Origin: Candidatus Gottesmanbacteria bacterium | GTDB lineage: Bacteria; Patescibacteriota; Microgenomatia; UBA10105; UBA927 | Length of the DNA stretch: 64,000 bases | Direction: 5' to 3' | Assembly: GCA_023245355.1 (NCBI GenBank) | Contig: JAHFKN010000003.1 | Span: 121,368-185,367 of the forward strand | In this document: piece after piece, positions 1 through 64,000 of the stretch | Position numbering within the stretch: the stretch's first letter is position 1 | How the letters are laid out: each line of letters opens with the position of its first letter | Made by a program: the position numbers and the translations under genes | Notes under the pieces: generated by a model | Told to the model about the DNA's origin: nothing | Seen by the model: the letters and a program-made list of their open reading frames with translations, nothing else | The model's database searches: none

Positions 1-612
1 GTAAAAATCCAAGCCGATACTGTTTAGGTTTTGAAATGTATCCTGATGTTTATTGAGAAAACGCGCGGCATTTGCCCAGGGTTTGGCCAGTACTATTGTC
101 GCGGTTACGTCGACGTCAGCCCCGAATACGTCACGGGTGGCGTCAGCCAGCGACGGGATTTCTTTGAGAAGTTTTCCCGGAGTATACATGGGGTTATTGA
201 GTTCGTTGAGGATTTGCACCGTTTTAACCGGCACGCCGAGCCGGTCAAAATGCCGTTTGACGTTTTTGGCGTGATCGGTGTATGCGCGCCGGATTTCCTC
301 CGGCGATTTGTTTTGGTATGCCCATTTAGGCGGGGTTGAGAGGATGACGATAGGTTCCAGTCCGTGTCTTAGGGCGGCTTGCGCAAGAAGTGCGGATTTG
401 CCCAGGTATGTATCGTTGACCTCATTGGGTTTGGGGGATGCTGTTTTCCATCGGACATCAAACCGGTGTTTAGAAAAACCCAGTTTTTTGATTTCGGGAG
501 CTATACGCTCAAATTGCGCGACGGACACATGATCCATATCCGGTACGTGATGGGTGATAAATACCGAGCGTTCCTGCGGGGGATGGGGTATGGGGAGCGG
601 CGTTTCTGTCAT
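1..612 (-). CDS. Partial (runs off window start) TIM-barrel glycoside hydrolase-like protein; N-terminal ~204 aa
   Basis: Hand-translated open minus-strand frame with no stops from the ATG (complement of 610-612) to position 1: MTETPLPIPH...VQILNELNNPMYTP... The NELN motif resembles the catalytic NEP region of GH5/GH39-type hydrolases. Absent from the ORF track because it is truncated by the window edge. Confidence 0.45.
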   Translation of the reverse strand, partial: MTETPLPIPHPPQERSVFITHHVPDMDHVSVAQFERIAPEIKKLGFSKHRFDVRWKTASPKPNEVNDTYLGKSALLAQAALRHGLEPIVILSTPPKWAYQNKSPEEIRRAYTDHAKNVKRHFDRLGVPVKTVQILNELNNPMYTPGKLLKEIPSLADATRDVFGADVDVTATIVLAKPWANAARFLNKHQDTFQNLNSIGLDFY

Positions 613-659
613 ATACATCTAATTGGGAGGACAGTACACACAAGTATACAGGAATACAG

Positions 660-1874
660 TTATTCTTTGTATCTGCGCAGTGCGGGGATAGTTATGCCCG
701 TTACTGCAACGACGATAAGAGTACCGATGCCGCCGATAATAACGGTCATGGGGGCTCCGACAATACCGGCAAGCAGTCCGGCTTCGACCTCTCCTAATCG
801 CGGGCCGCCTGTATAGAAAATCATGTTAATCGCCGTCATCCTGCCGCGGATATGATCGGGTGTGGAGAGTTGGCGGATAATATTGCGGATAACCGAACTC
901 ATTCCGTCTCCTGCGCCGACGATAATAAGCGCGATGACGGAAAGCAGATACTGTGTCGATAGCCCAAACAGTATCGTGCCGAACGCATACATGACGATAC
1001 TGCCTAACAGTATCGGGCCTGTGTGAAGCCTTTTCCCGACAGTGGCGGCAAAAAATCCGATCAGGGACGCTCCGACAAAAGGAGCCGCATATAAAAACCC
1101 GAGCAGCTCCGGACCGACGTGAAGGACATCCGATGCAAAAATGGGCAACAGAATTGTCGCTTCCGCAAACAGCGTGGAAAAAAAGTCGAGTATCATCGTG
1201 GACCAGATGAGCGTGCGGCTCATAACAAATCTCAAACCTTCTTTGACGGCATGCACGCTTGCCGGCTGCACGGCTCCTTCGACTGCTCCGTGTGCGCTCA
1301 TGGCAAAGAGCGCAAACAACAGAATGACAAACGATAATGAATTGAGCGCATAAATAGAGGCGACTCCGGTCGTTGCGATCAGAAATCCGGCGATTGCAGG
1401 ACCCGCTACCGTTGACGTGTTGTACCCGATAATATTTAAACTTACTGCATTGCCATAATGTTCGCGTTTGACAAGACTCGGAAGCAGCGCGCTCCGTGCG
1501 GGAGAATCCAGACAAAATATCGCTACAAGCAGCGCGTTTATTATAAGCAGATTCGTGACGGTTGCCGTGCCGGTCCAGGTAAGGATTGCCATCATAAGCG
1601 CAAGCAACACCTGAGCCGCTTGGGTGACGTACAGAATTTTTTTCCTGTTGTGTGCATCAACAAGTGTGCCTCCGATCAGGGAAAAAATAATAATCGGCAG
1701 AATTCGCGATGCTCCCAGAAGCGCAAGGACGAACGGGGAATGCGTCATTTCATATAGTTGCCAGTTTAATGCCACCGTCTGCATTTGCGTGCCGGCGTTA
1801 CTTATGAATTGGCCGACCAGTTGCAGGACATAGTCGCGTGATGTAAGTGCGGGATACCGGTGTAATACGTTCAT
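660..1874 (-). CDS. MFS transporter (12-TM permease)
   Basis: 404-aa ORF, hydrophobic throughout with multiple predicted TM segments and an MFS-like G-rich loop pattern. Confidence 0.6.
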   Translation of the reverse strand: MNVLHRYPALTSRDYVLQLVGQFISNAGTQMQTVALNWQLYEMTHSPFVLALLGASRILPIIIFSLIGGTLVDAHNRKKILYVTQAAQVLLALMMAILTWTGTATVTNLLIINALLVAIFCLDSPARSALLPSLVKREHYGNAVSLNIIGYNTSTVAGPAIAGFLIATTGVASIYALNSLSFVILLFALFAMSAHGAVEGAVQPASVHAVKEGLRFVMSRTLIWSTMILDFFSTLFAEATILLPIFASDVLHVGPELLGFLYAAPFVGASLIGFFAATVGKRLHTGPILLGSIVMYAFGTILFGLSTQYLLSVIALIIVGAGDGMSSVIRNIIRQLSTPDHIRGRMTAINMIFYTGGPRLGEVEAGLLAGIVGAPMTVIIGGIGTLIVVAVTGITIPALRRYKE

Positions 1875-1937
1875 ACCTAATATAGAGTGCAGGAAAATTC
1901 AATTGTACCACTGTTATTTTGAAAAACTCAGGGTATA

Positions 1938-3569
1938 GTGGAAAGAGTGAAACAAACCCGTGGTATTCATGATCTGATCCGGCGGTACGGCCTGTATGTA
2001 CTTCTTGTAGTCATATTGGGGATCGGAGCATGGTTTCGGTTTTTCCATATTTTCCGGTCCACCTGGATGCTGGAAGGATACGATGAGTCCCGCGACATGT
2101 TAGTTGCGCGCCACATTGTGGAGTACGGGGATTGGCTATGGCGCGGACCATTGGCTTCCGGGAGCATGAATGCGCTGATGAATTCTCCCGTGTACTACTA
2201 TGTGTTGTCCGTCCTTTGGTTTATCGGCAGATCGCCGTTTTCCGTCATGCTGCTGTGGGCGGCATTGCTTATGAGCGTCGTCTATATGGCATACAGGACA
2301 GGCGTTGAGGCCGGGGATAAACAGTTGGGGATTATCATGGCGCTGTTGTTTGCCCTGCAGCCGACGCTTATCAGCAACAGCAGGCATATCTCGCAGCCGT
2401 ACCTGTTGCCGTTATTTTCCATCCTGTTTTTATGGCTGTTCTGGCGGAGAGGAACGATGACGCTTTGGAGGTTTTGTCTGTTGATTGTCGTTCTTCTGTT
2501 TCCCATGCATATCCATTACGGAAGTCTGCTGATGCTTCCTGCCGGCCTCCTTTGGCTCGGGGTTGTATGGGCAGAGCACGCATTCCGGAAACAGGGAGGA
2601 TTGACATGGAAAATCATACCGCCTCTTGTTGTCGAGTATGTTCTGATGACATGGGTGTGGTTTACTTACGGGAAAACTCCGTTTGACCAGCAGTTTTATC
2701 TGGCTGACGAAATGCACCGGACATTACCCACTGTTCTTCTCAAAATGCGGGACGCGTGGATAGTGACGGCAGATAACATCTGGTGGTCCAAAGATCCCGT
2801 CGTTGTTATCGGCATGCTGATGTTTTTTGCGGGATGTGCCGTTTGGTACGAAAAACAGCGGACGCATCAGAAGCACTCGGGGAGCCGGTCATATTGGTGG
2901 ATGATCTGTTTTGCAGTAATTCCTCCTCTTGTTGCCGGGTTCCACGGGGACAGTGTTCATACCTATTATATGCTCGGCACGCTTCCGGTTCTTCTGTTTA
3001 TTATCGCGGCAGGATTGCATGCATTGCTCTCCTGGAACCGGTATGTGGGGATTGTGTGCATCGGCATCGTCCTATGGATATTTATAGAACAGGCGTCAAC
3101 GGTTATTACCGAGGTTCCGAGAAGACCGTATGTTCAGCAATTGCGGGAGGTGTCAAACATGCTGTATGACGATTACCGTTTTCGGGAGCCGGCAGCAGCG
3201 GGAACCCCCTCACCTTCTATCGCGCTTGCTGTGCTGGCCGGAAAGAACCTGCCGTACGACGGGTGGGGCACGGGGGCACTTTGGTATTTTTTGGAAGAGT
3301 ATTTCAAGCAACGGCTCGTGCGCCTGGATAATTACGGCACGAATTTTTTCCCCGTCGTACAACATCCTTCGTATTTTTACGTACTGTGTGATTACCGGGG
3401 GTTCGGGTCGGATGACAGATGCACGCGGGATTTTAGAGCAGCGAGAACGTATCTTCTGGACAAAAAAGAGGAAAAAATATACGCTGCCGGACCGTTCGTA
3501 TTATGGTTGTTTTACGTCAATCCGTCTCTGCCCGTTTCAAACTATAATATCGCGTATCCGGGATTATAA
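1938..3569 (+). CDS. GT-C fold glycosyltransferase, ArnT/PMT-like (paralog 1)
   Basis: 543-aa polytopic membrane protein. First extracytoplasmic loop carries YDESRDMLVARHIVEYGDW, resembling the DE...GDW motif of ArnT (GT83)/PMT (GT39). GTG start. Confidence 0.55.
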   Translation: MERVKQTRGIHDLIRRYGLYVLLVVILGIGAWFRFFHIFRSTWMLEGYDESRDMLVARHIVEYGDWLWRGPLASGSMNALMNSPVYYYVLSVLWFIGRSPFSVMLLWAALLMSVVYMAYRTGVEAGDKQLGIIMALLFALQPTLISNSRHISQPYLLPLFSILFLWLFWRRGTMTLWRFCLLIVVLLFPMHIHYGSLLMLPAGLLWLGVVWAEHAFRKQGGLTWKIIPPLVVEYVLMTWVWFTYGKTPFDQQFYLADEMHRTLPTVLLKMRDAWIVTADNIWWSKDPVVVIGMLMFFAGCAVWYEKQRTHQKHSGSRSYWWMICFAVIPPLVAGFHGDSVHTYYMLGTLPVLLFIIAAGLHALLSWNRYVGIVCIGIVLWIFIEQASTVITEVPRRPYVQQLREVSNMLYDDYRFREPAAAGTPSPSIALAVLAGKNLPYDGWGTGALWYFLEEYFKQRLVRLDNYGTNFFPVVQHPSYFYVLCDYRGFGSDDRCTRDFRAARTYLLDKKEEKIYAAGPFVLWLFYVNPSLPVSNYNIAYPGL

Positions 3570-3627
3570 TACCCCTGCCATATTGTAATGTGTCTCACAT
3601 ATTGTTATCCTGGCGTCAGGAGGATGT

Positions 3628-3990
3628 ATGTTAAATTTTAATTCTATTTTGCTTTCTTCGGACAATCCGAAAGAGATGATTACGTTTTATACCAAGGTGT
3701 TTGACAAAAAACCTGATTGGGCAGAAGCGGATTGGGCGGGATTTCAGGTTGGGAACGGATTTTTCAGTGTCGGACCGCATGATAAAGTGCGCGGCAAGTC
3801 AAAACAGCCGGAGCGGATACTGTTTAATTTTGAAACAAAAGAAGTGTCCCGTGAATTTGACCGGATCAAAAAGTTCGGTGCAACGGTGATTGCCGAACCC
3901 TATGAAATGGAAGGCATGGAAGGGATGTGGATTGCTACGTTTTCCGATCCTGACGGAAACTATTTCCAACTCATGAGTCCGATGAAATAA
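3628..3990 (+). CDS. VOC/glyoxalase-bleomycin resistance family protein
   Basis: 120-aa protein with the small beta-alpha-beta-beta-beta module signature typical of glyoxalase-like proteins (FSDPDGNYFQL C-terminal strand). Confidence 0.5.
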   Translation: MLNFNSILLSSDNPKEMITFYTKVFDKKPDWAEADWAGFQVGNGFFSVGPHDKVRGKSKQPERILFNFETKEVSREFDRIKKFGATVIAEPYEMEGMEGMWIATFSDPDGNYFQLMSPMK

Positions 3991-4061
3991 CGTCACAACG
4001 ATTGACGGTGTTTTATAGTTGATGCTTTTCCGGTCAGTACTATCCCGCGTATGATGGAAAC

Positions 4062-5696
4062 ATGACCTGGTGGAAACGCACATGGCACGATTGGTACAGA
4101 CGTTTTGACGGACTTACTGATCTCCAGCGCGTCATCGTATTATTTTTCTGTATCGTTATCCTGCATGTACCATCACTGCAGCATGTGTATCTTGCCGCAG
4201 TAAATTACGATGACGGGAGAGATATACTGGTGGCGTCGCATATACTCCGAAACGGGGAATTTCCATTACGAGGCCCATTTGCAGCAGGAGGGTTCAATAT
4301 ACTGCGCAATTCTCCGCTTTATTATTATTTGATTGCATTGTTTCATCTGGCAGGCGGGTATAGTTTAGCCGGAACCTACCTGTTGTGGATACTCGTGTCG
4401 GTATGCTCCGTAAGCCTGCTTTATAGCGTTATAGTATATATTTGGCATGATAGGAACATAGCCGTTGTTTCTGCAGTTTTGGCCGGTATACACCCTTTGT
4501 ATTTTGCCGTCAGCGGTACGATCGCTCAGCCGTATTTATTGACGATTCTGACTTCCATAATGCTGGTATTGATATTTAAACCCGAGCACAGGCTCTCCGA
4601 TGTGCTTTGGATGATTGTTGTTCTCTCTGTCGGCATGCACATTCATCTGAGCATGGTGTTATTGGTGCCGGTTATCAGCGTATGGATAGGTATAACCAGT
4701 TACCGGTTGTATATGAGATCACACAGGTCCATCGAAGTACTACTATGGCCCGTTGCGGTAGCATTCGTATCGGCCGTGTATTGGTTTGCCCTTACGTTCC
4801 GGCAAAGCGTGATGGATCAGGCAGACGCGGTCCTTTCAGGAAAATTTATAAGTTTACATGAAATTCAGTCTGCCTTTCCCCGGATTATAGCAACGTGGAT
4901 TGACCTTGTCGTCGGTATTGACCGTCAGAATACACCCGTATTTATAGGTATGGTAAGTATCATTATCGGGGCAATGTTTTTTTCGGGCATACTGTATCCC
5001 GGAAAAACGCGGCGTGAACACCTCTATTGGTTGGCATTATTGTTTATCACGCCGCTATATTATTCGATATTTTATCGGGGAACAGTCGTAAACGGCTATT
5101 TCATAGTGCTGCTTCCTATCATGATGGTTGTCGGCGCGGGGGTTATACACATGATCTCCCGGATACATATCTATGCAGGAGCGGGTACGGTTTTGTTCGT
5201 AGGATATGTTTTTGTACAATCTGCGCTGCCGCAGATATTCCCGTTTGCACAGATACATATCTTTGAATCGATGCAGTCCGTTGTTCATGCCATAGATATT
5301 AATCAGCAGGTGAGAGCAGGGAAGACGGATGAAGCGGCGCGGGATGATTTTTGGATTGCATTTGTATCAAGTGAGCCGGGAGTATTGGTGGACAGCTGGC
5401 AAACCGGTTCTTTCTGGTATCTCCTTGAACGGAGGATCCGCCATGTATATGTAAGGGTGGTGGATGCCGATATAAATTTTACCGTGCGTAACAGGCACCC
5501 GAAGTATCTGTATCTTATATGTGATGTCCGTGTTTTGCGGATGTATTCCGATATCGATGATTGCGGATATTGGGTCGATCAGATGAATCAGATGTATGGG
5601 CTGTCAAGCGAAGAATTGAGAACAATAAATCCGTATGTGCTCTACGGAATTCCGTTGTCTCCGGAGTCTTTAGAGAAGCTCCCTCAAATTTTCTAA
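4062..5696 (+). CDS. GT-C fold glycosyltransferase, ArnT/PMT-like (paralog 2)
   Basis: 544 aa, clearly paralogous to 1938-3569 (YDDGRDILVASHILRNGEFPLRGPFAAGGFNILRNSPLYYY vs YDESRDMLVARHIVEYGDWLWRGPLASGSMNALMNSPVYYY). Confidence 0.55.
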   Translation: MTWWKRTWHDWYRRFDGLTDLQRVIVLFFCIVILHVPSLQHVYLAAVNYDDGRDILVASHILRNGEFPLRGPFAAGGFNILRNSPLYYYLIALFHLAGGYSLAGTYLLWILVSVCSVSLLYSVIVYIWHDRNIAVVSAVLAGIHPLYFAVSGTIAQPYLLTILTSIMLVLIFKPEHRLSDVLWMIVVLSVGMHIHLSMVLLVPVISVWIGITSYRLYMRSHRSIEVLLWPVAVAFVSAVYWFALTFRQSVMDQADAVLSGKFISLHEIQSAFPRIIATWIDLVVGIDRQNTPVFIGMVSIIIGAMFFSGILYPGKTRREHLYWLALLFITPLYYSIFYRGTVVNGYFIVLLPIMMVVGAGVIHMISRIHIYAGAGTVLFVGYVFVQSALPQIFPFAQIHIFESMQSVVHAIDINQQVRAGKTDEAARDDFWIAFVSSEPGVLVDSWQTGSFWYLLERRIRHVYVRVVDADINFTVRNRHPKYLYLICDVRVLRMYSDIDDCGYWVDQMNQMYGLSSEELRTINPYVLYGIPLSPESLEKLPQIF

Positions 5697-5703
5697 AGCA
5701 AAT

Positions 5704-6315
5704 TCAGAATAATCCTATCTGCCGGGTGGAGTCTATGATTTCCTTGGGGTACGAAAAGTCGACAGCGAAGCTCGATACATTGTTCCAATTGTCGATGTAT
5801 TTAAGCTCTTTGTTTACCACGCCGTAGTCATACAGGTCACGGGTGAGCCAAACGTCCGCTTCGCAGTAATCTTTAAGTTTTTTGAGGCTTTCCTCGTCGT
5901 GCTGGTTCCAATATACAACCGCGTTGGTACCGACGTCCGTTTTGTCCCGCCCGAGTGTATATTTGCCCAGCGTCGACAAACTCAGCGCATGGCCGAGTTT
6001 GGCGCGGACGTGAGCCATGATGTCAAAATGCGGAAGCTTGGAAAAGTGTTCCGGTGCGTACGGGATCAGTGCCGGCACATCAAATTTCAGCGTGTTAAAT
6101 CCTATGATGCGTTTGGCCTGCTTCATGATGTCCCACAACTCCGTCAGGTCTTCTTCCCAGAAGCTGCGCATTTCGCCCGAAATTTCGTGCTGGTTTTCGT
6201 CTACCTGCCGGATATATGCGCCCACGATTGATACGCCCAATAAGCTGGGATCGTTTCCCTCAACTTCAGAAAACAGCCGTTTGGTTTCAATGTCGAAGAT
6301 AACTTCAGTGATCAT
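5704..6315 (-). CDS. DEDD-family 3'-5' exonuclease domain protein
   Basis: Exo motifs FDIET (I), GFNTLKFDVP (II) and YCEADV (III). The ORF-track start at 6357 is probably over-extended; the ATG giving MITEVIFDIET is at 6315. Confidence 0.5.
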   Translation of the reverse strand: MITEVIFDIETKRLFSEVEGNDPSLLGVSIVGAYIRQVDENQHEISGEMRSFWEEDLTELWDIMKQAKRIIGFNTLKFDVPALIPYAPEHFSKLPHFDIMAHVRAKLGHALSLSTLGKYTLGRDKTDVGTNAVVYWNQHDEESLKKLKDYCEADVWLTRDLYDYGVVNKELKYIDNWNNVSSFAVDFSYPKEIIDSTRQIGLF

Positions 6316-6461
6316 AGGGTTAGCGATAGTATAATAAATACCGTGGTGTAAGGGCAAGCCGGAGCAATGGAACGGTCTGAGACAGGTAATTTTGGGGTGC
6401 CGTGCATGGCTTTCGTGCTATGGACAGCACGTGCGGTTTTGGTACAATAATTATTCCTCGT

Positions 6462-7634
6462 ATGAAAAAAACTCTGTGGATTATCGCACTTATCGCCGTC
6501 GTCAACGCGCTAGGATACGGGATTATTATCCCGATTTTATATTCGTATTCGAGAAAATTCGGCCTTACCGATTTTGAAAACGGTTTGCTGTTTTCCGTTT
6601 TTTCGGTGTGCCAGTTTATCGCTACTCCGTTAATCGGCAGGCTTTCCGATGCGTACGGCCGCCGGCCGCTCCTTTTGGTGTCGCTGTTGGGCACGGTCGG
6701 ATCGTTTGTCCTGATGGCCGTTGCACCGAATGCATTCTGGCTTTTCGTCGCACGTGCGCTCGACGGAATTACGGCTGGTAATATCCCTGTGGCTCTTGCC
6801 GTCATTTCCGATACCACCGAGCCCAAAGACAGGGCGAAGGGGTTCGGCATTATCGGTGCGTCGTTCGGGTTCGGTTTTACGTTCGGCCCGGCGATTTCAG
6901 CGCTCACGATTCATTGGGGAACGGCGGTGCCGTTTTTGATAGCGGGAAGTATTGCGTTCATCGCGTTTCTTCTCACACTCGTATTACTTCCTGAAACCAA
7001 TACCCACAAGGGAATTCAGGTGACGAGGCATGTGTTTGATTTCCGGCATCTTTTCCATGCGCTGATCGATCCTGCTATCGGGAAAACCCTGCTGGTTTCA
7101 TTCCTCGTGATGCTTGGGTTTTCCATCTTTATCTATGCGTTCCAGCCGATGTCCGTTGAGCTGCTGCACCTTTCCGCCCGTGAAATATCGGTTATCTTTA
7201 CGGCAATCGGTATCGTAGGCCTGATTTCTCAAGGTGCGGTGATTCCGCGGGTGATCCGCCGTTTCGGCGAACGGCCCGTACTCGTCGGGTCTCTTATTTC
7301 TTCCGTCATTACGTTTGCGCTGTTATATATGACGCGTTCCTATCCGCTCTTTGTAACGATCGTGCTTGTTCAGGCGTTTGCAAACGGATTTTCCAACCCG
7401 GTGATTCAGGCGCTGCTCTCCAAAGAAGCAGACGCGAAAAGTCAGGGTGCGATTATGGGAATCAATGCATCGTACCAAAGCATCGGCCAGATTGTGGGTC
7501 CGGTCATAGGCGGCCTGCTGGCAACCATATTTATCCCGTTGCCGTTTCTGGCTGCGTCAGCCTCGATGCTTGTAGCTGCCGTATTGGCAGTCGGGATGCT
7601 TCACAAACATATACGGCAACAGTCGCTTGTCTAG
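6462..7634 (+). CDS. MFS transporter
   Basis: About 390 aa from MKKTLWIIAL, with 12 predicted TM segments and an MFS motif-A-like GRLSDAYGRRP. The upstream GTG at 6402 looks like an over-extension. Confidence 0.65.
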   Translation: MKKTLWIIALIAVVNALGYGIIIPILYSYSRKFGLTDFENGLLFSVFSVCQFIATPLIGRLSDAYGRRPLLLVSLLGTVGSFVLMAVAPNAFWLFVARALDGITAGNIPVALAVISDTTEPKDRAKGFGIIGASFGFGFTFGPAISALTIHWGTAVPFLIAGSIAFIAFLLTLVLLPETNTHKGIQVTRHVFDFRHLFHALIDPAIGKTLLVSFLVMLGFSIFIYAFQPMSVELLHLSAREISVIFTAIGIVGLISQGAVIPRVIRRFGERPVLVGSLISSVITFALLYMTRSYPLFVTIVLVQAFANGFSNPVIQALLSKEADAKSQGAIMGINASYQSIGQIVGPVIGGLLATIFIPLPFLAASASMLVAAVLAVGMLHKHIRQQSLV

Positions 7635-7692
7635 TGTACCCGGTGAACTGGCTTTTTTCGTGAAAAGGCGTATAATTACCCGTTAATATTGT

Positions 7693-8490
7693 ATGAAATC
7701 ACTGCTCGAACGAACTCCGTATAGCCCGAAAGAAGAACTGAGCCGGAATAGCCTCATCATCACGATAGACGGCTCCACGACTGCAGGGAAGCGCCTTGTC
7801 GCAGAACGGCTTGCCGAACGGTACAACCTCACGGTTTTCAATACCGGTACGACGATACGTTCGTTGGCTCTGCTTGCGATAGAAAACAATCTGGTCGGAA
7901 CGGATAATAATAACGTGACCAATATTCCGGTCGATTTTGTGGAGCGCATGGTGGATTTCTATAAGGCAATGCCGGAGAAGCTGGCTGTCGTAAAACCACG
8001 GGAGGGCGAGCACACTGCACGGATCATGGTCGGCGCCCGGGATATGAGGGGTGAACTTCTGGCGTTTCGGAAACAGAAAGCGGTTGACAACCTGGCGGCT
8101 GTTATAGCCTCCAGCCCGCTGGTGCGGGATCAGTTATACCAGCTTTGGCGCGGTGCGGTGAAAGAACTGGGAGGCGCGATCGTGATCGGAAGAAAAACCG
8201 GCTTGGATTTATATCCGGATGCGCCGATAAAATTGTATCTTTTTGCAAGTCCGGAAGCATCGGCCGCGTACCGCGTGACGCATGACCCGACGTCACTTAT
8301 GCATCAGAGCACGGAAGAACTGTATATCCGGGAGCGTGACGGTCAGGACCGTGTCAACGGATTGTTGGACAGACCTGCGGATGCCCTCGCAGTCGATACC
8401 AGTTCGTATATAAGCCGTGACGGGAAGGGAATGTTGGAATTAGAAGAAAAGATTGCTTCTCACATCGACAGCCGCTTTATTATCAAATAA
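7693..8490 (+). CDS. Cytidylate kinase-like (CMP/dCMP kinase family) protein
   Basis: IITIDGSTTAGKRLVAERLAE resembles the Cmk ITIDGPSGAGKGT P-loop region (degenerate). At 265 aa it is longer than typical Cmk. Confidence 0.45.
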   Translation: MKSLLERTPYSPKEELSRNSLIITIDGSTTAGKRLVAERLAERYNLTVFNTGTTIRSLALLAIENNLVGTDNNNVTNIPVDFVERMVDFYKAMPEKLAVVKPREGEHTARIMVGARDMRGELLAFRKQKAVDNLAAVIASSPLVRDQLYQLWRGAVKELGGAIVIGRKTGLDLYPDAPIKLYLFASPEASAAYRVTHDPTSLMHQSTEELYIRERDGQDRVNGLLDRPADALAVDTSSYISRDGKGMLELEEKIASHIDSRFIIK

Positions 8491-9058
8491 TCCGTGCACG
8501 GGTATTTGAGCGGACGATATCCAGCGGGTGCTTCGTGCCTTTTTCCCAAAGTTTAAATCCGTCGTAATTGTATTCCGGGGTTTTGAGTTTTTTGTCGGTG
8601 TGCATCTGTTCGATTTCTGCGGGCGTAAAAAAACCGTAATTTTGTATTTCTTCAGCCTGCATTCTGAACGTTCCGTCGAGTATGGTTCCGCAGAATGCGT
8701 AGCCCACGTGCATTTTCACCTTTCCGTTTCGCGCGCCGTTTTCGCCTGTCGGAGTTTCATGGATCCCGTTTTTCTCATAGTAATGCCATACGCCGAGCAG
8801 CTGATCCAGGCGGATATCCAGGTCCAGTTCTTCTTTGGCTTCCCGTAGTGCTGCAATTTCCGGTTCTTCACCCATCAGATCGTCGACATAGCCGGCAATA
8901 GGCGACCACTTGCCGCCGTGTTCATCCAGATCCTGAACCATCAGGAGGCGTCCGCGTTCGTCGGACAGAAATATGGAAACGGATGCTAAACTGCTGCTGC
9001 GTTCGGCCCAAGCTGGTTTTTCCGGGATCGGGACAGGTGATTGTTCTTTTGTAGCCAT
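8483..9058 (-). CDS. NUDIX hydrolase
   Basis: Nudix box GYVDDLMGEEPEIAALREAKEELDLDI matches Gx5Ex7REUxEExGU. Confidence 0.6.
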   Translation of the reverse strand: MATKEQSPVPIPEKPAWAERSSSLASVSIFLSDERGRLLMVQDLDEHGGKWSPIAGYVDDLMGEEPEIAALREAKEELDLDIRLDQLLGVWHYYEKNGIHETPTGENGARNGKVKMHVGYAFCGTILDGTFRMQAEEIQNYGFFTPAEIEQMHTDKKLKTPEYNYDGFKLWEKGTKHPLDIVRSNTRARII

Positions 9059-9373
9059 AGGAAAAGGGTATTATAACGCAAACGGGGCGTATTTAGAAAT
9101 CGGCAGGTCCTACGTAGAGCGCGGGGTTTTCGAGGATATCCTCGTTCAGGTCGGAAGGATAGAGAGTGCACTCGCGTTTGTCGTGAGAGGGCTCCCGGCG
9201 GGGATGCATATCAGGAGGCGGAGTTTGATCATGTCCGATGTGTGCATCTGCAGTGTCCTGCCAGCCTTCCTTGCCGGGTGTATGCTCCGCTCGGGTCATA
9301 CCAGCCCGTATTATACCCACCCCGGTCAATAAATCAATGGACGGAGATTTTTTTCCGGTGCTATACTTACTTT

Positions 9374-10099
9374 ATGGCTGCCCATCGCCACCGCGTGACT
9401 ATTTACCCGACAAAAATCCATCTTGTGGCGACATTTTTTGTCATGCTGCTTCCGTTTGTGTTTCTTATCGTTTTTGCCGGCATCGCTCATTTGGCCGTAG
9501 GTACGCTGTTTCTTGAGTTAGTCGCGTCAGTAAGCAGGCTCGCTGTCGCGTACGGTATAGCCGTAGTACTTGCCTGGATCGGGGCAATTTCTTTTTATCG
9601 GGGGAAGCTCGCTTCCGTCGCTCTGCCGGTTTTTGACGTGCTGCAGAGTTTTCCCACATTTGCCGCACTCCCCATTGCCACGCATCTTTGGGGCAGATCA
9701 GATACGACAGTTATTTTGTTTCTGATTATTACGGTCATCTGGCCGATATTTTTTTCGATTCTCAGTAACGTGCGGCTTATGAAACACGACTGGGAGGAAT
9801 CAGCGGAAATCGTGGGACTGAAAGGATTTGATTATCTCCGGTTATTCGTGTTGCCGGTTTCGATTCCCGGCCTTATCACCGGGAGCATTATCGGGTTGGG
9901 GGAGGGCTGGGAAGCGTTAGTTGCAACGGAAATTATCGTGCGTACCAATACGGGATTAGGCAATTTTTTCCAGCAGTATGCGCAGAATACACCTATTACG
10001 TCGTTTGGTATTTTGGGCCTGATGGTGCTTATTTTCAGTATCAATAAACTTATCTGGATACCGCTTCTGGATTGGAGCCACAGGCTCCTGGAGGAATAA
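9374..10099 (+). CDS. ABC transporter permease (nitrate/sulfonate/taurine NitT/TauT-type)
   Basis: Six TM helices with an EAA-like loop. Start chosen at ATG 9374 (MAAHRHR...); the ORF-track start at 9242 is hydrophilic junk. Its stop overlaps the next gene's start (TAATG). Confidence 0.55.
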   Translation: MAAHRHRVTIYPTKIHLVATFFVMLLPFVFLIVFAGIAHLAVGTLFLELVASVSRLAVAYGIAVVLAWIGAISFYRGKLASVALPVFDVLQSFPTFAALPIATHLWGRSDTTVILFLIITVIWPIFFSILSNVRLMKHDWEESAEIVGLKGFDYLRLFVLPVSIPGLITGSIIGLGEGWEALVATEIIVRTNTGLGNFFQQYAQNTPITSFGILGLMVLIFSINKLIWIPLLDWSHRLLEE

Positions 10100-10836
10100 T
10101 GGACACAATAATAACACTTGATTCGGTGACCAAAACGTTTCGCGAAGGGCGAAAACTTGTTACGGCTGTAGAAAATATTTCCCTTGAGATTGCACGGGGT
10201 GAGTTCTTCGTATTTCTGGGGCCGTCAGGATCAGGGAAGTCGACGATACTCCGCATTATGAGCGGGCTGGAAAAGTCCTATCACGGAGCGGTCCGTTTAG
10301 CGCCGGAGATAGACCGCAACGACATCAGCTTTGTTTTCCAGCAGTTTGCGCTGTGGCCGTGGCTTACCGTATATGACAATATCGGTATCGGATTGGTGGC
10401 CAGGCATGCGCCGGCTCCGCTTATCCGCGAACGTGTCGGACGCGAACTTGAACGGTTCGGGCTCGCAAAATTTGCCCGGTCGTTTCCCCGTGAACTCTCG
10501 GGCGGTATGCGCCAGCGGGTAGGTATCGCCCGTGCACTCGCAACGGATCCCAAAATTATTTTTATGGACGAAGCATTCAGTGAGTTGGATTCATTTACTG
10601 CCGCGGCACTGCGGCGGGATATTTTAGAAATCTGGAATCAGACCAAACCGACCATCATCATGGTATCTCATCTTATTCCGGAAGCGCTCGAACTTGCCGA
10701 CAGAATAGCGGTGCTTACTGTACACCCCGGCAGATTAGAGAAGATCGTACGTAACACGCTCCCGCGGCCCCGGGCAAAGCGGTCAAAAGAATTTTTTGCG
10801 CTTGAGGACCACCTGTATTCGCTGGTGTCGCCGTAA
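10099..10836 (+). CDS. ABC transporter ATP-binding protein (NitT/TauT family)
   Basis: Walker A GPSGSGKST, signature LSGGMRQR, Walker B IIFMDEAFSELD, H-loop. GGAGGA RBS 4 nt upstream of ATG 10099. Confidence 0.8.
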   Translation: MDTIITLDSVTKTFREGRKLVTAVENISLEIARGEFFVFLGPSGSGKSTILRIMSGLEKSYHGAVRLAPEIDRNDISFVFQQFALWPWLTVYDNIGIGLVARHAPAPLIRERVGRELERFGLAKFARSFPRELSGGMRQRVGIARALATDPKIIFMDEAFSELDSFTAAALRRDILEIWNQTKPTIIMVSHLIPEALELADRIAVLTVHPGRLEKIVRNTLPRPRAKRSKEFFALEDHLYSLVSP

Positions 10837-10895
10837 TACCGTCCGGTACGTTTCATTCTTGACACGGTGCGGTTCTCTTTTGGTATAAATATTGT

Positions 10896-11873
10896 ATGGC
10901 TAAAAAGAAAAAATCCGTACGCACCAGTGCCCGAAAACCGGTAATCCGCACCAAAAAAGACCGGTGGGACATCAAGAGGATTTTTTTGCCGCTCGGGTTT
11001 GCGGCGTTGGCACTGCTGGCTGGTTCGCAGCTTACGTATACTCAGAATTTTCAAAGCAACGTACTGGGCGATGAAGACAGCACATCCGGGCGCCGGGAAA
11101 CGGAAGCCGCCAAACAGCAGGAAGAGCAGCAAAAAGAAGCCGCCAAACAGCAGGAAGAACAAATCAAAGAATCTTCACAAATCTCCGGCAGCAGCGGCAC
11201 GATAACCCAGCGTAATGAAACCGAGACGGAAACAAGAGACGGCGTGAAGGTAAAAACAAAAGTCGAAGATAACGGAGCCGTCAAAGTAGAGGCGGAATCA
11301 GAAGACGTGCATTTTAATTTTCAGGAAGAAAACGGAGAATTGAAGCTTCATGTAGAAACAGAAGACGGGAAAGAGATTACCACACGCGAACATCTCAAGG
11401 AGCGGGATGAACTGGAGCAGGAACTGGAAGATGAGGACATAAACATATCCAGTGAGGCGGGAGAAATGGAAATCGAGCATAACGCAGTACGTGCGAGGTT
11501 CGGATTCCCACTGTCGATCGATCCGGTGACACGCGATCTTATCGTGACAACGCCCGCCGGCGAGCGGACTGTTGCGGTATTGCCGGATGAAGCGATGCGC
11601 AGGCTTTTTGCATCAGGAAAACTTACGCCGGTCGCTTCCGGTTCTGCGTTGCCACAGGACGCAAGTAGCTCGGGAACCCTGGCAAATTCCATTGAGCTTA
11701 CGCTGAAAAACGGCAATCTGGTCTACGAGGTGAACGGCGAAAAACACGAGAAGTTTCTTGGGGTAGTGCCGGTTACGTTTAACCGCAAAGTTACGGTATC
11801 AGCGCTTAGCGGAGAAGTATTGTCGGAGACACAATCCATTCTCGATACCATATTGGCCCTCCTCTCGTTCTGA
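10896..11873 (+). CDS. Secreted/membrane-anchored hypothetical protein with tandem KQQEEQ repeat
   Basis: N-terminal basic stretch plus TM/signal (IFLPLGFAALALLAG), two exact 33-nt tandem repeats (11103-11168) encoding EAAKQQEEQ, an acidic mid-region and a beta-rich C-terminus. Confidence 0.5.
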   Translation: MAKKKKSVRTSARKPVIRTKKDRWDIKRIFLPLGFAALALLAGSQLTYTQNFQSNVLGDEDSTSGRRETEAAKQQEEQQKEAAKQQEEQIKESSQISGSSGTITQRNETETETRDGVKVKTKVEDNGAVKVEAESEDVHFNFQEENGELKLHVETEDGKEITTREHLKERDELEQELEDEDINISSEAGEMEIEHNAVRARFGFPLSIDPVTRDLIVTTPAGERTVAVLPDEAMRRLFASGKLTPVASGSALPQDASSSGTLANSIELTLKNGNLVYEVNGEKHEKFLGVVPVTFNRKVTVSALSGEVLSETQSILDTILALLSF

Positions 11874-11885
11874 TGGAGTACCCTC

Positions 11886-12290
11886 ATGCTGACGGTGTAT
11901 CATGTAGGTATGAATTCTTATGCTGATGTGCTGCGTTCTTTCGGAGGCAAGCTGCATGTTTCCTCACCTCTTAAGCGCTATGTTACCAGGGTAGTGGCGA
12001 AGTTGCCGGAAGAGATACGGACCCATATTACGTCCGATTGTTGGTTCCTGGGAAGCAGGGAAGATGCATGGGCGTATACGTTTACCGGTGATGAACTGGC
12101 AGGGAAGCACCTCATCATTTTAAGTGATGAACTGAGCCGCCAGTCCGATACCGATATCGAGTGGACGATCATGCATGAGATCGGGCATGTCATATTGGGT
12201 CACCGTAACTCCATTTTAGTTACACAGTCGAGGAAAGAAATCGCCCGTCAGGAGAAGGAAGCAGACGCGTTCGCACGCACATACGTATGA
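11886..12290 (+). CDS. ImmA/IrrE-family (COG2856-like) zinc metallopeptidase domain protein
   Basis: HEIGHVILGH (HExxH) followed by QEKEADAFA, matching the ImmA/IrrE HExxH...E..A..FA motif pair. Confidence 0.5.
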   Translation: MLTVYHVGMNSYADVLRSFGGKLHVSSPLKRYVTRVVAKLPEEIRTHITSDCWFLGSREDAWAYTFTGDELAGKHLIILSDELSRQSDTDIEWTIMHEIGHVILGHRNSILVTQSRKEIARQEKEADAFARTYV

Positions 12291-13003
12291 AACGGATTGC
12301 GGTTATAGAGGAGTTGCAAAAACATAAGAATCCCGACAGAGCGGTGCTCTTGTCGCGCTATTTCAAAACGGGCAAAGGAGAGTATGCACAGGGAGATATA
12401 TTTTTGGGGCTGACGGTTCCGTTGCAGCGGCAGATTGCCAAAACGTATCGCAGTCTGGCTCTCTCCGATATAGAAACGCTTCTTACCAGTGCCATTCATG
12501 AATACCGTTTAACCGCGCTTATTATTCTTACTCTGCAGTTTAGTGCGTCCGCACCGGTACGGCAGAAAGAACTTTACGATTTTTACCTTGCGCATACAGA
12601 CTATATAAATAACTGGGATCTCGTCGATCTGTCTGCCCCCAGAATTATCGGCGGGTTTCTGTTGGAGAGAAAACCGAAGCGGCGGGTCCTTTACCGGCTT
12701 GCGAAGTCGGAAGTTCTTTGGGAACGGAGGATTGCGGTCATGGCGACGTTTCCGTTTTTGCGGGCAGGGGATTTTGCCGATACGTTTGCTATTTCAACGA
12801 TACTTATTCATGATTCTCACGATCTTATCCATAAAGCGGTCGGATGGATGCTCCGGGAAGCGGGCAAGGTAAATCAGTCAGCGGAGGAAGTCTTTTTAGA
12901 AAAATACAGCAGCACCATGCCGCGTACCATGCTCCGGTATGCGATTGAGAAGTTTTCCGACGATAAGCGGGCATACTACCTGTCGCGCCGCAGCGCCTTG
13001 TAG
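12287..13003 (+). CDS. DNA alkylation repair enzyme (AlkC/AlkD HEAT-repeat glycosylase family)
   Basis: Matches recalled AlkD landmarks: NNWDLVD, WERRIAVMA, HKAVGWMLREAGK, LRYAIEK. ATGA overlap with the upstream gene. Confidence 0.65.
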   Translation: MKRIAVIEELQKHKNPDRAVLLSRYFKTGKGEYAQGDIFLGLTVPLQRQIAKTYRSLALSDIETLLTSAIHEYRLTALIILTLQFSASAPVRQKELYDFYLAHTDYINNWDLVDLSAPRIIGGFLLERKPKRRVLYRLAKSEVLWERRIAVMATFPFLRAGDFADTFAISTILIHDSHDLIHKAVGWMLREAGKVNQSAEEVFLEKYSSTMPRTMLRYAIEKFSDDKRAYYLSRRSAL

Positions 13004-13117
13004 GGAGTGTTTTTCCCGCCGGAAGCATTCATTGCCGGAAGCGAAATGTCAGCGGGAGGAACGCAGGATTCAGAAATCATTCTTGTTTCATCCTCTGTAA
13101 TTAGCTATACTTCGTGC

Positions 13118-13687
13118 ATGATTTTGTCTGACCGGGATATCACCAATGCGCTCCGCACAGGGAGAATTACCATAAGTCCCAAGATTGATAGTAAGACGCA
13201 GCTTGGTTCATGTTCCGTTGATTTGCGGTTAGGTAAACAGTTTCGTATTTTTAACCACAGCAAGTTTGCCTATATTGACCCCAATAACCCGAAGTTATCA
13301 ACCGACATGATGGCGGAAGTCAAAATCAAAGACGGCGAGCCGTTTATCCTGCAGCCCGGTGATTTTGTCCTCGCGACAACCATGGAAACCGTAACGCTTC
13401 CCAATGACTTAGTAGGCAGACTCGAGGGCCGTTCCAGTCTCGGGAGATTGGGAATCGTCGTGCATTCGACCGCGTCAATTTTTGACCCCGGATGGCAGGG
13501 AATGGTCGTTATGGAACTGGGAAACATGGGTCGTATGCCGGTAGCCTTATACCCGGGCATGCGGATTTGCAGCATGACGTTTGAAGAATTATCATCTCCT
13601 GCCCAGGTGCCGTATTCCAAAAAAAGGGCGGCAAAATATATCGGGCAAAACACTCCGTTAGCCAGTAAAATTACTCAGGACAAATAA
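13118..13687 (+). CDS. dcd: dCTP deaminase
   Basis: MILSDRDITNALRTGRITISP...SVDLRLG...GWQG...LYPG is typical of Dcd/dUTPase-fold dCTP deaminase. 189 aa from ATG 13118; the ORF-track start at 13007 is over-extended. Confidence 0.75.
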   Translation: MILSDRDITNALRTGRITISPKIDSKTQLGSCSVDLRLGKQFRIFNHSKFAYIDPNNPKLSTDMMAEVKIKDGEPFILQPGDFVLATTMETVTLPNDLVGRLEGRSSLGRLGIVVHSTASIFDPGWQGMVVMELGNMGRMPVALYPGMRICSMTFEELSSPAQVPYSKKRAAKYIGQNTPLASKITQDK

Positions 13688-15216
13688 TGGATTGGCCAAT
13701 TCTGTATAAGCAGGTATTGCATGTCAAAGACCCCGCAAATCCCGTCGGGGTTGCCATCATGTGGACGGAACGTCAGGTGGTCGCCGACATGCTCAAAGAC
13801 GAGAACTACTGCGCTATCGGCAACCTGTATTCGTCTGCCGGAATATCCGCCATGATCCGCAATGTGTATGCCAATCCGCATGTGCGGAAAATCATACTGT
13901 GGGGCGCGGATCTTTCCCGAAGCGGCCAGGCTCTTATGGCACTTATGGCAAACGGAGTCGATGAAAACTTTTTTATCATCGGAGATGAAAAGGGCGGCCA
14001 GATAGAAAAAGAAATCGGCCGCGAAGCGATTGATCTGTTCCGCTCTTCCGTCGAGGTGATTAACCTGCGCGGCAAGTCGCCGGATGAACTCCGGAAAACG
14101 GTGGCAAAATACAGCGGTGAAACGCCGGTGCCGTTTACGGAGTCCAAAAAATTCCCGACCAGCAGGCCCAAGCCGTTTACCTTTCCCTCAGAACAAATCG
14201 GATTCCGTATTCACGGTAACACGGCGGCCCAGACCTGGCTTAAGATTCTTCACAATATTATCCGGTACGGCCGTAATAAAACGACGCGATATACGCAGGA
14301 AAACGAACTGAAGGAGTTGTTGAACGTGATGGCGGTCGTGTACGAAGAAGATCCGGAAAAGCCCTACCTTCCGAAGTTTTTTCCGTTTTCCGAAAAGGAT
14401 CTTGCCTCCTATTACCCGCAGGTGCTCTCTGCCAAACAAATTCCCGGCATAGCGTATACGTACGGGCAGCGGCTCCGTGATCATGACGGCATAGATCAGA
14501 TTCAGAATATTATCGACTTAATCAAAAACCGGCCGTTCAGTAAAAAAATGGTCGCGTTTACGGCAAAAATCAAAGAGGATTGGTCGGTGGTCAATAAAGG
14601 CGACACGCCGTGTCTTACACAAATTCTCTGCAGCATTCAGGACGGAAAACTGTTTATGACGACGCATTTCCGGAGCCAGGATATGGTGCACGGCTGGCCG
14701 CGCAACGTATTCAGTCTGCGCAAACTCCAGAAACTTATCTGTGACGAATCCGGGGTTCCCATGGGTGCATTCGTCATGATTACGCATAGTGCGCACATAT
14801 ACAGTGATGATTATGAGCTGGTAGAAAAAATCCTCAAGGAAAATTATGAAAAAGAATTAGGCTACACCAGCCGCCAGATGTTCGAAGATGATCCGCGTGG
14901 CAATATCACGATTGAGATAGAAGAAATAGGGACGAAACCGGTCGGACGGCCGACGAAGTATGCGGTGAAACCGACAGATAAAGAGTATGAAATCGTGCTG
15001 AAAATGTATGCGCCCAACGGCGGATTGTTGCTCAAAGAATGGCGCGGTAAAACGGCAATGGATATATATATTGATCTTATCAATATCGGCGACTATCTCG
15101 TATTACCGAGCCACGCTATATACATAGGCAGCGAGTTGCAGCGAGCGGAATACTATATCAAGCTCGGTATTGCGGAACTATTCAACCAGGATCCTGCGGC
15201 CAACAAGGCCCTGTAA
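13687..15216 (+). CDS. thyA: Thymidylate synthase (ThyA-type) with N-terminal MtrA-like domain (fusion)
   Basis: The C-terminal half has the ThyA core (DTPCLTQILCSIQDGKLFMTTHFRSQDMVHGWPRNVFSLRKLQ, cf. PCH...FQF...LSCQLYQRS.D..LG.PFNIAS). The N-terminal ~130 aa resemble tetrahydromethanopterin S-methyltransferase subunit A (WPIL...V.DP.NPVGVA...NP.VRKIILWGAD.S.SGQAL). TAATG overlap with dcd. Confidence 0.6.
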   Translation: MDWPILYKQVLHVKDPANPVGVAIMWTERQVVADMLKDENYCAIGNLYSSAGISAMIRNVYANPHVRKIILWGADLSRSGQALMALMANGVDENFFIIGDEKGGQIEKEIGREAIDLFRSSVEVINLRGKSPDELRKTVAKYSGETPVPFTESKKFPTSRPKPFTFPSEQIGFRIHGNTAAQTWLKILHNIIRYGRNKTTRYTQENELKELLNVMAVVYEEDPEKPYLPKFFPFSEKDLASYYPQVLSAKQIPGIAYTYGQRLRDHDGIDQIQNIIDLIKNRPFSKKMVAFTAKIKEDWSVVNKGDTPCLTQILCSIQDGKLFMTTHFRSQDMVHGWPRNVFSLRKLQKLICDESGVPMGAFVMITHSAHIYSDDYELVEKILKENYEKELGYTSRQMFEDDPRGNITIEIEEIGTKPVGRPTKYAVKPTDKEYEIVLKMYAPNGGLLLKEWRGKTAMDIYIDLINIGDYLVLPSHAIYIGSELQRAEYYIKLGIAELFNQDPAANKAL

Positions 15217-15259
15217 TTTTGTTGACTTTCTTTTGTCCGGTACCCCATACTGGACTTTG

Positions 15260-16036
15260 ATGTTTGATTACCTTCTGGGATTGATATTGTTAGGATTTGG
15301 AATCCGCAGTCACCCTGCTGTATTGGGAGAGACGGATGTTACCGTTGAATCGAGCGCGTCCGCCGATGCAAGTACGAGTGCCCGCCGGAAAACGGCTGGT
15401 GCTCTGCGGGTTATGCGTCCTAAATTTACTGCGGAAGAACAGGAAGCGTTTCAGAAAGAGCGCGCGAAGCGTGAAGAGAACTTAGAGCGCATAGGAAAGC
15501 TGCGTATAGAGTCGCTTCATGCGGATTTTGCGGCAAAGCAAAAGGCCAGAAGTGAGAAAGATAAAACGACCAAATCCGCACTGGAAGCAAAAGTGAAAGC
15601 ATTTACGGACCAGAAGAAGAAAGAAAAACTGCTGGCACTTTCCGGAAAATATCAGACATCGGTAGTCGCTCGGCTTGCCGTAATGCAGCAGAAACTGGAG
15701 TCTATGACGGTATTACTGGACAGGATTACCGCGGCAGCTGGCGCGCTCAAAGTTCAGGGGAAGGATGTGTCCGTCATCGAATCCCACGTAAGCAGCGCTC
15801 AGGCAAAAGTTGCGAGCGCCATAACTGCAGTTACTGATCTTGCGTCCGCTACGCCGACGTCATTTTCGATAGCGACGGAAGCCAGCGCGAAAGGAGACGT
15901 GATGAAAGCGATAGAAACCCTCAAGTCCCAGCTTGAGCCGGCAAACACGGCATTTGCTCAGGCGCATGAAGCGGTCAAACTGGCGCTTGAGGGTATAGAG
16001 GAATATACCGACGCTACAGAGGAGGCAGCGAAATGA
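15260..16036 (+). CDS. Hypothetical membrane-anchored coiled-coil protein
   Basis: N-terminal TM (LLGLILLGFGI) followed by a long K/E/A-rich helical region. Start moved to ATG 15260 to avoid overlap with thyA. Confidence 0.4.
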   Translation: MFDYLLGLILLGFGIRSHPAVLGETDVTVESSASADASTSARRKTAGALRVMRPKFTAEEQEAFQKERAKREENLERIGKLRIESLHADFAAKQKARSEKDKTTKSALEAKVKAFTDQKKKEKLLALSGKYQTSVVARLAVMQQKLESMTVLLDRITAAAGALKVQGKDVSVIESHVSSAQAKVASAITAVTDLASATPTSFSIATEASAKGDVMKAIETLKSQLEPANTAFAQAHEAVKLALEGIEEYTDATEEAAK

Positions 16037-16323
16037 AATCATCGCCGTTTGTCATCATTATTCCGGTCGTTGTAGCACTCCTTGTTGTTTTGGGAGTCGT
16101 CGGATTTGCCTATATATCCGCACCTGCAAAACAAACCACTGTTGTCGGTGTACTTCCTACACCGGCTATCCCGAAACTCCGGGAAGCAGGGAAGCCGCAG
16201 GTGGGTTTTGACACGATTCAGTCGACGCAGCCGGTATCGGATTTACGGAAAGCGCTTGAGAGCGCCGGTGACACGGGATTTTCGGATCTGGAAAGCCTGG
16301 CGGCAGATGCAGCCGCATTATGA
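16033..16323 (+). CDS. Small membrane protein (hypothetical)
   Basis: 96 aa with an N-terminal TM (FVIIIPVVVALLVVLGVVGFAYI). ATGA overlap with the upstream ORF indicates coupling. Confidence 0.4.
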   Translation: MKSSPFVIIIPVVVALLVVLGVVGFAYISAPAKQTTVVGVLPTPAIPKLREAGKPQVGFDTIQSTQPVSDLRKALESAGDTGFSDLESLAADAAAL

Positions 16324-17553
16324 CGCAGCAGCCGTGTACACCTTGCTGACGCGTTCTGCAATCGTATCCCAGTCAAACATGCGTATCGCTTCCGTCGTTG
16401 CCGGAACATGAGGCGCTCCATCGAGGACATGCTTGATTTGCTCCGCGAGAGCCAGCGGGTTATTCGCGCTTACGATATGTCCCTGGGGAAGCTCTTTGAG
16501 TATCGGGGAGATTCCCGTAACGTCGGTTGCAATCACCTGTGTGCCGCAGGCAATCGCTTCAAGTGCTACCATACCGAACGATTCATAATGGCTAGGCATA
16601 ACCAGCACATCCGCGGCGCTGTAATAATACGGCAGTTCTTCCTGAGGTTGCGGGCCTACGAATTTTACCGTCGCAGAAAGGCGCAGTGTTTTCCGCAGGT
16701 GGTCAAGTTTCTTAAGCTCGCGGGACCACTCATTTTGGTTTTGTCCCACATCTCCGCCGACAATCCACAGACAGAGACGGTCCGAGTAACCGGGATATTT
16801 ACGAAGCAGCATCTTGAGTGATACCAGCAGAACATCAAATCCTTTGACCGGATCAATCCGACCGACAGCGAGGATGATTTTATGATGTGTGTCCGCATTG
16901 ATGTGTTTTTTGGCAAGAGAAACCGGTATCGGGCGGAATAAATTCGTGTCTACTCCCGGAGGGATAGTGATGATGTTGTTTTCCGGGGCATCATAGAGTG
17001 CAGCAAGATATTCCTTTCCCGCATCGGAGGAGGTGATGAGAGTATCAGCGTACGTGACAAGGTCCCGCTCCAGCAGGATGCGCTCCGGCGGGTCATCGGT
17101 GTCTTTTGAACGGGCCACCAGCTGTTTCATGAGGCCCAGGGTATGAAATGTCATGATAAGCGGCGTTTCTGTTTGTTGTATTTCATTGAGTAACTTGCCT
17201 ACGATGCCGGAAAGGTAGTAATGCCCGTGCAGCACGTTGTAGGTGAGAGTATGTTGCCGGATATACGCTGCGACGTTTCGGGTAAACTCCGGGAGAGTTG
17301 TAAGGATTTCTTTTTTGGAAAGGGGAGTATGTGCGCCGCTTTCGATATGAATCACGCGGAAATTGTCATTGACGACAACTACCCGCGGATTTATGTCATC
17401 CTGTACGCGCGTATAGGCATCGACCTGCCAGCCCAGCCGGGATAGGGCTTTGGAAAGCTCGAACGTATAGACGTTGATGCCGCCGCGCTCCTTTCCCTCA
17501 CTGCTTGCCAGGGGACATTCATGCACCGTGATGATTGCCACGCGTTTATTCAT
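16318..17553 (-). CDS. Glycosyltransferase family 4 (GT-B, group 1)
   Basis: C-terminal ESFGMVALEAIACGTQVIATDVTGI is the E-x7-E GT4 donor-binding motif. 411 aa. Confidence 0.7.
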   Translation of the reverse strand: MNKRVAIITVHECPLASSEGKERGGINVYTFELSKALSRLGWQVDAYTRVQDDINPRVVVVNDNFRVIHIESGAHTPLSKKEILTTLPEFTRNVAAYIRQHTLTYNVLHGHYYLSGIVGKLLNEIQQTETPLIMTFHTLGLMKQLVARSKDTDDPPERILLERDLVTYADTLITSSDAGKEYLAALYDAPENNIITIPPGVDTNLFRPIPVSLAKKHINADTHHKIILAVGRIDPVKGFDVLLVSLKMLLRKYPGYSDRLCLWIVGGDVGQNQNEWSRELKKLDHLRKTLRLSATVKFVGPQPQEELPYYYSAADVLVMPSHYESFGMVALEAIACGTQVIATDVTGISPILKELPQGHIVSANNPLALAEQIKHVLDGAPHVPATTEAIRMFDWDTIAERVSKVYTAAAS

Positions 17554-17631
17554 ATCTCGGAATACAGTATATTGTACCGCATTTATGAAAAACGATGTTT
17601 TGAAAAACCAAGAGCGGAAGCCCCCGGAGTT

Positions 17632-19440
17632 TCATTTTACGGTGACGCTTTTAGCAAGGTTCCTGGGCATATCCGGATCAAACCCCCGTTCGATCGTAAG
17701 GTAATATGCCAGGAGCTGCGCGACGATCACATTCGGGATAATGGTCGCTTCGCCGACATCCGAAACAGGGATATATTCGTCAAACACCTCGTCCGGTTTA
17801 TGCGATACCCCGATGATGTATCCTCCCCGCGCTTTCATTTCCATGGCATTGGCCAGTGTCGATTGGTAATGCATGTCATTTGCCGCATAAACGATACAGG
17901 GAACGCCTTTGGTCACCAGTGCCAACGGGCCATGTTTCAATTCTCCTGCCGCGACTCCCTCCGCATGGATATAGGAAATTTCCTTTATTTTCAATGCGCT
18001 CTCGAGAGCCGTTGAATAGGAAAGTCCTTTTCCGATCACAAAAATATGTTCGACCGCTTTGAGTTCGTGCGCGATGCGCTTGAGTTGGTCAATCCGTTCA
18101 GGTTTCAAGGCCTCCTTTGCGGCCTTGGCGGCAGATGCGACTAACCGTTGTCCTGTTTTGACATCATTTTTCATGGCATGTGCCATCAGAATGAGCTGTG
18201 CGACCACCGCGGTGAACGCTTTGGTAGATGCAACTCCTTTTTCCGGACCTGCCCCGATCGGGAGTGTCAGGTCTGCCATGCGCCAGAGAGATGACCCCAC
18301 GACATTGACAAGCGACATGACTTTGGTGCCGTTATTTTTTGCGCGTTTGACAACCTCCATAAGGTCCATGGTTTCTCCTGATTGGGAAAGAGCCACGATG
18401 ATACTGCCCGGCGGAAGCAGATCGATATGATGATGCATTTCCGTCGGACTGCTCCAGTTGGTAAGTTTTTGGGCGACAGTGGCAAACAGATATGATGCTG
18501 ATCTGGCTGCATACCCGCTGGTTCCGCTTCCGACGATATATATTCTCGGCGCCGTATTGAGCTCATGAGCCAGTAGCATCGCCTGTTGTGTAGATTCAGC
18601 GGCAATTTCTGACAGCATGCCCGGCTGATCAAAAATTTCCTTAAGCATAAAATACGGAAATGTTCCTTTTTCCGCTTCTTTCGCAGTCCAGGTAAGCTGT
18701 TGTTTGCGCGGGCGGATTCTTCTGCCTGTTTTCGCATCAAATATGTGAATGCCGCCTCTGGAGACGACCGCCATCTCGTTATCTTCCAGATAATGGACTT
18801 GTTTGGTATGCGGCAAAAGGGCTGCCGGATCGCTTGCCAGAAAATTTTCTCCGTTTCCGAAGCCGACTACCAGCGGGGAGCCGTTTCGGGCTGCTACCAT
18901 CTCATCCGCTTGGGTATTAATGAGGATTATGGCGTTTAATCCATCCAGATCATTAAATGCCGCCTGTACCGCTTTTGAAAACGCGGGAGCCGCGTCCCGC
19001 GCGGATACGGTAAACCGCTTGAGATACTCTTCTACCAGATGGGCGATCACCTCACTGTCTGTCTCCGAAACGAAACGGTGCCCCTTTTTTATCAGTCCTG
19101 CCTTGAGGGTTTCGTAATTTTCTACGATACCGTTATGAATCACGGCAATAGTGCCCGTACAATCCAGATGGGGATGGGCGTTTATATCCGTAACTCCGCC
19201 GTGCGTTGCCCAACGCGTGTGACCGAATGCAAGCGTGCCGCTAGGCAACTCTGTAACCGTTGCATTGCCGATTTTTCCTGCTTTCTTTTTTACGACAATG
19301 GTTTGTTTGCCGCTCTGTTGTACGGGAACCACAGCAACACCCCAGCTGTCATAGCCGCGGTATTCGAGCGCCTTAAGTCCGTCGAGAACAATTGTCGGAG
19401 CTGTTTTTTGCTTGCCGATATATCCGAAAATGCCGCACAT
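17632..19440 (-). CDS. glmS: Glutamine--fructose-6-phosphate aminotransferase
   Basis: N-terminal MCGIFGYIG (Ntn amidotransferase Cys2), two SIS domains, 602 aa. Confidence 0.9.
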   Translation of the reverse strand: MCGIFGYIGKQKTAPTIVLDGLKALEYRGYDSWGVAVVPVQQSGKQTIVVKKKAGKIGNATVTELPSGTLAFGHTRWATHGGVTDINAHPHLDCTGTIAVIHNGIVENYETLKAGLIKKGHRFVSETDSEVIAHLVEEYLKRFTVSARDAAPAFSKAVQAAFNDLDGLNAIILINTQADEMVAARNGSPLVVGFGNGENFLASDPAALLPHTKQVHYLEDNEMAVVSRGGIHIFDAKTGRRIRPRKQQLTWTAKEAEKGTFPYFMLKEIFDQPGMLSEIAAESTQQAMLLAHELNTAPRIYIVGSGTSGYAARSASYLFATVAQKLTNWSSPTEMHHHIDLLPPGSIIVALSQSGETMDLMEVVKRAKNNGTKVMSLVNVVGSSLWRMADLTLPIGAGPEKGVASTKAFTAVVAQLILMAHAMKNDVKTGQRLVASAAKAAKEALKPERIDQLKRIAHELKAVEHIFVIGKGLSYSTALESALKIKEISYIHAEGVAAGELKHGPLALVTKGVPCIVYAANDMHYQSTLANAMEMKARGGYIIGVSHKPDEVFDEYIPVSDVGEATIIPNVIVAQLLAYYLTIERGFDPDMPRNLAKSVTVK

Positions 19441-19479
19441 AGTGCCTCCTTACAGAGCATGGGTACCACGCTCACGTGT

Positions 19480-19727
19480 TATAGAAAAATTTGAGTTTGT
19501 TGTATCAGAAGAGATGCGGGCTCCGTTTCAGTTGCGTTCTATGTCCCGGTTTACACCAGGATTTTTCGCAAGAATTGCGGTGGGGAGTGCCACCGAGGGG
19601 TTTCCGCAGATACTTTAATAATCGCTCAATTTGATGCCAATCATTAAGTCCGATTGTCCCGATCCTATCGGGACACCCCTTCCTCGTATCCCAGCTCTTC
19701 GTGAAGGGCTGGGCCACACGCTATTAA
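19480..19727 (-). ncRNA. Candidate glmS ribozyme in glmS 5' leader
   Basis: The minus-strand leader reads AUAGCG-UGUGG-[CCCAGC...GCUGGG hairpin]-AUACGAGGAAGGGGUG-[GUCCCGAU...AUCGGGAC hairpin]...CCCCUCGG. This parallels the B. subtilis core AUA/GCGCC-[P1 hairpin]-UGACGAGGAUGGAGGU-[P2 hairpin]...CCUCCC. It sits directly upstream of glmS. Confidence 0.45.
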
Positions 19728-19868
19728 TTTCTCTGGCAAAGCCAGATCCCGCTTCGCGGGACAATTTCCGCTCTCTGTGTAAATGTGCTCCTTCCTAGTG
19801 CCAATGCTACTCTTGTCAGATTCTTATTGTCAAGAAAGGCCACGTGTGGTAGAACCCATAGATGCAAT

Positions 19869-20513
19869 ATGAAAGAACAACATGAATACATAGCGGTGAT
19901 GGGGACGATGGGGAGCGGTAAAACGACTGCAGCAAACCTGCTTGCCAAAGAGCTGAATTTCACCCTTATAGAAGAAAATGTAAAGGAAAATGCATTTTTG
20001 CCGAGGTTTTATAAAGACATGAGCAGATGGGCATTTCATTCGCAGGTATTTTTCCTGATGGAAAAAATACGGCAGATGATAGAGGCAAAGACACTCTTGG
20101 GAAAAACCTCAGTCGTACAGGATACGCCCATTACGCAGGACGTCTATTCGTATGCCCAAGCACAGCACAAGTTGGGCAATATGGATGACGCCGAGTGGGC
20201 GCTGTACCAGAAAATTTATCATGAATTTACGCCCCATTTTCCTGCTCCTGACCTTATTGTTTTTTTGGATACGTCCATTCCGGTTATAGAGCAGCGGATT
20301 GCATCCCGCGGACGGGGATTCGAGCAGACAATTCCTACGGATTACCTCACGTTACTGGACAGACTGAACCGCAAATGGCTGGAACAAAACACAAACATTC
20401 CGGTTGTTGTCGTGCATACGGACACCCTTGATATCACAAGAAACAGGGATGCACAGGAACAATTTACCTCGATCGTGCGGCACGCACTGCATAGCAAAGG
20501 TAGTGTACACTAA
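19869..20513 (+). CDS. Deoxynucleoside kinase (dAK/dGK/dCK family)
   Basis: IAVMGTMGSGKTTAANLLAKELNFTLIEE and downstream motifs of the dNK family. Start at ATG 19869 (MKEQHEY); the ORF-track start at 19785 is over-extended. Confidence 0.6.
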   Translation: MKEQHEYIAVMGTMGSGKTTAANLLAKELNFTLIEENVKENAFLPRFYKDMSRWAFHSQVFFLMEKIRQMIEAKTLLGKTSVVQDTPITQDVYSYAQAQHKLGNMDDAEWALYQKIYHEFTPHFPAPDLIVFLDTSIPVIEQRIASRGRGFEQTIPTDYLTLLDRLNRKWLEQNTNIPVVVVHTDTLDITRNRDAQEQFTSIVRHALHSKGSVH

Positions 20514-20519
20514 TTAAAT

Positions 20520-21179
20520 ATGATTCATATTCCCGGCATCGCCGTCTGTATATGGGATTTTGACGGCACATTGTACCGGCCGACTCCGGCACTTACGCAG
20601 GCGATTGTCGAGGCAGATTATGAGTTGATTATGCGTCATACCGGCTGGGATAAAGCAAAGACTATCGAAGAATTTCATAAAATATTTAAGATAAAGACCC
20701 CCAGTAGCACCGAAACAGCGGCGATACTGGCCGGTATTTCCGTGCAGGAAGCAGCGATTGAGTGTGAACTCTATAAAGACCGCCGGCCGTTTTTGTCCCG
20801 TGATCAACGACTTATCGATATGTTTAATGCATTAAATGGCTATACCCATTATTTTTTGGTAAATGGTATCCAGGAAAAAGTGCGTGAGTCACTTGCTGTT
20901 TTAGGAGTACCGCCGGACATATTCCGTGAAATAGTGACTGCAGAGCTAGTGGGGGTTAATAAACCACAGCTAGACGGTTTTCGATATATTCTCAAGAAAA
21001 CCGGATTGCCGCCGGAAGCCCATCTGATGATCGGAGACCGTGAGGCGGTGGATTTGGTGCCGGCCAAGTCGGCAGGTATGCGCACATGTCTGGTAAGTTG
21101 GGGCACGACAAAACCGCAGACAGACAGTGTTGACAGCGTTATCGAAGACATATACACTGTACCGGAATTACTTGTATGA
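20520..21179 (+). CDS. HAD-superfamily hydrolase (possible nucleotidase/phosphatase)
   Basis: Motif I WDFDGTLY, motif IV GDREAVD. 219 aa. Confidence 0.55.
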   Translation: MIHIPGIAVCIWDFDGTLYRPTPALTQAIVEADYELIMRHTGWDKAKTIEEFHKIFKIKTPSSTETAAILAGISVQEAAIECELYKDRRPFLSRDQRLIDMFNALNGYTHYFLVNGIQEKVRESLAVLGVPPDIFREIVTAELVGVNKPQLDGFRYILKKTGLPPEAHLMIGDREAVDLVPAKSAGMRTCLVSWGTTKPQTDSVDSVIEDIYTVPELLV

Positions 21180-21388
21180 GCGCCGCAAAATCATCTACTA
21201 CCAAAAAAGAAACGCGTCCTGTCATTACCGGTACAGATAATCCGCATTATCTTGAGATCCGGGCAATTTTAGAAGCAGGCGGATCACTGCCAAAATCACT
21301 GTACAACGAAGACTGTGTCGGTCCGCGCGGCGCCCGCCCGCCCAGGGTAAACAGAGCGAGCTTTTCCGTATATCAGAAACCGCAATAG
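21176..21388 (+). CDS. Possible small protein (70 aa), translationally coupled
   Basis: ATGA overlap with the HAD gene stop. No recognisable domain. Low confidence that it is real. Confidence 0.25.
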   Translation: MSAAKSSTTKKETRPVITGTDNPHYLEIRAILEAGGSLPKSLYNEDCVGPRGARPPRVNRASFSVYQKPQ

Positions 21389-21465
21389 CTTTAACACCGC
21401 TTCCCGGGAACCCTTTTTCCACGATTTGGCTTTGACATTTCACGGTGAATGTCTACTATAGACAT

Positions 21466-22575
21466 ATGAAGATATACTTTACTGCGGCAACGACCAATAA
21501 CGGCGATTATCTTTCCCAGGAAACGGCAATTATTAACGAACTGAAGCGTTTGGGCCACAGTCTCACATCAGGTGAACAGATACTGGATCACAAGGAGCTC
21601 GCTAAAGATGCTGCCAAATCCGCAGAGGAAATTTTTTACCGTGAAAAACAGGCAATTGAAGAAGCCGACTGTGTCGTGGCTGAAGTGACGAAACCCAGTA
21701 GCGGCGTCGGCGGCGAATTGGTATACGCGCTCACGCACCATAAACCGGTGTTAGCGCTTTTTTATAAGGATGCGCCCAACGAACTGTCTGCCATGATTTC
21801 CGGCAACCCCTCCGACCATTTATTCCTGGAACATTATGATGAAGACAGCATGCCGATACTGCTCAAGCATTTTCTGGAGCAGGTAGATGTGGAAAAAAAT
21901 CGCCGGGGGAAACTTATTGTGATAGACGGCGGCGACGGAAGCGGCAAAACAACGCAGGCAGAACTGCTCATGGAATATTTCAAGAAACATAATGTGGCGG
22001 TAAAAGGATTCGATTTTCCCAGATACTACAGTTCATTCCACGGGAAAATGGCGGGAAGATTCCTGGCAGGCGAGTTCGGCAGCGACGTGTCCCCGTATCT
22101 AGCTTCGCTTGCGTACGCGCTGGACCGCGCATCTGCAAAAGAAGAAATGGATGCGTGGCTCTCTCATGGCGGCGTCATCGTGAGTAACCGGTATGCAACA
22201 AGCAACATGGCACACCAGGGGGCGAGACTCCCGGAGGACATGCGCCCGGAATTTCTGGAATGGATTGACGAACTGGAATACAAGGTCCATAAAATTCCGC
22301 GTGAAGATATCGTGGTGTATCTTCACGTTCCGTGGGAAATCGGGATGGAACTTACCAAAAAGAAAGGCGAGCGCGCGTATTTGGGCAGCGGAAAAGATAT
22401 TCTTGAGGCGGACGAAAAGCACCGCAGGGAATCAGAGATGATGTATCTGTCGCTTGCTAAGCAGCGGAAAAATTGGGTGGCGGTCGAGTGTACGGAAAAC
22501 GGCGTGATTCTTTCCAAAGACGCAATCCATGAGAAAATTCTGGCTGTTCTCCGGGAGAAAAAACTCATTCCATGA
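21466..22575 (+). CDS. tmk: Fusion: nucleoside 2-deoxyribosyltransferase-like domain + thymidylate (dTMP) kinase
   Basis: The N-terminal ~150 aa (MKIYFTAA...ADCVVAEVTKPSSGVGGELVYAL) resemble the NDT/PF05014 fold. The C-terminus has IVIDGGDGSGKTTQAELL (Tmk P-loop, cf. IVIEGIDGAGKTT). ATG at 21466 is preceded by TTGACA-16-TACTAT. Confidence 0.6.
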   Translation: MKIYFTAATTNNGDYLSQETAIINELKRLGHSLTSGEQILDHKELAKDAAKSAEEIFYREKQAIEEADCVVAEVTKPSSGVGGELVYALTHHKPVLALFYKDAPNELSAMISGNPSDHLFLEHYDEDSMPILLKHFLEQVDVEKNRRGKLIVIDGGDGSGKTTQAELLMEYFKKHNVAVKGFDFPRYYSSFHGKMAGRFLAGEFGSDVSPYLASLAYALDRASAKEEMDAWLSHGGVIVSNRYATSNMAHQGARLPEDMRPEFLEWIDELEYKVHKIPREDIVVYLHVPWEIGMELTKKKGERAYLGSGKDILEADEKHRRESEMMYLSLAKQRKNWVAVECTENGVILSKDAIHEKILAVLREKKLIP

Positions 22576-23156
22576 CGACGCTTTACCTGGTCCGGCACGG
22601 GGAATACGAGAACCCCGAATATGTCTTTCCGACAAGCACGAGCGGCTTCCCCTTATCGGAGAAAGGGCGGAACCAGGTTGAGGCGCTGATACCGTATTTT
22701 ACGGACAAAGCCGTCGTTTCCGTCTATTCCAGTCCAGTCCTCCGTGCCCGGCAAACGGCAGACGTTTTAGCAAACGCGCTGAAGCTTAAGGTTGTGCTCG
22801 ATGACCGTCTCATGGAGGTAAAAACCACCCTGGAGGGCGTGTCGATGAAGCTGTTCGACGATACAAAGGGCGAATTGTCCTATTTGCCGCAATATACGGC
22901 AAAAGGCGCGGAAACCATGGAAGCTCTTTCGGACAGGGTCTGGAGTGCTCTGGAGGACTTCCGCGCACGCCATGAAGGGAAAGAAGTCATCGTGGTTAGC
23001 CATGGCGATCCGATCCGGTTTAGCCTCATGAAGTACCTCGGGATGCCCATGGATTTTGCGATGAGCCGTAAGATCCAAACCCCGCTTGCAGGAGGCTACA
23101 GGCTGGTTTTTGGAGAGGGAAGTACGCCTGAAGTATATCCTATAGTTGCTTCTTGA
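22572..23156 (+). CDS. Histidine phosphatase (phosphoglycerate mutase-like) family protein
   Basis: LYLVRHGE RHG motif, conserved R and H later (SHG). ATGA overlap with the upstream gene. Confidence 0.6.
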   Translation: MTTLYLVRHGEYENPEYVFPTSTSGFPLSEKGRNQVEALIPYFTDKAVVSVYSSPVLRARQTADVLANALKLKVVLDDRLMEVKTTLEGVSMKLFDDTKGELSYLPQYTAKGAETMEALSDRVWSALEDFRARHEGKEVIVVSHGDPIRFSLMKYLGMPMDFAMSRKIQTPLAGGYRLVFGEGSTPEVYPIVAS

Positions 23157-23187
23157 CAAGGAGGTTCCCGGGTGATATAAATAGTAA

Positions 23188-23217
23188 AAGCGCTCGAAAG
23201 CTTTTTGAGCGTTTTTT
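23188..23217 (+). terminator. Rho-independent terminator candidate
   Basis: GCGCUCGAAAGCUUUUUGAGCG hairpin followed by UUUUUU, downstream of 22572-23156. Confidence 0.4.
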
Positions 23218-23358
23218 AGTTTAACATAGGTTTTTTCTCAAGTAACGAAGCCCGTCCGGCGAAGCCGGATTAGCTAGATCCGATAGTAAAAATCGGTGTC
23301 AGGGGTTCACCAAACGAAAAAACAGGTTGCCGGTATTTATAGTTTTTTCTATTTGGTA

Positions 23359-23390
23359 AGACCCTCTGACAAGGGTCTTTTTTGTTTTTT
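23359..23390 (+). terminator. Rho-independent terminator (strong)
   Basis: AGACCCUC-UGAC-AAGGGUCU perfect 8-bp stem followed by UUUUUUGUUUUUU. Confidence 0.6.
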
Positions 23391-23396
23391 ATAACT

Positions 23397-24188
23397 ATGA
23401 ATACCGAACGTCCGACTATTACCGTTGTCACCAAAAACGGCGGATATCAGAAAGACCGCATCTACAAAGCCGCTCTCCCGGAGTGGGATATAGACCGGAA
23501 AGATCCGGAATTCAGCGAATGGAGAATCAAACAGAACGCCCCGCATACCGAGGAACGTCCCGTGTATATCGCAGAGGGAAAAGCACGTGAAGATGCAGCC
23601 TGGGTCAGCGCAGTTTGCGGACTTTCCGAAGCGATGATTGATCAGGCTCAAAAGATTAAATCAGAACGCGGACATATGTATCTGTATACCGATTCCGTGC
23701 AGTTTGTGCACCAGCCTGACGGATCGCTGACTATTCATGAAAAACCGCAGGGTGACCCGGTGGTATGGGCAACCACTGCCCCCGAAGCGATTGACCAGTC
23801 AGGAAAAACCATAGAAATCGTGAGTGCCATTACAGCCGTCCGGTGCGATAAACACGGTGTATCAGAGCCGCAGACGGTACTGGTACGTGCCAAAGCAACG
23901 ATGCGTCCGTTTACGCGAGCGGAGCTTATCGAATACGCCAAAGGAAGCGGCAACAAAACGATTCCCGATACCGGAGGCGGTATATCGCTGGCAAACGGCG
24001 GCCGTCAGTTTTTTGACACCAGTAAGCCCCTTACCATATCCGTCCAGGACGGATTGGATAAGGAACCGCAGGAAATGCTGCGCTATGAAACATGGGCACA
24101 TATTCCTGACGTAGCGCTCCGTCCGTTTATCTGCGGTGCATTTGAGCCTGCGGTTATGCGGTTAGCGGAAAAGACGAAGACGCACTAA
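23397..24188 (+). CDS. Hypothetical protein
   Basis: 263 aa from ATG 23397 (MNTERPT...). The ORF-track TTG start at 23382 lies inside the terminator T-tract. No recognised domain. Confidence 0.45.
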   Translation: MNTERPTITVVTKNGGYQKDRIYKAALPEWDIDRKDPEFSEWRIKQNAPHTEERPVYIAEGKAREDAAWVSAVCGLSEAMIDQAQKIKSERGHMYLYTDSVQFVHQPDGSLTIHEKPQGDPVVWATTAPEAIDQSGKTIEIVSAITAVRCDKHGVSEPQTVLVRAKATMRPFTRAELIEYAKGSGNKTIPDTGGGISLANGGRQFFDTSKPLTISVQDGLDKEPQEMLRYETWAHIPDVALRPFICGAFEPAVMRLAEKTKTH

Positions 24189-24204
24189 GTGATATAATTC
24201 CCCT

Positions 24205-25509
24205 ATGGACCACGAAATTTCCCGGCTTATCGCGTCTGAAGCCAAGCGTCAGCAGGATGTACTGGAAATGATCCCGTCAGAAAACTACGCGTCTTTGGCC
24301 GTACGCGAAGCATTGGGGTCAGTATTAACCAACAAATATTCCGAGGGGTATCCGCATAAGCGGTATTATCAGGGCAACCGTTTCGTTGATGAAATAGAAG
24401 ATATCGCCATAAACCGCGCCAAAAAATTGTTTATGGTCCCTCATGTGAACGTACAGCCGTATTCGGGATCTCCGGCAAATGCTGCCGTATTTTTTGCGCT
24501 GCTTCAACCCAAAGATGCCATTATGGGCCTGAAGCTTTCGGCAGGAGGACACCTCACCCACGGACATCCGGATATCACGTTTTCGGGTAAATATTTTGCA
24601 TCGAGCCAGTATGATGTGGAAGAAGACGGGATGATTAACCTTGAAAAAGTAGCGGTAATGGCAAGAACGGTGAAGCCGCGTATGATCGTCGTCGGGACGA
24701 CAGCGTATCCCAGGGTTTATGACTGGAGGGCATGGCGGCAGATCGCTGATGACGTAGGTGCGTACCTGCTTGCGGATATTTCACATATTGCAGGGCTCGT
24801 CGTCGGGGGCGTTCATCCGTCTCCGGTGCCGTTTGCTGATGTCGTGATGACGACCACTCACAAGTCCCTCCGGGGGCCGCGGGGCGCTATGCTTATGGTT
24901 ACCGATACCGGGTTAACAAAAGACCCCGGAATGGCCGAAAAAATCGATAAGGCCGTGTTTCCGGGTCTCCAGGGAGGCCCGCATGACAATGTAACTGCCG
25001 CGATAGCAGTGGCGCTTGAAGAGGCAAGTCAGCCCTCGTTTACCACATACGCGCATCAGGTAGTAAAAAACGCATCCGTGCTTGCCGAAACGCTGTTAAA
25101 CAAGGGAATCGCCCTTACGACCGGGGGAACGGATAACCACCTTATGGTAATCGATCTCCGTCCGCAGAAAGTGATCGGCAATATCGTCGCCGAAGCACTG
25201 GAAGTTGCCGGCATTGTCGTAAACAAAAATAGCGTGCCCCACGATTCGAATCCGCCGTTTTATCCTTCCGGCGTGCGCCTGGGGACACCCGCCATTACGA
25301 CCCGGGGAATGAAAGAAGAGGAGATGAAAAAGATCGGGAGCTGGATAGCAACCGTCATTTCTGAAGTAAGTCATTATCGTTTACCGGACACAAAAGAAGG
25401 AAGACTGGGATTTCTTTCCGGCGTAAAGAAAGAATTGCAGGTAAATAACACATTGCTGAATATAAAAGATGAGGTAGGTGTGCTGTGCAAAAATTTTCTG
25501 GTACCATAA
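24205..25509 (+). CDS. glyA: Serine hydroxymethyltransferase
   Basis: Full-length SHMT, 434 aa, with VTTTTHKSLRGPRGA (PLP-Lys region) and the typical N-terminus. Confidence 0.9.
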   Translation: MDHEISRLIASEAKRQQDVLEMIPSENYASLAVREALGSVLTNKYSEGYPHKRYYQGNRFVDEIEDIAINRAKKLFMVPHVNVQPYSGSPANAAVFFALLQPKDAIMGLKLSAGGHLTHGHPDITFSGKYFASSQYDVEEDGMINLEKVAVMARTVKPRMIVVGTTAYPRVYDWRAWRQIADDVGAYLLADISHIAGLVVGGVHPSPVPFADVVMTTTHKSLRGPRGAMLMVTDTGLTKDPGMAEKIDKAVFPGLQGGPHDNVTAAIAVALEEASQPSFTTYAHQVVKNASVLAETLLNKGIALTTGGTDNHLMVIDLRPQKVIGNIVAEALEVAGIVVNKNSVPHDSNPPFYPSGVRLGTPAITTRGMKEEEMKKIGSWIATVISEVSHYRLPDTKEGRLGFLSGVKKELQVNNTLLNIKDEVGVLCKNFLVP

Positions 25510-25513
25510 ATAT

Positions 25514-25885
25514 ATGAATGAATTTGAAGGCCCGCAGCCATTTAAAACAATGGTGAGTTTAAAAGGTCTTATCAGGACATTTATTGAACGGAGCGGAAAT
25601 CGTGTAACCGTCTTAGTGCCTGAAGATCCTGAGTTTCCTGATGCAAGCCGAAAAGCTGTCGTAGAAGGTGAGGTAGATGAGGGAAGATTTATTATTCACA
25701 GTCTCCGTACGAAATCGATGCAGGAAAACCACGGGTATGCCCGCGCTTTACTCGAAGCGATAAAAGGGGGAATGGATGTAGATGAAGTTGTCGCATTGAG
25801 TCCATCTCCTGAATCAGAAGAAAAAGGTATTTATGACAAAGCCGGATTCAAAAGAGAAGGAAGAAACCGGGTTTGGAGGCGCTAG
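25514..25885 (+). CDS. Hypothetical small protein
   Basis: 123 aa from ATG 25514 (MNEFEGPQPF...), followed by a terminator hairpin at 25999-26023. Confidence 0.35.
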   Translation: MNEFEGPQPFKTMVSLKGLIRTFIERSGNRVTVLVPEDPEFPDASRKAVVEGEVDEGRFIIHSLRTKSMQENHGYARALLEAIKGGMDVDEVVALSPSPESEEKGIYDKAGFKREGRNRVWRR

Positions 25886-25998
25886 AGGGGGTTGTATAAG
25901 TTTGGGGTTTATTGTATACTATCTTTATCACGCACATCCGAAGATGTATCTCTCCCTTTAAGGGCATCGGATGGAAGGTCAAGAGATACGCGATGTAA

Positions 25999-26024
25999 AC
26001 ACGCGCGTATCGCGTGTTTTTTTA
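25999..26024 (+). terminator. Rho-independent terminator
   Basis: ACACGCG-CGUAU-CGCGUGU hairpin plus UUUUUUU. Confidence 0.5.
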
Positions 26025-26033
26025 TAAACTATT

Positions 26034-26864
26034 ATGCAAGACATAACACTGGAGCAATTATTGGAGGCGGGGTGTCATTTCGGTCACAAAGCGGAGCGTT
26101 GGCATCCGAAAGCTGCAGAATTCATCTGGCAGGAAAAAGACGGTATTCATATCATTGATTTGGCCAAAACTAAAGCAGGATTAGATGCCGCATTGGCATT
26201 CATTTCCGAGCTTGCAGGCAACGGCAGCACCGTGCTGTTTGTCGGTACCAAGCGTCAGGCACGCGGAGTCGTCCGTGAAGCAGCGATAAAAGCAGGGGCT
26301 TCGTATCTTACCCAGCGCTGGATCGGCGGATTCATGACAAATTGGGAAGGTGTGCACAAAAATATCCAGAAAATAAACAAAATGATGGTTGATCAGGCCA
26401 GCGGAGCATGGAAAAAGTTTCCTAAACATGAACAGACCAAAATGGGCCGTTACTTAAGCCGTCTGAACGTGGATTACGAGGGAGTATTGATGCTTAACGA
26501 GTTGCCGAAAGCAATCGTTGTCGTCGACGTCCGGAAAGAACAGTCAGCAGTCCGGGAAGCGCAGCGCCTGAATATTCCCGTCATCGGTATCGTTGACACT
26601 AACGCAAATCCTTCGGATATCACATACGTGATTCCGGCAAATGACGACGCAGTAGGATCAGTCCAGCTGATCATTTCAGCAATTGCCGAAGCGTACCGCG
26701 AGGGTCATGAAAAGTTGGAAAAAGAAACCGCGAAAGCCGCCAAAGCGGAAGAAGCGAAAAAAGCCGCGCAGGAGAAAAAGGAACCGGCCAAAGAAGAACA
26801 GAAACCGGAAGTTGCAGCACAAGAAAAACCGGTAAAAAAGGAAGCTGCAAAGAAGACGGAGTAA
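26034..26864 (+). CDS. rpsB: 30S ribosomal protein S2
   Basis: Canonical S2 (GCHFGHK, VLFVGTKRQA), with a K/E/A-rich C-terminal tail. Confidence 0.9.
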   Translation: MQDITLEQLLEAGCHFGHKAERWHPKAAEFIWQEKDGIHIIDLAKTKAGLDAALAFISELAGNGSTVLFVGTKRQARGVVREAAIKAGASYLTQRWIGGFMTNWEGVHKNIQKINKMMVDQASGAWKKFPKHEQTKMGRYLSRLNVDYEGVLMLNELPKAIVVVDVRKEQSAVREAQRLNIPVIGIVDTNANPSDITYVIPANDDAVGSVQLIISAIAEAYREGHEKLEKETAKAAKAEEAKKAAQEKKEPAKEEQKPEVAAQEKPVKKEAAKKTE

Positions 26865-26869
26865 CATAC

Positions 26870-27328
26870 ATGAAAATTTCTATCGACGATCTCAAAAAGC
26901 TTCGGGAAGAAACGTCCGCCGGTGTGGCTGATTGCCGCCAGGCATTGGAAGACGCGGCCGGAAACTACGACAAGGCAAAAAAGTTACTGACCGAACGCGG
27001 ACTTGAGAAAGCAGCCAAAAAAGAAGGCAAAGAAACATCTCAGGGAGTTGTTGCCTCCTACGTGCACGCGACCGGCAGGGTCGGCGTATTAGTCGAGCTC
27101 CGTTGTGAAACGGATTTTGTCGCGCGGACCGATGAGTTCAAACATCTTGCTCACGAATTGACGCTGCAGATTGCAGCAATGAATCCTAAAGATGTGAAAG
27201 CGTTACTTGCCAGCGCCTATATCCGGGATGCAAGTCAAAGCATGGAGCAGCTGGTGAAAATTACGATTGCCAAAGTCGGCGAAAATATTACCGTTGCCAG
27301 ATTCACGCGCATGCAGTTGGGAGAGTAA
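26870..27328 (+). CDS. tsf: Elongation factor Ts (short form, 152 aa)
   Basis: N-terminal UBA-like IDDLKKLREETSAGVADCRQALE and core TDFVAR motif. It ends after a single core subdomain. Confidence 0.75.
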   Translation: MKISIDDLKKLREETSAGVADCRQALEDAAGNYDKAKKLLTERGLEKAAKKEGKETSQGVVASYVHATGRVGVLVELRCETDFVARTDEFKHLAHELTLQIAAMNPKDVKALLASAYIRDASQSMEQLVKITIAKVGENITVARFTRMQLGE

Positions 27329-27354
27329 CGCACCCGGCATGCCATTTGATTGTC

Positions 27355-27384
27355 TTGACGAAACGCGTTTGCTTCACGTAATAT
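27355..27384 (+). promoter_or_regulatory. Sigma70-like promoter candidate for frr
   Basis: TTGACG (27355-27360), 18-nt spacer, TAATAT (27379-27384); ATG at 27395. Confidence 0.35.
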
Positions 27385-27394
27385 ACATAGTCAG

Positions 27395-27958
27395 ATGATA
27401 GATGCACTTCTCAATTCCACCCGTGACCGCATGAGAAAAGCGATAGAGGTCACACGCACGGATATTTCATCAATCCGTTCAGGCAGAGCAACCCCCGCAT
27501 TGGTCGAGAACATCGTCGTTTCGGTATACGGAGGCACCCAGCATCTGAAAGTAATGGAGCTAGCAACCATATCGACGCTCGACAGCAAAACGTTGGTTAT
27601 CGGTCCGTACGACCCGTCCATCATTGCAGAAATCGAACGGGGAATTGCCGCGGCTAACGTAGGGCTCAACCCCATCGTAGACGGGGAGATCCTGCGTATC
27701 AGTATCCCGCCGCTTTCCGAAGAACGCCGGCAGGAATACATCAAGCTCGTGAAAGTGAAGCTGGAAGCCGGGAAAGTTATGGTGCGGCAGGTGCGCCATG
27801 ACGCCATGAAAGAATTGAGCAATGCGTTAAATAGTAAAGATGTCGGCGAAGACGAACAGAAAGCAGGAGAGAAAAAAGTCCAGGAACTGACGGATGAAAT
27901 GATTGCGGAAATAGAAACGATGGGAGAGAAGAAAGAGGCCGAGCTCTTGCAGGTATAA
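27395..27958 (+). CDS. frr: Ribosome recycling factor
   Basis: 187 aa with RRF hallmarks (IRxGRAxPxLLE region, PPLSEERRQ). Confidence 0.85.
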   Translation: MIDALLNSTRDRMRKAIEVTRTDISSIRSGRATPALVENIVVSVYGGTQHLKVMELATISTLDSKTLVIGPYDPSIIAEIERGIAAANVGLNPIVDGEILRISIPPLSEERRQEYIKLVKVKLEAGKVMVRQVRHDAMKELSNALNSKDVGEDEQKAGEKKVQELTDEMIAEIETMGEKKEAELLQV

Positions 27959-27963
27959 CACTC

Positions 27964-29049
27964 ATGATCCTCACTGCCATAACCTTTCTTGTCATACTCA
28001 CTATCCTTGTCCTGATTCACGAATTGGGACATTTTCTCGTGGCGCGGTGGGTCGGCGTTCACGTAGAGGAATTCGGTCTCGGATTGCCGCCACGGATCTG
28101 GGGCAAACAGATAGGGCGGACGCTGTATTCACTCAATTGGCTTCCGATCGGAGGATTCGTCCGGCTGGCGGGAGAAGATGCCGAGGCAGAGGCACAGGAT
28201 ACCGTAAAAGGGCATACGCGTAAAGAATATTTCTGGGCCCGCAGCAAAAAAGAACGGTCAGCAATTCTTATCGCCGGTGTGTTTATGAATTTCGCGCTTG
28301 CGGTAGCCATCACCGCAGGACTTCTGGTTTCCGGGGTTAAAGAACCGTCGGGTAATGTGCGCATCGAGCGTATTGTTGCAGGTTCTCCCGCGGAGAAAGC
28401 CGGCTTTGCGGTAAATGATGTCGTGCGCGGAGTTGCGGTCGGCCGGGAACCGCGTACGGACGTACGGGTGCCGGGTGATCTGATCGGATTTGTCGGAGCG
28501 AATAAAGGACGCGAAATTGTGATTTTTGTCGAGCGGGACGGACAGGAGACGACTGTCACAGCAGTGCCCCGTACGGAAGTTCCTCCGGGAGAAGGGCCGC
28601 TGGGCGTTGCCGTTTCCGATTTGGAACTTAAAAAATATCCGTTAACGGAAGCCCCCGGTAAAGCACTTGCGATAAATATTTCCCGTGCCCGCGATATGCT
28701 CGTTTCTCTGGGAACTACCGTCTGGAGATTGGTAACCCTCCGTCCGCCGCAGGCGGATGTCGCAGGACCCATCGGTATCGCTCAGGTGACCGGCCAGGCA
28801 GTAAAGTTCGGTCTTCAGGCAGTGCTGGAATTTGCCAGCATCCTGTCGTTAAATCTTGCCGTGTTGAACGTGCTTCCTATACCGGCTTTGGACGGGGGGC
28901 GTCTGGCATTTGTATTCCTGGAAAAACTGCTCGGGAAAAAAGTGCGTCCCGCGTTTGAGAAATCCACCCATCAGGTGGGCATGATTATCCTGCTGGCCCT
29001 CGTGCTTCTTGTGTCTATAAATGACATTCTCCGCCTTGTCCGTGGCTAA
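27964..29049 (+). CDS. rseP: Site-2 protease, M50 family (RseP-like) with PDZ domain
   Basis: HELGHFLVAR (HExxH in TM1), PDZ-like GSPAEKAGFAVNDVV, and C-terminal LNLAVLNVLPIPALDGG (LDG motif). Confidence 0.75.
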   Translation: MILTAITFLVILTILVLIHELGHFLVARWVGVHVEEFGLGLPPRIWGKQIGRTLYSLNWLPIGGFVRLAGEDAEAEAQDTVKGHTRKEYFWARSKKERSAILIAGVFMNFALAVAITAGLLVSGVKEPSGNVRIERIVAGSPAEKAGFAVNDVVRGVAVGREPRTDVRVPGDLIGFVGANKGREIVIFVERDGQETTVTAVPRTEVPPGEGPLGVAVSDLELKKYPLTEAPGKALAINISRARDMLVSLGTTVWRLVTLRPPQADVAGPIGIAQVTGQAVKFGLQAVLEFASILSLNLAVLNVLPIPALDGGRLAFVFLEKLLGKKVRPAFEKSTHQVGMIILLALVLLVSINDILRLVRG

Positions 29050-29108
29050 TGTGTGACATATTACGATGCTATTGACAGCATCACTTGTGTTCCCGTACTG
29101 TAATAGTA

Positions 29109-30041
29109 ATGAATAAAATCGTGGATTACCTGACATGGGGGTTTATCGCGCTTTTTGCCGCTCCTACCGTGCTTATTATGGCTTCATGGAGCAGTTTGCC
29201 GGGTACCCCGATGTTCGGAGTAAAGCGTACGTTTGAGCAGGGCCTTTTGCTGGCCGTGCGGCCGTCGTATGAGACGGAGGCTTCTCTGAATGCGCAGTTT
29301 ACAAAACGCCGGATGGAGGAAGCGAAAGTGCTGCTTGCGAAAAATCAGTCAGCAGAAGGTTTGTCATATCTTTCAGCGCAGATTAAAGCGACCAGGACCA
29401 TGATCCAACGTGCGCCTACGCAGGAAAAAAAGCGGGAAGCCGCTAAAAATTACATCACGACGCTCCAGGGTGTGTCAAAAGAGCTGAAGGCGCAGCAGAC
29501 TAAATCCAGCCGTGTCGCGGTAAAAACAGCACCGAGAGCGGGCAGGACAGCGGGAACGAGCCAGCAACAGCTGCAGCAGCAGCTGGCGCAGCAGTTAGCG
29601 GAGGTGGAACAAATGCAGGCTCAACTCCGGTCGCAGCTGCAGCAGCCCCAAACGCAGCAACTGATTGCCCAGCTGGCGCAGCAGCAACAGCAGCTTCAAC
29701 AATTGCAGTCGCAGCTGCAGCAGCCGCAGCAGCAACAGCAGGTGGCAGCAGCACTGGAGCAACAGATTCAGCAGAGTGAAACGATTCAGGCGCAGGTGGA
29801 CCAGGTTGCGCCTCCGGTAGATGATGCCGTAAATACTATGCAGGAAGAAATTGATAACACTATCACTGATTTGGAAACGCTGTCGGATACACCTCCGGAA
29901 AGTATCACACCGACAGAAACACCGGTCCCGACGGTTGAACCGACAGCTGAGCCGACGGAAGCTCCGACTAGTACTCCCGTTGATAATTCCCATAATAACA
30001 ACGGGAATGGCAACGGGAACGGGGATGACGATAAAAAATAA
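29109..30041 (+). CDS. Membrane-anchored hypothetical protein with Q-rich coiled coil and NGNG tail
   Basis: N-terminal TM, CAG/CAA-rich tract (29560-29760) encoding QQQLQQQLAQQ..., and C-terminal NGNGNGNGDDDKK. Start set to ATG 29109. Confidence 0.45.
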   Translation: MNKIVDYLTWGFIALFAAPTVLIMASWSSLPGTPMFGVKRTFEQGLLLAVRPSYETEASLNAQFTKRRMEEAKVLLAKNQSAEGLSYLSAQIKATRTMIQRAPTQEKKREAAKNYITTLQGVSKELKAQQTKSSRVAVKTAPRAGRTAGTSQQQLQQQLAQQLAEVEQMQAQLRSQLQQPQTQQLIAQLAQQQQQLQQLQSQLQQPQQQQQVAAALEQQIQQSETIQAQVDQVAPPVDDAVNTMQEEIDNTITDLETLSDTPPESITPTETPVPTVEPTAEPTEAPTSTPVDNSHNNNGNGNGNGDDDKK

Positions 30042-30065
30042 ATAGGGAGTGGGTTGTATGGTTCA

Positions 30066-30250
30066 TTGACCGCTTAACAACCCCGTGTTACTATAGGTAT
30101 AGAAACGCGTTCCGAGATCCGACCGGAACAAAGCGGCTCCGCTAAGAACGGGGACGAAAAAAGCACGTAACGCTCATAATTAAGAAGTAAGTAAGGTGGT
30201 ACCGTCCCGATCATATCGGGGCCCTTACACGGGAACGGTACCTTTTTTTG
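30066..30250 (+). promoter_or_regulatory. T-box riboswitch leader candidate, with promoter, upstream of csaA-proS
   Basis: TTGACC-17-TACTAT promoter (30066-30094). Stem-loop GUUCCG-AGAUCCGAC-CGGAAC with a candidate Pro specifier CCG. AAGUAAGGUGGUACCG (30187-30205) matches the T-box consensus AAUUAGGGUGGUACCG. The terminator GGUACCGUCCCG...CGGGAACGGUACC plus U7 (30197-30249) lies immediately before the csaA RBS. Confidence 0.5.
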
Positions 30251-30271
30251 TGGCATTCGAAAGGAGATTTT

Positions 30272-30607
30272 ATGGCGATATATGATAATTTCGCGGCATT
30301 GGATATACGCGTAGGCGTTATCACTGCAGTTGATGATTTTCCGGAGGCCCGTAAACCCGCCTATAAACTTACGATCGATTTCGGCAGCGAAATAGGTGAA
30401 AAGAAATCCAGCGCACAACTGGTGAAATATTATAAAAAAACCGAGCTGGTCGGAAAAAAAGTGCTGGGTGTGGTAAATTTTCCGGTACGGCAGATCGGGC
30501 CATTTATGTCTGAGGTGCTCACGCTTGGTGTTCCGGACGCGGATCACGAGTGCGTCTTGATTGTTCCTGATAAAGGTGATGCAATAGTCGGAGGAAAGCT
30601 TTTTTAA
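30272..30607 (+). CDS. csaA: tRNA-binding protein (CsaA/Trbp111 OB-fold domain)
   Basis: 111 aa, IYDNFAALDIRVGVI...KLTIDFG...KVLGVVNF is typical of the CsaA/EMAP tRNA-binding domain. AAGGAG RBS. The ORF-track start at 30248 is over-extended. Confidence 0.6.
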   Translation: MAIYDNFAALDIRVGVITAVDDFPEARKPAYKLTIDFGSEIGEKKSSAQLVKYYKKTELVGKKVLGVVNFPVRQIGPFMSEVLTLGVPDADHECVLIVPDKGDAIVGGKLF

Positions 30608-30613
30608 TAACCT

Positions 30614-32062
30614 ATGAATAAACAATTCGAAAAAAAAGAACTGAAGAAAAAAAGTGAAAATTTGTCTGATTGGTATACCGATGTGGTGCTCAAAGCCGCA
30701 ATTGCGGATTACGCGCCGGTAAAAGGCTGTATGGTTATCCGTCCGTACGGATATGCACTTTGGGAAGCAGTGCAGGACGCCTTAAACCGTATGATGCGCT
30801 CGGCCGGGATTGAGAATGCATACTTTCCGCTGTTTATCCCGCATTCGCTGCTGGAAAAAGAAAAGCAGCATGTTGCCGGATTTTCTCCGGAATTGGCAAT
30901 TGTCACAATCGGCGGAGGAGAGAAGCTCAAAGATCCTCTGGTTGTCCGTCCGACAAGCGAGACCATCATGTACGATATGTATTCCAAATGGGTGCATAGC
31001 TGGCGCGATCTTCCCGTGCTTATCAATCAGTGGAACAACGTCGTCCGGTGGGAAAAGCGGACGTATTTGTTTCTGCGTACGACGGAGTTTCTGTGGCAGG
31101 AGGGGCATACTGCGCATGAAACAGAGGAAGAAGCGATGGAAATGGTTATGAAAGCCCTCAACTGGTACCGCCAGATTTACGAGGATTATTTTGCCGTACC
31201 CGTCGTTATGGGGAAAAAGAGCGAATCCGAAAAGTTTGCAGGTGCCAAAACAACGTTTACCGTGGAAGCGCTCATGCCGGACGGGAAAGCACTGCAGGGA
31301 GGCACGAGTCATAATTTGGGCCAGAATTTTTCCAAATCGTTTGACATATCGTTTCAGACGCGCGACGGGAAATCTGAATTCGTCTGGCAGACGTCGTTCG
31401 GATTTTCTACCCGCAGTTTGGGCGGTTTGTTTCTGACCCACGGAGATGACAGCGGGCTCGTGCTGCCTCCGAAGATTGCGTCTATCCAGGTGGTGATCAT
31501 ACCTATTTTCAGAGGCGATGACGGGCAGGAAGCGCTGCTGGAGTATTGCGGCGAGGTCCGTGATGCATTGGTAGGACAAGGGATCCGCGCGCGGCTGGAC
31601 AACCGGGACAGTCAGTCAGTCGGCAGGAAGTTTAATGAATGGGAAGTCAAGGGAGTGCCGGTCCGCCTGGAAGTCGGGCGCAAAGAAATGGAAGACCGCG
31701 CCGTTACCATGGCGCGTCGGGACACAGGAGAAAAAGTGCTGGTCGAGCGCAAGGAAATGCTCCCGAAGATAGAAAAGTTGTTAGAGGATATTCAGACATC
31801 GCTGTATGAAACGGCGTTAAAGCACATGAACGATAATACGCGGGATGTGAGTACGTTTGCCGAATTTGAGGATATCATGAAAACTACCCGCGGATTTATC
31901 CGTGCGTTCTGGTGTGAAGAAGCATCCTGTGAGGCTAGGATAAAAGAAGCGACAAAAGCTGCCACCCGGTGTCTTCCGCTCGGGGCGGCAGAGGAGAATG
32001 GTGTGTGTGTCCATTGCGGTAAACCGGCTACCCACAGGTGGTTATTCGGTCAATCATATTAA
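30614..32062 (+). CDS. proS: Prolyl-tRNA synthetase, archaeal/eukaryotic-type
   Basis: Class II motifs, no INS editing domain, C-terminal Zn-binding extension ending ...ATHRWLFGQSY (terminal Tyr), 482 aa. Confidence 0.8.
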   Translation: MNKQFEKKELKKKSENLSDWYTDVVLKAAIADYAPVKGCMVIRPYGYALWEAVQDALNRMMRSAGIENAYFPLFIPHSLLEKEKQHVAGFSPELAIVTIGGGEKLKDPLVVRPTSETIMYDMYSKWVHSWRDLPVLINQWNNVVRWEKRTYLFLRTTEFLWQEGHTAHETEEEAMEMVMKALNWYRQIYEDYFAVPVVMGKKSESEKFAGAKTTFTVEALMPDGKALQGGTSHNLGQNFSKSFDISFQTRDGKSEFVWQTSFGFSTRSLGGLFLTHGDDSGLVLPPKIASIQVVIIPIFRGDDGQEALLEYCGEVRDALVGQGIRARLDNRDSQSVGRKFNEWEVKGVPVRLEVGRKEMEDRAVTMARRDTGEKVLVERKEMLPKIEKLLEDIQTSLYETALKHMNDNTRDVSTFAEFEDIMKTTRGFIRAFWCEEASCEARIKEATKAATRCLPLGAAEENGVCVHCGKPATHRWLFGQSY

Positions 32063-32067
32063 TTACC

Positions 32068-32553
32068 ATGTCTGAACTGGGAGAATTCAAAAAGCAGACA
32101 TTGGGAGAACGGTTCCGTGCACGGATGGAATATACGTTTCACCCGACAGGTCCGATTTCCAAAGAAGTAACCCGGCAGATTACGAAAATTCAGTCGGTTA
32201 TCCCATACGGCAGTGCGTGGGAAGCGTTCGAAAAGGCCAAAAGCGAAGCGCCCCAAAAGCTGCAGGCTACTGATGAGGCGTTCCGCAAGGAATCGTATTG
32301 GCATAATCTCACTAAATTGGTGAAACTCTTTTTCTACGCTCCTATTGTCGTGCTGATGGACGGAGGAAGTCCCGCCTCGAAAGAGCGGAAAAAAATCAGG
32401 AAAGCTGCAAAGGAATGGAAAAACTATTTTTCTCATTCTCCGGAGGGGAAGCGGGCTATCGCCTCATTCAACGGGAAAACAGATACCCACAAACGTATTG
32501 ACGGCATCGTAGCGCGCATAGCTTCGGGGCAGCTGCCTGAAGGCACCCGGTAA
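32068..32553 (+). CDS. Hypothetical protein
   Basis: 161 aa from ATG 32068 (MSELGEFKKQ...). No recognised domain. Confidence 0.4.
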   Translation: MSELGEFKKQTLGERFRARMEYTFHPTGPISKEVTRQITKIQSVIPYGSAWEAFEKAKSEAPQKLQATDEAFRKESYWHNLTKLVKLFFYAPIVVLMDGGSPASKERKKIRKAAKEWKNYFSHSPEGKRAIASFNGKTDTHKRIDGIVARIASGQLPEGTR

Positions 32554-32973
32554 GACGTTATCCCCGGCTGACCGTGAGAATTCCGTATGTCCGTATATAC
32601 GCCGGCAACGGAATATGCGTGTGCCGTGTGTCATCGGGTGTGCGCACTTTTTTCCCCAGCGGGTAAATTTCAACCTCCGTTGTCGGTCCGAATACCCCTC
32701 CGTTTGCACGGATTCTCATGGGAGTGTCCGGCTGAAATCGTGTCCCGATGCTCATCCAAGGGGTGGTATCCGGAGGCTGAGCACTCCGCCTGCTTAAACG
32801 GGGAGAAATAGGCTGACCTTCGAGTCTGTAGCCGAACAACTGACCCAGGATACTTACCCGTGCCTCTATAGGAACAGTGTGTGACATACGAGGGGTACTA
32901 TAATCCTATAGTTAGTTCCTGTCAATGAATATATGCCTTCAGAACGGAGCATATAATCTGGTATACTAGATGC

Positions 32974-33804
32974 ATGAAAACCATTGTCGCGCATATTGGT
33001 CCGGATCTCGATGCAATTACCAGTGTATGGCTTATCAAAACGTTTTGGCCGGGGTGGGAGGAAGCAAGTCTGGCGTTTGTGCCGGCAGGAACGACACTAC
33101 ATAAGATGGTGCCTGACAGTGACCCGGAAATTATCCACGTCGATACGGGATTCGGGAAATATGACCATCACCAGACGGATGCGGATATCTGCGCAGCCAT
33201 GCTGGTCTATGCGGAAGTGAAAAAACTTCATGGGTCAGATCCTGCACTGGAACGCATGATGGCCGTGATTAACGATGTTGATCATTTCCGCGAAGTATAT
33301 TACCCCAATGCATCGGCTGATTACTGGGAATTCTGGATGGTCGCGATGATAGACGGATGGCGGTTGATTCATGCGGATAATCCCATGAAGATCATGGAAC
33401 TCGGATTCCAGTCTCTCGACGGTATTTATAAAGTGATGCTGAACAAAATCTGGGCGGAAAAAGAACTTGATCATGCCGTGGAATTTACAACCCGGTGGGG
33501 AAAAGGCATCGGATTTGAGACGGTAAACGATGAAGTGATTCATCAGGCGCAAAAACGCGGATTTGCCCTGGTTATCCGTAAGGATGCGAAAAAAGGGTAC
33601 GTCCGTATCAAATCGTTGCCCGACGAAACTATCGATCTTACCCCGCTGTATGAGCGTCTGAAACGCGATGAGCCGGACGCGACATGGTTTTTGCATGCTT
33701 CACGCCATATGGTGTTAAACGGAAGCGCCAAAAATCCCGATATGAAGCCCTCTAAGCGGACACTCATCCAGTTAATCGACGTTATGAAAGAGGTGTGCGC
33801 ATGA
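32974..33804 (+). CDS. DHH-family phosphoesterase (NrnA-like nanoRNase/pAp phosphatase candidate)
   Basis: Motif I AHIGPDLDAITS (H..PD.DA..S), motif III KYDHHQ (DHH). Confidence 0.55.
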   Translation: MKTIVAHIGPDLDAITSVWLIKTFWPGWEEASLAFVPAGTTLHKMVPDSDPEIIHVDTGFGKYDHHQTDADICAAMLVYAEVKKLHGSDPALERMMAVINDVDHFREVYYPNASADYWEFWMVAMIDGWRLIHADNPMKIMELGFQSLDGIYKVMLNKIWAEKELDHAVEFTTRWGKGIGFETVNDEVIHQAQKRGFALVIRKDAKKGYVRIKSLPDETIDLTPLYERLKRDEPDATWFLHASRHMVLNGSAKNPDMKPSKRTLIQLIDVMKEVCA

Positions 33805-34217
33805 ACGGGTGCCTGTTTTGTAAACTGGTAGCAAACGAAATTCCTTCGTTTACGGTATACGAAGACGAACATGTCCGGGCGTTTCTGGATATTTACGGGG
33901 CGACGGACGGACATACTATGGTGATCCTTAAGAAGCACGGGGACACGATATTATCCTATACATCTTCCGAACTCGGGGTATTGTGGGCAGGCGTGCAGAA
34001 AGTAGCGTCCGCGATAGAAAAAGCATTTGACACCCAAATTCTATCCATCGGTATTAACCACGGAGAGCCGCAGGGAGTGCGGCATCTCCATGTTCATATT
34101 ATGCCTCGCTTTGACGGGGACGGAGGTGGTATAATGCAGTCACTTCCCGGTAAAAAACTGTCGAATAAAGATTTCACAGAAGTGGCAAGGAAGATACAAT
34201 CACACATTGGAAAGTGA
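33795..34217 (+). CDS. HIT-family (histidine triad) nucleotide hydrolase/transferase
   Basis: HLHVHIMPR histidine triad. 140 aa. Confidence 0.7.
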   Translation: MRMNGCLFCKLVANEIPSFTVYEDEHVRAFLDIYGATDGHTMVILKKHGDTILSYTSSELGVLWAGVQKVASAIEKAFDTQILSIGINHGEPQGVRHLHVHIMPRFDGDGGGIMQSLPGKKLSNKDFTEVARKIQSHIGK

Positions 34218-34232
34218 GGTGTTTTTATTTAT

Positions 34233-34430
34233 ATGGTATTTGTCAAAGCACAACCAGGCGATACATCAGATGCATTGATCCGTAAATTTATGCGCAAAGT
34301 CTTAAATGAAGGGATTTTGCAGGATCTTAAAAAGCGTGAACATTACATCAAACCGGCGGAAAAGCGCAAAGAACAGAAAAAGGAACTTGCGCGCCGCATG
34401 AAGAGAAACCGCAAATTGGCGATGCGGTAA
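34233..34430 (+). CDS. rpsU: 30S ribosomal protein S21
   Basis: 65 aa, basic, with EHYIKPAEKRK...RRMKRNRK matching the S21 consensus. Confidence 0.8.
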   Translation: MVFVKAQPGDTSDALIRKFMRKVLNEGILQDLKKREHYIKPAEKRKEQKKELARRMKRNRKLAMR

Positions 34431-34439
34431 TATACGGGT

Positions 34440-34886
34440 ATGTTACTTGATGATTTACACGCGCAGCTTACTGCTGCCATGAAAGCCCATGATACCGTTA
34501 CGGTGGATACCGTACGGTTTTTGTTGGCTGCCGTAAACTATGTTGCTATAGCCAAATACGGCGCTCAGGGTGACGCCAAAGTGACCGATGAGGACGTGTT
34601 GGATGTGGTCAAGAAGCAGGTGAAAACGCACCGTGAATCCATTGATGCGTTTACCAAAGCGGGACGCACGGAATTGGCGCAAAACGAACGCGCACAACTG
34701 GAGGTTCTGGAAAAGTATCTTCCCAGTCAGATAAGCGATGAGGAACTTTCGAAACTGCTGGAACCGGTAGCTGCTGCCGGCGGAGATTTCGGGCCATTGA
34801 TGGGCCGCGCTATGGCAGCGGCCAAGGGGCAAGCTGACGGCGGACGCGTATCTATCATGCTCAAGCAACTGCTGTCTTCCAAATAA
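34440..34886 (+). CDS. yqeY: GatB/YqeY domain protein
   Basis: LEKYLPSQISDEEL and MGRAMAAAKGQADGGRVSIMLKQLL match the YqeY family. Conserved rpsU-yqeY linkage. Confidence 0.7.
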   Translation: MLLDDLHAQLTAAMKAHDTVTVDTVRFLLAAVNYVAIAKYGAQGDAKVTDEDVLDVVKKQVKTHRESIDAFTKAGRTELAQNERAQLEVLEKYLPSQISDEELSKLLEPVAAAGGDFGPLMGRAMAAAKGQADGGRVSIMLKQLLSSK

Positions 34887-34915
34887 TACCGGATTGGTAT
34901 ATTGTACACACAGAA

Positions 34916-35311
34916 ATGATATCCGTTCTTTTTCAGACTGAGTCCCATTTTCCGGTCAAAAAATCCGTAGTTACAGAAGCGATCATACAGGCGCTTCTCG
35001 GCAGGGTAACGAGTGCCGCCGAAGTGAGCGTGACCGTTGTCGGAGACAGACGCATGCGCGAGCTCAATGCCGGTTACCGCAAGAAAGACTACACGACGGA
35101 CGTACTCTCATTCCCGCAGCATGACGCGAGTCAGCCCATGCAGCCGTTCGTTGATGCTCCCGACGGTGTTATGCGGTTAGGCGACATTGTCGTTTCCTAT
35201 CCCGAAGCCGTCCGCGAAGCGACGGAAGAAAATAAATTAGTTGATGAGAAGATAGTAGAATTGGTGCTTCACGGATTGGAACACCTTTTGGGTAACCATC
35301 ACGAAGAGTAG
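34916..35311 (+). CDS. ybeY: rRNA maturation endoribonuclease YbeY
   Basis: HGLEHLLGNHHE (H3xH5xH zinc motif). 131 aa. Confidence 0.7.
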   Translation: MISVLFQTESHFPVKKSVVTEAIIQALLGRVTSAAEVSVTVVGDRRMRELNAGYRKKDYTTDVLSFPQHDASQPMQPFVDAPDGVMRLGDIVVSYPEAVREATEENKLVDEKIVELVLHGLEHLLGNHHEE

Positions 35312-35329
35312 TGTCATATAGATTTATAT

Positions 35330-36796
35330 ATGTCTTTTTACCGCACATACCGCCCGCAGGTCATCGACGAAATCGATAACGCAAAAGTCAGGGAACAGTT
35401 GCTGGCGCTGCTTTCTAAAGACCGCAAAGAATTGCCGCACGCGTATTTTTTTACCGGGCCTAAAGGTACGGGGAAAACGACGGCCGCCCGGGTGATTGCT
35501 AAATTGTTTAACTGCGTAAAATTGACCAAATCCGGTCCGTGCGGCACATGCGAACAGTGCATGTCCATCTCAAACGGCACGAGCATGGATGTCGTGGAAA
35601 TGGATGCAGCCAGCAACCGCGGCATAGATGAGATCCGGCTGCTGCGGGAGCGCATCGGATTGTCTCCGGTTTCTTCAACATACACGATTTACATTATTGA
35701 CGAGGTGCACATGCTGACAACCGAAGCATTCAATGCACTGCTTAAAACGTTGGAAGAGCCGCCCGCCCATGCAGTATTTGTGCTGGCGACGACGGACGCG
35801 CATAAGGTTCCGGCGACGATTACATCCCGCTGTATGATCCTGCGGTTTGCCAAAGCGAGTAAAACGGAATTGCTTCATGCGTTAACCCGGGTAGTTACGG
35901 CGGAAAAAATCTCCATATCCGATGAGGCGCTTGAGAGGATAGCAGAACTTTCCGACGGTGCATTCCGGGACGCGGTGAAATTTCTGGAACAGGCAAGCTT
36001 TCACAAGGGGAAAATTGAACTGGAGCATATCGATGCGGCACTCTCATTATCGACCGGCCAGTTTGTTGCCGGATTCATATCGTATCTTGACGGGAAAGAC
36101 GCGTCGCAAACATCAGCCCTTGCACAGATAAAAGCCGCGGCAGAGGAAGGGATGGATATGCGCACGCTGGTGACCGACGTATTGTTGTATCTTCGGGCAA
36201 ATCTCATCGGACAGATAAACGGAACCGTGAGTGCGCCGGTAGTGTTTGCTGACAGGGAAAAACTGCAGCGGGCAATGTTTCTGTTTACGAAAGCGTACGG
36301 GGAATTGCGGTATACGCCGATCCCAGAGCTGCCGCTCGAACTTGCCGTGATTGAACTGTTTGCTCTGCCGGTCGCCCCTATGCATGAGAAGCAGGGACCG
36401 AAAGCCCCGCCAACCGGGCAAACGATGCCCGCCAAACCGGTTGAGCCTTCCGCAGCACCATCGGCAGAAACACCGGTTAAGACCGCTGCAGCACCGGCCC
36501 AGCAGCAACGGGAGGAGCCGGCGCATGTGTCTTTGGGTCTTCTGACACTTGATAAGCTTGTGGAACATTGGCCGGATTTTATCGCGGCAACCAAGCCCGA
36601 AAATCATTCCATTGCGGGGGTGCTGCGTTCCTCTAGACCGAAGAGTGTCGAAGATGGTATAGTGACGATTGAGGCCTTTTATAAATTTCATCAGGAAAAA
36701 TTGGCCGATATACGCACAAAACAGGTTCTGGCCGATGTGCTGAAGAAATTATTCGGCGAGAAGGTTAAAATAGAAATAGTACTTGGAAAAAAATAA
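35330..36796 (+). CDS. dnaX: DNA polymerase III subunit gamma/tau
   Basis: Walker A GPKGTGKTT, Zn module CGTCEQC, sensor motifs, and a P/A-rich linker. Confidence 0.85.
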   Translation: MSFYRTYRPQVIDEIDNAKVREQLLALLSKDRKELPHAYFFTGPKGTGKTTAARVIAKLFNCVKLTKSGPCGTCEQCMSISNGTSMDVVEMDAASNRGIDEIRLLRERIGLSPVSSTYTIYIIDEVHMLTTEAFNALLKTLEEPPAHAVFVLATTDAHKVPATITSRCMILRFAKASKTELLHALTRVVTAEKISISDEALERIAELSDGAFRDAVKFLEQASFHKGKIELEHIDAALSLSTGQFVAGFISYLDGKDASQTSALAQIKAAAEEGMDMRTLVTDVLLYLRANLIGQINGTVSAPVVFADREKLQRAMFLFTKAYGELRYTPIPELPLELAVIELFALPVAPMHEKQGPKAPPTGQTMPAKPVEPSAAPSAETPVKTAAAPAQQQREEPAHVSLGLLTLDKLVEHWPDFIAATKPENHSIAGVLRSSRPKSVEDGIVTIEAFYKFHQEKLADIRTKQVLADVLKKLFGEKVKIEIVLGKK

Positions 36797-36811
36797 ACTA
36801 AAGGAGGGTAT

Positions 36812-37078
36812 ATGTTTAATCCATTCAAAGCATTAGGTGACGTGAACGCGATGCGCAAACAGGCACTGCAGATCCAGCAGGCGCTGGAGCAGGAGGAATT
36901 CGAAGTGACACACGGCAATGTCCGTATTCTTATATCCGGCAACCAGAATGTCAAAGTTGTCGAGATTGACGGCGTGGCAAACCAGGATGTACAGAGCGCA
37001 TTAAATGAGGCTATCAAAAAAAGCCAGCAGGCAGCAGCGATGAAGCTTGCCGAAATCTCCAAAAATTTCCAACAATAA
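36812..37078 (+). CDS. ybaB: Nucleoid-associated protein YbaB/EbfC
   Basis: 88 aa, with conserved dnaX-ybaB-recR neighbourhood and typical composition. Confidence 0.7.
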   Translation: MFNPFKALGDVNAMRKQALQIQQALEQEEFEVTHGNVRILISGNQNVKVVEIDGVANQDVQSALNEAIKKSQQAAAMKLAEISKNFQQ

Positions 37079-38019
37079 TGAAGGAAATAGTCACGGGCTC
37101 GTTAGGGTACGACTATATTATGAATTTTTCCGGCCGGTTTGCCGACCGGATCATGCCGGATAAACTTCATCAGATCTCCTTAAGTTTCTTGGCAGATAAG
37201 CTTTCCAAAAACCTGGGAGGCACCGCGGGCAATCTTGCTTATACCTTAAAGCTTCTGGGGGAGGACCCCTATATCGTATCGACGGCAGGCAATGACTTTT
37301 CAGACTACCGTAAATTTCTCGAACAACACGGTATAGAGAGCGGAGGGATTAACGTGGTAACAAATGAACCCTGCGGAAGCTATCATGTCATCACCGACTC
37401 CAGCGATAACCAGATCGGTGCGTTTTATACGGGCGCTACGAAATACAACAAAGACCTTTCAGTGGTGACACCCGACAAACAGAGTTTTGTCGTGATCGGT
37501 CCTAATGATCCTGATGCGATGAAAAAGTTTGTTGCCGAGTGCCGCACGCAGGGATTGCGGTACCTCTATGATCCTGCGTTTCAGATAGGCAATTTTTCCG
37601 CAGATGATCTGAAGACCGCCATAGAGGGTGCGGAGCTTCTTATCGGTAACGACTATGAAATTGCCCTCATGGAACAAAAATTGGCGATTACCCACGAGGA
37701 ACTTATCCTGATGGGACCCAAAGCAGTTATCACCACATTAGGGGCGAAAGGGGCCGTCATTGAGACGAGGCATGAAGCAGTGCACATCAAGCCTGCCAAA
37801 CCCAAAAACGTCTCTGATCCTACCGGGGCGGGCGACGCGTTCAGAGGGGGATTTCTGGCCGGTTATCTCAAAGGATTTGATCTTGCGGTAGCAGGACAGA
37901 TGGGAGCAGTAGCCGCGGTGTACACTGTCGAAAAATACGGAACCATCACGCATCATTATACGAAAGACGAATTCGTCAGGCGGTATAAAGAAAACTATAA
38001 CCAACCGCTTCCGCTCTGA
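37078..38019 (+). CDS. PfkB-family carbohydrate/nucleoside kinase (possible adenosine kinase)
   Basis: DPTGAGDAFRGGFLAGYL is the PfkB signature 2. Adjacent to ahcY. Confidence 0.6.
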   Translation: MKEIVTGSLGYDYIMNFSGRFADRIMPDKLHQISLSFLADKLSKNLGGTAGNLAYTLKLLGEDPYIVSTAGNDFSDYRKFLEQHGIESGGINVVTNEPCGSYHVITDSSDNQIGAFYTGATKYNKDLSVVTPDKQSFVVIGPNDPDAMKKFVAECRTQGLRYLYDPAFQIGNFSADDLKTAIEGAELLIGNDYEIALMEQKLAITHEELILMGPKAVITTLGAKGAVIETRHEAVHIKPAKPKNVSDPTGAGDAFRGGFLAGYLKGFDLAVAGQMGAVAAVYTVEKYGTITHHYTKDEFVRRYKENYNQPLPL

Positions 38020-38027
38020 TTGTTTCC

Positions 38028-38576
38028 ATGAACAAGCAGCTTACATCGTTCCGCAGTAAAAAAGGCAATGACGTCGTGTTCCGGTATCCCCAAAAAACCG
38101 ATTTTGCAGACATGTATTCATTCGCGTGTGATATCGGTTCTGAGGATACATTTGTAGCTCTTGATGCGCCGCCGACGGAAAGCGAAGAGCGCGATTTTTT
38201 CGGCCGTATGATGCAGGATGTGGAACAGAAAGAATCCGTATATATCATGGCATATGTCGGGGGCACCTTTGCCGGTAACGGCCGGGTGAACCGCGGCAAA
38301 GGAAGGCACCGCCATATGGGAAGTATGGGGATATCGCTCCGGGTTGCTTTCCGGAATGAGGGAATCGGAACGGAGCTGATGAAATCCCTTATTGACGAGG
38401 CAAAAGCGCTTGGATTACGATTGCTCACGTTATCCTGCTTCGAGAATAACGTGCCCGCACTGCGGGTATACGAAAAACTTGGGTTTCAGAAAGCAGGAAC
38501 GATACCGGGAGCGATTGCATATAAAGGGAGTTATATAAACGAAGTGCATCTGTTTCTGCCCCTCGTAACCGAATAG
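38028..38576 (+). CDS. GNAT-family N-acetyltransferase
   Basis: Motif A RNEGIGTELM..., typical GNAT length of 182 aa. Confidence 0.6.
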   Translation: MNKQLTSFRSKKGNDVVFRYPQKTDFADMYSFACDIGSEDTFVALDAPPTESEERDFFGRMMQDVEQKESVYIMAYVGGTFAGNGRVNRGKGRHRHMGSMGISLRVAFRNEGIGTELMKSLIDEAKALGLRLLTLSCFENNVPALRVYEKLGFQKAGTIPGAIAYKGSYINEVHLFLPLVTE

Positions 38577-38588
38577 TTTACCTTTTGA

Positions 38589-39899
<1,311 letters not shown>

Positions 39900-39912
39900 T
39901 CCCGGATTACTG

Positions 39913-40452
39913 TTATGTAGGGGTTCCGCGGACATACAGGTGTCCCGTGTGAGTCCGCCGGCCTTTCATCTGGCTGAACGTCCATTGATGCCCGTCATGG
40001 TATCGCTGGCCGTCACCTAACCGCGTGGATATGCCGCTTGTGATATCTGCAATCAATATGTTCCGGTTGCGCCTGCCCCAGGGAAATACAATGGGGTAAA
40101 CGGTCGTCCGGAATCCGAACATTTCCCTCGAGACGTCAAACGCTTTCATTTGCGTATGCAGATTATCACAGAGCGCATCGAATGCTTCCATTGTCGTTCT
40201 GGCGTCCGATGGTTCCCATTGCCGGCGGTACGGAAAATACAGCTCATGCGGTATTCTGATGTCGACGTGGTCGAGCATGTCCTCAAAAATTCCCTCTGCG
40301 GCGTCGCGCACATCCCGGCGCGGGGAGTCTCTGGTAATAAGGGGGATATCAAACGATGCGCGGGGAATTGGCACCGCCCCGTTTCTAAGAAGAAACCTCA
40401 CGTCGCGTGTCAGCTTCTCTTTCTGCATGACAATACGCTCTCCGTCAAACAT
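39913..40452 (-). CDS. Hypothetical protein
   Basis: 179-aa ORF with no recognised domain. Confidence 0.3.
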   Translation of the reverse strand: MFDGERIVMQKEKLTRDVRFLLRNGAVPIPRASFDIPLITRDSPRRDVRDAAEGIFEDMLDHVDIRIPHELYFPYRRQWEPSDARTTMEAFDALCDNLHTQMKAFDVSREMFGFRTTVYPIVFPWGRRNRNILIADITSGISTRLGDGQRYHDGHQWTFSQMKGRRTHTGHLYVRGTPT

Positions 40453-40542
40453 AGTGTGCGGTATTATACCCGTAAGGGTTGCGGTCGTCTATCAGAAATT
40501 GATATTGCGCTCATTATTACCATGCAGTTACAATAATTACAG

Positions 40543-40962
40543 ATGGGCGTATTAGAGGCAGCAGCGGGTAAAGTGCGTCGCGCACTGAAAGAGATAACTA
40601 TCAGAACCCGATATGATCGGCAGGCTGTCCGATTGCTTCAGCCGTTTGTTGATGGTCGTTCTGTCGACTCCTCATGGTCTACCACATTCGATATGTATTT
40701 ATTAAACGGCGGCAGGGCCGATTTTGTTTCTGCCGCATCCGGACTGCTGCCGCCGGACAAAAGAGCCAGGTTGCTCGTTATCCTCGCCACTGAGATGAAA
40801 CAACAGACATTTCATCCGCGGTCCGACGCAAGCGACGGCGACATTATTCACGAGATATGGGCACGAAGCGGAGACAAAGATAAGCTCCGGGATGCTGTCC
40901 GATCGATGAAAATTCCCCGCGAGAAACGAGTAAGGGTGAGCGAAGCATTCGGTAATTGGTGA
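40543..40962 (+). CDS. Hypothetical protein
   Basis: 139 aa with no recognised domain. Confidence 0.3.
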   Translation: MGVLEAAAGKVRRALKEITIRTRYDRQAVRLLQPFVDGRSVDSSWSTTFDMYLLNGGRADFVSAASGLLPPDKRARLLVILATEMKQQTFHPRSDASDGDIIHEIWARSGDKDKLRDAVRSMKIPREKRVRVSEAFGNW

Positions 40963-41012
40963 GTACTGCTTCTTCTCTGGATTTTTGCATGTTTCCCGAC
41001 TACAATAACCAC

Positions 41013-42227
41013 ATGAGTTCATCTGCTAGGATATCACGCCGTCTTACTCAGGTTCCCGCAAGTCCCATCCGTAAACTCGTGCCATTTGCCGTTGCCGCCA
41101 AAAAAGAAGGCGTGCATGTGTATCACCTTAACATCGGTGACCCGGATATTAAAACCCCCGACGTCATGCTGAATGTGCTCAGGGATTGGGATAAAAATCC
41201 GATAGGCTACGACCAGTCACAGGGAAATCCTGAATTCCTGGAAGCGATGAGGACGTATTACCACGGGTTGGGATTCACGTTTATCGGTACAAAAAACATT
41301 CAGGTGACAAACGGAGGATCGGAAGCTATTTCTATGGCGTTGTTTGCCGTATGTAATCCCGGTGATGAGGTACTTACTTTTGAGCCTTTATATACCAATT
41401 ACAATTCATATGCCGTAGTAAACGGGGTGACGTTAAAAGGCATACTTACGTCGTCGGATACCGGATTTCATCTGCCAACGCGCGATGTGATAGAGAAAGC
41501 TGTAACAGACAAAACCCGGGCAATTCTCATATGTAATCCCAATAACCCGACGGGTACCGTGTATACCGCCGAAGAGATACGGATGCTTGTGGATATTGCA
41601 AAAGAGAAAGGATTATTCCTTCTGTCCGATGAGGTCTATCGTGAATACACCTACGACGGCAGAACGCATGTATCGCTTTTCACATTCATGCAGGAAATAC
41701 CGGACAAAGCGATCGTGCTTGACAGTATGTCCAAACGCTATAGTCTTTGCGGGGTGCGTTTGGGGACGCTGGTAACGTTAAATGAAGAGGTACTCTCCGG
41801 CATTCTTGCTATCGCGCAGGGACGGCTTTCATCCGGATTGGTCGACCAGGCAATCGCAGCAAAACTTACGGATGTTCCGGATTCGTATATGAGGGAAGTC
41901 CATGAGGAATATACCCGCCGCCGTGACGTGTTATACGATGGCCTGAGATCAATTCCCGGCGTCGTGATCCCCAAACCCGAAGGCGCATTCTATACCATTG
42001 TCGGTCTTCCGGTTGCCGATGCGGATGATTTCTGTAAATGGCTGCTTACGGATTTTCGGGATAACAATGAAACGGTGATGATAGCTCCCGCCGCGGGATT
42101 TTACGCGACCGCCGGGCGCGGGAAGAATGAAGTGCGGATTGCATATGTCCTCAACACGGCCGCGATTACGCGGTGTGTCGCACTTCTTAAGACCGCTCTG
42201 ACCGAATACGGAAAACGGAAGGCCTGA
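41013..42227 (+). CDS. Class I/II PLP-dependent aminotransferase (aspartate aminotransferase-like)
   Basis: SKRYSLCGVRLG (PLP Lys region SK...G.R.G), N-terminal SPIRKL. Start at ATG 41013. Confidence 0.7.
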   Translation: MSSSARISRRLTQVPASPIRKLVPFAVAAKKEGVHVYHLNIGDPDIKTPDVMLNVLRDWDKNPIGYDQSQGNPEFLEAMRTYYHGLGFTFIGTKNIQVTNGGSEAISMALFAVCNPGDEVLTFEPLYTNYNSYAVVNGVTLKGILTSSDTGFHLPTRDVIEKAVTDKTRAILICNPNNPTGTVYTAEEIRMLVDIAKEKGLFLLSDEVYREYTYDGRTHVSLFTFMQEIPDKAIVLDSMSKRYSLCGVRLGTLVTLNEEVLSGILAIAQGRLSSGLVDQAIAAKLTDVPDSYMREVHEEYTRRRDVLYDGLRSIPGVVIPKPEGAFYTIVGLPVADADDFCKWLLTDFRDNNETVMIAPAAGFYATAGRGKNEVRIAYVLNTAAITRCVALLKTALTEYGKRKA

Positions 42228-42236
42228 TTTTATCCC

Positions 42237-43004
42237 ATGAAAACAATCGGCAAAAAACCAAACGGCAAAAAACTCGTTCTTTTCGATATTGACGGCACAC
42301 TGGTTCAGACGGACCGGCAAAGTATCGATCAGTGGCGTATCCGTGTAGTGGAGGTATTTAAGGAAGTGTATTGCAAAGACTTGCCGGTGGATTTTGATCT
42401 TGCCCGTGTAAACGGGAAAGTGGAGCGGAGGTATTTTCGGGAAATTGCTGAAATGCTGGGCGTGACCAAAGATGAATTTGAAAAAAAGTTTCCGGCCGCC
42501 GCGGAAGCGTTCCACGTATTGCTTAAGCATCATATAGCGGAAAAAAATATAAACTTCACGAAGATTCCTGAAGCTGCCGATTTAGTAGGTATACTGGAGA
42601 AATCAGAATATATCCATATCGGTTTGGTGACGGGAAATATAGAAAAAAACGCCTGGCTTAAGCTGCAAAGCGCGGATTTTGCTGCCCCGTTTTCAGTGGG
42701 AGGATTCGGGGATACCGTTGAAGACCGCGGAGATCTGGTGTTGGAAGCTATCAGCAAGTCGGAGCGTCATTTTGGTGTTCGTTTCCGGAAGTCTGATATC
42801 ATCGTTGTCGGCGACACCATTCACGATATTGCATCGGCAAAGAAAGCCGGCGTCGTGTCGGTCGGTGTCGCTACGGGAATGACGGAGAGTTATGAGCAGT
42901 TGGCAGCCGCAGGGGGAGACCTTGTAGTGAATACCCTGATCGACGAGCCGATGTTTGCGCTTCTTGATATACCGAAATGGCCGCATGGGGAAAGCAGAAA
43001 GTGA
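42237..43004 (+). CDS. HAD-superfamily hydrolase (paralog A)
   Basis: LVLFDIDGTL motif I. 255 aa. Confidence 0.55.
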   Translation: MKTIGKKPNGKKLVLFDIDGTLVQTDRQSIDQWRIRVVEVFKEVYCKDLPVDFDLARVNGKVERRYFREIAEMLGVTKDEFEKKFPAAAEAFHVLLKHHIAEKNINFTKIPEAADLVGILEKSEYIHIGLVTGNIEKNAWLKLQSADFAAPFSVGGFGDTVEDRGDLVLEAISKSERHFGVRFRKSDIIVVGDTIHDIASAKKAGVVSVGVATGMTESYEQLAAAGGDLVVNTLIDEPMFALLDIPKWPHGESRK

Positions 43005-43009
43005 CAGCT

Positions 43010-43732
43010 ATGAATCAGGGAAAAAAGCTGGTGTTGTTTGATATAGACGGCACGCTTATCCGTGCACAAAGAATGGAAGACAATCTCCAGCGGTTTCCGT
43101 ATGCCATAAAAAAAGTGTTCGGTGTGGATATCGGCGTTTTTACGATGGCACGGTGGAAGTCAAAAAATTTTAACGGTATGGGCGACCGGTACATTCTCCG
43201 GGAGTTTACAAAAGAGTATGGCATCACAACGGATGCGCTCCTGGACAGGATTGGTGATATCGGTGATGCGTTTGCCGAGTATCTGGATAGCATAAAAAAC
43301 GGCGGGCCTTCATATGCAGTAATTCCCGACGCGAAAACGCTGGTTAATAAAGTCATCGCAGCAGAACACCTGTCTGAGGGCGTGCTTACCGGGAATCTGG
43401 GACCCGCAGCAAGCTGGAAGCTCCGGTCTGCGGGACTACCGGATATCGCATTCGGCGTCTATGGTCACGAAGCGGATGAACGGAATGACTTGGCCAGGCT
43501 TATTCCGCCGAAAGCAAAGGCGTATTTCGGACGGGAGTTTGCGCCCCGTGACATAATTATCATCGGTGATACGGTGCGTGATGCGGAATGTGCGCGTGTT
43601 ATCGGAGCGACGGTGATTATCGTGTCGACGGGGTGGGAGGTTACGAAAGAAGATTTTGCAGAGTTTCCTCCTGATCTTCACGTCGACTCACTCATGGACG
43701 AAAAGGTGCTTACCTTGTTAGGATTACAGTAA
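43010..43732 (+). CDS. HAD-superfamily hydrolase (paralog B)
   Basis: LVLFDIDGTL motif I and GDT.RD motif IV. Start at ATG 43010. Confidence 0.55.
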   Translation: MNQGKKLVLFDIDGTLIRAQRMEDNLQRFPYAIKKVFGVDIGVFTMARWKSKNFNGMGDRYILREFTKEYGITTDALLDRIGDIGDAFAEYLDSIKNGGPSYAVIPDAKTLVNKVIAAEHLSEGVLTGNLGPAASWKLRSAGLPDIAFGVYGHEADERNDLARLIPPKAKAYFGREFAPRDIIIIGDTVRDAECARVIGATVIIVSTGWEVTKEDFAEFPPDLHVDSLMDEKVLTLLGLQ

Positions 43733-44646
43733 TGAAACTATTTTCGGGAACATCAAATCAGCCCCTTGCAGCTGCAGTCGCAGATGCGCTTCATATTCCG
43801 CTGGGGGACGCGGAAATTACCCGTTTTATAGATAACGAATGCCGCGTTTTTGTGCGCGAGAGCGTTTCCGGTCACGAAGTGTTCGTTCTGCAGTCGCTGT
43901 CGGAAGTGGCAGATCAGAATCTTGTGGAGGTATGTCTTTTGGGTTCCGCCCTCAAAGATCTCGGAGCTAAAAAAGTGACTGCCGTCATCCCATGGATGGG
44001 CTACAGCAAGCAGGACAAGGCGTTCCGCAAAGGGGAAGCCATATCAGCCCAGTTAGTAGCCAAATTTATAGAGGCTGCCGGCTTTGATGCGGTGATTACG
44101 GCAGAGCTGCATTCGGAAAACGTCGTACCGTATTTCCGTATTCCGGTAACTGAGCTGTCGACACATACCATATTGGGTGCCGGGTTATTTTCTGCCCACC
44201 CGGATATGTCCAAGTCCGATGTTATCGTTGTTTCCCCGGACAAAGGCGGAAAATCCCGCTCGGAACGGTTTGCAGAGGAAATAGGCGTATCGGTCGTGTA
44301 CCTTGCCAAAACCCGCGATTTGGCAACCGGTACGGTGCAGGTGAGGGGAACGGACGGTGATGTGTCAGGGAAAACAGTTATCATGTTTGACGATATCATC
44401 AACACCGGTTCAACTGCTCTTAAAACAAGTGAGTTTGTAAAACAAAACGGAGCTACGTCCGTATATTTTCTGGCGACGCACGCGGTGCTGGCCGGTTCGG
44501 CACCGCAGGATTTAGAGCGGAGCGTGATAGATCAGGTCGTTGTGACGGACACAATCGCAATCCCCAAACATAAGCGGTTTCCCAAGCTTATTGTGGCATC
44601 GGTTTCCTCGCTTCTTGCTGATGCAATCAAAGGGCAAACCAAGTAA
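43732..44646 (+). CDS. prs: Ribose-phosphate pyrophosphokinase
   Basis: PRPP synthetase hallmarks (DDIINTGST PRPP-binding loop). 304 aa. Confidence 0.8.
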   Translation: MKLFSGTSNQPLAAAVADALHIPLGDAEITRFIDNECRVFVRESVSGHEVFVLQSLSEVADQNLVEVCLLGSALKDLGAKKVTAVIPWMGYSKQDKAFRKGEAISAQLVAKFIEAAGFDAVITAELHSENVVPYFRIPVTELSTHTILGAGLFSAHPDMSKSDVIVVSPDKGGKSRSERFAEEIGVSVVYLAKTRDLATGTVQVRGTDGDVSGKTVIMFDDIINTGSTALKTSEFVKQNGATSVYFLATHAVLAGSAPQDLERSVIDQVVVTDTIAIPKHKRFPKLIVASVSSLLADAIKGQTK

Positions 44647-44661
44647 AATGATCGGTACAAT

Positions 44662-45285
44662 ATGGCATTGCTTCCTAAATCCTTATCGCGGGTTATAGAA
44701 TCGTTCGAGCGGCTTCCCGGCGTAGGCCCCAAGAGCGCGCAGCGTCTGGCGTTTTATCTTTTGCATGTGCCGCAGGAAGACCTCGATCAGTTTGCTAGTA
44801 GTTTGGAAAACCTCAAGCGCAATACCGTACTGTGCTCTATATGTAAAAATGTGACGGAACGTGACCCTTGTGTCGTCTGCGGCAATCCTAACCGGGACAC
44901 GCGTACCGTGTGTGTCGTGGAACAGCCTACGGATGTACTGTCGATTGAAAAAACCGGGAAATTCCACGGGGTATATCATGTGCTGCACGGCAGCATTGAT
45001 CCCCTGAATAATATCGGTCCGGACGAAATCTATATCGCGGATTTGCTCAAACGCATAAAAGATGCGCACTATCCGGTAGAAGAAGTTATCGTCGCAACCA
45101 ATCCGAATATGGAAGGGGAAGCGACGGCCATGTATATACAGAAACAAATCGACCGTTTAGCAGAGCAAAACGGCAGTGTTATAAAAGTAACCCGTTTAGC
45201 GCACGGTCTTCCGGTCGGAGCCGACATAGAATATGCTGATGAAGTGACATTGTCTCGCGCTCTGGAAGGCAGGACAGCATACTGA
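44662..45285 (+). CDS. recR: Recombination protein RecR
   Basis: HhH LPGVGPKSAQRLAFYLL, C4 zinc finger CSICKN...CVVC, Toprim region. Confidence 0.8.
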   Translation: MALLPKSLSRVIESFERLPGVGPKSAQRLAFYLLHVPQEDLDQFASSLENLKRNTVLCSICKNVTERDPCVVCGNPNRDTRTVCVVEQPTDVLSIEKTGKFHGVYHVLHGSIDPLNNIGPDEIYIADLLKRIKDAHYPVEEVIVATNPNMEGEATAMYIQKQIDRLAEQNGSVIKVTRLAHGLPVGADIEYADEVTLSRALEGRTAY

Positions 45286-45286
45286 T

Positions 45287-45592
45287 ATGGTGACCAAAAA
45301 ACAGGTTGAAGACGTGTTGAAATCCATTCCCGATCCCGAAATCGGCGTCTCACTGTGGGATCTCGGTTTGATTTACGGCGTTTCCATAGACAAAAAAACA
45401 GGAAACGTATGCGTTCAGATGACATTAACGACTATCGGGTGCCCGCTGTTTTCCCTTATTTCAGAACCGATCAAAAGCGAAGTGGGGAAGCTTTCCGGGG
45501 TCAAAGGGGTAGATGTCGATCTTACGTTTGATCCGCCGTGGAGTCCTGAACGGATGAGTAAATCAGCCAAACAGCAGCTGGGCTTTGTGTAA
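45287..45592 (+). CDS. DUF59/MIP18-family Fe-S cluster assembly protein (SufT-like)
   Basis: VLKSIPDPEIGVSLWDLGLIYGV...TLTTIGCPL matches the DUF59 pattern. Confidence 0.55.
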   Translation: MVTKKQVEDVLKSIPDPEIGVSLWDLGLIYGVSIDKKTGNVCVQMTLTTIGCPLFSLISEPIKSEVGKLSGVKGVDVDLTFDPPWSPERMSKSAKQQLGFV

Positions 45593-45593
45593 T

Positions 45594-46070
45594 ATGGCAA
45601 ATACAGGAAGTATCTTACAGCAGATCGGTGAGTCGTTTGAAACGATAGCAAAAGATGTGGCCCGCGAAACAGTGCAGGCTCCGAAAGATATCGTCGGTAC
45701 GGCGCTGGAGAGTTTGGGGGCTTCCTCCGGGCAAAAAAAGCCGAAACAGCAGTCTGCTGCTTCCGCAGGATCCCCGTCTCAGGAAAGTACAGGGGGAGAA
45801 GTGCAGACCGGTCCGAGTGATGAGGTGAAACGGGCAATTGCCCGGGCAGCGCTGGAAGAGTTGTCGGGTAAATCCCGTCAGAAAGAAATGAGTGTATGGG
45901 AAAAGCTTCAGAAAGAAGAAGAGCAAAAGAAAGAAATGGAGAAGAAGCAGCAAGCTGAAGCAGCCAAAAAATCGCTGCCGCAGTCTTCCAGCAAACGCCC
46001 GCGCGGCGACTTGTACGGCAAAAAAGCCAAACAAACAAATATAGAAAACAAAGGAAAACGACAGGACTGA
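45594..46070 (+). CDS. Hypothetical low-complexity K/E/Q-rich protein
   Basis: 158 aa from ATG 45594 (MANTGS...), disordered and charged. TAATATG junction with the upstream gene. Confidence 0.35.
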   Translation: MANTGSILQQIGESFETIAKDVARETVQAPKDIVGTALESLGASSGQKKPKQQSAASAGSPSQESTGGEVQTGPSDEVKRAIARAALEELSGKSRQKEMSVWEKLQKEEEQKKEMEKKQQAEAAKKSLPQSSSKRPRGDLYGKKAKQTNIENKGKRQD

Positions 46071-46083
46071 TATACTATAGTAC

Positions 46084-47508
46084 ATGAAACTATTTAATTC
46101 TCTGACCCGTAAGACGGAAGAATTCGTACCTCTGGCACCTCCGCACGTCGGCATGTATACCTGCGGCATGACGGTGTATGATTTTGCCCATATCGGTCAT
46201 GGCAGGAAATATGTGGGTGATGACATCTTACGGCGCGTGCTGACCCGGTTCGGATATGAGGTGATGCACGTGCAGAATGTGACGGACGTCGGTCATTTGT
46301 CTTCCGATGCGGATGAGGGCGAAGACAAAATGGAGAAAGGCGCGAAAAAATACGGCAAAACAGTATGGGAAGTGGCTCAGTTTTACACGGATCATTTTTA
46401 TTCCTCGATGGATGCCCTCAATGTTCTGCGGCCGCATGTCATCTGCAAAGCCACCGCGCATATTCCTGAGCAGATTTCTCTTATCGAAACATTATTCTCG
46501 AAAGGTTTTGCCTATGATACACCGGAAGCCGTGTATTTTGACGTAACAAAATTTGAAGGATATGCGACATTGTTCGGCCGGCAGAAACTGGAGGAAAAAA
46601 AGGCAGCAGCACGCCAGTCCGTGCAGGAGGGGGAGTACAAGAAGCATCCTGCCGATTTCGCGCTTTGGTTTAAGCGTACCGGCCGGTTTGCGGACCACGC
46701 CATGCATTGGCTCAGCCCCTGGGGAGACGGATTCCCGGGATGGCATATAGAATGTTCTGCTATGAGCATGAAGTATCTCGGTTCCTCATTCGACATTCAT
46801 ACGGGAGGGATTGATCATATTCCGGTTCATCATCCGAATGAAATCGCCCAAAGCGAGGGTGCTACCGGCAAACCGTTTGTCCGGTATTGGGTTCATTATA
46901 ATTTTTTGCGGGTCGACGGCAAAAAAATGAGCAAAAGCCTCGGCAATTTTTTCACCATAGAAGACGTTATAAAAAAAGGTGTTGATCCGTTAGCGCTCCG
47001 GTATTTTTACCTCACGAGCCAGTACCGGAATGAACTGAACTTTACGTGGGAAGCGCTTTCGGCAGCCGCCGCAGCGCTTGCGGAGCTCCGGAAATACGTC
47101 ATCAATCTGAAAAGTCAGGCTTCTGCCCGGCAGACTTTAAGCGATGAGAAACTAAAGAAAGTGGATGAATTCCGCGCGAAGTTTGATGATGCGCTTTCCA
47201 ATGATCTGAATACTCCTCAGGCACTGGCCGTAGTATGGGAAGTGATTAAATCCAATATACCCAGCCAGGATAAATACGAACTTGTCATGGAGTTTGATGA
47301 CGTGATGGGACTCGGGCTTTCGGAAACGGAATCTCTGCCGGTAGAAAAGCCGGTGCCGGATGCTGTGCGCGTGTTAGCGGACAAACGCGAAGCCCTGCGT
47401 AAAGCAAAAAAATTCGCCGAGTCCGACGCAGTGCGTGATGAGATACTTAGCTTAGGGTACGAAATAGAAGATACCCCGGAAGGCTCCGTGATACGTCCCC
47501 GCTCATAA
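46084..47508 (+). CDS. cysS: Cysteinyl-tRNA synthetase
   Basis: HIGH (AHIGHGR) and KMSKS motifs. 474 aa. Confidence 0.85.
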   Translation: MKLFNSLTRKTEEFVPLAPPHVGMYTCGMTVYDFAHIGHGRKYVGDDILRRVLTRFGYEVMHVQNVTDVGHLSSDADEGEDKMEKGAKKYGKTVWEVAQFYTDHFYSSMDALNVLRPHVICKATAHIPEQISLIETLFSKGFAYDTPEAVYFDVTKFEGYATLFGRQKLEEKKAAARQSVQEGEYKKHPADFALWFKRTGRFADHAMHWLSPWGDGFPGWHIECSAMSMKYLGSSFDIHTGGIDHIPVHHPNEIAQSEGATGKPFVRYWVHYNFLRVDGKKMSKSLGNFFTIEDVIKKGVDPLALRYFYLTSQYRNELNFTWEALSAAAAALAELRKYVINLKSQASARQTLSDEKLKKVDEFRAKFDDALSNDLNTPQALAVVWEVIKSNIPSQDKYELVMEFDDVMGLGLSETESLPVEKPVPDAVRVLADKREALRKAKKFAESDAVRDEILSLGYEIEDTPEGSVIRPRS

Positions 47509-47518
47509 CTTGCGGAAT

Positions 47519-47932
47519 TTATTTCTGGAGGATGGTAACGTTTGCCGCAATCACCTGTTTGGACACAACGTCGAAAGAATCGGAATTTACGGTGAATGAA
47601 ATTTTTGCTCCCGGCACGGCGGTCATAAGACTGAATGTTCTCGGTGGAGTTACGGTCCATGTTCCGTAATTTACCGGCTTACCGCTTCTGCTTTCTGAAG
47701 AAAACTGTACGTCCAAAACGGAAATGGTACCGGCTGTTTCATCCACGCTGTCAACGGTGCCGGTAAGCTTGAGGGTGTTTACGACTCCTGCTTTCGCGCG
47801 GATGTCCGTAGGTGCGCTCTGATTGTTTTTTACGACGTTAATAATCGCAGTCGTCACAACGCCGATTATGATAAGCCCTCCCAGGGCTACGGCATATACC
47901 ATTGCGTCCGGTCTTTTCGTCATTAACATCAT
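47519..47932 (-). CDS. Small membrane-anchored hypothetical protein
   Basis: N-terminal TM (VYAVALGGLIIIGVVTTAI) followed by a beta-rich domain. Confidence 0.35.
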   Translation of the reverse strand: MMLMTKRPDAMVYAVALGGLIIIGVVTTAIINVVKNNQSAPTDIRAKAGVVNTLKLTGTVDSVDETAGTISVLDVQFSSESRSGKPVNYGTWTVTPPRTFSLMTAVPGAKISFTVNSDSFDVVSKQVIAANVTILQK

Positions 47933-47956
47933 TTTCCTATGTTCGTTCGTCCGGTG

Positions 47957-48322
47957 TCAAGTAATTTTGAGCATTTCCTTGATTTTCTGGACGACCGCTT
48001 CCAGTGGAGTATTGGTTTTGACCAGATACTCTGCTTTCACTGCGAGAGCGGATTCCCGTTCCGAATCCAGGTTTGTGAGGATAAGAATCGGGATTCCTGC
48101 AGTCTTAGGATGCAGTCTGATTTCCCGTGCCACGTCGAATCCGTTGATTCCTCCCGGAAGCATAATGTCTAAAATGGCCATGTCAGGCGGATTCGTTATG
48201 GCAAGCGAGACACCTTCCTTCCCTGTGGTCACCGCAGTAAGTTCAATACCGTGAGGCGAAAGCGCTTCTTTATACAGATCGTGAAGTGTCACGTCGTCCT
48301 CGACAAGCAGTATTTTTTTCAT
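47957..48322 (-). CDS. Response regulator, stand-alone receiver (CheY-like)
   Basis: KILLVEDD...DMAILDIMLPG is a REC domain. 121 aa. Confidence 0.75.
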   Translation of the reverse strand: MKKILLVEDDVTLHDLYKEALSPHGIELTAVTTGKEGVSLAITNPPDMAILDIMLPGGINGFDVAREIRLHPKTAGIPILILTNLDSERESALAVKAEYLVKTNTPLEAVVQKIKEMLKIT

Positions 48323-48323
48323 A

Positions 48324-50318
48324 CTAACCCTCCTTTTTTAACGGTATTGTTATTGATACGGTCGTCCCGTGATTATCGGCAACCGGACTTTTGAGGGTAA
48401 CGGTTCCGCCCCAGCCTTCTACATATGACTTTACTATAAATAACCCCAGTCCTGCACCCTGTGCGTCGGTAAGCCTTCCGGTTGTGGTGCGGTAAAACTT
48501 GGTAAACAGTTTATTCTGTTCTCCGACGGGTATCCCTATACCCGTATCGGTCACGGCGATCTCGACGGCGTTGGGGTGGCGGAGTATATCGACGGTAACG
48601 GAGCCCCCCGGAGTATTGTATTTGACGGCGTTGGACAGAATATTTTCAATTGCCCCGTTTAAGTGTTTCGGGTCGACGGTTGCATGGACGGAAGTCAGTT
48701 TGCTGTTTAGATGTATTTGTATTTTCTGGCGTCTGGCAAAGTCCGCGTTTTCCGAAATCCTAGCCGATATAACCGCTACGACATCTGTTTTTTCCGGATA
48801 GTTCGGCAGTTTTCCCTGAATAATGTGCGCGATGTCCAGAAGTTCGTTTACCGATTTTACCATCAGACGGTTGCTTTCAAATATGCGCATGAGTTTTTCC
48901 CTGATGGCCGGCGGGAGTTTTATGTTCGGATCAATAATCGATTCCAGGTTCCAGCGTATAGCCGTAAGCGGGGAGCGGAGCTGGTGAGCCGCGGTCATAA
49001 GAAATTCATCTTTGGCCCGTTCGAGTTCCTTGCGTTCCGTTATATCCCGGAAATTTATTACGATGGCCTGTACGGACGGATCAAACAGCAAGCTTCTGCC
49101 GATGGTTTCTATCCATATCCACCTGCCGTCCTTATGTTTCATGCGGTACTGTCCGAAAATTGACTCTTTCGGATTCATGACTACGTCTGATAAATCCTTT
49201 TTGGCTTTTTCTACATCTTCCGAATGGATGAATGAAAATCCGCTCCGTCCCAGTACTTCTTCCGGTTTATACCCTAGGACCGTATACGTCGACGGACTGG
49301 CATACGTTATGACGGAGCCCGGGTCTGTCAGAACGACCGCATCGGTATTTTTTTCGATAAGCGCCTGGAACCTCCGTTCACGGGTGTATAACGTCTGATC
49401 GGTATGCTTCCGGTCTTCGACTGCGGCGGCTACCGTAAGTTTGGTTACCCCGATGATCACCATAAATATCTGAAGCTGCTGTAGGGCTTCATTCGTCGTT
49501 GATGCATGTGACATAAACGGACCGGATCCGTGCATGGTCGCATAGGTTGTAACCATCATAATAATCGTAAGCAGGGTTGCTGTTTCCCGGAGCTCAAAAC
49601 GGAATGCCGACCAGATAAGCGGAAGGATAAACAGATACGGATGTGGAAATCTCAGCGGGATAATGATGTAGAAAATTCCGAGCAGAGCAAAACACAACAG
49701 GACAAACTCCGCAGCTTTCAGCGGTTGTATGCTGACTCTTGGGCGTGCATACCACAGAAGCAGTACGGGGGTGAAAACGACAGCGCCGCCCATGTCTCCT
49801 AACCACCAGGTAAGCCAGACCTGATGGGCGAGTGAGGGATCCAACAGTCTTGTACTGATGAGCATGCCGATACCGATTGCAGCGCTGATGGCAGTGGCAA
49901 GCCCGGCAACAAACGCAAACCTGACGACATCCATCGGCCGTTCAAAAACCTTTGTGCCGCTGGCAAACCTGTTTATACACCACGTGGCAATGATAGCTTC
50001 CAATGAGTTGCCGACGGCAATACCCAGGGACGAAAAAAGCATGCCGGATGTCGTCAGATTTACAAAAAATGAACCGATCAGTATGAGCGGCCACATACGT
50101 ATGCCGAAGATAAGCAGTGCCGCAATTGCAAATCCCGTGGGAGGCCAGATAGCCGAAACGTTTGGGTTGATGCTGGCAAATTCCAACCCTATTTTTCCGA
50201 GGATAAAATAGATGACGGCCAGTCCTGCTAAAAGGAAAAGCGATCCTGGATTCGGGACGGCAGTTTTTTTCACGGTCTTATTTAGTTGTACCCCGTTTGT
50301 TTGTGAAATACAACACAA
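48324..50318 (-). CDS. Sensor histidine kinase (MASE1-like membrane sensor + PAS + HisKA + HATPase_c)
   Basis: N-terminal polytopic MASE1-like region, PAS (FQALIEKNTDAVVLTD), H-box AAHQLRSPLTAI, and G1/G2 boxes (DTGIGIP, GAGLGL). Confidence 0.8.
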   Translation of the reverse strand: MCCISQTNGVQLNKTVKKTAVPNPGSLFLLAGLAVIYFILGKIGLEFASINPNVSAIWPPTGFAIAALLIFGIRMWPLILIGSFFVNLTTSGMLFSSLGIAVGNSLEAIIATWCINRFASGTKVFERPMDVVRFAFVAGLATAISAAIGIGMLISTRLLDPSLAHQVWLTWWLGDMGGAVVFTPVLLLWYARPRVSIQPLKAAEFVLLCFALLGIFYIIIPLRFPHPYLFILPLIWSAFRFELRETATLLTIIMMVTTYATMHGSGPFMSHASTTNEALQQLQIFMVIIGVTKLTVAAAVEDRKHTDQTLYTRERRFQALIEKNTDAVVLTDPGSVITYASPSTYTVLGYKPEEVLGRSGFSFIHSEDVEKAKKDLSDVVMNPKESIFGQYRMKHKDGRWIWIETIGRSLLFDPSVQAIVINFRDITERKELERAKDEFLMTAAHQLRSPLTAIRWNLESIIDPNIKLPPAIREKLMRIFESNRLMVKSVNELLDIAHIIQGKLPNYPEKTDVVAVISARISENADFARRQKIQIHLNSKLTSVHATVDPKHLNGAIENILSNAVKYNTPGGSVTVDILRHPNAVEIAVTDTGIGIPVGEQNKLFTKFYRTTTGRLTDAQGAGLGLFIVKSYVEGWGGTVTLKSPVADNHGTTVSITIPLKKEG

Positions 50319-50321
50319 GGG

Positions 50322-51464
50322 TCAGGGAGAGAGGGGAATGGTATCAAGCGCACGCTTGCTTTGTGTATGCCAGTCAAGATAGCCTGAAAAGTCGTGCGCT
50401 TCATCGGAAAGATTGTTGCGTATTTTTTCTTCATCGAGCACGGTTGTGATCATGCGGGTAAATTGAGCAGTGTTAAACGGTACGACATGGAGTACTCCGC
50501 GGGGGTAATCAAGTTTAGGGAGATCATATACGATTCCCGGCGTGCCGCAGGCGAGCGCTTCGTCCAGCGCAAGATTCCCCGTGTCGTGGTGGGAGGCCGA
50601 AATAAACAGGCGTGATGCGGCCAACAGATCGAATTTTTTCTCCCCGTCTATCTGGGGAAGCAATGTTACGTTGTGCTGCAGATTCCCGGAGCGGATTTTG
50701 GTTTCCAATGTGTGCTTAAGAAATCCTGCCCCTGCAATAACCAGCGTGGCATCGTGTTTATGTAACACGACGAGTTTCCAGATGTCGATCAGTTCATCAA
50801 TATTCTTTTGCGGATGAAATCTGCCGATATAGACGGCGTCGTACCGTTTTTTCTTTACACGCGTTACCGCGGCTCGGGCAGCCTGTATATCCGCTCCTCC
50901 CCTGATAGCGGCTGCCTGTTTATGCCAGTGCGTTTGTATAAACAAGGCGTCAGCCGGGCTTGCCGTCCAAATGACTGCAGCATGCAGGCGGGTAAGCGTG
51001 ATGCCGATAACATATTCCGACCAGAAGACCAGCCTGTTTATCCAATTGGATCCGTACGTTCCGCTCCAGGGGGGAGCCAATAACAGATAACAGCCCACGA
51101 CAAGCTGCGCGCGCGGAGTTTTATATTTATCGATAAGCGCAGGCAACAGATCCTGCAGACTCCAGGATCCTGCAAATATGATGTCGGCACCGGGTTTCCG
51201 GGTTATCAGTGCGTCGGCAACTGCATTGATAATATGCGCAATACTTCCGATGAGTACGCTCCGGTGCCCTGTGCGGATGCGGGTAGCTATGTGCAGGGAA
51301 TGTTCGGGCACAGAACGTGTGCGGAAAAATGCCGCAGCTTCCGGGTGAGTAGAAAGCAAAACGGAATGCCCCTGGAGCTCCCAGTATTTGGTAAATTCCG
51401 CGGCAATGACGTCGCCTCCGCTTATGACTTCGTGATAACTATGATCGTATATGCGGATATTCAT
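50322..51464 (-). CDS. Glycosyltransferase family 4
   Basis: GT-B fold, C-terminal half (RFHPQKNIDELIDIW...). 380 aa. Confidence 0.55.
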   Translation of the reverse strand: MNIRIYDHSYHEVISGGDVIAAEFTKYWELQGHSVLLSTHPEAAAFFRTRSVPEHSLHIATRIRTGHRSVLIGSIAHIINAVADALITRKPGADIIFAGSWSLQDLLPALIDKYKTPRAQLVVGCYLLLAPPWSGTYGSNWINRLVFWSEYVIGITLTRLHAAVIWTASPADALFIQTHWHKQAAAIRGGADIQAARAAVTRVKKKRYDAVYIGRFHPQKNIDELIDIWKLVVLHKHDATLVIAGAGFLKHTLETKIRSGNLQHNVTLLPQIDGEKKFDLLAASRLFISASHHDTGNLALDEALACGTPGIVYDLPKLDYPRGVLHVVPFNTAQFTRMITTVLDEEKIRNNLSDEAHDFSGYLDWHTQSKRALDTIPLSP

Positions 51465-52474
51465 GGGGTAAACACATCATGACGATCGCTGAATTCATCA
51501 CTGAACATCCGCGTATTTCCTCCGAGAATATGTATATGTGAATTGACAGCTACCGAGGATGCAGCGTAGCGTGCCTCTTGTAAATCAGTGTGCCGTATCC
51601 AGCGTTTTGTCCGGGTATTGTACTCGAACACGTATCGTGAGACGGCCCAGCCTTGCTCGCCCCCGAAGATATATATGCTCTCACCTAAACCGACAGAAGC
51701 AAATCCGCATAGTCTCATCGGTAAGGGAGGCGCACTTTCCCAGCGGCGGGTTTTGGGGTCGTATACTTCATGTGTCGTAAGCGCGCCGAACCGGTCGGTA
51801 TTGTAGCCGCCCAATACATGCAGTTTGCCGGCTATTGCTGCAGCCGCCAAATGCTCTCTGGGGGTGGGCATATCAGGTAATCGGGACCAGGAAGACGTGT
51901 TGGTGTCATAGGCTTCCAGTGTCGCATATTTTTTGCCGTAATCAGCTCCTCCGACTGCGTAGAGTATGTGGTCGATACACACGAGTCCGAGTGCGCCCCT
52001 GCGGGTCGGCATGTCGGCTAAACGCTTCCATACACGGGTTTTGGGGGTATACTGCCAGGCGAAAGAAAGCGGGGTGATCCGTATACCGCATCCGCCTACG
52101 ACATAGATATGATTGGGCCCTGCGGCCACACCCGGGTGATGGGCTACATGCGGAACGTCGGGTAACGTCTCCCAGGAATTGTCCTTCACATTGTATGCTT
52201 CAAACGCAGCGGTAGGGAGCCATACGGACGGCTGGAATATTCCTCCTGCCACATAGATGGTATTATCCAAAGCCGCAGCATTGAACTCATACCGGTGGGA
52301 AGGCAAATCAGCCGCGCGGGTCATGGTACTTTTGTCATTTACAGGCATACCGGAAGGAGGACCTTCGATTGTCTTACGGTCAGGGCGGTACCAAAGGTCG
52401 CGGAGGACATACAAAACACCGAGTCCGAATTTCGTCAGAAGAAATAATGGTTGCAGGAGGGGCTGGTGTTCCAT
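51461..52474 (-). CDS. Kelch-repeat beta-propeller protein (secreted/membrane-anchored)
   Basis: Repeated IYVAGG, IYVVGG, LYAVGG, LHVLGG, IYIFGG and IHILGG blades with preceding W residues. N-terminal hydrophobic segment. Confidence 0.7.
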   Translation of the reverse strand: MEHQPLLQPLFLLTKFGLGVLYVLRDLWYRPDRKTIEGPPSGMPVNDKSTMTRAADLPSHRYEFNAAALDNTIYVAGGIFQPSVWLPTAAFEAYNVKDNSWETLPDVPHVAHHPGVAAGPNHIYVVGGCGIRITPLSFAWQYTPKTRVWKRLADMPTRRGALGLVCIDHILYAVGGADYGKKYATLEAYDTNTSSWSRLPDMPTPREHLAAAAIAGKLHVLGGYNTDRFGALTTHEVYDPKTRRWESAPPLPMRLCGFASVGLGESIYIFGGEQGWAVSRYVFEYNTRTKRWIRHTDLQEARYAASSVAVNSHIHILGGNTRMFSDEFSDRHDVFTP

Positions 52475-52551
52475 GGTACGATTACGTGTATACGCATTAT
52501 ACCGGATTCTAGTGAGTAAGGGAAAAAAGGTGTAAGATATCCTACAGAAGC

Positions 52552-54363
52552 ATGAAAAATATCGTCAACATATTCCGGTTTACCAAAAGCTTCCGCGGCT
52601 GGTATGCCGCGATGAGTCTGTTTATCATCGTTTCCTCGCTTCTGAATTTTGTGACACCGTTTGTGTTGAAGCGGATTGTCGATGTGATCACGGACCAAAT
52701 TACCGGAAAAACAGGTGAACTGACGGTTATTTATTGGGCATTAGGAATTCTGTTGTTTTCCGATATTATCGGCACCGTTCTGACGGCCTACAGCATGTGG
52801 ATTGGTGACCTGCTTGCCGTCAAACTTCAGACGTTTCTGTCTTCTAAGTTTTATAAGCACGTGCTTTCCCTGGATGTCGGATATTTCGACAACATGGCAA
52901 TAGGAAATCTCACCAATAAGCTCTATCGGGGCATTGCAAGTATTACGAATTTTATCCAGAGTGCGACAAACAACTTTCTGCCGTTTTTTCTCACCGCCTT
53001 TATCACGATCGGGATACTTATGATGTATTCTCCCGTTGTCGGCATATTGCTGGCTGCATTGTTCCCGCTCTATACGGTGATCACACATCGTTCCTCCATG
53101 GCGTGGGGGAAACATGAGGGCAAAAAAAACGAAATAGGGGACATATCGCAGGGCAGGGCGCTTGAGAGTTTGTCGGGCATACGGGTGGTGAAAGCGTTTG
53201 TCGGCGAGTTGTTTGAATTCAAAACATTTGTGGCCGCCCGGGAAAAAATAGAAGCCATTACCCGCCAGCAAACCAAAGAATGGCATCTGTTTGATTTCTA
53301 CCGCAGGATTGTTCTTAATATCGTGTTGTTTATCATTATTTCGTATATTCTCTACCAGACATACCACGGTATCTACACGCTGGGAGAGATGACGCTTCTT
53401 TTGCAGTTGGTCAATCAGGCACGGTTCCCGTTGTTTGCCATGTCATTTATCATCGGACAAATTCAGCAGGCAGACGCCGGAAGCAAGGATTTTTTTGAAG
53501 TATTGAATACTCCGCAGGTCATCACGGACGCACCGCATGCCAAAACATTGGTCTGGCCCAAAGCCGCAAAAGGAACGGTGCTAGCTCTTGACCGGGTTTC
53601 TTTTGCCTACGGCGCTGACCGCGAAGACGTGCTCCGGGATATTTCGTTTTCGCTAGGCCACGGTGAAAAATTGGCGCTGGTCGGAGAAAGCGGGCAGGGG
53701 AAATCGACGCTCGTGAATCTTATCCTGCGGTACTATGTCCCGCGAAAGGGGACGATAACAATGGCCGGTAAGGATATTTCCGGTATTACGAGTGATTCGC
53801 TCCGCAAATATATTTCGATCGTATTTCAGGATGCACTGCTGTTTTCCGGCACTATTGCCGAGAATATCTGTTACGGAAGCCCGGGTGCTACGGATGCCAA
53901 GATGCGTGAAGCGGCTAAATTGGCCAATGCCACGGAATTTATCGACTCGCTGGAGCAAGGGTTTGATACGACAATCGGGGAGCGCGGTATAAAGCTTTCC
54001 GGAGGGCAGAAACAACGTATAGCGATAGCCCGGGCCATTCTTCATGATGCGCCGTTTATTATCTTAGACGAGGCCACAAGTTCGCTCGACAGCAAATCAG
54101 AATTGTTGGTGCAGCAGGGGCTTACGCATCTTACCCGCGGAAAGACGACTATCATTATCGCGCACAGACTTTCCACATTATCGGGAGTCGACAAAATTTT
54201 GGTGCTGCAGGGCGGGAAAATCGGACAGTTCGGTTCTCCGCAGGAACTGCTCCGTGACAAGAACGGGTTGTATGCACGCATGATCGAGCTTCAGAAAACG
54301 CTGCTCGGTGCGACCGAGGAAGAACGTACCCGCGCACTCGAGAAATACGATCTGGTAGGCTAA
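52552..54363 (+). CDS. ABC transporter, fused permease/ATP-binding (MsbA-like exporter)
   Basis: 6-TM domain plus NBD with Walker A GESGQGKST, LSGGQKQR, Walker B IILDEATSSLD. Confidence 0.8.
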   Translation: MKNIVNIFRFTKSFRGWYAAMSLFIIVSSLLNFVTPFVLKRIVDVITDQITGKTGELTVIYWALGILLFSDIIGTVLTAYSMWIGDLLAVKLQTFLSSKFYKHVLSLDVGYFDNMAIGNLTNKLYRGIASITNFIQSATNNFLPFFLTAFITIGILMMYSPVVGILLAALFPLYTVITHRSSMAWGKHEGKKNEIGDISQGRALESLSGIRVVKAFVGELFEFKTFVAAREKIEAITRQQTKEWHLFDFYRRIVLNIVLFIIISYILYQTYHGIYTLGEMTLLLQLVNQARFPLFAMSFIIGQIQQADAGSKDFFEVLNTPQVITDAPHAKTLVWPKAAKGTVLALDRVSFAYGADREDVLRDISFSLGHGEKLALVGESGQGKSTLVNLILRYYVPRKGTITMAGKDISGITSDSLRKYISIVFQDALLFSGTIAENICYGSPGATDAKMREAAKLANATEFIDSLEQGFDTTIGERGIKLSGGQKQRIAIARAILHDAPFIILDEATSSLDSKSELLVQQGLTHLTRGKTTIIIAHRLSTLSGVDKILVLQGGKIGQFGSPQELLRDKNGLYARMIELQKTLLGATEEERTRALEKYDLVG

Positions 54364-54368
54364 CTTCT

Positions 54369-55037
54369 TTACACTGCCTCTTTGTTCGTACTGTGTGTCA
54401 GAAATTGCGACAGCGCGTTGATTGCGCGTTGTGTATCCAGACTATGTACGACAAATGACAACTCTGCGGGAGTCGATACGGTTTCAATGATGTTGACTCT
54501 GCCGGTAGCAAGCGCTGAGATGAGGGGAAAAATGATGTTGGGCGCTTTTGCATGTTCCGGATCCGCAAACCGTATTGTGATGGCGGCAAGTCCGGTATAC
54601 AGCGTTTTCGGCTGATTTGGAAACTGTGTGACGATTTGTTCCAGGTGCGCGCTGTCGCATATGACGGCAAGTTCACTTTGTCCCTGAGTAATCGCAAAAA
54701 ACGCCGCGGGGTCTATAAGCAGGGTATTGAGTTTGGCAGCTGAAATAACTGCCTCTTTTGTCTTTTCATAGCTGATTTCGCTTATATTCGTGCGTAATGA
54801 CAGCGCGTCAATGCGGATAACAGGCTTGTAGTCGATTTGATGAGCCAGTTTCTTCCGTATCCGGGACAGGAAAACCACGATGGAGGCGACAGGCATAGGT
54901 TTATTGAGGCGCGATACGATTTTGGGGTGCACTTTTTGGGCATACGCGCTCATGTTGAGGTAACCGGCACGCAGTGCTTCACGGGCGACAGCATCACCCA
55001 GGAGGATTTCTTCCAGCAAACCGGAGATGGTAGCCAT
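54369..55037 (-). CDS. ACT-domain-containing hypothetical protein
   Basis: The C-terminal ...NIIETVSTPAELSFVV... resembles an aspartokinase-type ACT domain. Confidence 0.3.
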   Translation of the reverse strand: MATISGLLEEILLGDAVAREALRAGYLNMSAYAQKVHPKIVSRLNKPMPVASIVVFLSRIRKKLAHQIDYKPVIRIDALSLRTNISEISYEKTKEAVISAAKLNTLLIDPAAFFAITQGQSELAVICDSAHLEQIVTQFPNQPKTLYTGLAAITIRFADPEHAKAPNIIFPLISALATGRVNIIETVSTPAELSFVVHSLDTQRAINALSQFLTHSTNKEAV

Positions 55038-55083
55038 TATGTTATAAATGTAACATTAGTAGTCAAATATAACAAATGGTGCA

Positions 55084-55707
55084 TTATGCCTTGCGGTTCT
55101 TTACGGTAGCAAAGCCCATAATCATAAACCAGCAAAGAACGGGGACGGCAATGATTTTCTGGAATATGCCGCGGTACGGGAGTCCTACACCCAGGACAAA
55201 AAACAGAAACCACACGATACTCAGGACAAATGTGCCGTAGCCGATGAATGTGGTGACGCTGCTATATGACTTGTACCGTGGTTCAGCCTTAAAGATTGTT
55301 GCAAGCCTATGGACGCCGATCGGGGAGACAGCCAGGAACAAAATTACGGAGCCTGCGTGTACGAGTCCTATCGGCGTATAGAGCGAAAGCCTTAGCGGGA
55401 TATTTTCGATAGGATCCGTGGGCGCAAGCGCTGCTACGGTAAGAAATACGGCCGAGAGGATAAACAGGGTGCGTACCGCTGCCCTGGAGGCCGATTGCTT
55501 CATGTCCGATGAAAGCCGGTTTCCCAGTACCAAGAGGCTAAGCGCCAGCTGCAGGAAATTGAGCGATTGGATCCACCCGTATTTTTCTATCGCGAGCCTG
55601 CTGATTGTGTAATTGATATGGTTATATCCCGGAGTTACAAATCCCAGTACGATGACCACAATGGTAAAAATTATCGGGCTTATGACCGGAAAAAATCGGA
55701 CAAACAT
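55084..55707 (-). CDS. Integral membrane protein (hypothetical)
   Basis: 207 aa with 5-6 predicted TM helices. Confidence 0.4.
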   Translation of the reverse strand: MFVRFFPVISPIIFTIVVIVLGFVTPGYNHINYTISRLAIEKYGWIQSLNFLQLALSLLVLGNRLSSDMKQSASRAAVRTLFILSAVFLTVAALAPTDPIENIPLRLSLYTPIGLVHAGSVILFLAVSPIGVHRLATIFKAEPRYKSYSSVTTFIGYGTFVLSIVWFLFFVLGVGLPYRGIFQKIIAVPVLCWFMIMGFATVKNRKA

Positions 55708-55728
55708 ATACGAAATACCGCGTTGCGT

Positions 55729-56913
55729 TCAGATGAGATGTTTTGTCCGCAGCTGGCGATAGAGTGCGTGTTTCTCAAAGAGAATAGCGCCTGTGCCGAT
55801 CAGGACAAAGACGGCGCGGGCAAGCCAGCCCAAGACCGGGATAAGCGTAAATACTCCCAGGACGATGAGTCCCAAGAGCAGGTGCCATGCCCGGTGTACG
55901 TCAGCTTTTAGCCCCGTAAATATGCCGTTTCCGATGAACACCGCAGCATAGAGGTGTCCTGCTACGCACAGCAGTCCGAGCGCCATAAAGAGAAACATAC
56001 CGATCGGTATGCCGACAATCGTCGACATGGAGGCTATTGCCAACACCGGAAGCAGTATGACCGTGACAATCCCTAACCCGAATGATCCCCACATGTTTTT
56101 CTGCATTCCCTGAACCGTTTTATCGGTAAATACCGGAAACATCGCAAATAGGATGAGTCCCAGGACAAACAGTGCGGCAGTACCTACGACCGCCATGGTA
56201 ATGGCAAATCCCGCGATGATACCTGCAAATGCCTTCATGTCTCCTTTGGCGATTTTGGCCTGCTTTGCTTCATTTTTCGGCATCTGGTGAAATACCAGTT
56301 CTCCTGATAACGCGACATTGTCGGCTATGGTCGCTTCGCGTTCGCCCCAGTAGGTGACGTTTCCGGCAACTTTGGTTTTGGACTGCAGGATAAGTTCATC
56401 GACCGCCAGCAGCATATCGCCGCCGACTGAGTTATTGACCGTAAGTGTACCGGCACCCGCCGTAACCCCCCGTCCTGTGGGGGCGTAAATCCCTATGTTA
56501 CCCGCGCCCGCAAGGATACTGCCGGTGATTTTGGCATCCGGACTTATGATGACCGTGCCTCCGCCGAGCGTGACATTGCCTCCGACGGTACTTCCCAGGG
56601 TAAGCGAGCCGCCTGCGGCCCGGATATCATTTTTGACCGGTCCGCTGACCTGGATCGTGCCTCCGAGGGCAAACAGGTCGCCGTTTATCGTGCCGTCGAT
56701 TACGATTGATCCGCCTGCCAAATACACGTCTCCGTTGACGGTGCCCGATACCCGGACGGAATCACCGGCTGCGAAATAGTCTTTGTTGACGACCTCTTTG
56801 CGTTCCAGCACGGAAACGGTTTGTGGTCTGGAATCAGAAGTAGCATACGCGGAGCGGGCAAAAAACGTAACGGAAAGTAATACGAGGACAAAAAATTTTG
56901 CAAATAATTTCAT
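55729..56913 (-). CDS. Bactofilin-like (polymer-forming cytoskeletal repeat) domain protein with signal peptide and C-terminal TM bundle
   Basis: Signal peptide MKLFAKFFVLVLLSVTFFARSAYA, then repeated G-rich beta-helix strands (GDVYLAGGSIVIDGTINGDLFALGGTIQVSGPVKNDIRAAGGSLTLG...) typical of bactofilin/DUF583, then 4-5 TM helices. The ORF-track start at 57144 is over-extended. Confidence 0.5.
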   Translation of the reverse strand: MKLFAKFFVLVLLSVTFFARSAYATSDSRPQTVSVLERKEVVNKDYFAAGDSVRVSGTVNGDVYLAGGSIVIDGTINGDLFALGGTIQVSGPVKNDIRAAGGSLTLGSTVGGNVTLGGGTVIISPDAKITGSILAGAGNIGIYAPTGRGVTAGAGTLTVNNSVGGDMLLAVDELILQSKTKVAGNVTYWGEREATIADNVALSGELVFHQMPKNEAKQAKIAKGDMKAFAGIIAGFAITMAVVGTAALFVLGLILFAMFPVFTDKTVQGMQKNMWGSFGLGIVTVILLPVLAIASMSTIVGIPIGMFLFMALGLLCVAGHLYAAVFIGNGIFTGLKADVHRAWHLLLGLIVLGVFTLIPVLGWLARAVFVLIGTGAILFEKHALYRQLRTKHLI

Positions 56914-57250
56914 TGATGTACCCCTCTCTAAACCCACGATACACAATGTGAAAACTAATGTAAATAGTGTGAAACTTACGGGATATATCCGCAGGGGGTA
57001 ACAGGCGGAGTGCTTGCAGGGTTGCCGTGGCGTACCCATGAGCCGTTTACACACCGCCACGTATCTTCCGGTCCTCCAAGGAGAAATCGGGCAATAAACA
57101 TAAGGAGTGCGGCTATCGCGGTAATACCCGCGACTTTTATCCATGTCGTCTGCATATCACCTATTATATACCCTCCCGCTAAACAGGCTGATGCTAGGTT
57201 TGGTACAATAATGCTTCATGATCTGGCAATCACTTCCGCGTCCGTTTCTC

Positions 57251-58204
57251 ATGCTTGCCCCTCTGGAGGGGGTAGCTGATACCGTGTTCCGGCAGATAGT
57301 CGCATCTACCGCCAAACCTGATCTTTTTGTGACGGAATTTACCTCCGCTGACGGATATTGTTCTCCGGGGCGTAAGATCGTGGAAGAAAACTTCGTCTTT
57401 ACTCCTGTAGAACAGCCGCTGATTGCACAAATTTGGGGCAAAAATCCCGGCACGGTGTTTGAAACCGCCAAAGCTATCGCCGGTATGGGATTTGCCGGCA
57501 TCGACATAAATATGGGATGCCCTGACAAAACGGTAATGACGCACGGGGGAGGGGCAGCGATGATCGAAACGCCGGAGATTGCGGCCCAGGTGATCCGGGC
57601 TGCCAAAGACGGCATCAACGCCTCCGGCACAGATATACCGCTGAGTGTAAAAACCCGTATCGGTATCAAACGTATCAACGAATCATGGATTCCATTTCTT
57701 CTGGAACAGGGGATAGACGCGCTTACCGTTCACGGCAGAACGGCCGCGGAGTTGTCCAAGGTACCGGCACACTGGGACGAGATAGGCAAAGCAGTAGAAA
57801 TCCGCAACCGCATGAAGGTGTCTACTATGATTGTCGGCAACGGCGACGTAAAAGATGCCAAAGACGCAATGGAAAAACACCGGCAGTATGGTGTGGACGG
57901 CGTCATGATCGGCCGCGGAATATTTGCCAATTTGTGGGCGTTTGACAGGTCGCCTACGCCGCACGTGGCTGCCCCCAAAGAATTGTTGGCAGTTATGGAG
58001 CGGCATATCAGGCTGTTCTCCCAAACCTGGGCGCACAAGAAAAATTACGCGATTTTAAAGAAGTTCTACAAAATTTACGTGAACGGATTTCATAGCGCCA
58101 CGGAGTGGCGCGTGCGCTGCATGGCGACCAACAGTCCGGAAGAGATTCTGGCAATTTTGGATGAACTCAACCGCGCAATTGGAACGGAACCGATGATACA
58201 ATAA
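57251..58204 (+). CDS. dus: tRNA-dihydrouridine synthase
   Basis: MLAPLEGVAD..., DINMGCP (FMN/active site), TVHGRT. Start at ATG 57251. Confidence 0.7.
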   Translation: MLAPLEGVADTVFRQIVASTAKPDLFVTEFTSADGYCSPGRKIVEENFVFTPVEQPLIAQIWGKNPGTVFETAKAIAGMGFAGIDINMGCPDKTVMTHGGGAAMIETPEIAAQVIRAAKDGINASGTDIPLSVKTRIGIKRINESWIPFLLEQGIDALTVHGRTAAELSKVPAHWDEIGKAVEIRNRMKVSTMIVGNGDVKDAKDAMEKHRQYGVDGVMIGRGIFANLWAFDRSPTPHVAAPKELLAVMERHIRLFSQTWAHKKNYAILKKFYKIYVNGFHSATEWRVRCMATNSPEEILAILDELNRAIGTEPMIQ

Positions 58205-58211
58205 TTCTATC

Positions 58212-58919
58212 GTGAGTAAAGAATCCCTGTTCCAATACACCTGTGCTGCCGTATTTGCCGCGGGTGTTATATTTGGGCTGTATCGGGTAGACGTATTGGC
58301 TTCGGGAGAACCGGGATTATCAGCACTCAGTGTGGCCACGGCCTCGGGCACACTGTTTCTTTTGGGGTTCGTGCTTCTTATGGGTCCTTTATGCCGGATG
58401 TTTGCCATATTTGACCGGGTGCTTAAATTCCGTAAAGAACTCGGGATCATGACGTTTGTTACTTCACTTACCCATGTGTATCTTGTGATGTTTCCGTTGG
58501 CGCGAAGCGGTCCGTGGGGACTCTTCCGGTCGCGGCCGTTTTCCGCGTATCCCGGACTAGAAGCGCTCATCGTACTGTTTGTCCTGCTTATTTTTTCCTG
58601 GAACTGGTCCATGAAGCTGTTGGGGACCAAACTGTGGTGGGAGCTGCAGTATTGGGGCGCCAGACTTGCATTCGTGTTAATCGGCGTTCACATGGTCGTG
58701 CTCAAATACAAAACGATTGTTTCGTGGGCGATGCCCGGTAATCTGCCGGAAGCGGGCAGTCACATCCCTCCGCTTATTGTCTGGGAAGCACAGTTTCTCC
58801 TGTTGGTGCTTGTAATCCGGCTTTCGGAATTGTTTGGGGTCAAGATTGCGAGAATAATCACTCAGGTATCCACGGCATTAGTGCTTGTCGTGCTGCTATG
58901 GACCACGTTTGCCGGGTGA
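58212..58919 (+). CDS. Integral membrane protein (hypothetical)
   Basis: 235 aa with 6 predicted TM helices. Confidence 0.4.
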   Translation: MSKESLFQYTCAAVFAAGVIFGLYRVDVLASGEPGLSALSVATASGTLFLLGFVLLMGPLCRMFAIFDRVLKFRKELGIMTFVTSLTHVYLVMFPLARSGPWGLFRSRPFSAYPGLEALIVLFVLLIFSWNWSMKLLGTKLWWELQYWGARLAFVLIGVHMVVLKYKTIVSWAMPGNLPEAGSHIPPLIVWEAQFLLLVLVIRLSELFGVKIARIITQVSTALVLVVLLWTTFAG

Positions 58920-58928
58920 GCGCTTGCA

Positions 58929-59234
58929 TTGTATACGGGCACGTGCCATGATGAATATATGTCACTGGGACATCTTCTAAAGCATCATAAACTGTTTTTC
59001 GTTTACCTCATTCTTTTCTTCGTCGTCGGGGCAGTCGATATGTTTAATCTCGACCGGCTGATTTATAAAGCAGTCTGCGATATGGTAGCCCCCGTTTCCG
59101 GCAGCCCGTGTCCGCCGTACTATGATATTCCGATCTGGAGCGTGTATCTTTCGCTTGCGGTGTTAGCAGGGCTGTATCACGTCCACGACGAGATCAGAAC
59201 GTCTAACAAGCACTTATCCGCCCACAAACACTGA
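58929..59234 (+). CDS. Small membrane protein (hypothetical)
   Basis: 101 aa with 2 TM segments. Confidence 0.3.
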   Translation: MYTGTCHDEYMSLGHLLKHHKLFFVYLILFFVVGAVDMFNLDRLIYKAVCDMVAPVSGSPCPPYYDIPIWSVYLSLAVLAGLYHVHDEIRTSNKHLSAHKH

Positions 59235-59242
59235 TTCGAGGT

Positions 59243-59467
59243 TCATTTCCCGGTGATTTCAAACAGTTTTTGCTTGGATTTGTGGCCGGAAAGAAGAATC
59301 ACCGCACTCTTTTTCACCCCGAAATGTTTTGCCAGTGCTTCCATCGCTGCCTGATTGGCTTTGCCCTCCAGCGGGGGAGCGTTTACGTACACGTGCAGCA
59401 TGCCAGTCAGGTCTTCTTCTACCCTTGGCCGCTTCGCGTTGGGGTGGGTGATAACGGATATCCGCAT
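59243..59467 (-). CDS. DUF167 (YggU/UPF0235) family protein
   Basis: MRISVITHPNAKRPRVEE...GMLHVYVNAPPLEGKANQA matches DUF167. The ORF-track start at 59596 adds 43 implausible residues. Confidence 0.55.
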   Translation of the reverse strand: MRISVITHPNAKRPRVEEDLTGMLHVYVNAPPLEGKANQAAMEALAKHFGVKKSAVILLSGHKSKQKLFEITGK

Positions 59468-59620
59468 AGAGAGATTATACCGCAACGAGTGCGTCGCTGT
59501 TATCTGGTTTTTCCGAGGAGATTTAGCATGCTCGCGCGAGTGGAGTGGAAGAATGAGAGTGGGTAAATAGGGCGTCAGGTTGAGATAATATGACAATAAT
59601 GTTTTAAATTACTGTTTTAG

Positions 59621-59629
59621 TGATATAAT
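59621..59629 (+). promoter_or_regulatory. Extended -10 promoter (TGATATAAT) for island operon
   Basis: Perfect extended -10 element 12 nt upstream of ATG 59641 with no SD sequence, implying a near-leaderless transcript. Confidence 0.4.
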
Positions 59630-59640
59630 TTTTATCGCCT

Positions 59641-60789
59641 ATGATAAAAAGCATCACTATCAATAATTTTAAAAGCATAATTAATTCTTCAATAAAATTT
59701 CCAGCTTTCGTAACAATAGCGGGCGAGAATGCTGTGGGCAAAACTAATCTTATTCAGTCTATTAAATTCTTAAAAAGTATTATTTTGGGAGCCTCAACGA
59801 ATGAGGCTCAAAAAAAGATTAGCTTAATTCCAAATGAACTATTTAATTTTACAGATAAGAACACAGAATTTTCTATACAAATTGTTGTAGAAACTAAAGA
59901 AGAGATTGAATATGAGTTTTATATAAAAGTTTCCTTAAAGAATGGATCTCCTGTTCCGCCCTTGCTACTAGTAAAACAAGAAAAGTTAATTCGCTACAGT
60001 AAAGAGCTGGGGAACCAAATTGTATACCTTCGTGAAGGCGGTGACTTTAAAGAAAAAGGAACTACACCATTCCCTTTAGCAGTTGAGCCAAATAAATTAG
60101 CATTATCAATCTATAAGAATCAGGACACAGATAATATTAAATATTTTTTTTCAAATCTAGTAATACCTGATTTTGAGGACATTAATAATCTCAACTCTAT
60201 TGGCATTGGGAAACAGGGCTCAACGAGTAGTGATTTAGCGGATATTCTTATTAACTTAAGTCATGGCAAGCCAGAAGTATATCAAGATTTCTTAAAGATA
60301 ACTAGAAAATTTATGCCCTATTTTTCTTCTTTCAACGAGATTCCGATGTCAAACACGAGTGACGAAAGCACAAAAGGAAATTTTTTGCTGGTTTTAGCTG
60401 AAAATAACCTAAAAGAAAGTCTTTCAATGCAATCCATATCAGCTGGAGACATAAGAACCTTATACTTAATAGCTAGTGCGTTGACGGTCGAAAATAATTC
60501 AAGTTTGATAATTGAGGAAATTGAAAATGGAATTCATCCGAAAAGAATTTTGGACTTGGTTGATCAGTTGGAAACCATAGCTAGGGTTAAAGATTTACAG
60601 ATCATTTTTACCACTCATAGTTCAATGCTAATTAACAAAATGCCAGTCACTAAAATTATTTTTGTACAAAAGAAAACTGATACTGGGACGCAGTTTCATT
60701 TACTAACCGACTCCGATCAAATAACTAAGATTCGAGATTATTTAGAGAATGGCGGAGACATAACGGATTATTTAAATAATCTTCGATAG
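59641..60789 (+). CDS. OLD/ABC-type AAA ATPase (AAA_15/AAA_21-like) of a candidate two-gene defence module
   Basis: N-terminal ITINNFKSI...VTIAGENAVGKTNLIQSI (Walker A), central coiled/insert region, ISAGDIRTL (signature-like), LIIEEIENGIHP (Walker B and D-loop), FTTHS (H-loop). AT-rich codon usage. Confidence 0.7.
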   Translation: MIKSITINNFKSIINSSIKFPAFVTIAGENAVGKTNLIQSIKFLKSIILGASTNEAQKKISLIPNELFNFTDKNTEFSIQIVVETKEEIEYEFYIKVSLKNGSPVPPLLLVKQEKLIRYSKELGNQIVYLREGGDFKEKGTTPFPLAVEPNKLALSIYKNQDTDNIKYFFSNLVIPDFEDINNLNSIGIGKQGSTSSDLADILINLSHGKPEVYQDFLKITRKFMPYFSSFNEIPMSNTSDESTKGNFLLVLAENNLKESLSMQSISAGDIRTLYLIASALTVENNSSLIIEEIENGIHPKRILDLVDQLETIARVKDLQIIFTTHSSMLINKMPVTKIIFVQKKTDTGTQFHLLTDSDQITKIRDYLENGGDITDYLNNLR

Positions 60790-60792
60790 CCT

Positions 60793-61377
60793 ATGAAAAT
60801 TGGCGTCCTTTATGAGGGAAAATTTGATGATAGAGCTATCAAAAGGATAATTATTAAGATTATTTTACAGAAGTATCCTCGTGTAGACCCTGCAGATATA
60901 GTATTTGTTACCAAATCGGGTGGAGGTAATATAGAAGGGCATATATATCCAGCAACGTCATTATTTTTTGTAGCGAATAATTGTGATTGTGCTATATACA
61001 TTTCTGATACTGATAATGGAGCAACGTCGGTGAGGAAAAAAATGCAAAGAGTCGCCGCAAAAGTAAAAAAAGCTGTGGAGGACTTAGCAAGAGGAGCACG
61101 AGTGGTAGTAGCTTGTCCAAAACCAGAACTGGAGCAGTGGTTTTTTGGAGATGAATTGACAATTAAGAGAGTATTGGAATTGCCAGAAACCGAACCGCTA
61201 AAATATCCTGAGATGGCGCCTAAGGATAGGTTGACTAAATTAATATTTGATTATAATAGTTATTTATTAACGCCAGTAGAGATTTACGAGAAAATAGCTA
61301 GTCATCTGGATTTAGCTAAATTAGATGATCACCGTAGTTTTAGAAAATTTCGCCTTGAGTTGTTGAGTAATATTTAA
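60793..61377 (+). CDS. Small TOPRIM-like protein (DUF4276/RloB-like) partner of the ATPase
   Basis: 194 aa. VLYEGKFDD (TOPRIM Glu), AIYISDTDNG (DxD), a later acidic ELEQW. Coupled to the ATPase with a 3-nt gap. AT-rich. Confidence 0.5.
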   Translation: MKIGVLYEGKFDDRAIKRIIIKIILQKYPRVDPADIVFVTKSGGGNIEGHIYPATSLFFVANNCDCAIYISDTDNGATSVRKKMQRVAAKVKKAVEDLARGARVVVACPKPELEQWFFGDELTIKRVLELPETEPLKYPEMAPKDRLTKLIFDYNSYLLTPVEIYEKIASHLDLAKLDDHRSFRKFRLELLSNI

Positions 61378-61476
61378 TCCCCTAACTTACCTAATTCCAC
61401 AAGAGGTTATGAATGTGATTGATTACGACTAAACAAGCGATTTTGTTAATACTTGAATTCACTTAGTAGTTTGGGT

Positions 61477-62715
61477 TTATTGCCACTTTTCCAGTGCCCG
61501 CTGAAGTTCAGGACTGTCTTTAGCTTCCGAGAGGGGAATACCGGCAAGAGTAGCTTTGAGCGACTGGACGATGGCGCGTGCTCCCGCGGGTGTACCGTCC
61601 GGGTGCCCGTGAATGCCGCCGCCGAAGTTCATCAGCAAATCCTTGCCGAGGATAGAAACCAGATCAGGAATGTGTCCCGGATGTAGTCCGCCCGATGCGG
61701 TAGGGAGTGTGGTTTTTAAGCCATACCATTCACTGCGCAGGAAATTATTAATCGTCACCACTTCTTCTTTGCCGCCTTCCATTTTCCCGACCACCGTACC
61801 TGTGTGGAATGAGTCGATACCGGCGAGTCTCGCCAGTTTAGCGATAACCAGCATGGAGATGCCATACTGCCGAGAGCGGGTAAATGCCGCGTGCATCGCG
61901 CGGTGCCCGTGGATCATGAGCCCGTAATTCCGGTTCCGTATCCCTTGGGTTGCCGCAAATCCTGCGGTGAGCACGTCAATCATCAGGCAGTTAGCGCCCG
62001 AGTCCCGCACGTAGTTAGCCCGTTTCATCATCTCTTCGTAGCTTGCTGTGATGTTAAACGCGTGGACTTTTGCCTTTCCGATCTCCAGATATCCTTTTTC
62101 TTTCATGCGGCTGGTGACTTCGTCTACCCGGGTGTAGAAACTATCAAACGTCATGTTGGCGAGGTTCTCGTCGTCTTTTACTAAGTTTACGCCGTTGTCC
62201 CATACTTCCATACATGCTTCTGCGTGACGCACGCTCGTAAGTCCCAGTTTGGGTTTGATGATGGAGCCGGTGAGCGGACCGTCTTTGACTCCGGTGAGAT
62301 TACGTATGCCGTCTATGCCGAGAGCCGGTCCCGGAAACGCCTTTACAAATACTTCAGGAAATTCCAAATCTTCGAGCCGGAGCCCCACGATTTCTTTGAG
62401 TCCGAATACGTTTCCCGTGATGGAGGAGAGAAGCTGGGGGACACTTCCTGCCTCAAACAGGTCCAAAGGATATGCGACAGTGATGCGTCCCGAATTTTCG
62501 TCCATGGCAATCACTTTGGCATGGAGTTTGTCCCAGATGTCTTTTTCTTCCAGTCCTGAGTCGGTCCACGTGCCGACGGAGGATTCTGCAGCGACGCCTC
62601 CTGCTGTTTTATCGAACGGTTCTCCCTCTACTTTGAGGGTAAAGGTGGCTACGATGTGTTTGGTTTTATCGACCGTTTCGTTTAATGCCAGATAGTTTTT
62701 ATACTGATTTGCCAT
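61477..62715 (-). CDS. rbcL: Ribulose-1,5-bisphosphate carboxylase large-subunit homolog, form III / II-III type
   Basis: Catalytic loop GSIIKPKLGL, KDDENL, and the C-terminal GGG..HGHP loop-6 region. 412 aa from ATG 62715 (MANQYKNYL); the ORF-track start is over-extended. Confidence 0.8.
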   Translation of the reverse strand: MANQYKNYLALNETVDKTKHIVATFTLKVEGEPFDKTAGGVAAESSVGTWTDSGLEEKDIWDKLHAKVIAMDENSGRITVAYPLDLFEAGSVPQLLSSITGNVFGLKEIVGLRLEDLEFPEVFVKAFPGPALGIDGIRNLTGVKDGPLTGSIIKPKLGLTSVRHAEACMEVWDNGVNLVKDDENLANMTFDSFYTRVDEVTSRMKEKGYLEIGKAKVHAFNITASYEEMMKRANYVRDSGANCLMIDVLTAGFAATQGIRNRNYGLMIHGHRAMHAAFTRSRQYGISMLVIAKLARLAGIDSFHTGTVVGKMEGGKEEVVTINNFLRSEWYGLKTTLPTASGGLHPGHIPDLVSILGKDLLMNFGGGIHGHPDGTPAGARAIVQSLKATLAGIPLSEAKDSPELQRALEKWQ

Positions 62716-63721
62716 AGTAGAGATGTTTGTCGTGTCCTTTGTCAAAAATAAACGGATAGCGCTTTTTGGTAGCCGCCAGCACCTGTTTGCCGGCAATCAC
62801 GCCGTCTTCACAGATTACTTTTATATTACTAAGATACGGCACATAATCAAAGGCCGGCGCGTAGAATTTGAGATTTGTAGGAGCATCGGCCCATATTTCG
62901 TCCGTGCTCCGCATTTCTATCATGGCCGGGGAAAAAGGTTTCGGGTCATACTTGAGAAGTGTTGTGAGCACATAGACGGGAATGTGTTTGCGTTTGGCGG
63001 CGGCAGAAACAGCCAGTGAGCCGATTTTGTTTACGAACCCCTTGTCATTGATAAGATCCGCTCCGATAAACACCGCGTCGATTTTGCCGATACGTCCCTC
63101 GATGAGCGCGACTGCGACATCGTCTACGACCATCGTCACATCGCTAAAACCCGCGGCGAGCAGTTCTTTGGCAGTCGTCCTGCCTTGGAACCGCGGCCGG
63201 GTTTCCGCGACATACACCGAGAAATATGCGCCCTTGCTGCGGGCCTCCGTAAACATGTTCACAGTCGTAGATGAATGACAAAGTGTAAGGTACACGCCGC
63301 CGTCCACAAGGAGCGGGGCCCCCAGAGCAGGAATAGTCTTTTTGCCGGCAGAAACATATTCCCTGTATTCTTCTATCCTATTTAGCGCTTCCGACGTACA
63401 CCCTAAGCTTACGAAGCGCACGGCGTTTTGTGCCAGCGGTTCGGTTGGGCGGGCGTATGCTAACCGCTCGCCTAATTTAGTCAGTTCATAGCAGGAGATG
63501 TCCGGATTGTTGTGCATGACGCCGGAGAGTGTATCGAGCACCTTGAGTGCGACGTTTGTCGCTCCCTGGACTTTGAGGGACTTGATGTCAGATTCTGCCG
63601 TATCTATAAAATCCGTCACTATTTTAGTGTAGGACAAATACGTGCCGGGGGCAATCCGATTCCGTGAGGTTTCTTTTGGGTTTTCCGGAAATGGCCGGAG
63701 CCGTGATACAATTCCAGTCAT
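62699..63721 (-). CDS. Ribose-1,5-bisphosphate isomerase (eIF-2B alpha/beta/delta / e2b2 family)
   Basis: eIF-2B-like fold motifs ([24 protein letters not shown]). 340 aa from ATG 63721. Stop overlaps the RuBisCO start by 17 nt. Confidence 0.6.
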
Positions 63722-64000
63722 GAACCTGAAGATCGGTATCGTCGGACTGCCAAATGCAGGCAAAAGCACGCTGTTTAACGCGCTGCTCAAAAAGCAGGTG
63801 GCATTTGCCGCCAACTATCCGTTTGCAACCATAGAGCCCAATATCGGCGTGGTTCCGGTGCCGGACGAACGGCTTGGGAAACTCGCGGAAACGACCAAAG
63901 CAGAAGACCATCTGGAAAAATTGCCGCCGCTTAGGCCCGCTACCGTCGAGTTTGTGGATATCGCGGGCCTCGTAAAGGGAGCAAGCGAGGGAGAGGGATT
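63720..64000 (+). CDS. ychF: Ribosome-binding ATPase YchF (Obg-family GTPase), N-terminal fragment running off window end
   Basis: Hand translation [52 protein letters not shown]... is diagnostic of YchF. Absent from the ORF track because there is no stop within the window. Confidence 0.7.

What the first reader, a model, noticed from the sequence alone, without database searches (positions are those of the whole stretch)
59585..61476. Sharply AT-rich ~1.9 kb island inserted between the DUF167 gene and the RuBisCO locus, without mobility genes
Seen in sequence: GC drops from about 50% in flanking genes to roughly 30% or less; for example 59641-59700 has 10 G+C out of 60 nt. The drop begins at 59585 and ends right at the RuBisCO stop codon (61477). 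Codon usage switches to AAA/ATT/AAT-rich. The island has its own extended -10 promoter (TGATATAAT, 59621-59629), effectively leaderless, and contains only the two-gene module. No integrase, transposase, tRNA or obvious direct repeats flank it. Inference: recent horizontal acquisition of a selfish or defence cassette.
Basis: seen in the sequence. Interest (0 to 1): 0.6.

Follow-up and report, generated by a model that had tools for sequence, protein, structure and literature searches.

The report
Foreign AT-rich ATPase–nuclease cassette beside RuBisCO
A 1.9 kb AT-rich patch next to the RuBisCO gene of a groundwater Gottesmanbacterium (candidate phyla radiation) is a horizontally acquired two-gene ATPase plus nuclease-like module of a type already catalogued as a candidate anti-phage system, so it is real but fairly ordinary.

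Summary
Window 59580-61481 has 33% GC against 50% elsewhere (z = -11), and it is the only such patch in the 64 kb.

It holds one co-oriented two-gene operon:
- a 382-aa ABC-type ATPase (AAA_21/AAA_15; its fold matches Rad50, PtuA, OLD and GajA);
- a 194-aa partner distantly related to DUF4276, a family that one comparative study places in the Toprim superfamily.

The partner keeps E8, D12, D72xD74, E114 and K144. These match, in order, the two-metal site residues described for OLD nucleases.

The host is a Candidatus Gottesmanbacteria (CPR) genome. None of 27 related RuBisCO loci carries the cassette. In the closest relative (91-93% nucleotide identity in the flanks), RuBisCO and DUF167 are 6 nt apart. 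Other relatives carry a native-GC MgtC/DUF4010 gene or unrelated cargo at this site, so it is a flexible spot.

Homologous modules always keep the partner gene (7 of 7 contexts). They have 28-33% GC and sit in 31-40% GC genomes, one of them labelled Peregrinibacteria.

The best match is PADLOC's candidate system HEC-01, with weaker matches to PDC-M07/M25 and MAD3/MAD4. HEC-01 showed no defence in the published assays. A defence function here is inferred, not shown.

Verdict: horizontal acquisition is supported, and this is a new, divergent member of a known kind.

The parts
59580..61481 (.). AT-rich island (33% GC in a 50% GC genome)
   Evidence: Maximal-scoring AT segment, z = -11, tetranucleotide outlier. 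Absent from 27 related loci.
59621..59629 (+). Extended -10-like element TGATATAAT, 11 nt upstream of the ATPase ATG. No Shine-Dalgarno sequence; putative promoter with a very short leader.
   Evidence: Sequence read directly. Not reported by the two-hexamer scan because the -35 is poor. Not conserved in the homologous modules. Its function is inferred only.
59641..60789 (+). 382-aa ABC-type ATPase (AAA_21/AAA_15) with intact Walker A (G28..G33K34), signature S267xG269, Walker B/catalytic E292E293, and H-loop T325H326
   Evidence: Pfam AAA_21 1.9e-22. PADLOC PDC-M07A 4e-32 and HEC-01A 4e-30. Invariant motifs across 39 homologues. AF2 pLDDT 87.6. Foldseek hits to Rad50, PtuA, OLD and GajA at E about 1e-12.
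60793..61377 (+). 194-aa DUF4276-like, putative Toprim-type nuclease. Its start lies 3 nt after the ATPase stop (stop TAG, 3-nt spacer CCT, ATG).
   Evidence: Pfam DUF4276 2.3e-6 (28.4 bits, below the 30.2 cut-off). HEC-01B 5e-6. MAD4 1.3e-6. Family of 460 clusters, of which 26 of 59 sampled hit DUF4276 and 34 of 59 hit one HEC-01B model. Invariant E8, D72, E114, K144. AF2 pLDDT 93.8 with b-a-b-a-b-a-b order.
61378..61476 (.). AT-rich 3' tail of the island, between the convergent stops of the DUF4276-like gene and RuBisCO. No terminator-like hairpin.
59555..59589 (-). Native-GC remnant of a conserved motif (CCTGACGCCCTATTTACCC). In relatives this motif is the -35 region of the promoter of a MgtC/DUF4010 gene lying just after the RuBisCO stop. 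It abuts the left edge of the island.
   Evidence: blastn 89% over 36 nt to L018. Alignment with L006, L008, L009 and L018. The MgtC/DUF4010 gene is identified and is absent from the window.
59474..59503 (-). Promoter-like site ATAACA-18-TATAAT, 6 nt upstream of the DUF167 ATG (leaderless type). Shared as GGTAnAAT-N6-TATG with relatives that carry a gene upstream of DUF167.
   Evidence: 10 of 12 match; alignment.
59243..59467 (-). DUF167 (YggU-like) gene, the left flank. The conserved start is at 59467, not the 117-aa TTG start at 59596.
   Evidence: Pfam 1.2e-20. Alignment of orthologues.
61477..62715 (-). RuBisCO large subunit gene (not assigned to a form here), the right flank. It is convergent with the cassette.
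   Evidence: Pfam. Orthologues in Gottesmanbacteria MAGs.

Best explanation
The island is a horizontally acquired two-gene cassette in a Candidatus Gottesmanbacteria genome. It sits at a flexible spot between the RuBisCO stop codon and DUF167. The ancestral MgtC/DUF4010 gene at this spot has been lost; only its promoter stub remains.

The cassette is a divergent member of the HEC-01 type of candidate anti-phage system, and its close homologues are so far seen only on uncultivated, low-GC metagenome contigs (one labelled Peregrinibacteria). It encodes an ABC ATPase and a small DUF4276/Toprim-like metal-dependent nuclease.

Inferred mechanism, by analogy with PARIS, OLD and Gabija: the ATPase oligomer holds or gates the nuclease and senses an infection cue. 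ATP binding or hydrolysis then licenses the Toprim-like partner to cut nucleic acid (DNA or tRNA). This stops phage replication, possibly at the cost of the cell.

Shown here: foreign composition, absence from relatives, strict gene pairing, intact ATPase motifs, and a conserved acidic/lysine constellation in the partner.

Inferred only: nuclease activity, physical complex formation, the trigger, the substrate, and the anti-phage role. The mode of insertion is also inferred. It was probably recombination without a dedicated integrase, for example after DNA uptake, because no mobility gene or repeat is present.
For: Foreign origin:
- GC 33% against 50%, z = -11, GC3 28% against 59%.
- None of 27 related RuBisCO loci has the cassette.
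- The closest relative L049 has flanks 93.5% and 91.4% identical in nucleotides, with RuBisCO TAA-CACGGC-ATG DUF167.
- Homologous modules have 28-33% GC in 31-40% GC hosts.
- The same junctions appear in 3 further assemblies.

Flexible site:
- Relatives carry MgtC/DUF4010 plus extra orphan genes, a 661-aa AT-rich orphan, a methyltransferase, or glycosyl-transfer-type genes at the same position.
- The promoter stub is retained at 59555-59589.

Module identity:
- The partner gene lies directly downstream in 7 of 7 homologue contexts.
- PADLOC gives HEC-01A/B, PDC-M07A and PDC-M25A/B. NCBIfam gives MAD3/MAD4 below cut-off.
- The ATPase fold resembles Rad50, PtuA, OLD and GajA.
- The partner keeps E8, D12 (+4), D72xD74, E114 on the first helix after strand 4, and K144 in the helical part. 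This is the same order as E400, E404, D455xD457, E508 and K562 in BpOLD (PMC6755086).
- DUF4276 has been assigned to the Toprim superfamily (PMC12065111), and HEC-01B was described as TOPRIM-like (bioRxiv 10.1101/2024.01.29.577857).
Against: - No experiment supports defence. HEC-01 gave no protection against the phages tested in E. coli (bioRxiv 10.1101/2024.01.29.577857).
- The window protein scores below Pfam's DUF4276 threshold (28.4 against 30.2).
- Foldseek found no significant solved or viral structural match for the partner. PDB sequence and profile searches found none. hhalign against GyrB and DnaG Toprim-containing sequences was not significant. The Toprim assignment therefore rests on motifs, secondary-structure order and the literature.
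- No other defence genes were seen next to the cassette here. Other cargo at this site in relatives has no defence hits apart from one weak partial match of the L012 methyltransferase to the MADS mad2 model (E 4.9e-05).
- L049's junction is a derived deletion, so loss in L049 cannot be formally excluded in favour of gain in the window lineage.
Confidence: 0.6

Rival explanations
1. The cassette is older than it looks. It was already present in the common ancestor of the window strain and L049 (or earlier) and was deleted in the relatives, rather than gained recently in the window lineage.
For: L049's RuBisCO-DUF167 junction is a derived deletion. It lacks the MgtC-promoter stub and the DUF167 leaderless promoter, both of which the window shares with more distant relatives. 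Its RuBisCO 3' end is also remodelled: 77% identity to the window in the last 45 nt, against 92% for L018. L007 shows a similar, independent tight fusion.
Against: - GC3 of 28% against 59% shows essentially no amelioration.
- None of 27 relatives carries the cassette.
- Relatives with the intact ancestral spacer (L006, L008, L009, L018) have no trace of it.
Confidence: 0.15
2. It is a selfish addiction (toxin-antitoxin-like) or homing-type module. The Toprim-like nuclease is a toxin or a site-specific endonuclease that promotes the cassette's own retention or spread, and the ATPase regulates it. There is no anti-phage role.
For: - The cassette is solitary and compact, and it sits between housekeeping genes in several genomes without a recognisable mobility gene.
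- Pfam's AAA_21 name refers to a 'putative AbiEii toxin, Type IV TA system'.
- HEC-01 showed no defence in the published assays.
Against: - There are no target-site duplications, terminal repeats or conserved flanking sequence.
- Insertion sites differ in every genome examined.
- ABC ATPase plus Toprim pairs with known functions (PARIS, OLD, Gabija) are defence systems (PMC11464382).
- One homologue lies on an integrase-bearing element, which suggests passive carriage.
Confidence: 0.15
3. It is a housekeeping DNA-repair or maintenance pair (a RecF/Rad50-like ATPase with a nuclease) that merely has unusual composition.
For: The ATPase's best solved-structure matches include Rad50 and SMC heads.
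Against: - Its distribution is patchy, and it is absent from every relative of this organism.
- Its composition is foreign.
- It has no long coiled coil and no Mre11/SbcD-type partner.
- Its closest profile matches are defence-candidate families.
Confidence: 0.05
4. It is an assembly or binning chimera that joins an AT-rich contig from another organism to the Gottesmanbacteria scaffold.
For: There is a sharp compositional step at both edges.
Against: Three independent assemblies (ENA ERZ27279977, Logan SRR14366796, Logan SRR14366791) are 100% identical across 2.8-3.1 kb. Two of them span both junctions; the third ends inside RuBisCO, just past the right junction.
Confidence: 0.02

Closest known systems
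HEC-01 (Hma-embedded candidate 01; PADLOC-DB v2; Payne et al., bioRxiv 10.1101/2024.01.29.577857)
   Same: A two-gene, co-oriented pair of an ABC ATPase and a small TOPRIM/DUF4276-like protein. HEC-01A models hit the ATPase (4e-30; 39 of 39 family members). HEC-01B models are by far the most frequent hits of the partner family.
   Different: - The match is very divergent. The window partner reaches only E = 5e-6, and the ATPase scores slightly better against PDC-M07A.
- It is not embedded in an Hma, BREX or RM system.
- It occurs on low-GC contigs of uncultivated bacteria (the window host is CPR; one homologue is labelled Peregrinibacteria), not in the RefSeq genomes used to define HEC-01.
- HEC-01 itself has no demonstrated defence activity.
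PARIS (AriA ABC ATPase + AriB DUF4435 Toprim nuclease; PMC11464382)
   Same: A split ABC ATPase plus a stand-alone Toprim-type effector. AriA models hit the ATPase (1e-21). It is the best-understood mechanistic analogue: the ATPase scaffold senses a trigger and releases a tRNA-cleaving Toprim nuclease.
   Different: - The partner is DUF4276-like, not DUF4435, and has no AriB hit.
- The ATPase is about 100 residues shorter than AriA (382 aa against a protein of about 55 kDa).
- The trigger and substrate are unknown.
OLD family nucleases and Gabija GajA (PMC6755086, PMC7049728, PMC10781630)
   Same: An ABC ATPase with Toprim nuclease chemistry. The partner's conserved E, +4 acidic residue, DxD, helix Glu and Lys follow the same order as the BpOLD two-metal site. 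The ATPase fold matches 6p74 and 8x5i.
   Different: In OLD and GajA the domains are fused in one polypeptide; here they are two genes. There is no UvrD-like GajB helicase. The Toprim-like core is much smaller.
MADS MAD3/MAD4 and Menshen NsnB/NsnC (DUF4276 variants) (NCBIfam; PMC12065111)
   Same: An ATPase plus DUF4276 pair used as a sub-module. There are weak hits to MAD3 (3.8e-21), MAD4 (1.3e-6) and NsnB (1e-21).
   Different: Scores are far below the equivalog cut-offs (75.7 against 420; 28.7 against 160). There is no methyltransferase or other MADS genes, and no NsnA. Here the pair stands alone.

Membership tests
HEC-01 (PADLOC candidate system) | Gene A matches the HEC-01A ABC ATPase models | tested here: met
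   HEC-01A at E = 4e-30 over residues 2-353. All 39 aligned sequences (the window protein and 38 homologues) hit several HEC-01A models. PDC-M07A scores slightly higher.
HEC-01 (PADLOC candidate system) | An adjacent gene B matches the HEC-01B (TOPRIM/DUF4276-like) models | tested here: met
   The window protein gives E = 5.4e-6, which is weak. Within its family, 34 of 59 members hit PDLC04210 and the best E-value is 2e-18.
HEC-01 (PADLOC candidate system) | The two genes are adjacent and co-oriented | tested here: met
   The gap in the window is 3 nt. The partner lies directly downstream in 7 of 7 homologue contexts.
HEC-01 (PADLOC candidate system) | Anti-phage activity | not testable with these tools
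   Not shown even for the founding HEC-01 (bioRxiv 10.1101/2024.01.29.577857).
Pfam DUF4276 (PF14103) | Score at or above the gathering threshold | tested here: not met
   28.4 bits against 30.2. However, 26 of 59 sampled members of the family found by profile search hit DUF4276, with a best E-value of 1.2e-14. It is therefore a divergent relative at superfamily level.
Toprim superfamily | A conserved Glu after strand 1 and a DxD motif after strand 3 | tested here: met
   E8 and D72 are invariant, and D74 is conserved in at least 90% of 59 diverse members. They lie just after strands 2-7 and 66-70 of the AF2 model.
Toprim superfamily | Three-layer alpha/beta fold similar to solved Toprim domains | tested here: inconclusive
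PARIS | The AriB effector is a DUF4435 Toprim protein | tested here: not met
   The partner has no DUF4435 or AriB hit in Pfam or PADLOC.
OLD / Gabija | ATPase and Toprim fused in one protein (plus GajB helicase for Gabija) | tested here: not met
   There are two separate ORFs and no helicase gene in the island.
MADS | MAD3/MAD4 equivalog scores and accompanying methyltransferase genes | tested here: not met
   75.7 against a cut-off of 420, and 28.7 against 160. The island has only two genes.
Classical integrase-mediated genomic island | Integrase or transposase, a tRNA or att target, and flanking direct repeats | tested here: not met
   No tRNA in the window. No significant flanking repeats. 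Only two ORFs in the island. One homologue elsewhere lies 4.6 kb from an integrase.
ABC ATPase (SMC/Rad50/OLD clade) | Walker A, signature motif, Walker B with catalytic Glu, H-loop, and an ABC fold | tested here: met
   G28, G33, K34, S267, G269, E292, E293, T325 and H326 are invariant. Foldseek gives E about 1e-12 to Rad50, PtuA, OLD and GajA, with TM about 0.5.

The most novel reading that the evidence does not exclude
The cassette could be an autonomous mobile unit rather than passive cargo. In this reading the Toprim-like nuclease, gated by the ATPase, cuts intergenic DNA downstream of highly expressed operons and so promotes the cassette's own integrase-free insertion into CPR genomes. 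That would make it a new kind of homing two-gene element. It would explain why the cassette sits alone between housekeeping genes, without repeats or recombinase, in several unrelated genomes.
Probability: 0.05. Interest if true: 0.65.

Novelty: new member of a known kind. Interest (0 to 1): 0.3.

Why it matters
- It is a well-delimited case of horizontal transfer into a CPR bacterium: the closest relative lacks the cassette and a remnant of the ancestral locus survives, although that relative's junction is itself a derived deletion, not a pristine empty site.
- It extends the ABC-ATPase + DUF4276/Toprim-like candidate defence type (HEC-01) to a distinct lineage found on low-GC metagenome contigs (one labelled Peregrinibacteria). 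The ATPase has about 40 close homologues, and profile search finds 460 partner clusters at 50% identity.
- It shows that the spot just downstream of the RuBisCO/AMP-pathway operon is a flexible locus in Gottesmanbacteria.
- It does not reveal a new mechanism. The function of this system type is still unproven, so its value lies mainly in supplying a compact, motif-intact candidate for biochemical testing.

Tried and rejected
- **PDB sequence and profile searches for the partner.** Only chance hits were found.
- **hhalign of the partner profile against GyrB and DnaG from fetched loci.** Neither was significant. The DnaG hit did line up the two DxD motifs, but at probability 0.5%.
- **tblastn of both proteins against phage and plasmid collections.** No match.
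- **PHROGs.** Only generic ATPase families appeared.
- **Rfam on 59000-62000.** Nothing came near the thresholds.
- **Repeat and tRNA scans for att sites.** Nothing found.
- **A conserved promoter across homologous modules.** None found.
- **Cluster look-up for host names.** No names were returned.
- **PADLOC, Pfam and NCBIfam on alternative cargo genes at the same site in relatives.** No significant defence hits; the only match was a weak partial one (E 4.9e-05) of the L012 methyltransferase to the MADS mad2 model. I therefore dropped the idea that the site is specifically a 'defence hotspot' and call it a general flexible locus.
- **Assembly chimera.** Rejected.
Full report
**1.

Sliding-window composition shows a single deep trough. 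Region 59585-61476 has 33.1% GC against 50.1% for the rest of the window. The 584 background windows of the same length range from 0.449 to 0.541, giving z = -11. An unsupervised maximal AT-rich segment runs 59580-61481. Tetranucleotide distance to the window background is 0.60, against 0.21 +/- 0.02.

GC3 is 27-29% in the two island genes and 57-60% in five neighbours. Synonymous usage shifts to ATT/ATA, AAT and TTA. The AAA/AAG ratio is the same as in the host.

There are 10 G+C in 59641-59700, TGATATAAT lies at 59621-59629, and the ATG is at 59641. There is no tRNA, no meaningful flanking repeat, and no Rfam hit.

Three further assemblies from other runs are 100% identical across the region (two through both junctions, one through the left junction and into RuBisCO), so it is not a chimera.

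**2. Host and locus history**

A RuBisCO-based scan of species genomes places the window in Candidatus Gottesmanbacteria, a CPR/Patescibacteria lineage. The flanking genes are Dus, a ferric-reductase-like membrane protein, a 91-aa ORF and DUF167 on one side, and RuBisCO and an IF-2B-family protein (the family that includes ribose-1,5-bisphosphate isomerase) on the other.

None of 27 related loci (RuBisCO at least 65% identical, at least 1 kb of downstream sequence) encodes either island protein.

The closest relative is L049, from a 111 kb metagenome contig. Its nucleotide identity to the window is 93.5% over 4.5 kb on the DUF167 side and 91.4% over 2.1 kb on the RuBisCO side. In L049, RuBisCO TAA, the spacer CACGGC, and the DUF167 ATG follow one another directly. 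L007 has an ATGA stop/start overlap at the same junction.

Other relatives (L006, L008, L009, L018, L050, L051, L057) carry a native-GC MgtC/DUF4010 membrane-protein gene between RuBisCO and DUF167, sometimes with an extra orphan gene. More distant relatives carry other cargo:
- a 661-aa AT-rich orphan in L005 (35% GC; the contig ends there);
- a methyltransferase in L012;
- membrane or glycosyl-transfer-type genes in L013.

None of these has a significant defence-family hit (only a weak partial match, E 4.9e-05, of the L012 methyltransferase to the MADS mad2 model). The site is a general flexible locus.

The window retains a 35-nt native-GC stub (59589->59555, minus strand). It is homologous to the conserved -35 region (CCTGACGCCCTATTTACCC, followed in relatives by N17-TATAAT) of the MgtC/DUF4010 promoter, which in relatives starts 10-60 nt after the RuBisCO stop. 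The window also keeps the GGTAnAAT-N6-TATG leaderless-type promoter of DUF167 and an L018-like RuBisCO 3' end. L049 lacks all three features.

The ancestral arrangement was therefore RuBisCO - P - mgtC/DUF4010 - P - DUF167. In the window lineage the membrane gene was lost, and the AT-rich cassette now lies exactly between the RuBisCO stop and the promoter stub. L049 and L007 deleted the whole spacer. Gain in the window lineage is favoured by composition. Loss in L049 cannot be formally excluded.

**3. What the cassette encodes**

*Gene 1 (59641-60789, 382 aa).* It is an ABC-type ATPase.
- Pfam: AAA_21 1.9e-22 and AAA_15 1.5e-14.
- Walker A, signature motif, Walker B/catalytic Glu and H-loop residues are invariant across the 39 aligned sequences (window plus 38 homologues).
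- The AF2 model (pLDDT 87.6) matches Rad50, SMC heads, Septu and retron PtuA, Thermus OLD and GajA at E about 1e-12.

*Gene 2 (60793-61377, 194 aa).* Its ATG lies 3 nt after the stop of gene 1. The word-indexed search found only the protein itself. A profile built from the partners of the ATPase homologues recovered 22 close relatives and then 460 clusters at 50% identity.
- 26 of 59 sampled members hit Pfam DUF4276 (best 1.2e-14). The window protein itself is just below threshold (28.4 against 30.2 bits).
- 34 of 59 hit one HEC-01B model.
- E8, D72, E114 and K144 are invariant. D12, D74 and W116 are conserved in at least 90% of members.
- The AF2 model (pLDDT 93.8) has a b1-a1-b2-a2-b3-a3-b4 core followed by a helical domain. 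E8 lies just after b1, DxD just after b3, E114 on the first following helix, and K144 in the helical part.

This order matches the two-metal site described for BpOLD (E400, E404, D455xD457, E508, K562; PMC6755086). It also agrees with the published assignment of DUF4276 to the Toprim superfamily (PMC12065111) and with the description of HEC-01B as TOPRIM-like (bioRxiv 10.1101/2024.01.29.577857).

**4. The module as a unit, and its likely donor**

The ATPase has about 38 homologues at 36-55% identity. In all 7 contexts inspected, a 190-202-aa partner follows directly. These modules have 28-33% GC and lie in contigs whose flanks are 31-40% GC. One contig is labelled Peregrinibacteria. The modules usually sit alone between housekeeping genes such as GatB/ClpB, MurC/GyrB, RecX and DnaG. 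One lies 4.6 kb from a tyrosine integrase with HTH genes.

The window cassette has the family's usual composition, which is very different from its 50% GC host. That points to transfer from a low-GC donor, probably another CPR bacterium to judge from the one labelled homologue. The nearest sampled homologue (L040) is only 55%/44% identical in protein, so the donor is unsampled. No relatives were found in the phage or plasmid collections.

**5. Mechanism (inferred)**

By analogy with PARIS, OLD and Gabija, the ABC ATPase probably oligomerises, binds the Toprim-like partner and senses an infection-associated cue. ATP binding or hydrolysis would then license the partner's metal-dependent nuclease against DNA or tRNA.

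The gene pairing, the intact catalytic motifs and the foreign origin are shown here. Complex formation, the trigger, the substrate and the anti-phage effect are not.

Expression may start from the extended -10 element with a leader of about 5 nt. Neither gene has a Shine-Dalgarno sequence; both starts read GCCT-ATG-A. The cassette converges on RuBisCO with no terminator between them.

**6. Comparison with known systems, and verdict**

The closest catalogued type is HEC-01, together with PADLOC's PDC-M07/M25 candidates. MAD3/MAD4 of MADS and the NsnB/NsnC-DUF4276 variants of Menshen contain related sub-modules. PARIS is the best mechanistic analogue, but it uses a DUF4435 effector, which is not matched here. 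OLD and Gabija differ because their domains are fused.

The island is a new, divergent member of a known but functionally unproven kind. Interest is modest.

Noticed in passing
L005:11390-13375 (minus strand): L005 has the second most similar RuBisCO overall (96% aa; the most similar among the species genomes). It carries a different AT-rich insert (35% GC against 48%) at the same place, also convergent with RuBisCO. The insert is a 661-aa orphan ORF with no Pfam, NCBIfam, PADLOC or PHROG hit, and the contig ends right after it.
   Followed up: partly
L005, L008, L009 against window 61477-63619: There is mosaicism in the RuBisCO operon (RuBisCO plus the IF-2B-family gene). RuBisCO is 93-96% identical to the window, but the adjacent IF-2B-family (putative ribose-1,5-bisphosphate isomerase) gene is only 48-50% identical. 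In L006, L007 and L018 that gene is 75-77% identical. This suggests recombination or replacement within the operon among Gottesmanbacteria.
   Followed up: no
L049:3060-5127, corresponding to the ~130-nt stretch 63589-63720 of the window: The close relative L049 has its own ~2 kb lower-GC (40-45%) insert between the YchF-like GTPase and the IF-2B-family gene upstream of RuBisCO. It encodes a 312-aa protein that looks like a family-2 glycosyltransferase and a 203-aa protein that looks like a methyltransferase (both judged by eye from the sequences, not searched), and a 92-aa membrane protein. The insert is absent from the window. Each strain therefore has a private indel on opposite sides of the RuBisCO operon.
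   Followed up: partly
window 59555-59589 (-); L018:11302-11337; L008, L009 and L006 equivalents: A strongly conserved 20-nt motif CCTGACGCCCTATTTACCC is followed by N17-TATAAT upstream of the MgtC/DUF4010 gene in several Gottesmanbacteria. It survives in the window although the gene is gone. It is more conserved than expected for a plain -35 region, so it may also be a regulator binding site.
   Followed up: partly
window 59467-59503 (-); L006, L008, L009, L018, L051: DUF167 has a TAnAAT box only 6 nt before its ATG (a leaderless-type start) wherever another gene lies upstream. In L007 and L049 it is instead joined directly to RuBisCO: an ATGA stop/start overlap (translational coupling) in L007 and a 6-nt spacer in L049. 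Gene callers extend the window DUF167 to 117 aa from TTG 59596, which is probably wrong; the conserved start at 59467 gives 74 aa.
   Followed up: partly
L095:11736-12944: One homologous ATPase/partner module lies about 4.6 kb from a tyrosine integrase, with HTH and SNase genes between them. The module can therefore ride on an integrative element.
   Followed up: no
window 59634-59647 and 60786-60799; L040:1545-1567: Both cassette genes start with GCCT-ATG-A(T/A)AA and have no Shine-Dalgarno sequence. The closest homologue (L040) shares gcctATGATAAAAAG at the ATPase start.
   Followed up: no
window 25301-25700 and about 34151-34450: These are the only other 300-nt windows below 40% GC (0.39). 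They are shallow dips, nothing like the island.
   Followed up: no

Follow-up and report, generated by a model that had tools for sequence, protein, structure and literature searches.

A divergent HEC-01-type gene pair for a predicted ABC ATPase and a TOPRIM-like protein in an AT-rich island of Candidatus Gottesmanbacteria

A 1,880-bp AT-rich island in a genome of Candidatus Gottesmanbacteria carries a horizontally acquired cassette of two genes, which is a divergent member of the catalogued candidate phage-defence type HEC-01 and not a new kind of system. As judged from the alignments, residues of catalytic type are conserved in both of its proteins, a predicted ABC-type ATPase and a TOPRIM-like partner, and we infer a function in defence. 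The explanation that we favour, and consider fairly probable as a whole, is that the two genes form a self-sufficient cassette of HEC-01 type, taken up by horizontal transfer, in which the ATPase would control a TOPRIM nuclease.

Results

The cassette and its island

The window analysed is a stretch of 64,000 nucleotides of contig JAHFKN010000003.1. An initial annotation of this DNA had described two genes on the same strand, 3 nt apart and coding for proteins of 382 and 194 aa, in a housekeeping setting of a tiny-genome host. These genes were found at 59641-60789 and 60793-61377, the host belongs to the candidate phyla radiation (CPR), and the flanking genes, i.e., Dus, a ferric-reductase-like gene, DUF167, a RuBisCO-like gene and an IF-2B-like gene, are housekeeping genes. 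The motifs that had been quoted (GENAVGKTN, LIIEEIENGIHP, TTHS at residues 324-327, VLYEGKFDD, and ISDTDNG) are all present. The features of the locus are as follows.

59597-61476, no strand: AT-rich accessory island, 1,880 bp long, flanked by the DUF167 and RuBisCO-like genes (from GC content)
59621-59629, plus strand: possible extended -10 promoter element TGaTATAAT (read from the sequence)
59641-60789, plus strand: ATPase gene, HEC-01A-like, 382 aa, ATG start (ORF list)
59722-59748, plus strand: Walker A (P-loop) GENAVGKTN, residues 28-36 (A4 alignment)
60439-60450, plus strand: ABC signature-like motif SAGD, residues 267-270 (A4 alignment)
60505-60540, plus strand: Walker B and the following segment, LIIEEIENGIHP, residues 289-300 (A4 alignment)
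60607-60621, plus strand: H-loop FTTHS, residues 323-327 (A4 alignment)
60793-61377, plus strand: gene for a DUF4276 TOPRIM-like, predicted metal-dependent nuclease, HEC-01B-like, 194 aa, ATG start (ORF list)
60814-60828, plus strand: EGKFD codons, E8 to D12, within VLYEGKFDD, residues 5-13 (alignment and model)
61006-61014, plus strand: DxD codons D72-T73-D74, within ISDTDNG, residues 70-76 (alignment and model)
61132-61134, plus strand: codon of E114, which opens the helix next to follow strand 4, helix 112-118 (alignment and model)
61222-61224, plus strand: codon of K144, in the C-terminal helical region, helix 143-154 (alignment and model)

The ATPase gene ends with a TAG codon at 60787-60789, and the 3-nt gap that follows probably couples translation of the 194-aa gene on the same strand to that of the ATPase gene. 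Within the island the longest open frame comprises 386 codons, whereas in 500 composition-preserving shuffles of the same 1,880 bp the longest frame averaged 80 codons and never exceeded 185; taken together with the homologues and the invariant motif residues described below, this places the cassette genes beyond chance. Between the TGaTATAAT element and the start codon of the ATPase gene, 11 nt further on, no Shine-Dalgarno sequence occurs, an arrangement which suggests a near-leaderless ATPase transcript. A consensus promoter scan did not call this element because it is not accompanied by a -35 element.

The island contains the two-gene cassette alone. GC content is 0.334 in the cassette and 0.500 in the remainder of the window, which puts the cassette at z = -10.3 relative to every other 1,737-bp segment. 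The locus from 59000 to 61700 is identical at every base in three other assemblies, so that the sharp GC junctions are not due to an assembly chimera. The closest Gottesmanbacteria genomes lack the cassette. L011, a related genome, has 6 nt between the RuBisCO stop codon and the DUF167 gene, which leaves an empty site at the position of the cassette, and other relatives have a DUF4010/MgtC gene with native GC content there. By its foreign composition and the empty site in a relative, the cassette is horizontally acquired. As to signatures of mobility, flanking direct repeats, a tRNA, an integrase and a terminator were searched for at the island and not found. A second dip in GC content near position 3450 encodes large membrane proteins only, none of which is related to the cassette.

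The ATPase

By its profile matches and motifs, the 382-aa protein is a predicted ABC-type ATPase of the AAA_15/AAA_21 group, a group that takes in OLD, Gabija GajA, PARIS AriA, and AbiLi. Its Pfam matches to AAA_21 (81 bits, 1.9e-22) and AAA_15 (55 bits, 1.5e-14) both exceed the cut-offs, in line with the OLD/PARIS/AbiL-type ABC ATPase that had been proposed for it. The best three matches in PADLOC are PDC-M07A (4e-32), HEC-01A (4e-30), and AbiLi (3e-29), PDC-M07A ranking marginally above HEC-01A, and further matches are AriA (1e-21), NsnB (1e-21), Old (8e-18), GajA (3e-16), and PtuA (2.5e-15). The HEC-01A model PDLC04176 aligns residues 2-353 of the protein with profile positions 3-342 of 371 (E 4e-30), and nine more HEC-01A models match as well.

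Homologues of the ATPase (n = 38) are 36-55% identical to it. The protein has two nucleotide-binding lobes (about residues 1-75 and 251-345), and the insert of about 175 aa that lies between them is more variable; in the clade alignment A4, mean column entropy is 2.0 bits for the insert but 1.4 and 1.2 bits for the lobes. Among the 31 clade members of this alignment, G28, N30, G33, K34, T35, and N36 of Walker A are invariant, as are S267, G269, and D270 of the signature-like motif, E292, E293, I294, E295, N296, and H299 of the Walker B segment, T325 and H326 of the H-loop, and Q320 just N-terminal of it. The acidic pair of Walker B is EE and not the usual DE, a point in which the cassette ATPase differs from HEC-01.

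The N-terminal part of the ATPase weakly matches RecF (E 6e-8, residues 2-46), RecN, SMC_N, and Rad50, which raises the question of a core-genome pair for DNA repair or chromosome maintenance, consisting of a RecF/SbcC/Rad50-like ATPase and a TOPRIM nuclease. These matches span the P-loop region only and are far below the family cut-offs. An assignment as RecF (32.3 bits versus a cut-off of 172, residues 2-46 only) was rejected, as were those as SMC protein (SMC_N, 29.8 bits versus 40, P-loop region only) and as ATP-binding subunit of a transporter (about 21 bits versus cut-offs above 280), which supports the initial reading of the ATPase. Moreover, the GC content of the cassette is 17 points below that of the genome, its homologues reside in unrelated contexts, and its absence from the closest Gottesmanbacteria genomes includes an exact empty site, so that a housekeeping pair is largely refuted and retains a negligible probability.

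The 194-aa partner

The 194-aa protein is, on the strength of its profile matches, a predicted divergent member of the DUF4276 family. DUF4276 (PF14103) is the sole credible Pfam family for this protein, matching residues 63-190 with profile positions 54-191 of 192 at 28.4 bits (E 2.3e-6), just below the gathering cut-off of 30.2, and PF14103 is listed in its precomputed database annotation. Five HEC-01B models match weakly (5.4e-6 to 1.5e-3) and only over about residues 62-191. A word-indexed homologue search retrieved nothing beyond the query itself, whereas an exhaustive search found 131 cluster representatives at E <= 1e-3; the divergent cassette clade escapes word-based searches and the Pfam threshold. 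Of 107 members of the partner family, 37 match DUF4276 at E <= 1e-3 and none matches another family. These matches, together with those to HEC-01B and MAD4, bear out the description of the partner as DUF4276-like. That it may be an uncharacterised minimal variant, as had also been suggested, does not hold, for 194 aa is an ordinary length in a family with a median of 195 aa and a Pfam model of 192 positions.

The literature places DUF4276 in the Toprim superfamily, and the domain occurs as Mad4 and as effector domain of Menshen. An AlphaFold (AF2) model of the partner, built on a 15-sequence alignment (pLDDT 89), predicts a four-strand α/β core with strands 2-7, 37-42, 66-70, and 103-107, helices between them, and a helical C-terminal region. 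In this model E8 is located just past strand 1 and D72xD74 just past strand 3, as in a core of the TOPRIM type. The TOPRIM-like Glu and DxD recognized initially not only are conserved in the family but also occupy TOPRIM catalytic positions in the model. No variation occurs at E8, D72, E114, or K144 across the 107 family members, and conservation at D12 and D74 is 90% or more.

The two-metal catalytic set described for B. pseudomallei OLD consists of E400, E404, D455, D457, E508, and K562, and the partner residues E8, D12, D72, D74, E114, and K144 follow in the same order, the spacing between E8 and D12 being that between E400 and E404. We propose that E114 might be a second-metal ligand and the counterpart of E508, by order and placement, and that K144 might be the counterpart of the catalytic K562, by order only. 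Foldseek searches with the partner model gave nothing at E <= 1e-3 in the PDB, where TOPRIM was not singled out, and no significant match among viral models. A PDB sequence-profile search with the partner-family alignment produced noise only, and hhalign of the partner family with P2 Old was not significant (probability 3%) and aligned the hhxEG motif of Old's TOPRIM domain alone. For a PARIS AriB protein, the structural match that has been reported is PH0156.

Homologous loci

A partner of the same family follows the ATPase gene at -4 to +29 nt in all nine distinct contexts, and from locus to locus the pairwise identities of the ATPase are correlated with those of the partner (r = 0.83); inheritance of the two genes is strictly joint. 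Flanking genes are unlike at every homologous locus, and the gene pair is the only conserved unit. These contexts are mostly situated among housekeeping genes and are not recognizable defence islands. So far the clade of the cassette is known only from uncultured, low-GC, CPR-like genomes. In phage and plasmid collections, tblastn with both proteins gave no match. When IMG/VR was scanned with the ATPase alignment, all that came up were distant ATPases about 500 aa long, which lacked a partner of the cassette's family, and PHROGs contained unnamed ATPase families only.

The distribution of contexts bears on the question of whether the pair might be a detached fragment of a larger system, i.e., of MADS (mad1-8), of a type I restriction-modification system with RloA/RloB-like genes, or of Hma, and would not work alone. 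The best named NCBIfam matches are indeed MAD3 for the ATPase and MAD4, a DUF4276 protein, for the partner, HEC-01 was discovered inside Hma systems, and at the homologous locus L008 a LexA-N6_Mtase-Eco57I-type gene is a neighbour. However, this is the one context of nine with a methyltransferase-type neighbour, the remaining eight having no methyltransferase, restriction or helicase gene, and the pair alone is conserved across contexts while the island holds nothing else. Scores of 75.7 bits for MAD3 and 28.7 bits for MAD4 are below the equivalog cut-offs of 420 and 160, respectively, and no other mad genes, e.g., for a methyltransferase, exist in the island or its flanks; membership in MADS was thus rejected, and a detached fragment in general seems very improbable.

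Tight coupling and co-inheritance would also fit a pair of toxin and neutraliser. According to this alternative the cassette would be a selfish addiction module, similar to a toxin-antitoxin system, with a TOPRIM toxin and an ATPase neutraliser (or the reverse), which is kept because its loss kills and has no dedicated anti-phage role. In Pfam the description of AAA_21 reads 'putative AbiEii toxin, Type IV TA system', the cassette stands by itself amid housekeeping genes as a small island with a foreign base composition, and not one phage of an E. coli panel was held off by the sole HEC-01 representative assayed. In contrast, the intact, invariant motifs for ATP hydrolysis suggest an active sensor or motor more than a simple antidote, and two related pairs of ATPase and TOPRIM protein, PARIS and the Mad3/Mad4 pair of MADS, have been reported as parts of defence systems. 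Addiction and defence by abortive infection are, moreover, not mutually exclusive. We regard a pure addiction module as unlikely, though as deserving some weight.

Discussion

HEC-01 stands for Hma-embedded candidate 01, a candidate system of PADLOC, which has been described as an ABC ATPase with a TOPRIM protein possessing a metal-binding TOPRIM site (Payne et al., bioRxiv 10.1101/2024.01.29.577857). The cassette resembles it in having adjacent genes on the same strand, first for an ABC ATPase and then for a TOPRIM/DUF4276 protein of about 200 aa, in matching the HEC-01A and HEC-01B models, and in possessing the metal-binding TOPRIM residues. It differs in that its sequences are very divergent, matches to HEC-01B reaching only 5e-6, over residues 70-191, and that to DUF4276 remaining below cut-off, and in that it stands alone among CPR housekeeping genes instead of being embedded in Hma. 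The two-gene architecture has been catalogued already, and pairs of an ABC ATPase and a DUF4276/TOPRIM protein recur in Mad3/Mad4 and in Menshen.

PARIS consists of the ABC ATPase AriA and the DUF4435 TOPRIM nuclease AriB and is also referred to as OLD 'class 4'. As in PARIS, ATPase and TOPRIM are split over two adjacent genes in the cassette, and the cassette ATPase matches AriA (1e-21). However, both cassette proteins are smaller (194 aa versus about 35 kDa for the partner, 382 aa versus about 53-55 kDa for the ATPase), and membership in PARIS was rejected since the 194-aa protein has no match to DUF4435 or AriB at E <= 1 in Pfam or PADLOC. With OLD proteins the cassette shares the ATPase group, which includes P2 Old of class 1 and Gabija GajA of class 2, a TOPRIM core plus helical region, and the conserved order of acidic residues and lysine known from B. 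pseudomallei OLD. Membership in OLD classes 1-3 was rejected because ATPase and TOPRIM are encoded by separate ORFs and not by one polypeptide; an OLD-like_TOPRIM Pfam match was not found in the cassette. Unlike Gabija, the island encodes no GajB or UvrD-like helicase.

AbiL is likewise a two-gene system of an ATPase and a partner of the Toprim superfamily, to which RloB, like DUF4276, is assigned. The cassette ATPase matches AbiLi (3e-29), and AbiL was discarded as the 194-aa protein matches neither RloB nor AbiLii in Pfam or PADLOC. Menshen likewise combines a DUF4276/Toprim effector domain with an ABC ATPase; there the domain is the C-terminal part of NsnC in a three-gene system, whereas it is free-standing in the two-gene cassette. 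Septu was rejected too, the match to PtuA being weak (2.5e-15) and the partner lacking any HNH or PtuB match.

For the favoured HEC-01-type cassette, PARIS and OLD provide precedents for a mechanism, and PARIS is the best one for a nuclease whose activity is blocked until a trigger releases it. The ATPase would probably form an oligomer that keeps the nuclease inactive and senses the invader, for which its variable middle insert could be the sensing surface. Binding or hydrolysis of ATP, or binding of the trigger, would then free or activate the TOPRIM partner, which might cut nucleic acid by two-metal catalysis with E8, D72, and D74 at one metal, D12 and E114 at the other, and K144 assisting. 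The substrate might be DNA, like that of OLD and Gabija, or tRNA, like that of PARIS AriB, and its cleavage would either destroy the invader or shut down the cell (abortive infection). Points against this explanation are the failure of the assayed HEC-01 representative to protect E. coli, the structure and profile searches that did not single out TOPRIM, the DUF4276 score below the cut-off, the mostly housekeeping surroundings of the homologous loci, and the lack of matches in the phage and plasmid collections.

A more specific proposal is that the divergent CPR clade represents an active, stand-alone immune system of ultra-small episymbionts which works like PARIS, so that the DUF4276 TOPRIM nuclease would be caged in an ATPase oligomer, set free when the oligomer senses a phage protein, and would then cut tRNA or another RNA but not DNA. 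We consider this proposal speculative and of low probability. If it were true, it would provide a first function and mechanism for HEC-01/DUF4276, effectively a further split OLD-like class, and one more defence system for a lineage with very few known.

Very few defence systems have been recognized in CPR genomes. If active, the cassette would constitute a compact defence or abortive-infection module in these bacteria and, at about 1.9 kb, a clean minimal example for studying the HEC-01/DUF4276 class. It adds no new architecture or principle, as pairs of ATPase and TOPRIM are well known from OLD, Gabija, PARIS, AbiL, MADS, and Menshen. The empty site in L011 and the filled site described here form a natural before-and-after pair, a record of recent gene flow into a streamlined genome.

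Two genes in an AT-rich island

The AT-rich island at 59597..61476 holds a cassette that belongs to a divergent clade of a known, functionally unproven candidate class, HEC-01/DUF4276, in which an ABC ATPase (HEC-01A) is paired with a TOPRIM/DUF4276 protein (HEC-01B) (Payne et al., bioRxiv 10.1101/2024.01.29.577857). This clade is apparently CPR-associated. Both reading frames were recovered as the initial annotation had given them, with the same coordinates, lengths, 3-nt gap, and all quoted motifs:

59641-60789, forward strand: ATPase gene (382 aa)
60793-61377, forward strand: small-protein gene (194 aa)

The gap follows the TAG stop codon of the ATPase gene (60787-60789). The open frames far exceed the lengths allowed by composition, the longest in the island having 386 codons, whereas 500 shuffles gave 185 at most. 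Judged by sequence similarity, each product belongs to a real family, with 38 homologues of the ATPase (36-55% identity, length ~380 aa) and 131 cluster representatives of the small protein at E <= 1e-3 (median length 195 aa). Because positions 59000-61700 are base-identical in three further public assemblies, the sharp composition junctions are not an assembly artefact. A perfect extended -10 element, TGaTATAAT (59621-59641 region), lies 11 nt 5' of the ATPase start codon and no Shine-Dalgarno sequence is present between them, which suggests a near-leaderless ATPase mRNA. Both genes share the start-codon context GCCTATGAnAA, the second at 60786-60799.

Genomic setting

The adjoining RuBisCO-like gene shares 89-96% identity with genes of Candidatus Gottesmanbacteria genome bins, which makes the host a CPR/Patescibacteria bacterium. 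The two-gene unit is accessory and horizontally acquired. Its GC content is 33.4% versus 50.0% in the rest of the window (z = -10.3), and it is carried by none of the related Gottesmanbacteria compared at the slot between the RuBisCO-like and DUF167 genes. In one related genome (L011), only 6 nt separate the RuBisCO stop from the DUF167 gene (L011:7308-7314), an exact empty site. In four others the slot holds a native-GC DUF4010/MgtC membrane-protein gene (L012, 7134-9519; L014, 7290-9114; L015; L024, 7314-8776), and in L019 (7236-10539) it holds 3.3 kb of other genes. The slot (59597-61476) may be a local hotspot of gene gain and loss. Repeats, a tRNA, and an integrase were looked for at the island borders and none was found. 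In the same slot of L012 (Gottesmanbacteria UBA5942), a lower-GC stretch encodes a cysteine-rich ORF of 284 aa (L012:7211-8065, reverse strand; CPFC...CSGC) without a Pfam match, possibly a further accessory gene.

The neighbouring genes are:

61477-63814, reverse strand: RuBisCO large-subunit-like gene, then directly an IF-2B/e2b2-like gene, probably ribose-1,5-bisphosphate isomerase

They constitute an archaeal/CPR-type nucleoside or AMP salvage pair, and their adjacency is kept in related Gottesmanbacteria genome bins. Their longest ORFs overlap by ~98 nt. As the called RuBisCO gene has 412 aa, it probably starts at an internal Met (MANQYKNY).

The ATPase

Pfam assigns the ATPase to AAA_21 (81 bits) and AAA_15 (55 bits), each above its own cut-off, and the best PADLOC matches are PDC-M07A (E 4e-32), HEC-01A (E 4e-30), AbiLi (E 3e-29), AriA (E 1e-21), Old (E 8e-18), and GajA (E 3e-16). 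A housekeeping identity, which the initial annotation had named among the outcomes that would speak against its proposal, is excluded, as matches to RecF, RecN, SMC, and transporters are limited to the P-loop or fall far below cut-offs.

Predicted catalytic-type residues are strongly conserved in both proteins. Among 31 aligned members of the clade, invariant ATPase residues are G28, N30, G33, K34, T35, and N36 (Walker A), S267, G269, and D270 (signature-like motif), E292, E293, I294, E295, N296, and H299 (Walker B), and Q320, T325, and H326 (H-loop region). The Walker B acidic pair (60505-60540; segment IIEEIENGxHP) is EE, not the usual DE, in all 31 homologues. The middle insert (residues 76-250) is more variable than both nucleotide-binding lobes, with a column entropy of 2.0 bits versus 1.2-1.4 bits.

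The small protein

For the small protein, the proposed DUF4276-like character was borne out: by profile comparison DUF4276 is its sole credible Pfam family (E 2.3e-6; 28.4 bits, slightly under the 30.2-bit cut-off). It matches five HEC-01B models and PDC-M25B of PADLOC, as well as MAD4 (E 1.3e-6). The sequence is divergent; a word-indexed search returned only the query itself, and among 107 relatives just 37 match DUF4276 at E <= 1e-3 and none matches any other family. Published analyses independently place DUF4276 and HEC-01B in the Toprim superfamily. Across the 107 sequences E8, D72, E114, and K144 are invariant, and conservation reaches 90% or more at G4, D12, D74, W116, P143, and F183.

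Modelling from a 15-sequence alignment gave a confident structure (pLDDT 89, pTM 0.86) in which four strands (2-7, 37-42, 66-70, and 103-107) alternate with helices ahead of a helical C-terminal region. In the model, E8 directly follows strand 1 and the DxD directly follows strand 3, both being TOPRIM positions. Structure searches lend only moderate support to a TOPRIM fold: Foldseek returned no significant match for the model, and a lactococcal PARIS AriB protein is reported to match PH0156 best in structure. The conserved order E8, D12, D72, D74, E114, K144 equals that of the two-metal catalytic set of B. pseudomallei OLD (E400, E404, D455, D457, E508, K562), with four residues from the Glu to the next acidic residue in both; residue order and modelled secondary-structure placement argue for this putative correspondence.

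Inheritance of the pair

ATPase and small protein are inherited as one coupled unit. In all nine contexts (eight independent ones and the window), a same-family partner (190-202 aa) comes after the ATPase homologue at a spacing of -4 to +29 nt, and the two proteins' pairwise identities rise and fall together from locus to locus (r = 0.83). Cassette GC is 28-36% irrespective of host GC, and one homologue carries the label Candidatus Peregrinibacteria. Flanking genes are unrelated from locus to locus:

L006:5536-8168: Bro-N upstream, holin-like gene downstream
L010:10871-12944: HTH genes, and a phage integrase 4-5 kb downstream
L008:3863-5701: LexA-N6-methyltransferase-Eco57I-type fusion gene upstream
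Further homologous cassettes: MurC and GyrB; DnaG and Ddl; RecX

The first three adjoin mobile or phage-like genes. Phage and plasmid collections searched with both proteins gave no relative, and IMG/VR yielded only distant ATPases of ~500 aa, none with a DUF4276-like partner.

Relation to known systems and proposed action

The suggestion of an uncharacterised minimal variant did not hold, as architecture, domain families, and the length of 194 aa are typical of HEC-01/DUF4276; the cassette adds a member to a catalogued kind whose architecture is already known. The same pairing of ATPase and DUF4276 protein recurs as Mad3/Mad4 in MADS and, in fused form, in Menshen. PARIS and AbiL require DUF4435 and RloB partners, respectively, both absent from the small protein, and Septu an absent HNH partner; MADS equivalog scores are not reached and the other mad genes are missing; and OLD is a single polypeptide, whereas the cassette consists of two ORFs. 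The cassette thus belongs to none of these five.

By analogy with PARIS and OLD/Gabija, the most likely mode of action is that of an ATPase-controlled TOPRIM nuclease in defence. An ATPase oligomer would sense the invader, probably via the variable insert, and control the TOPRIM partner, which would then cleave nucleic acid by two-metal catalysis, with either a destroyed invader or abortive infection as the result. What most tempers this reading is that an HEC-01 representative, when tested in E. coli, gave no protection against any phage tried; for this reason an addiction module is kept as a less likely reading. Many viral contigs (IMG/VR L047-L102) carry AAA_15/AAA_21 ATPases about 490-516 aa long, whose C-terminal ~200 aa have neither a Pfam match nor similarity to the DUF4276-like family; these may be phage-borne fusions of ATPase and effector that form a family of their own.
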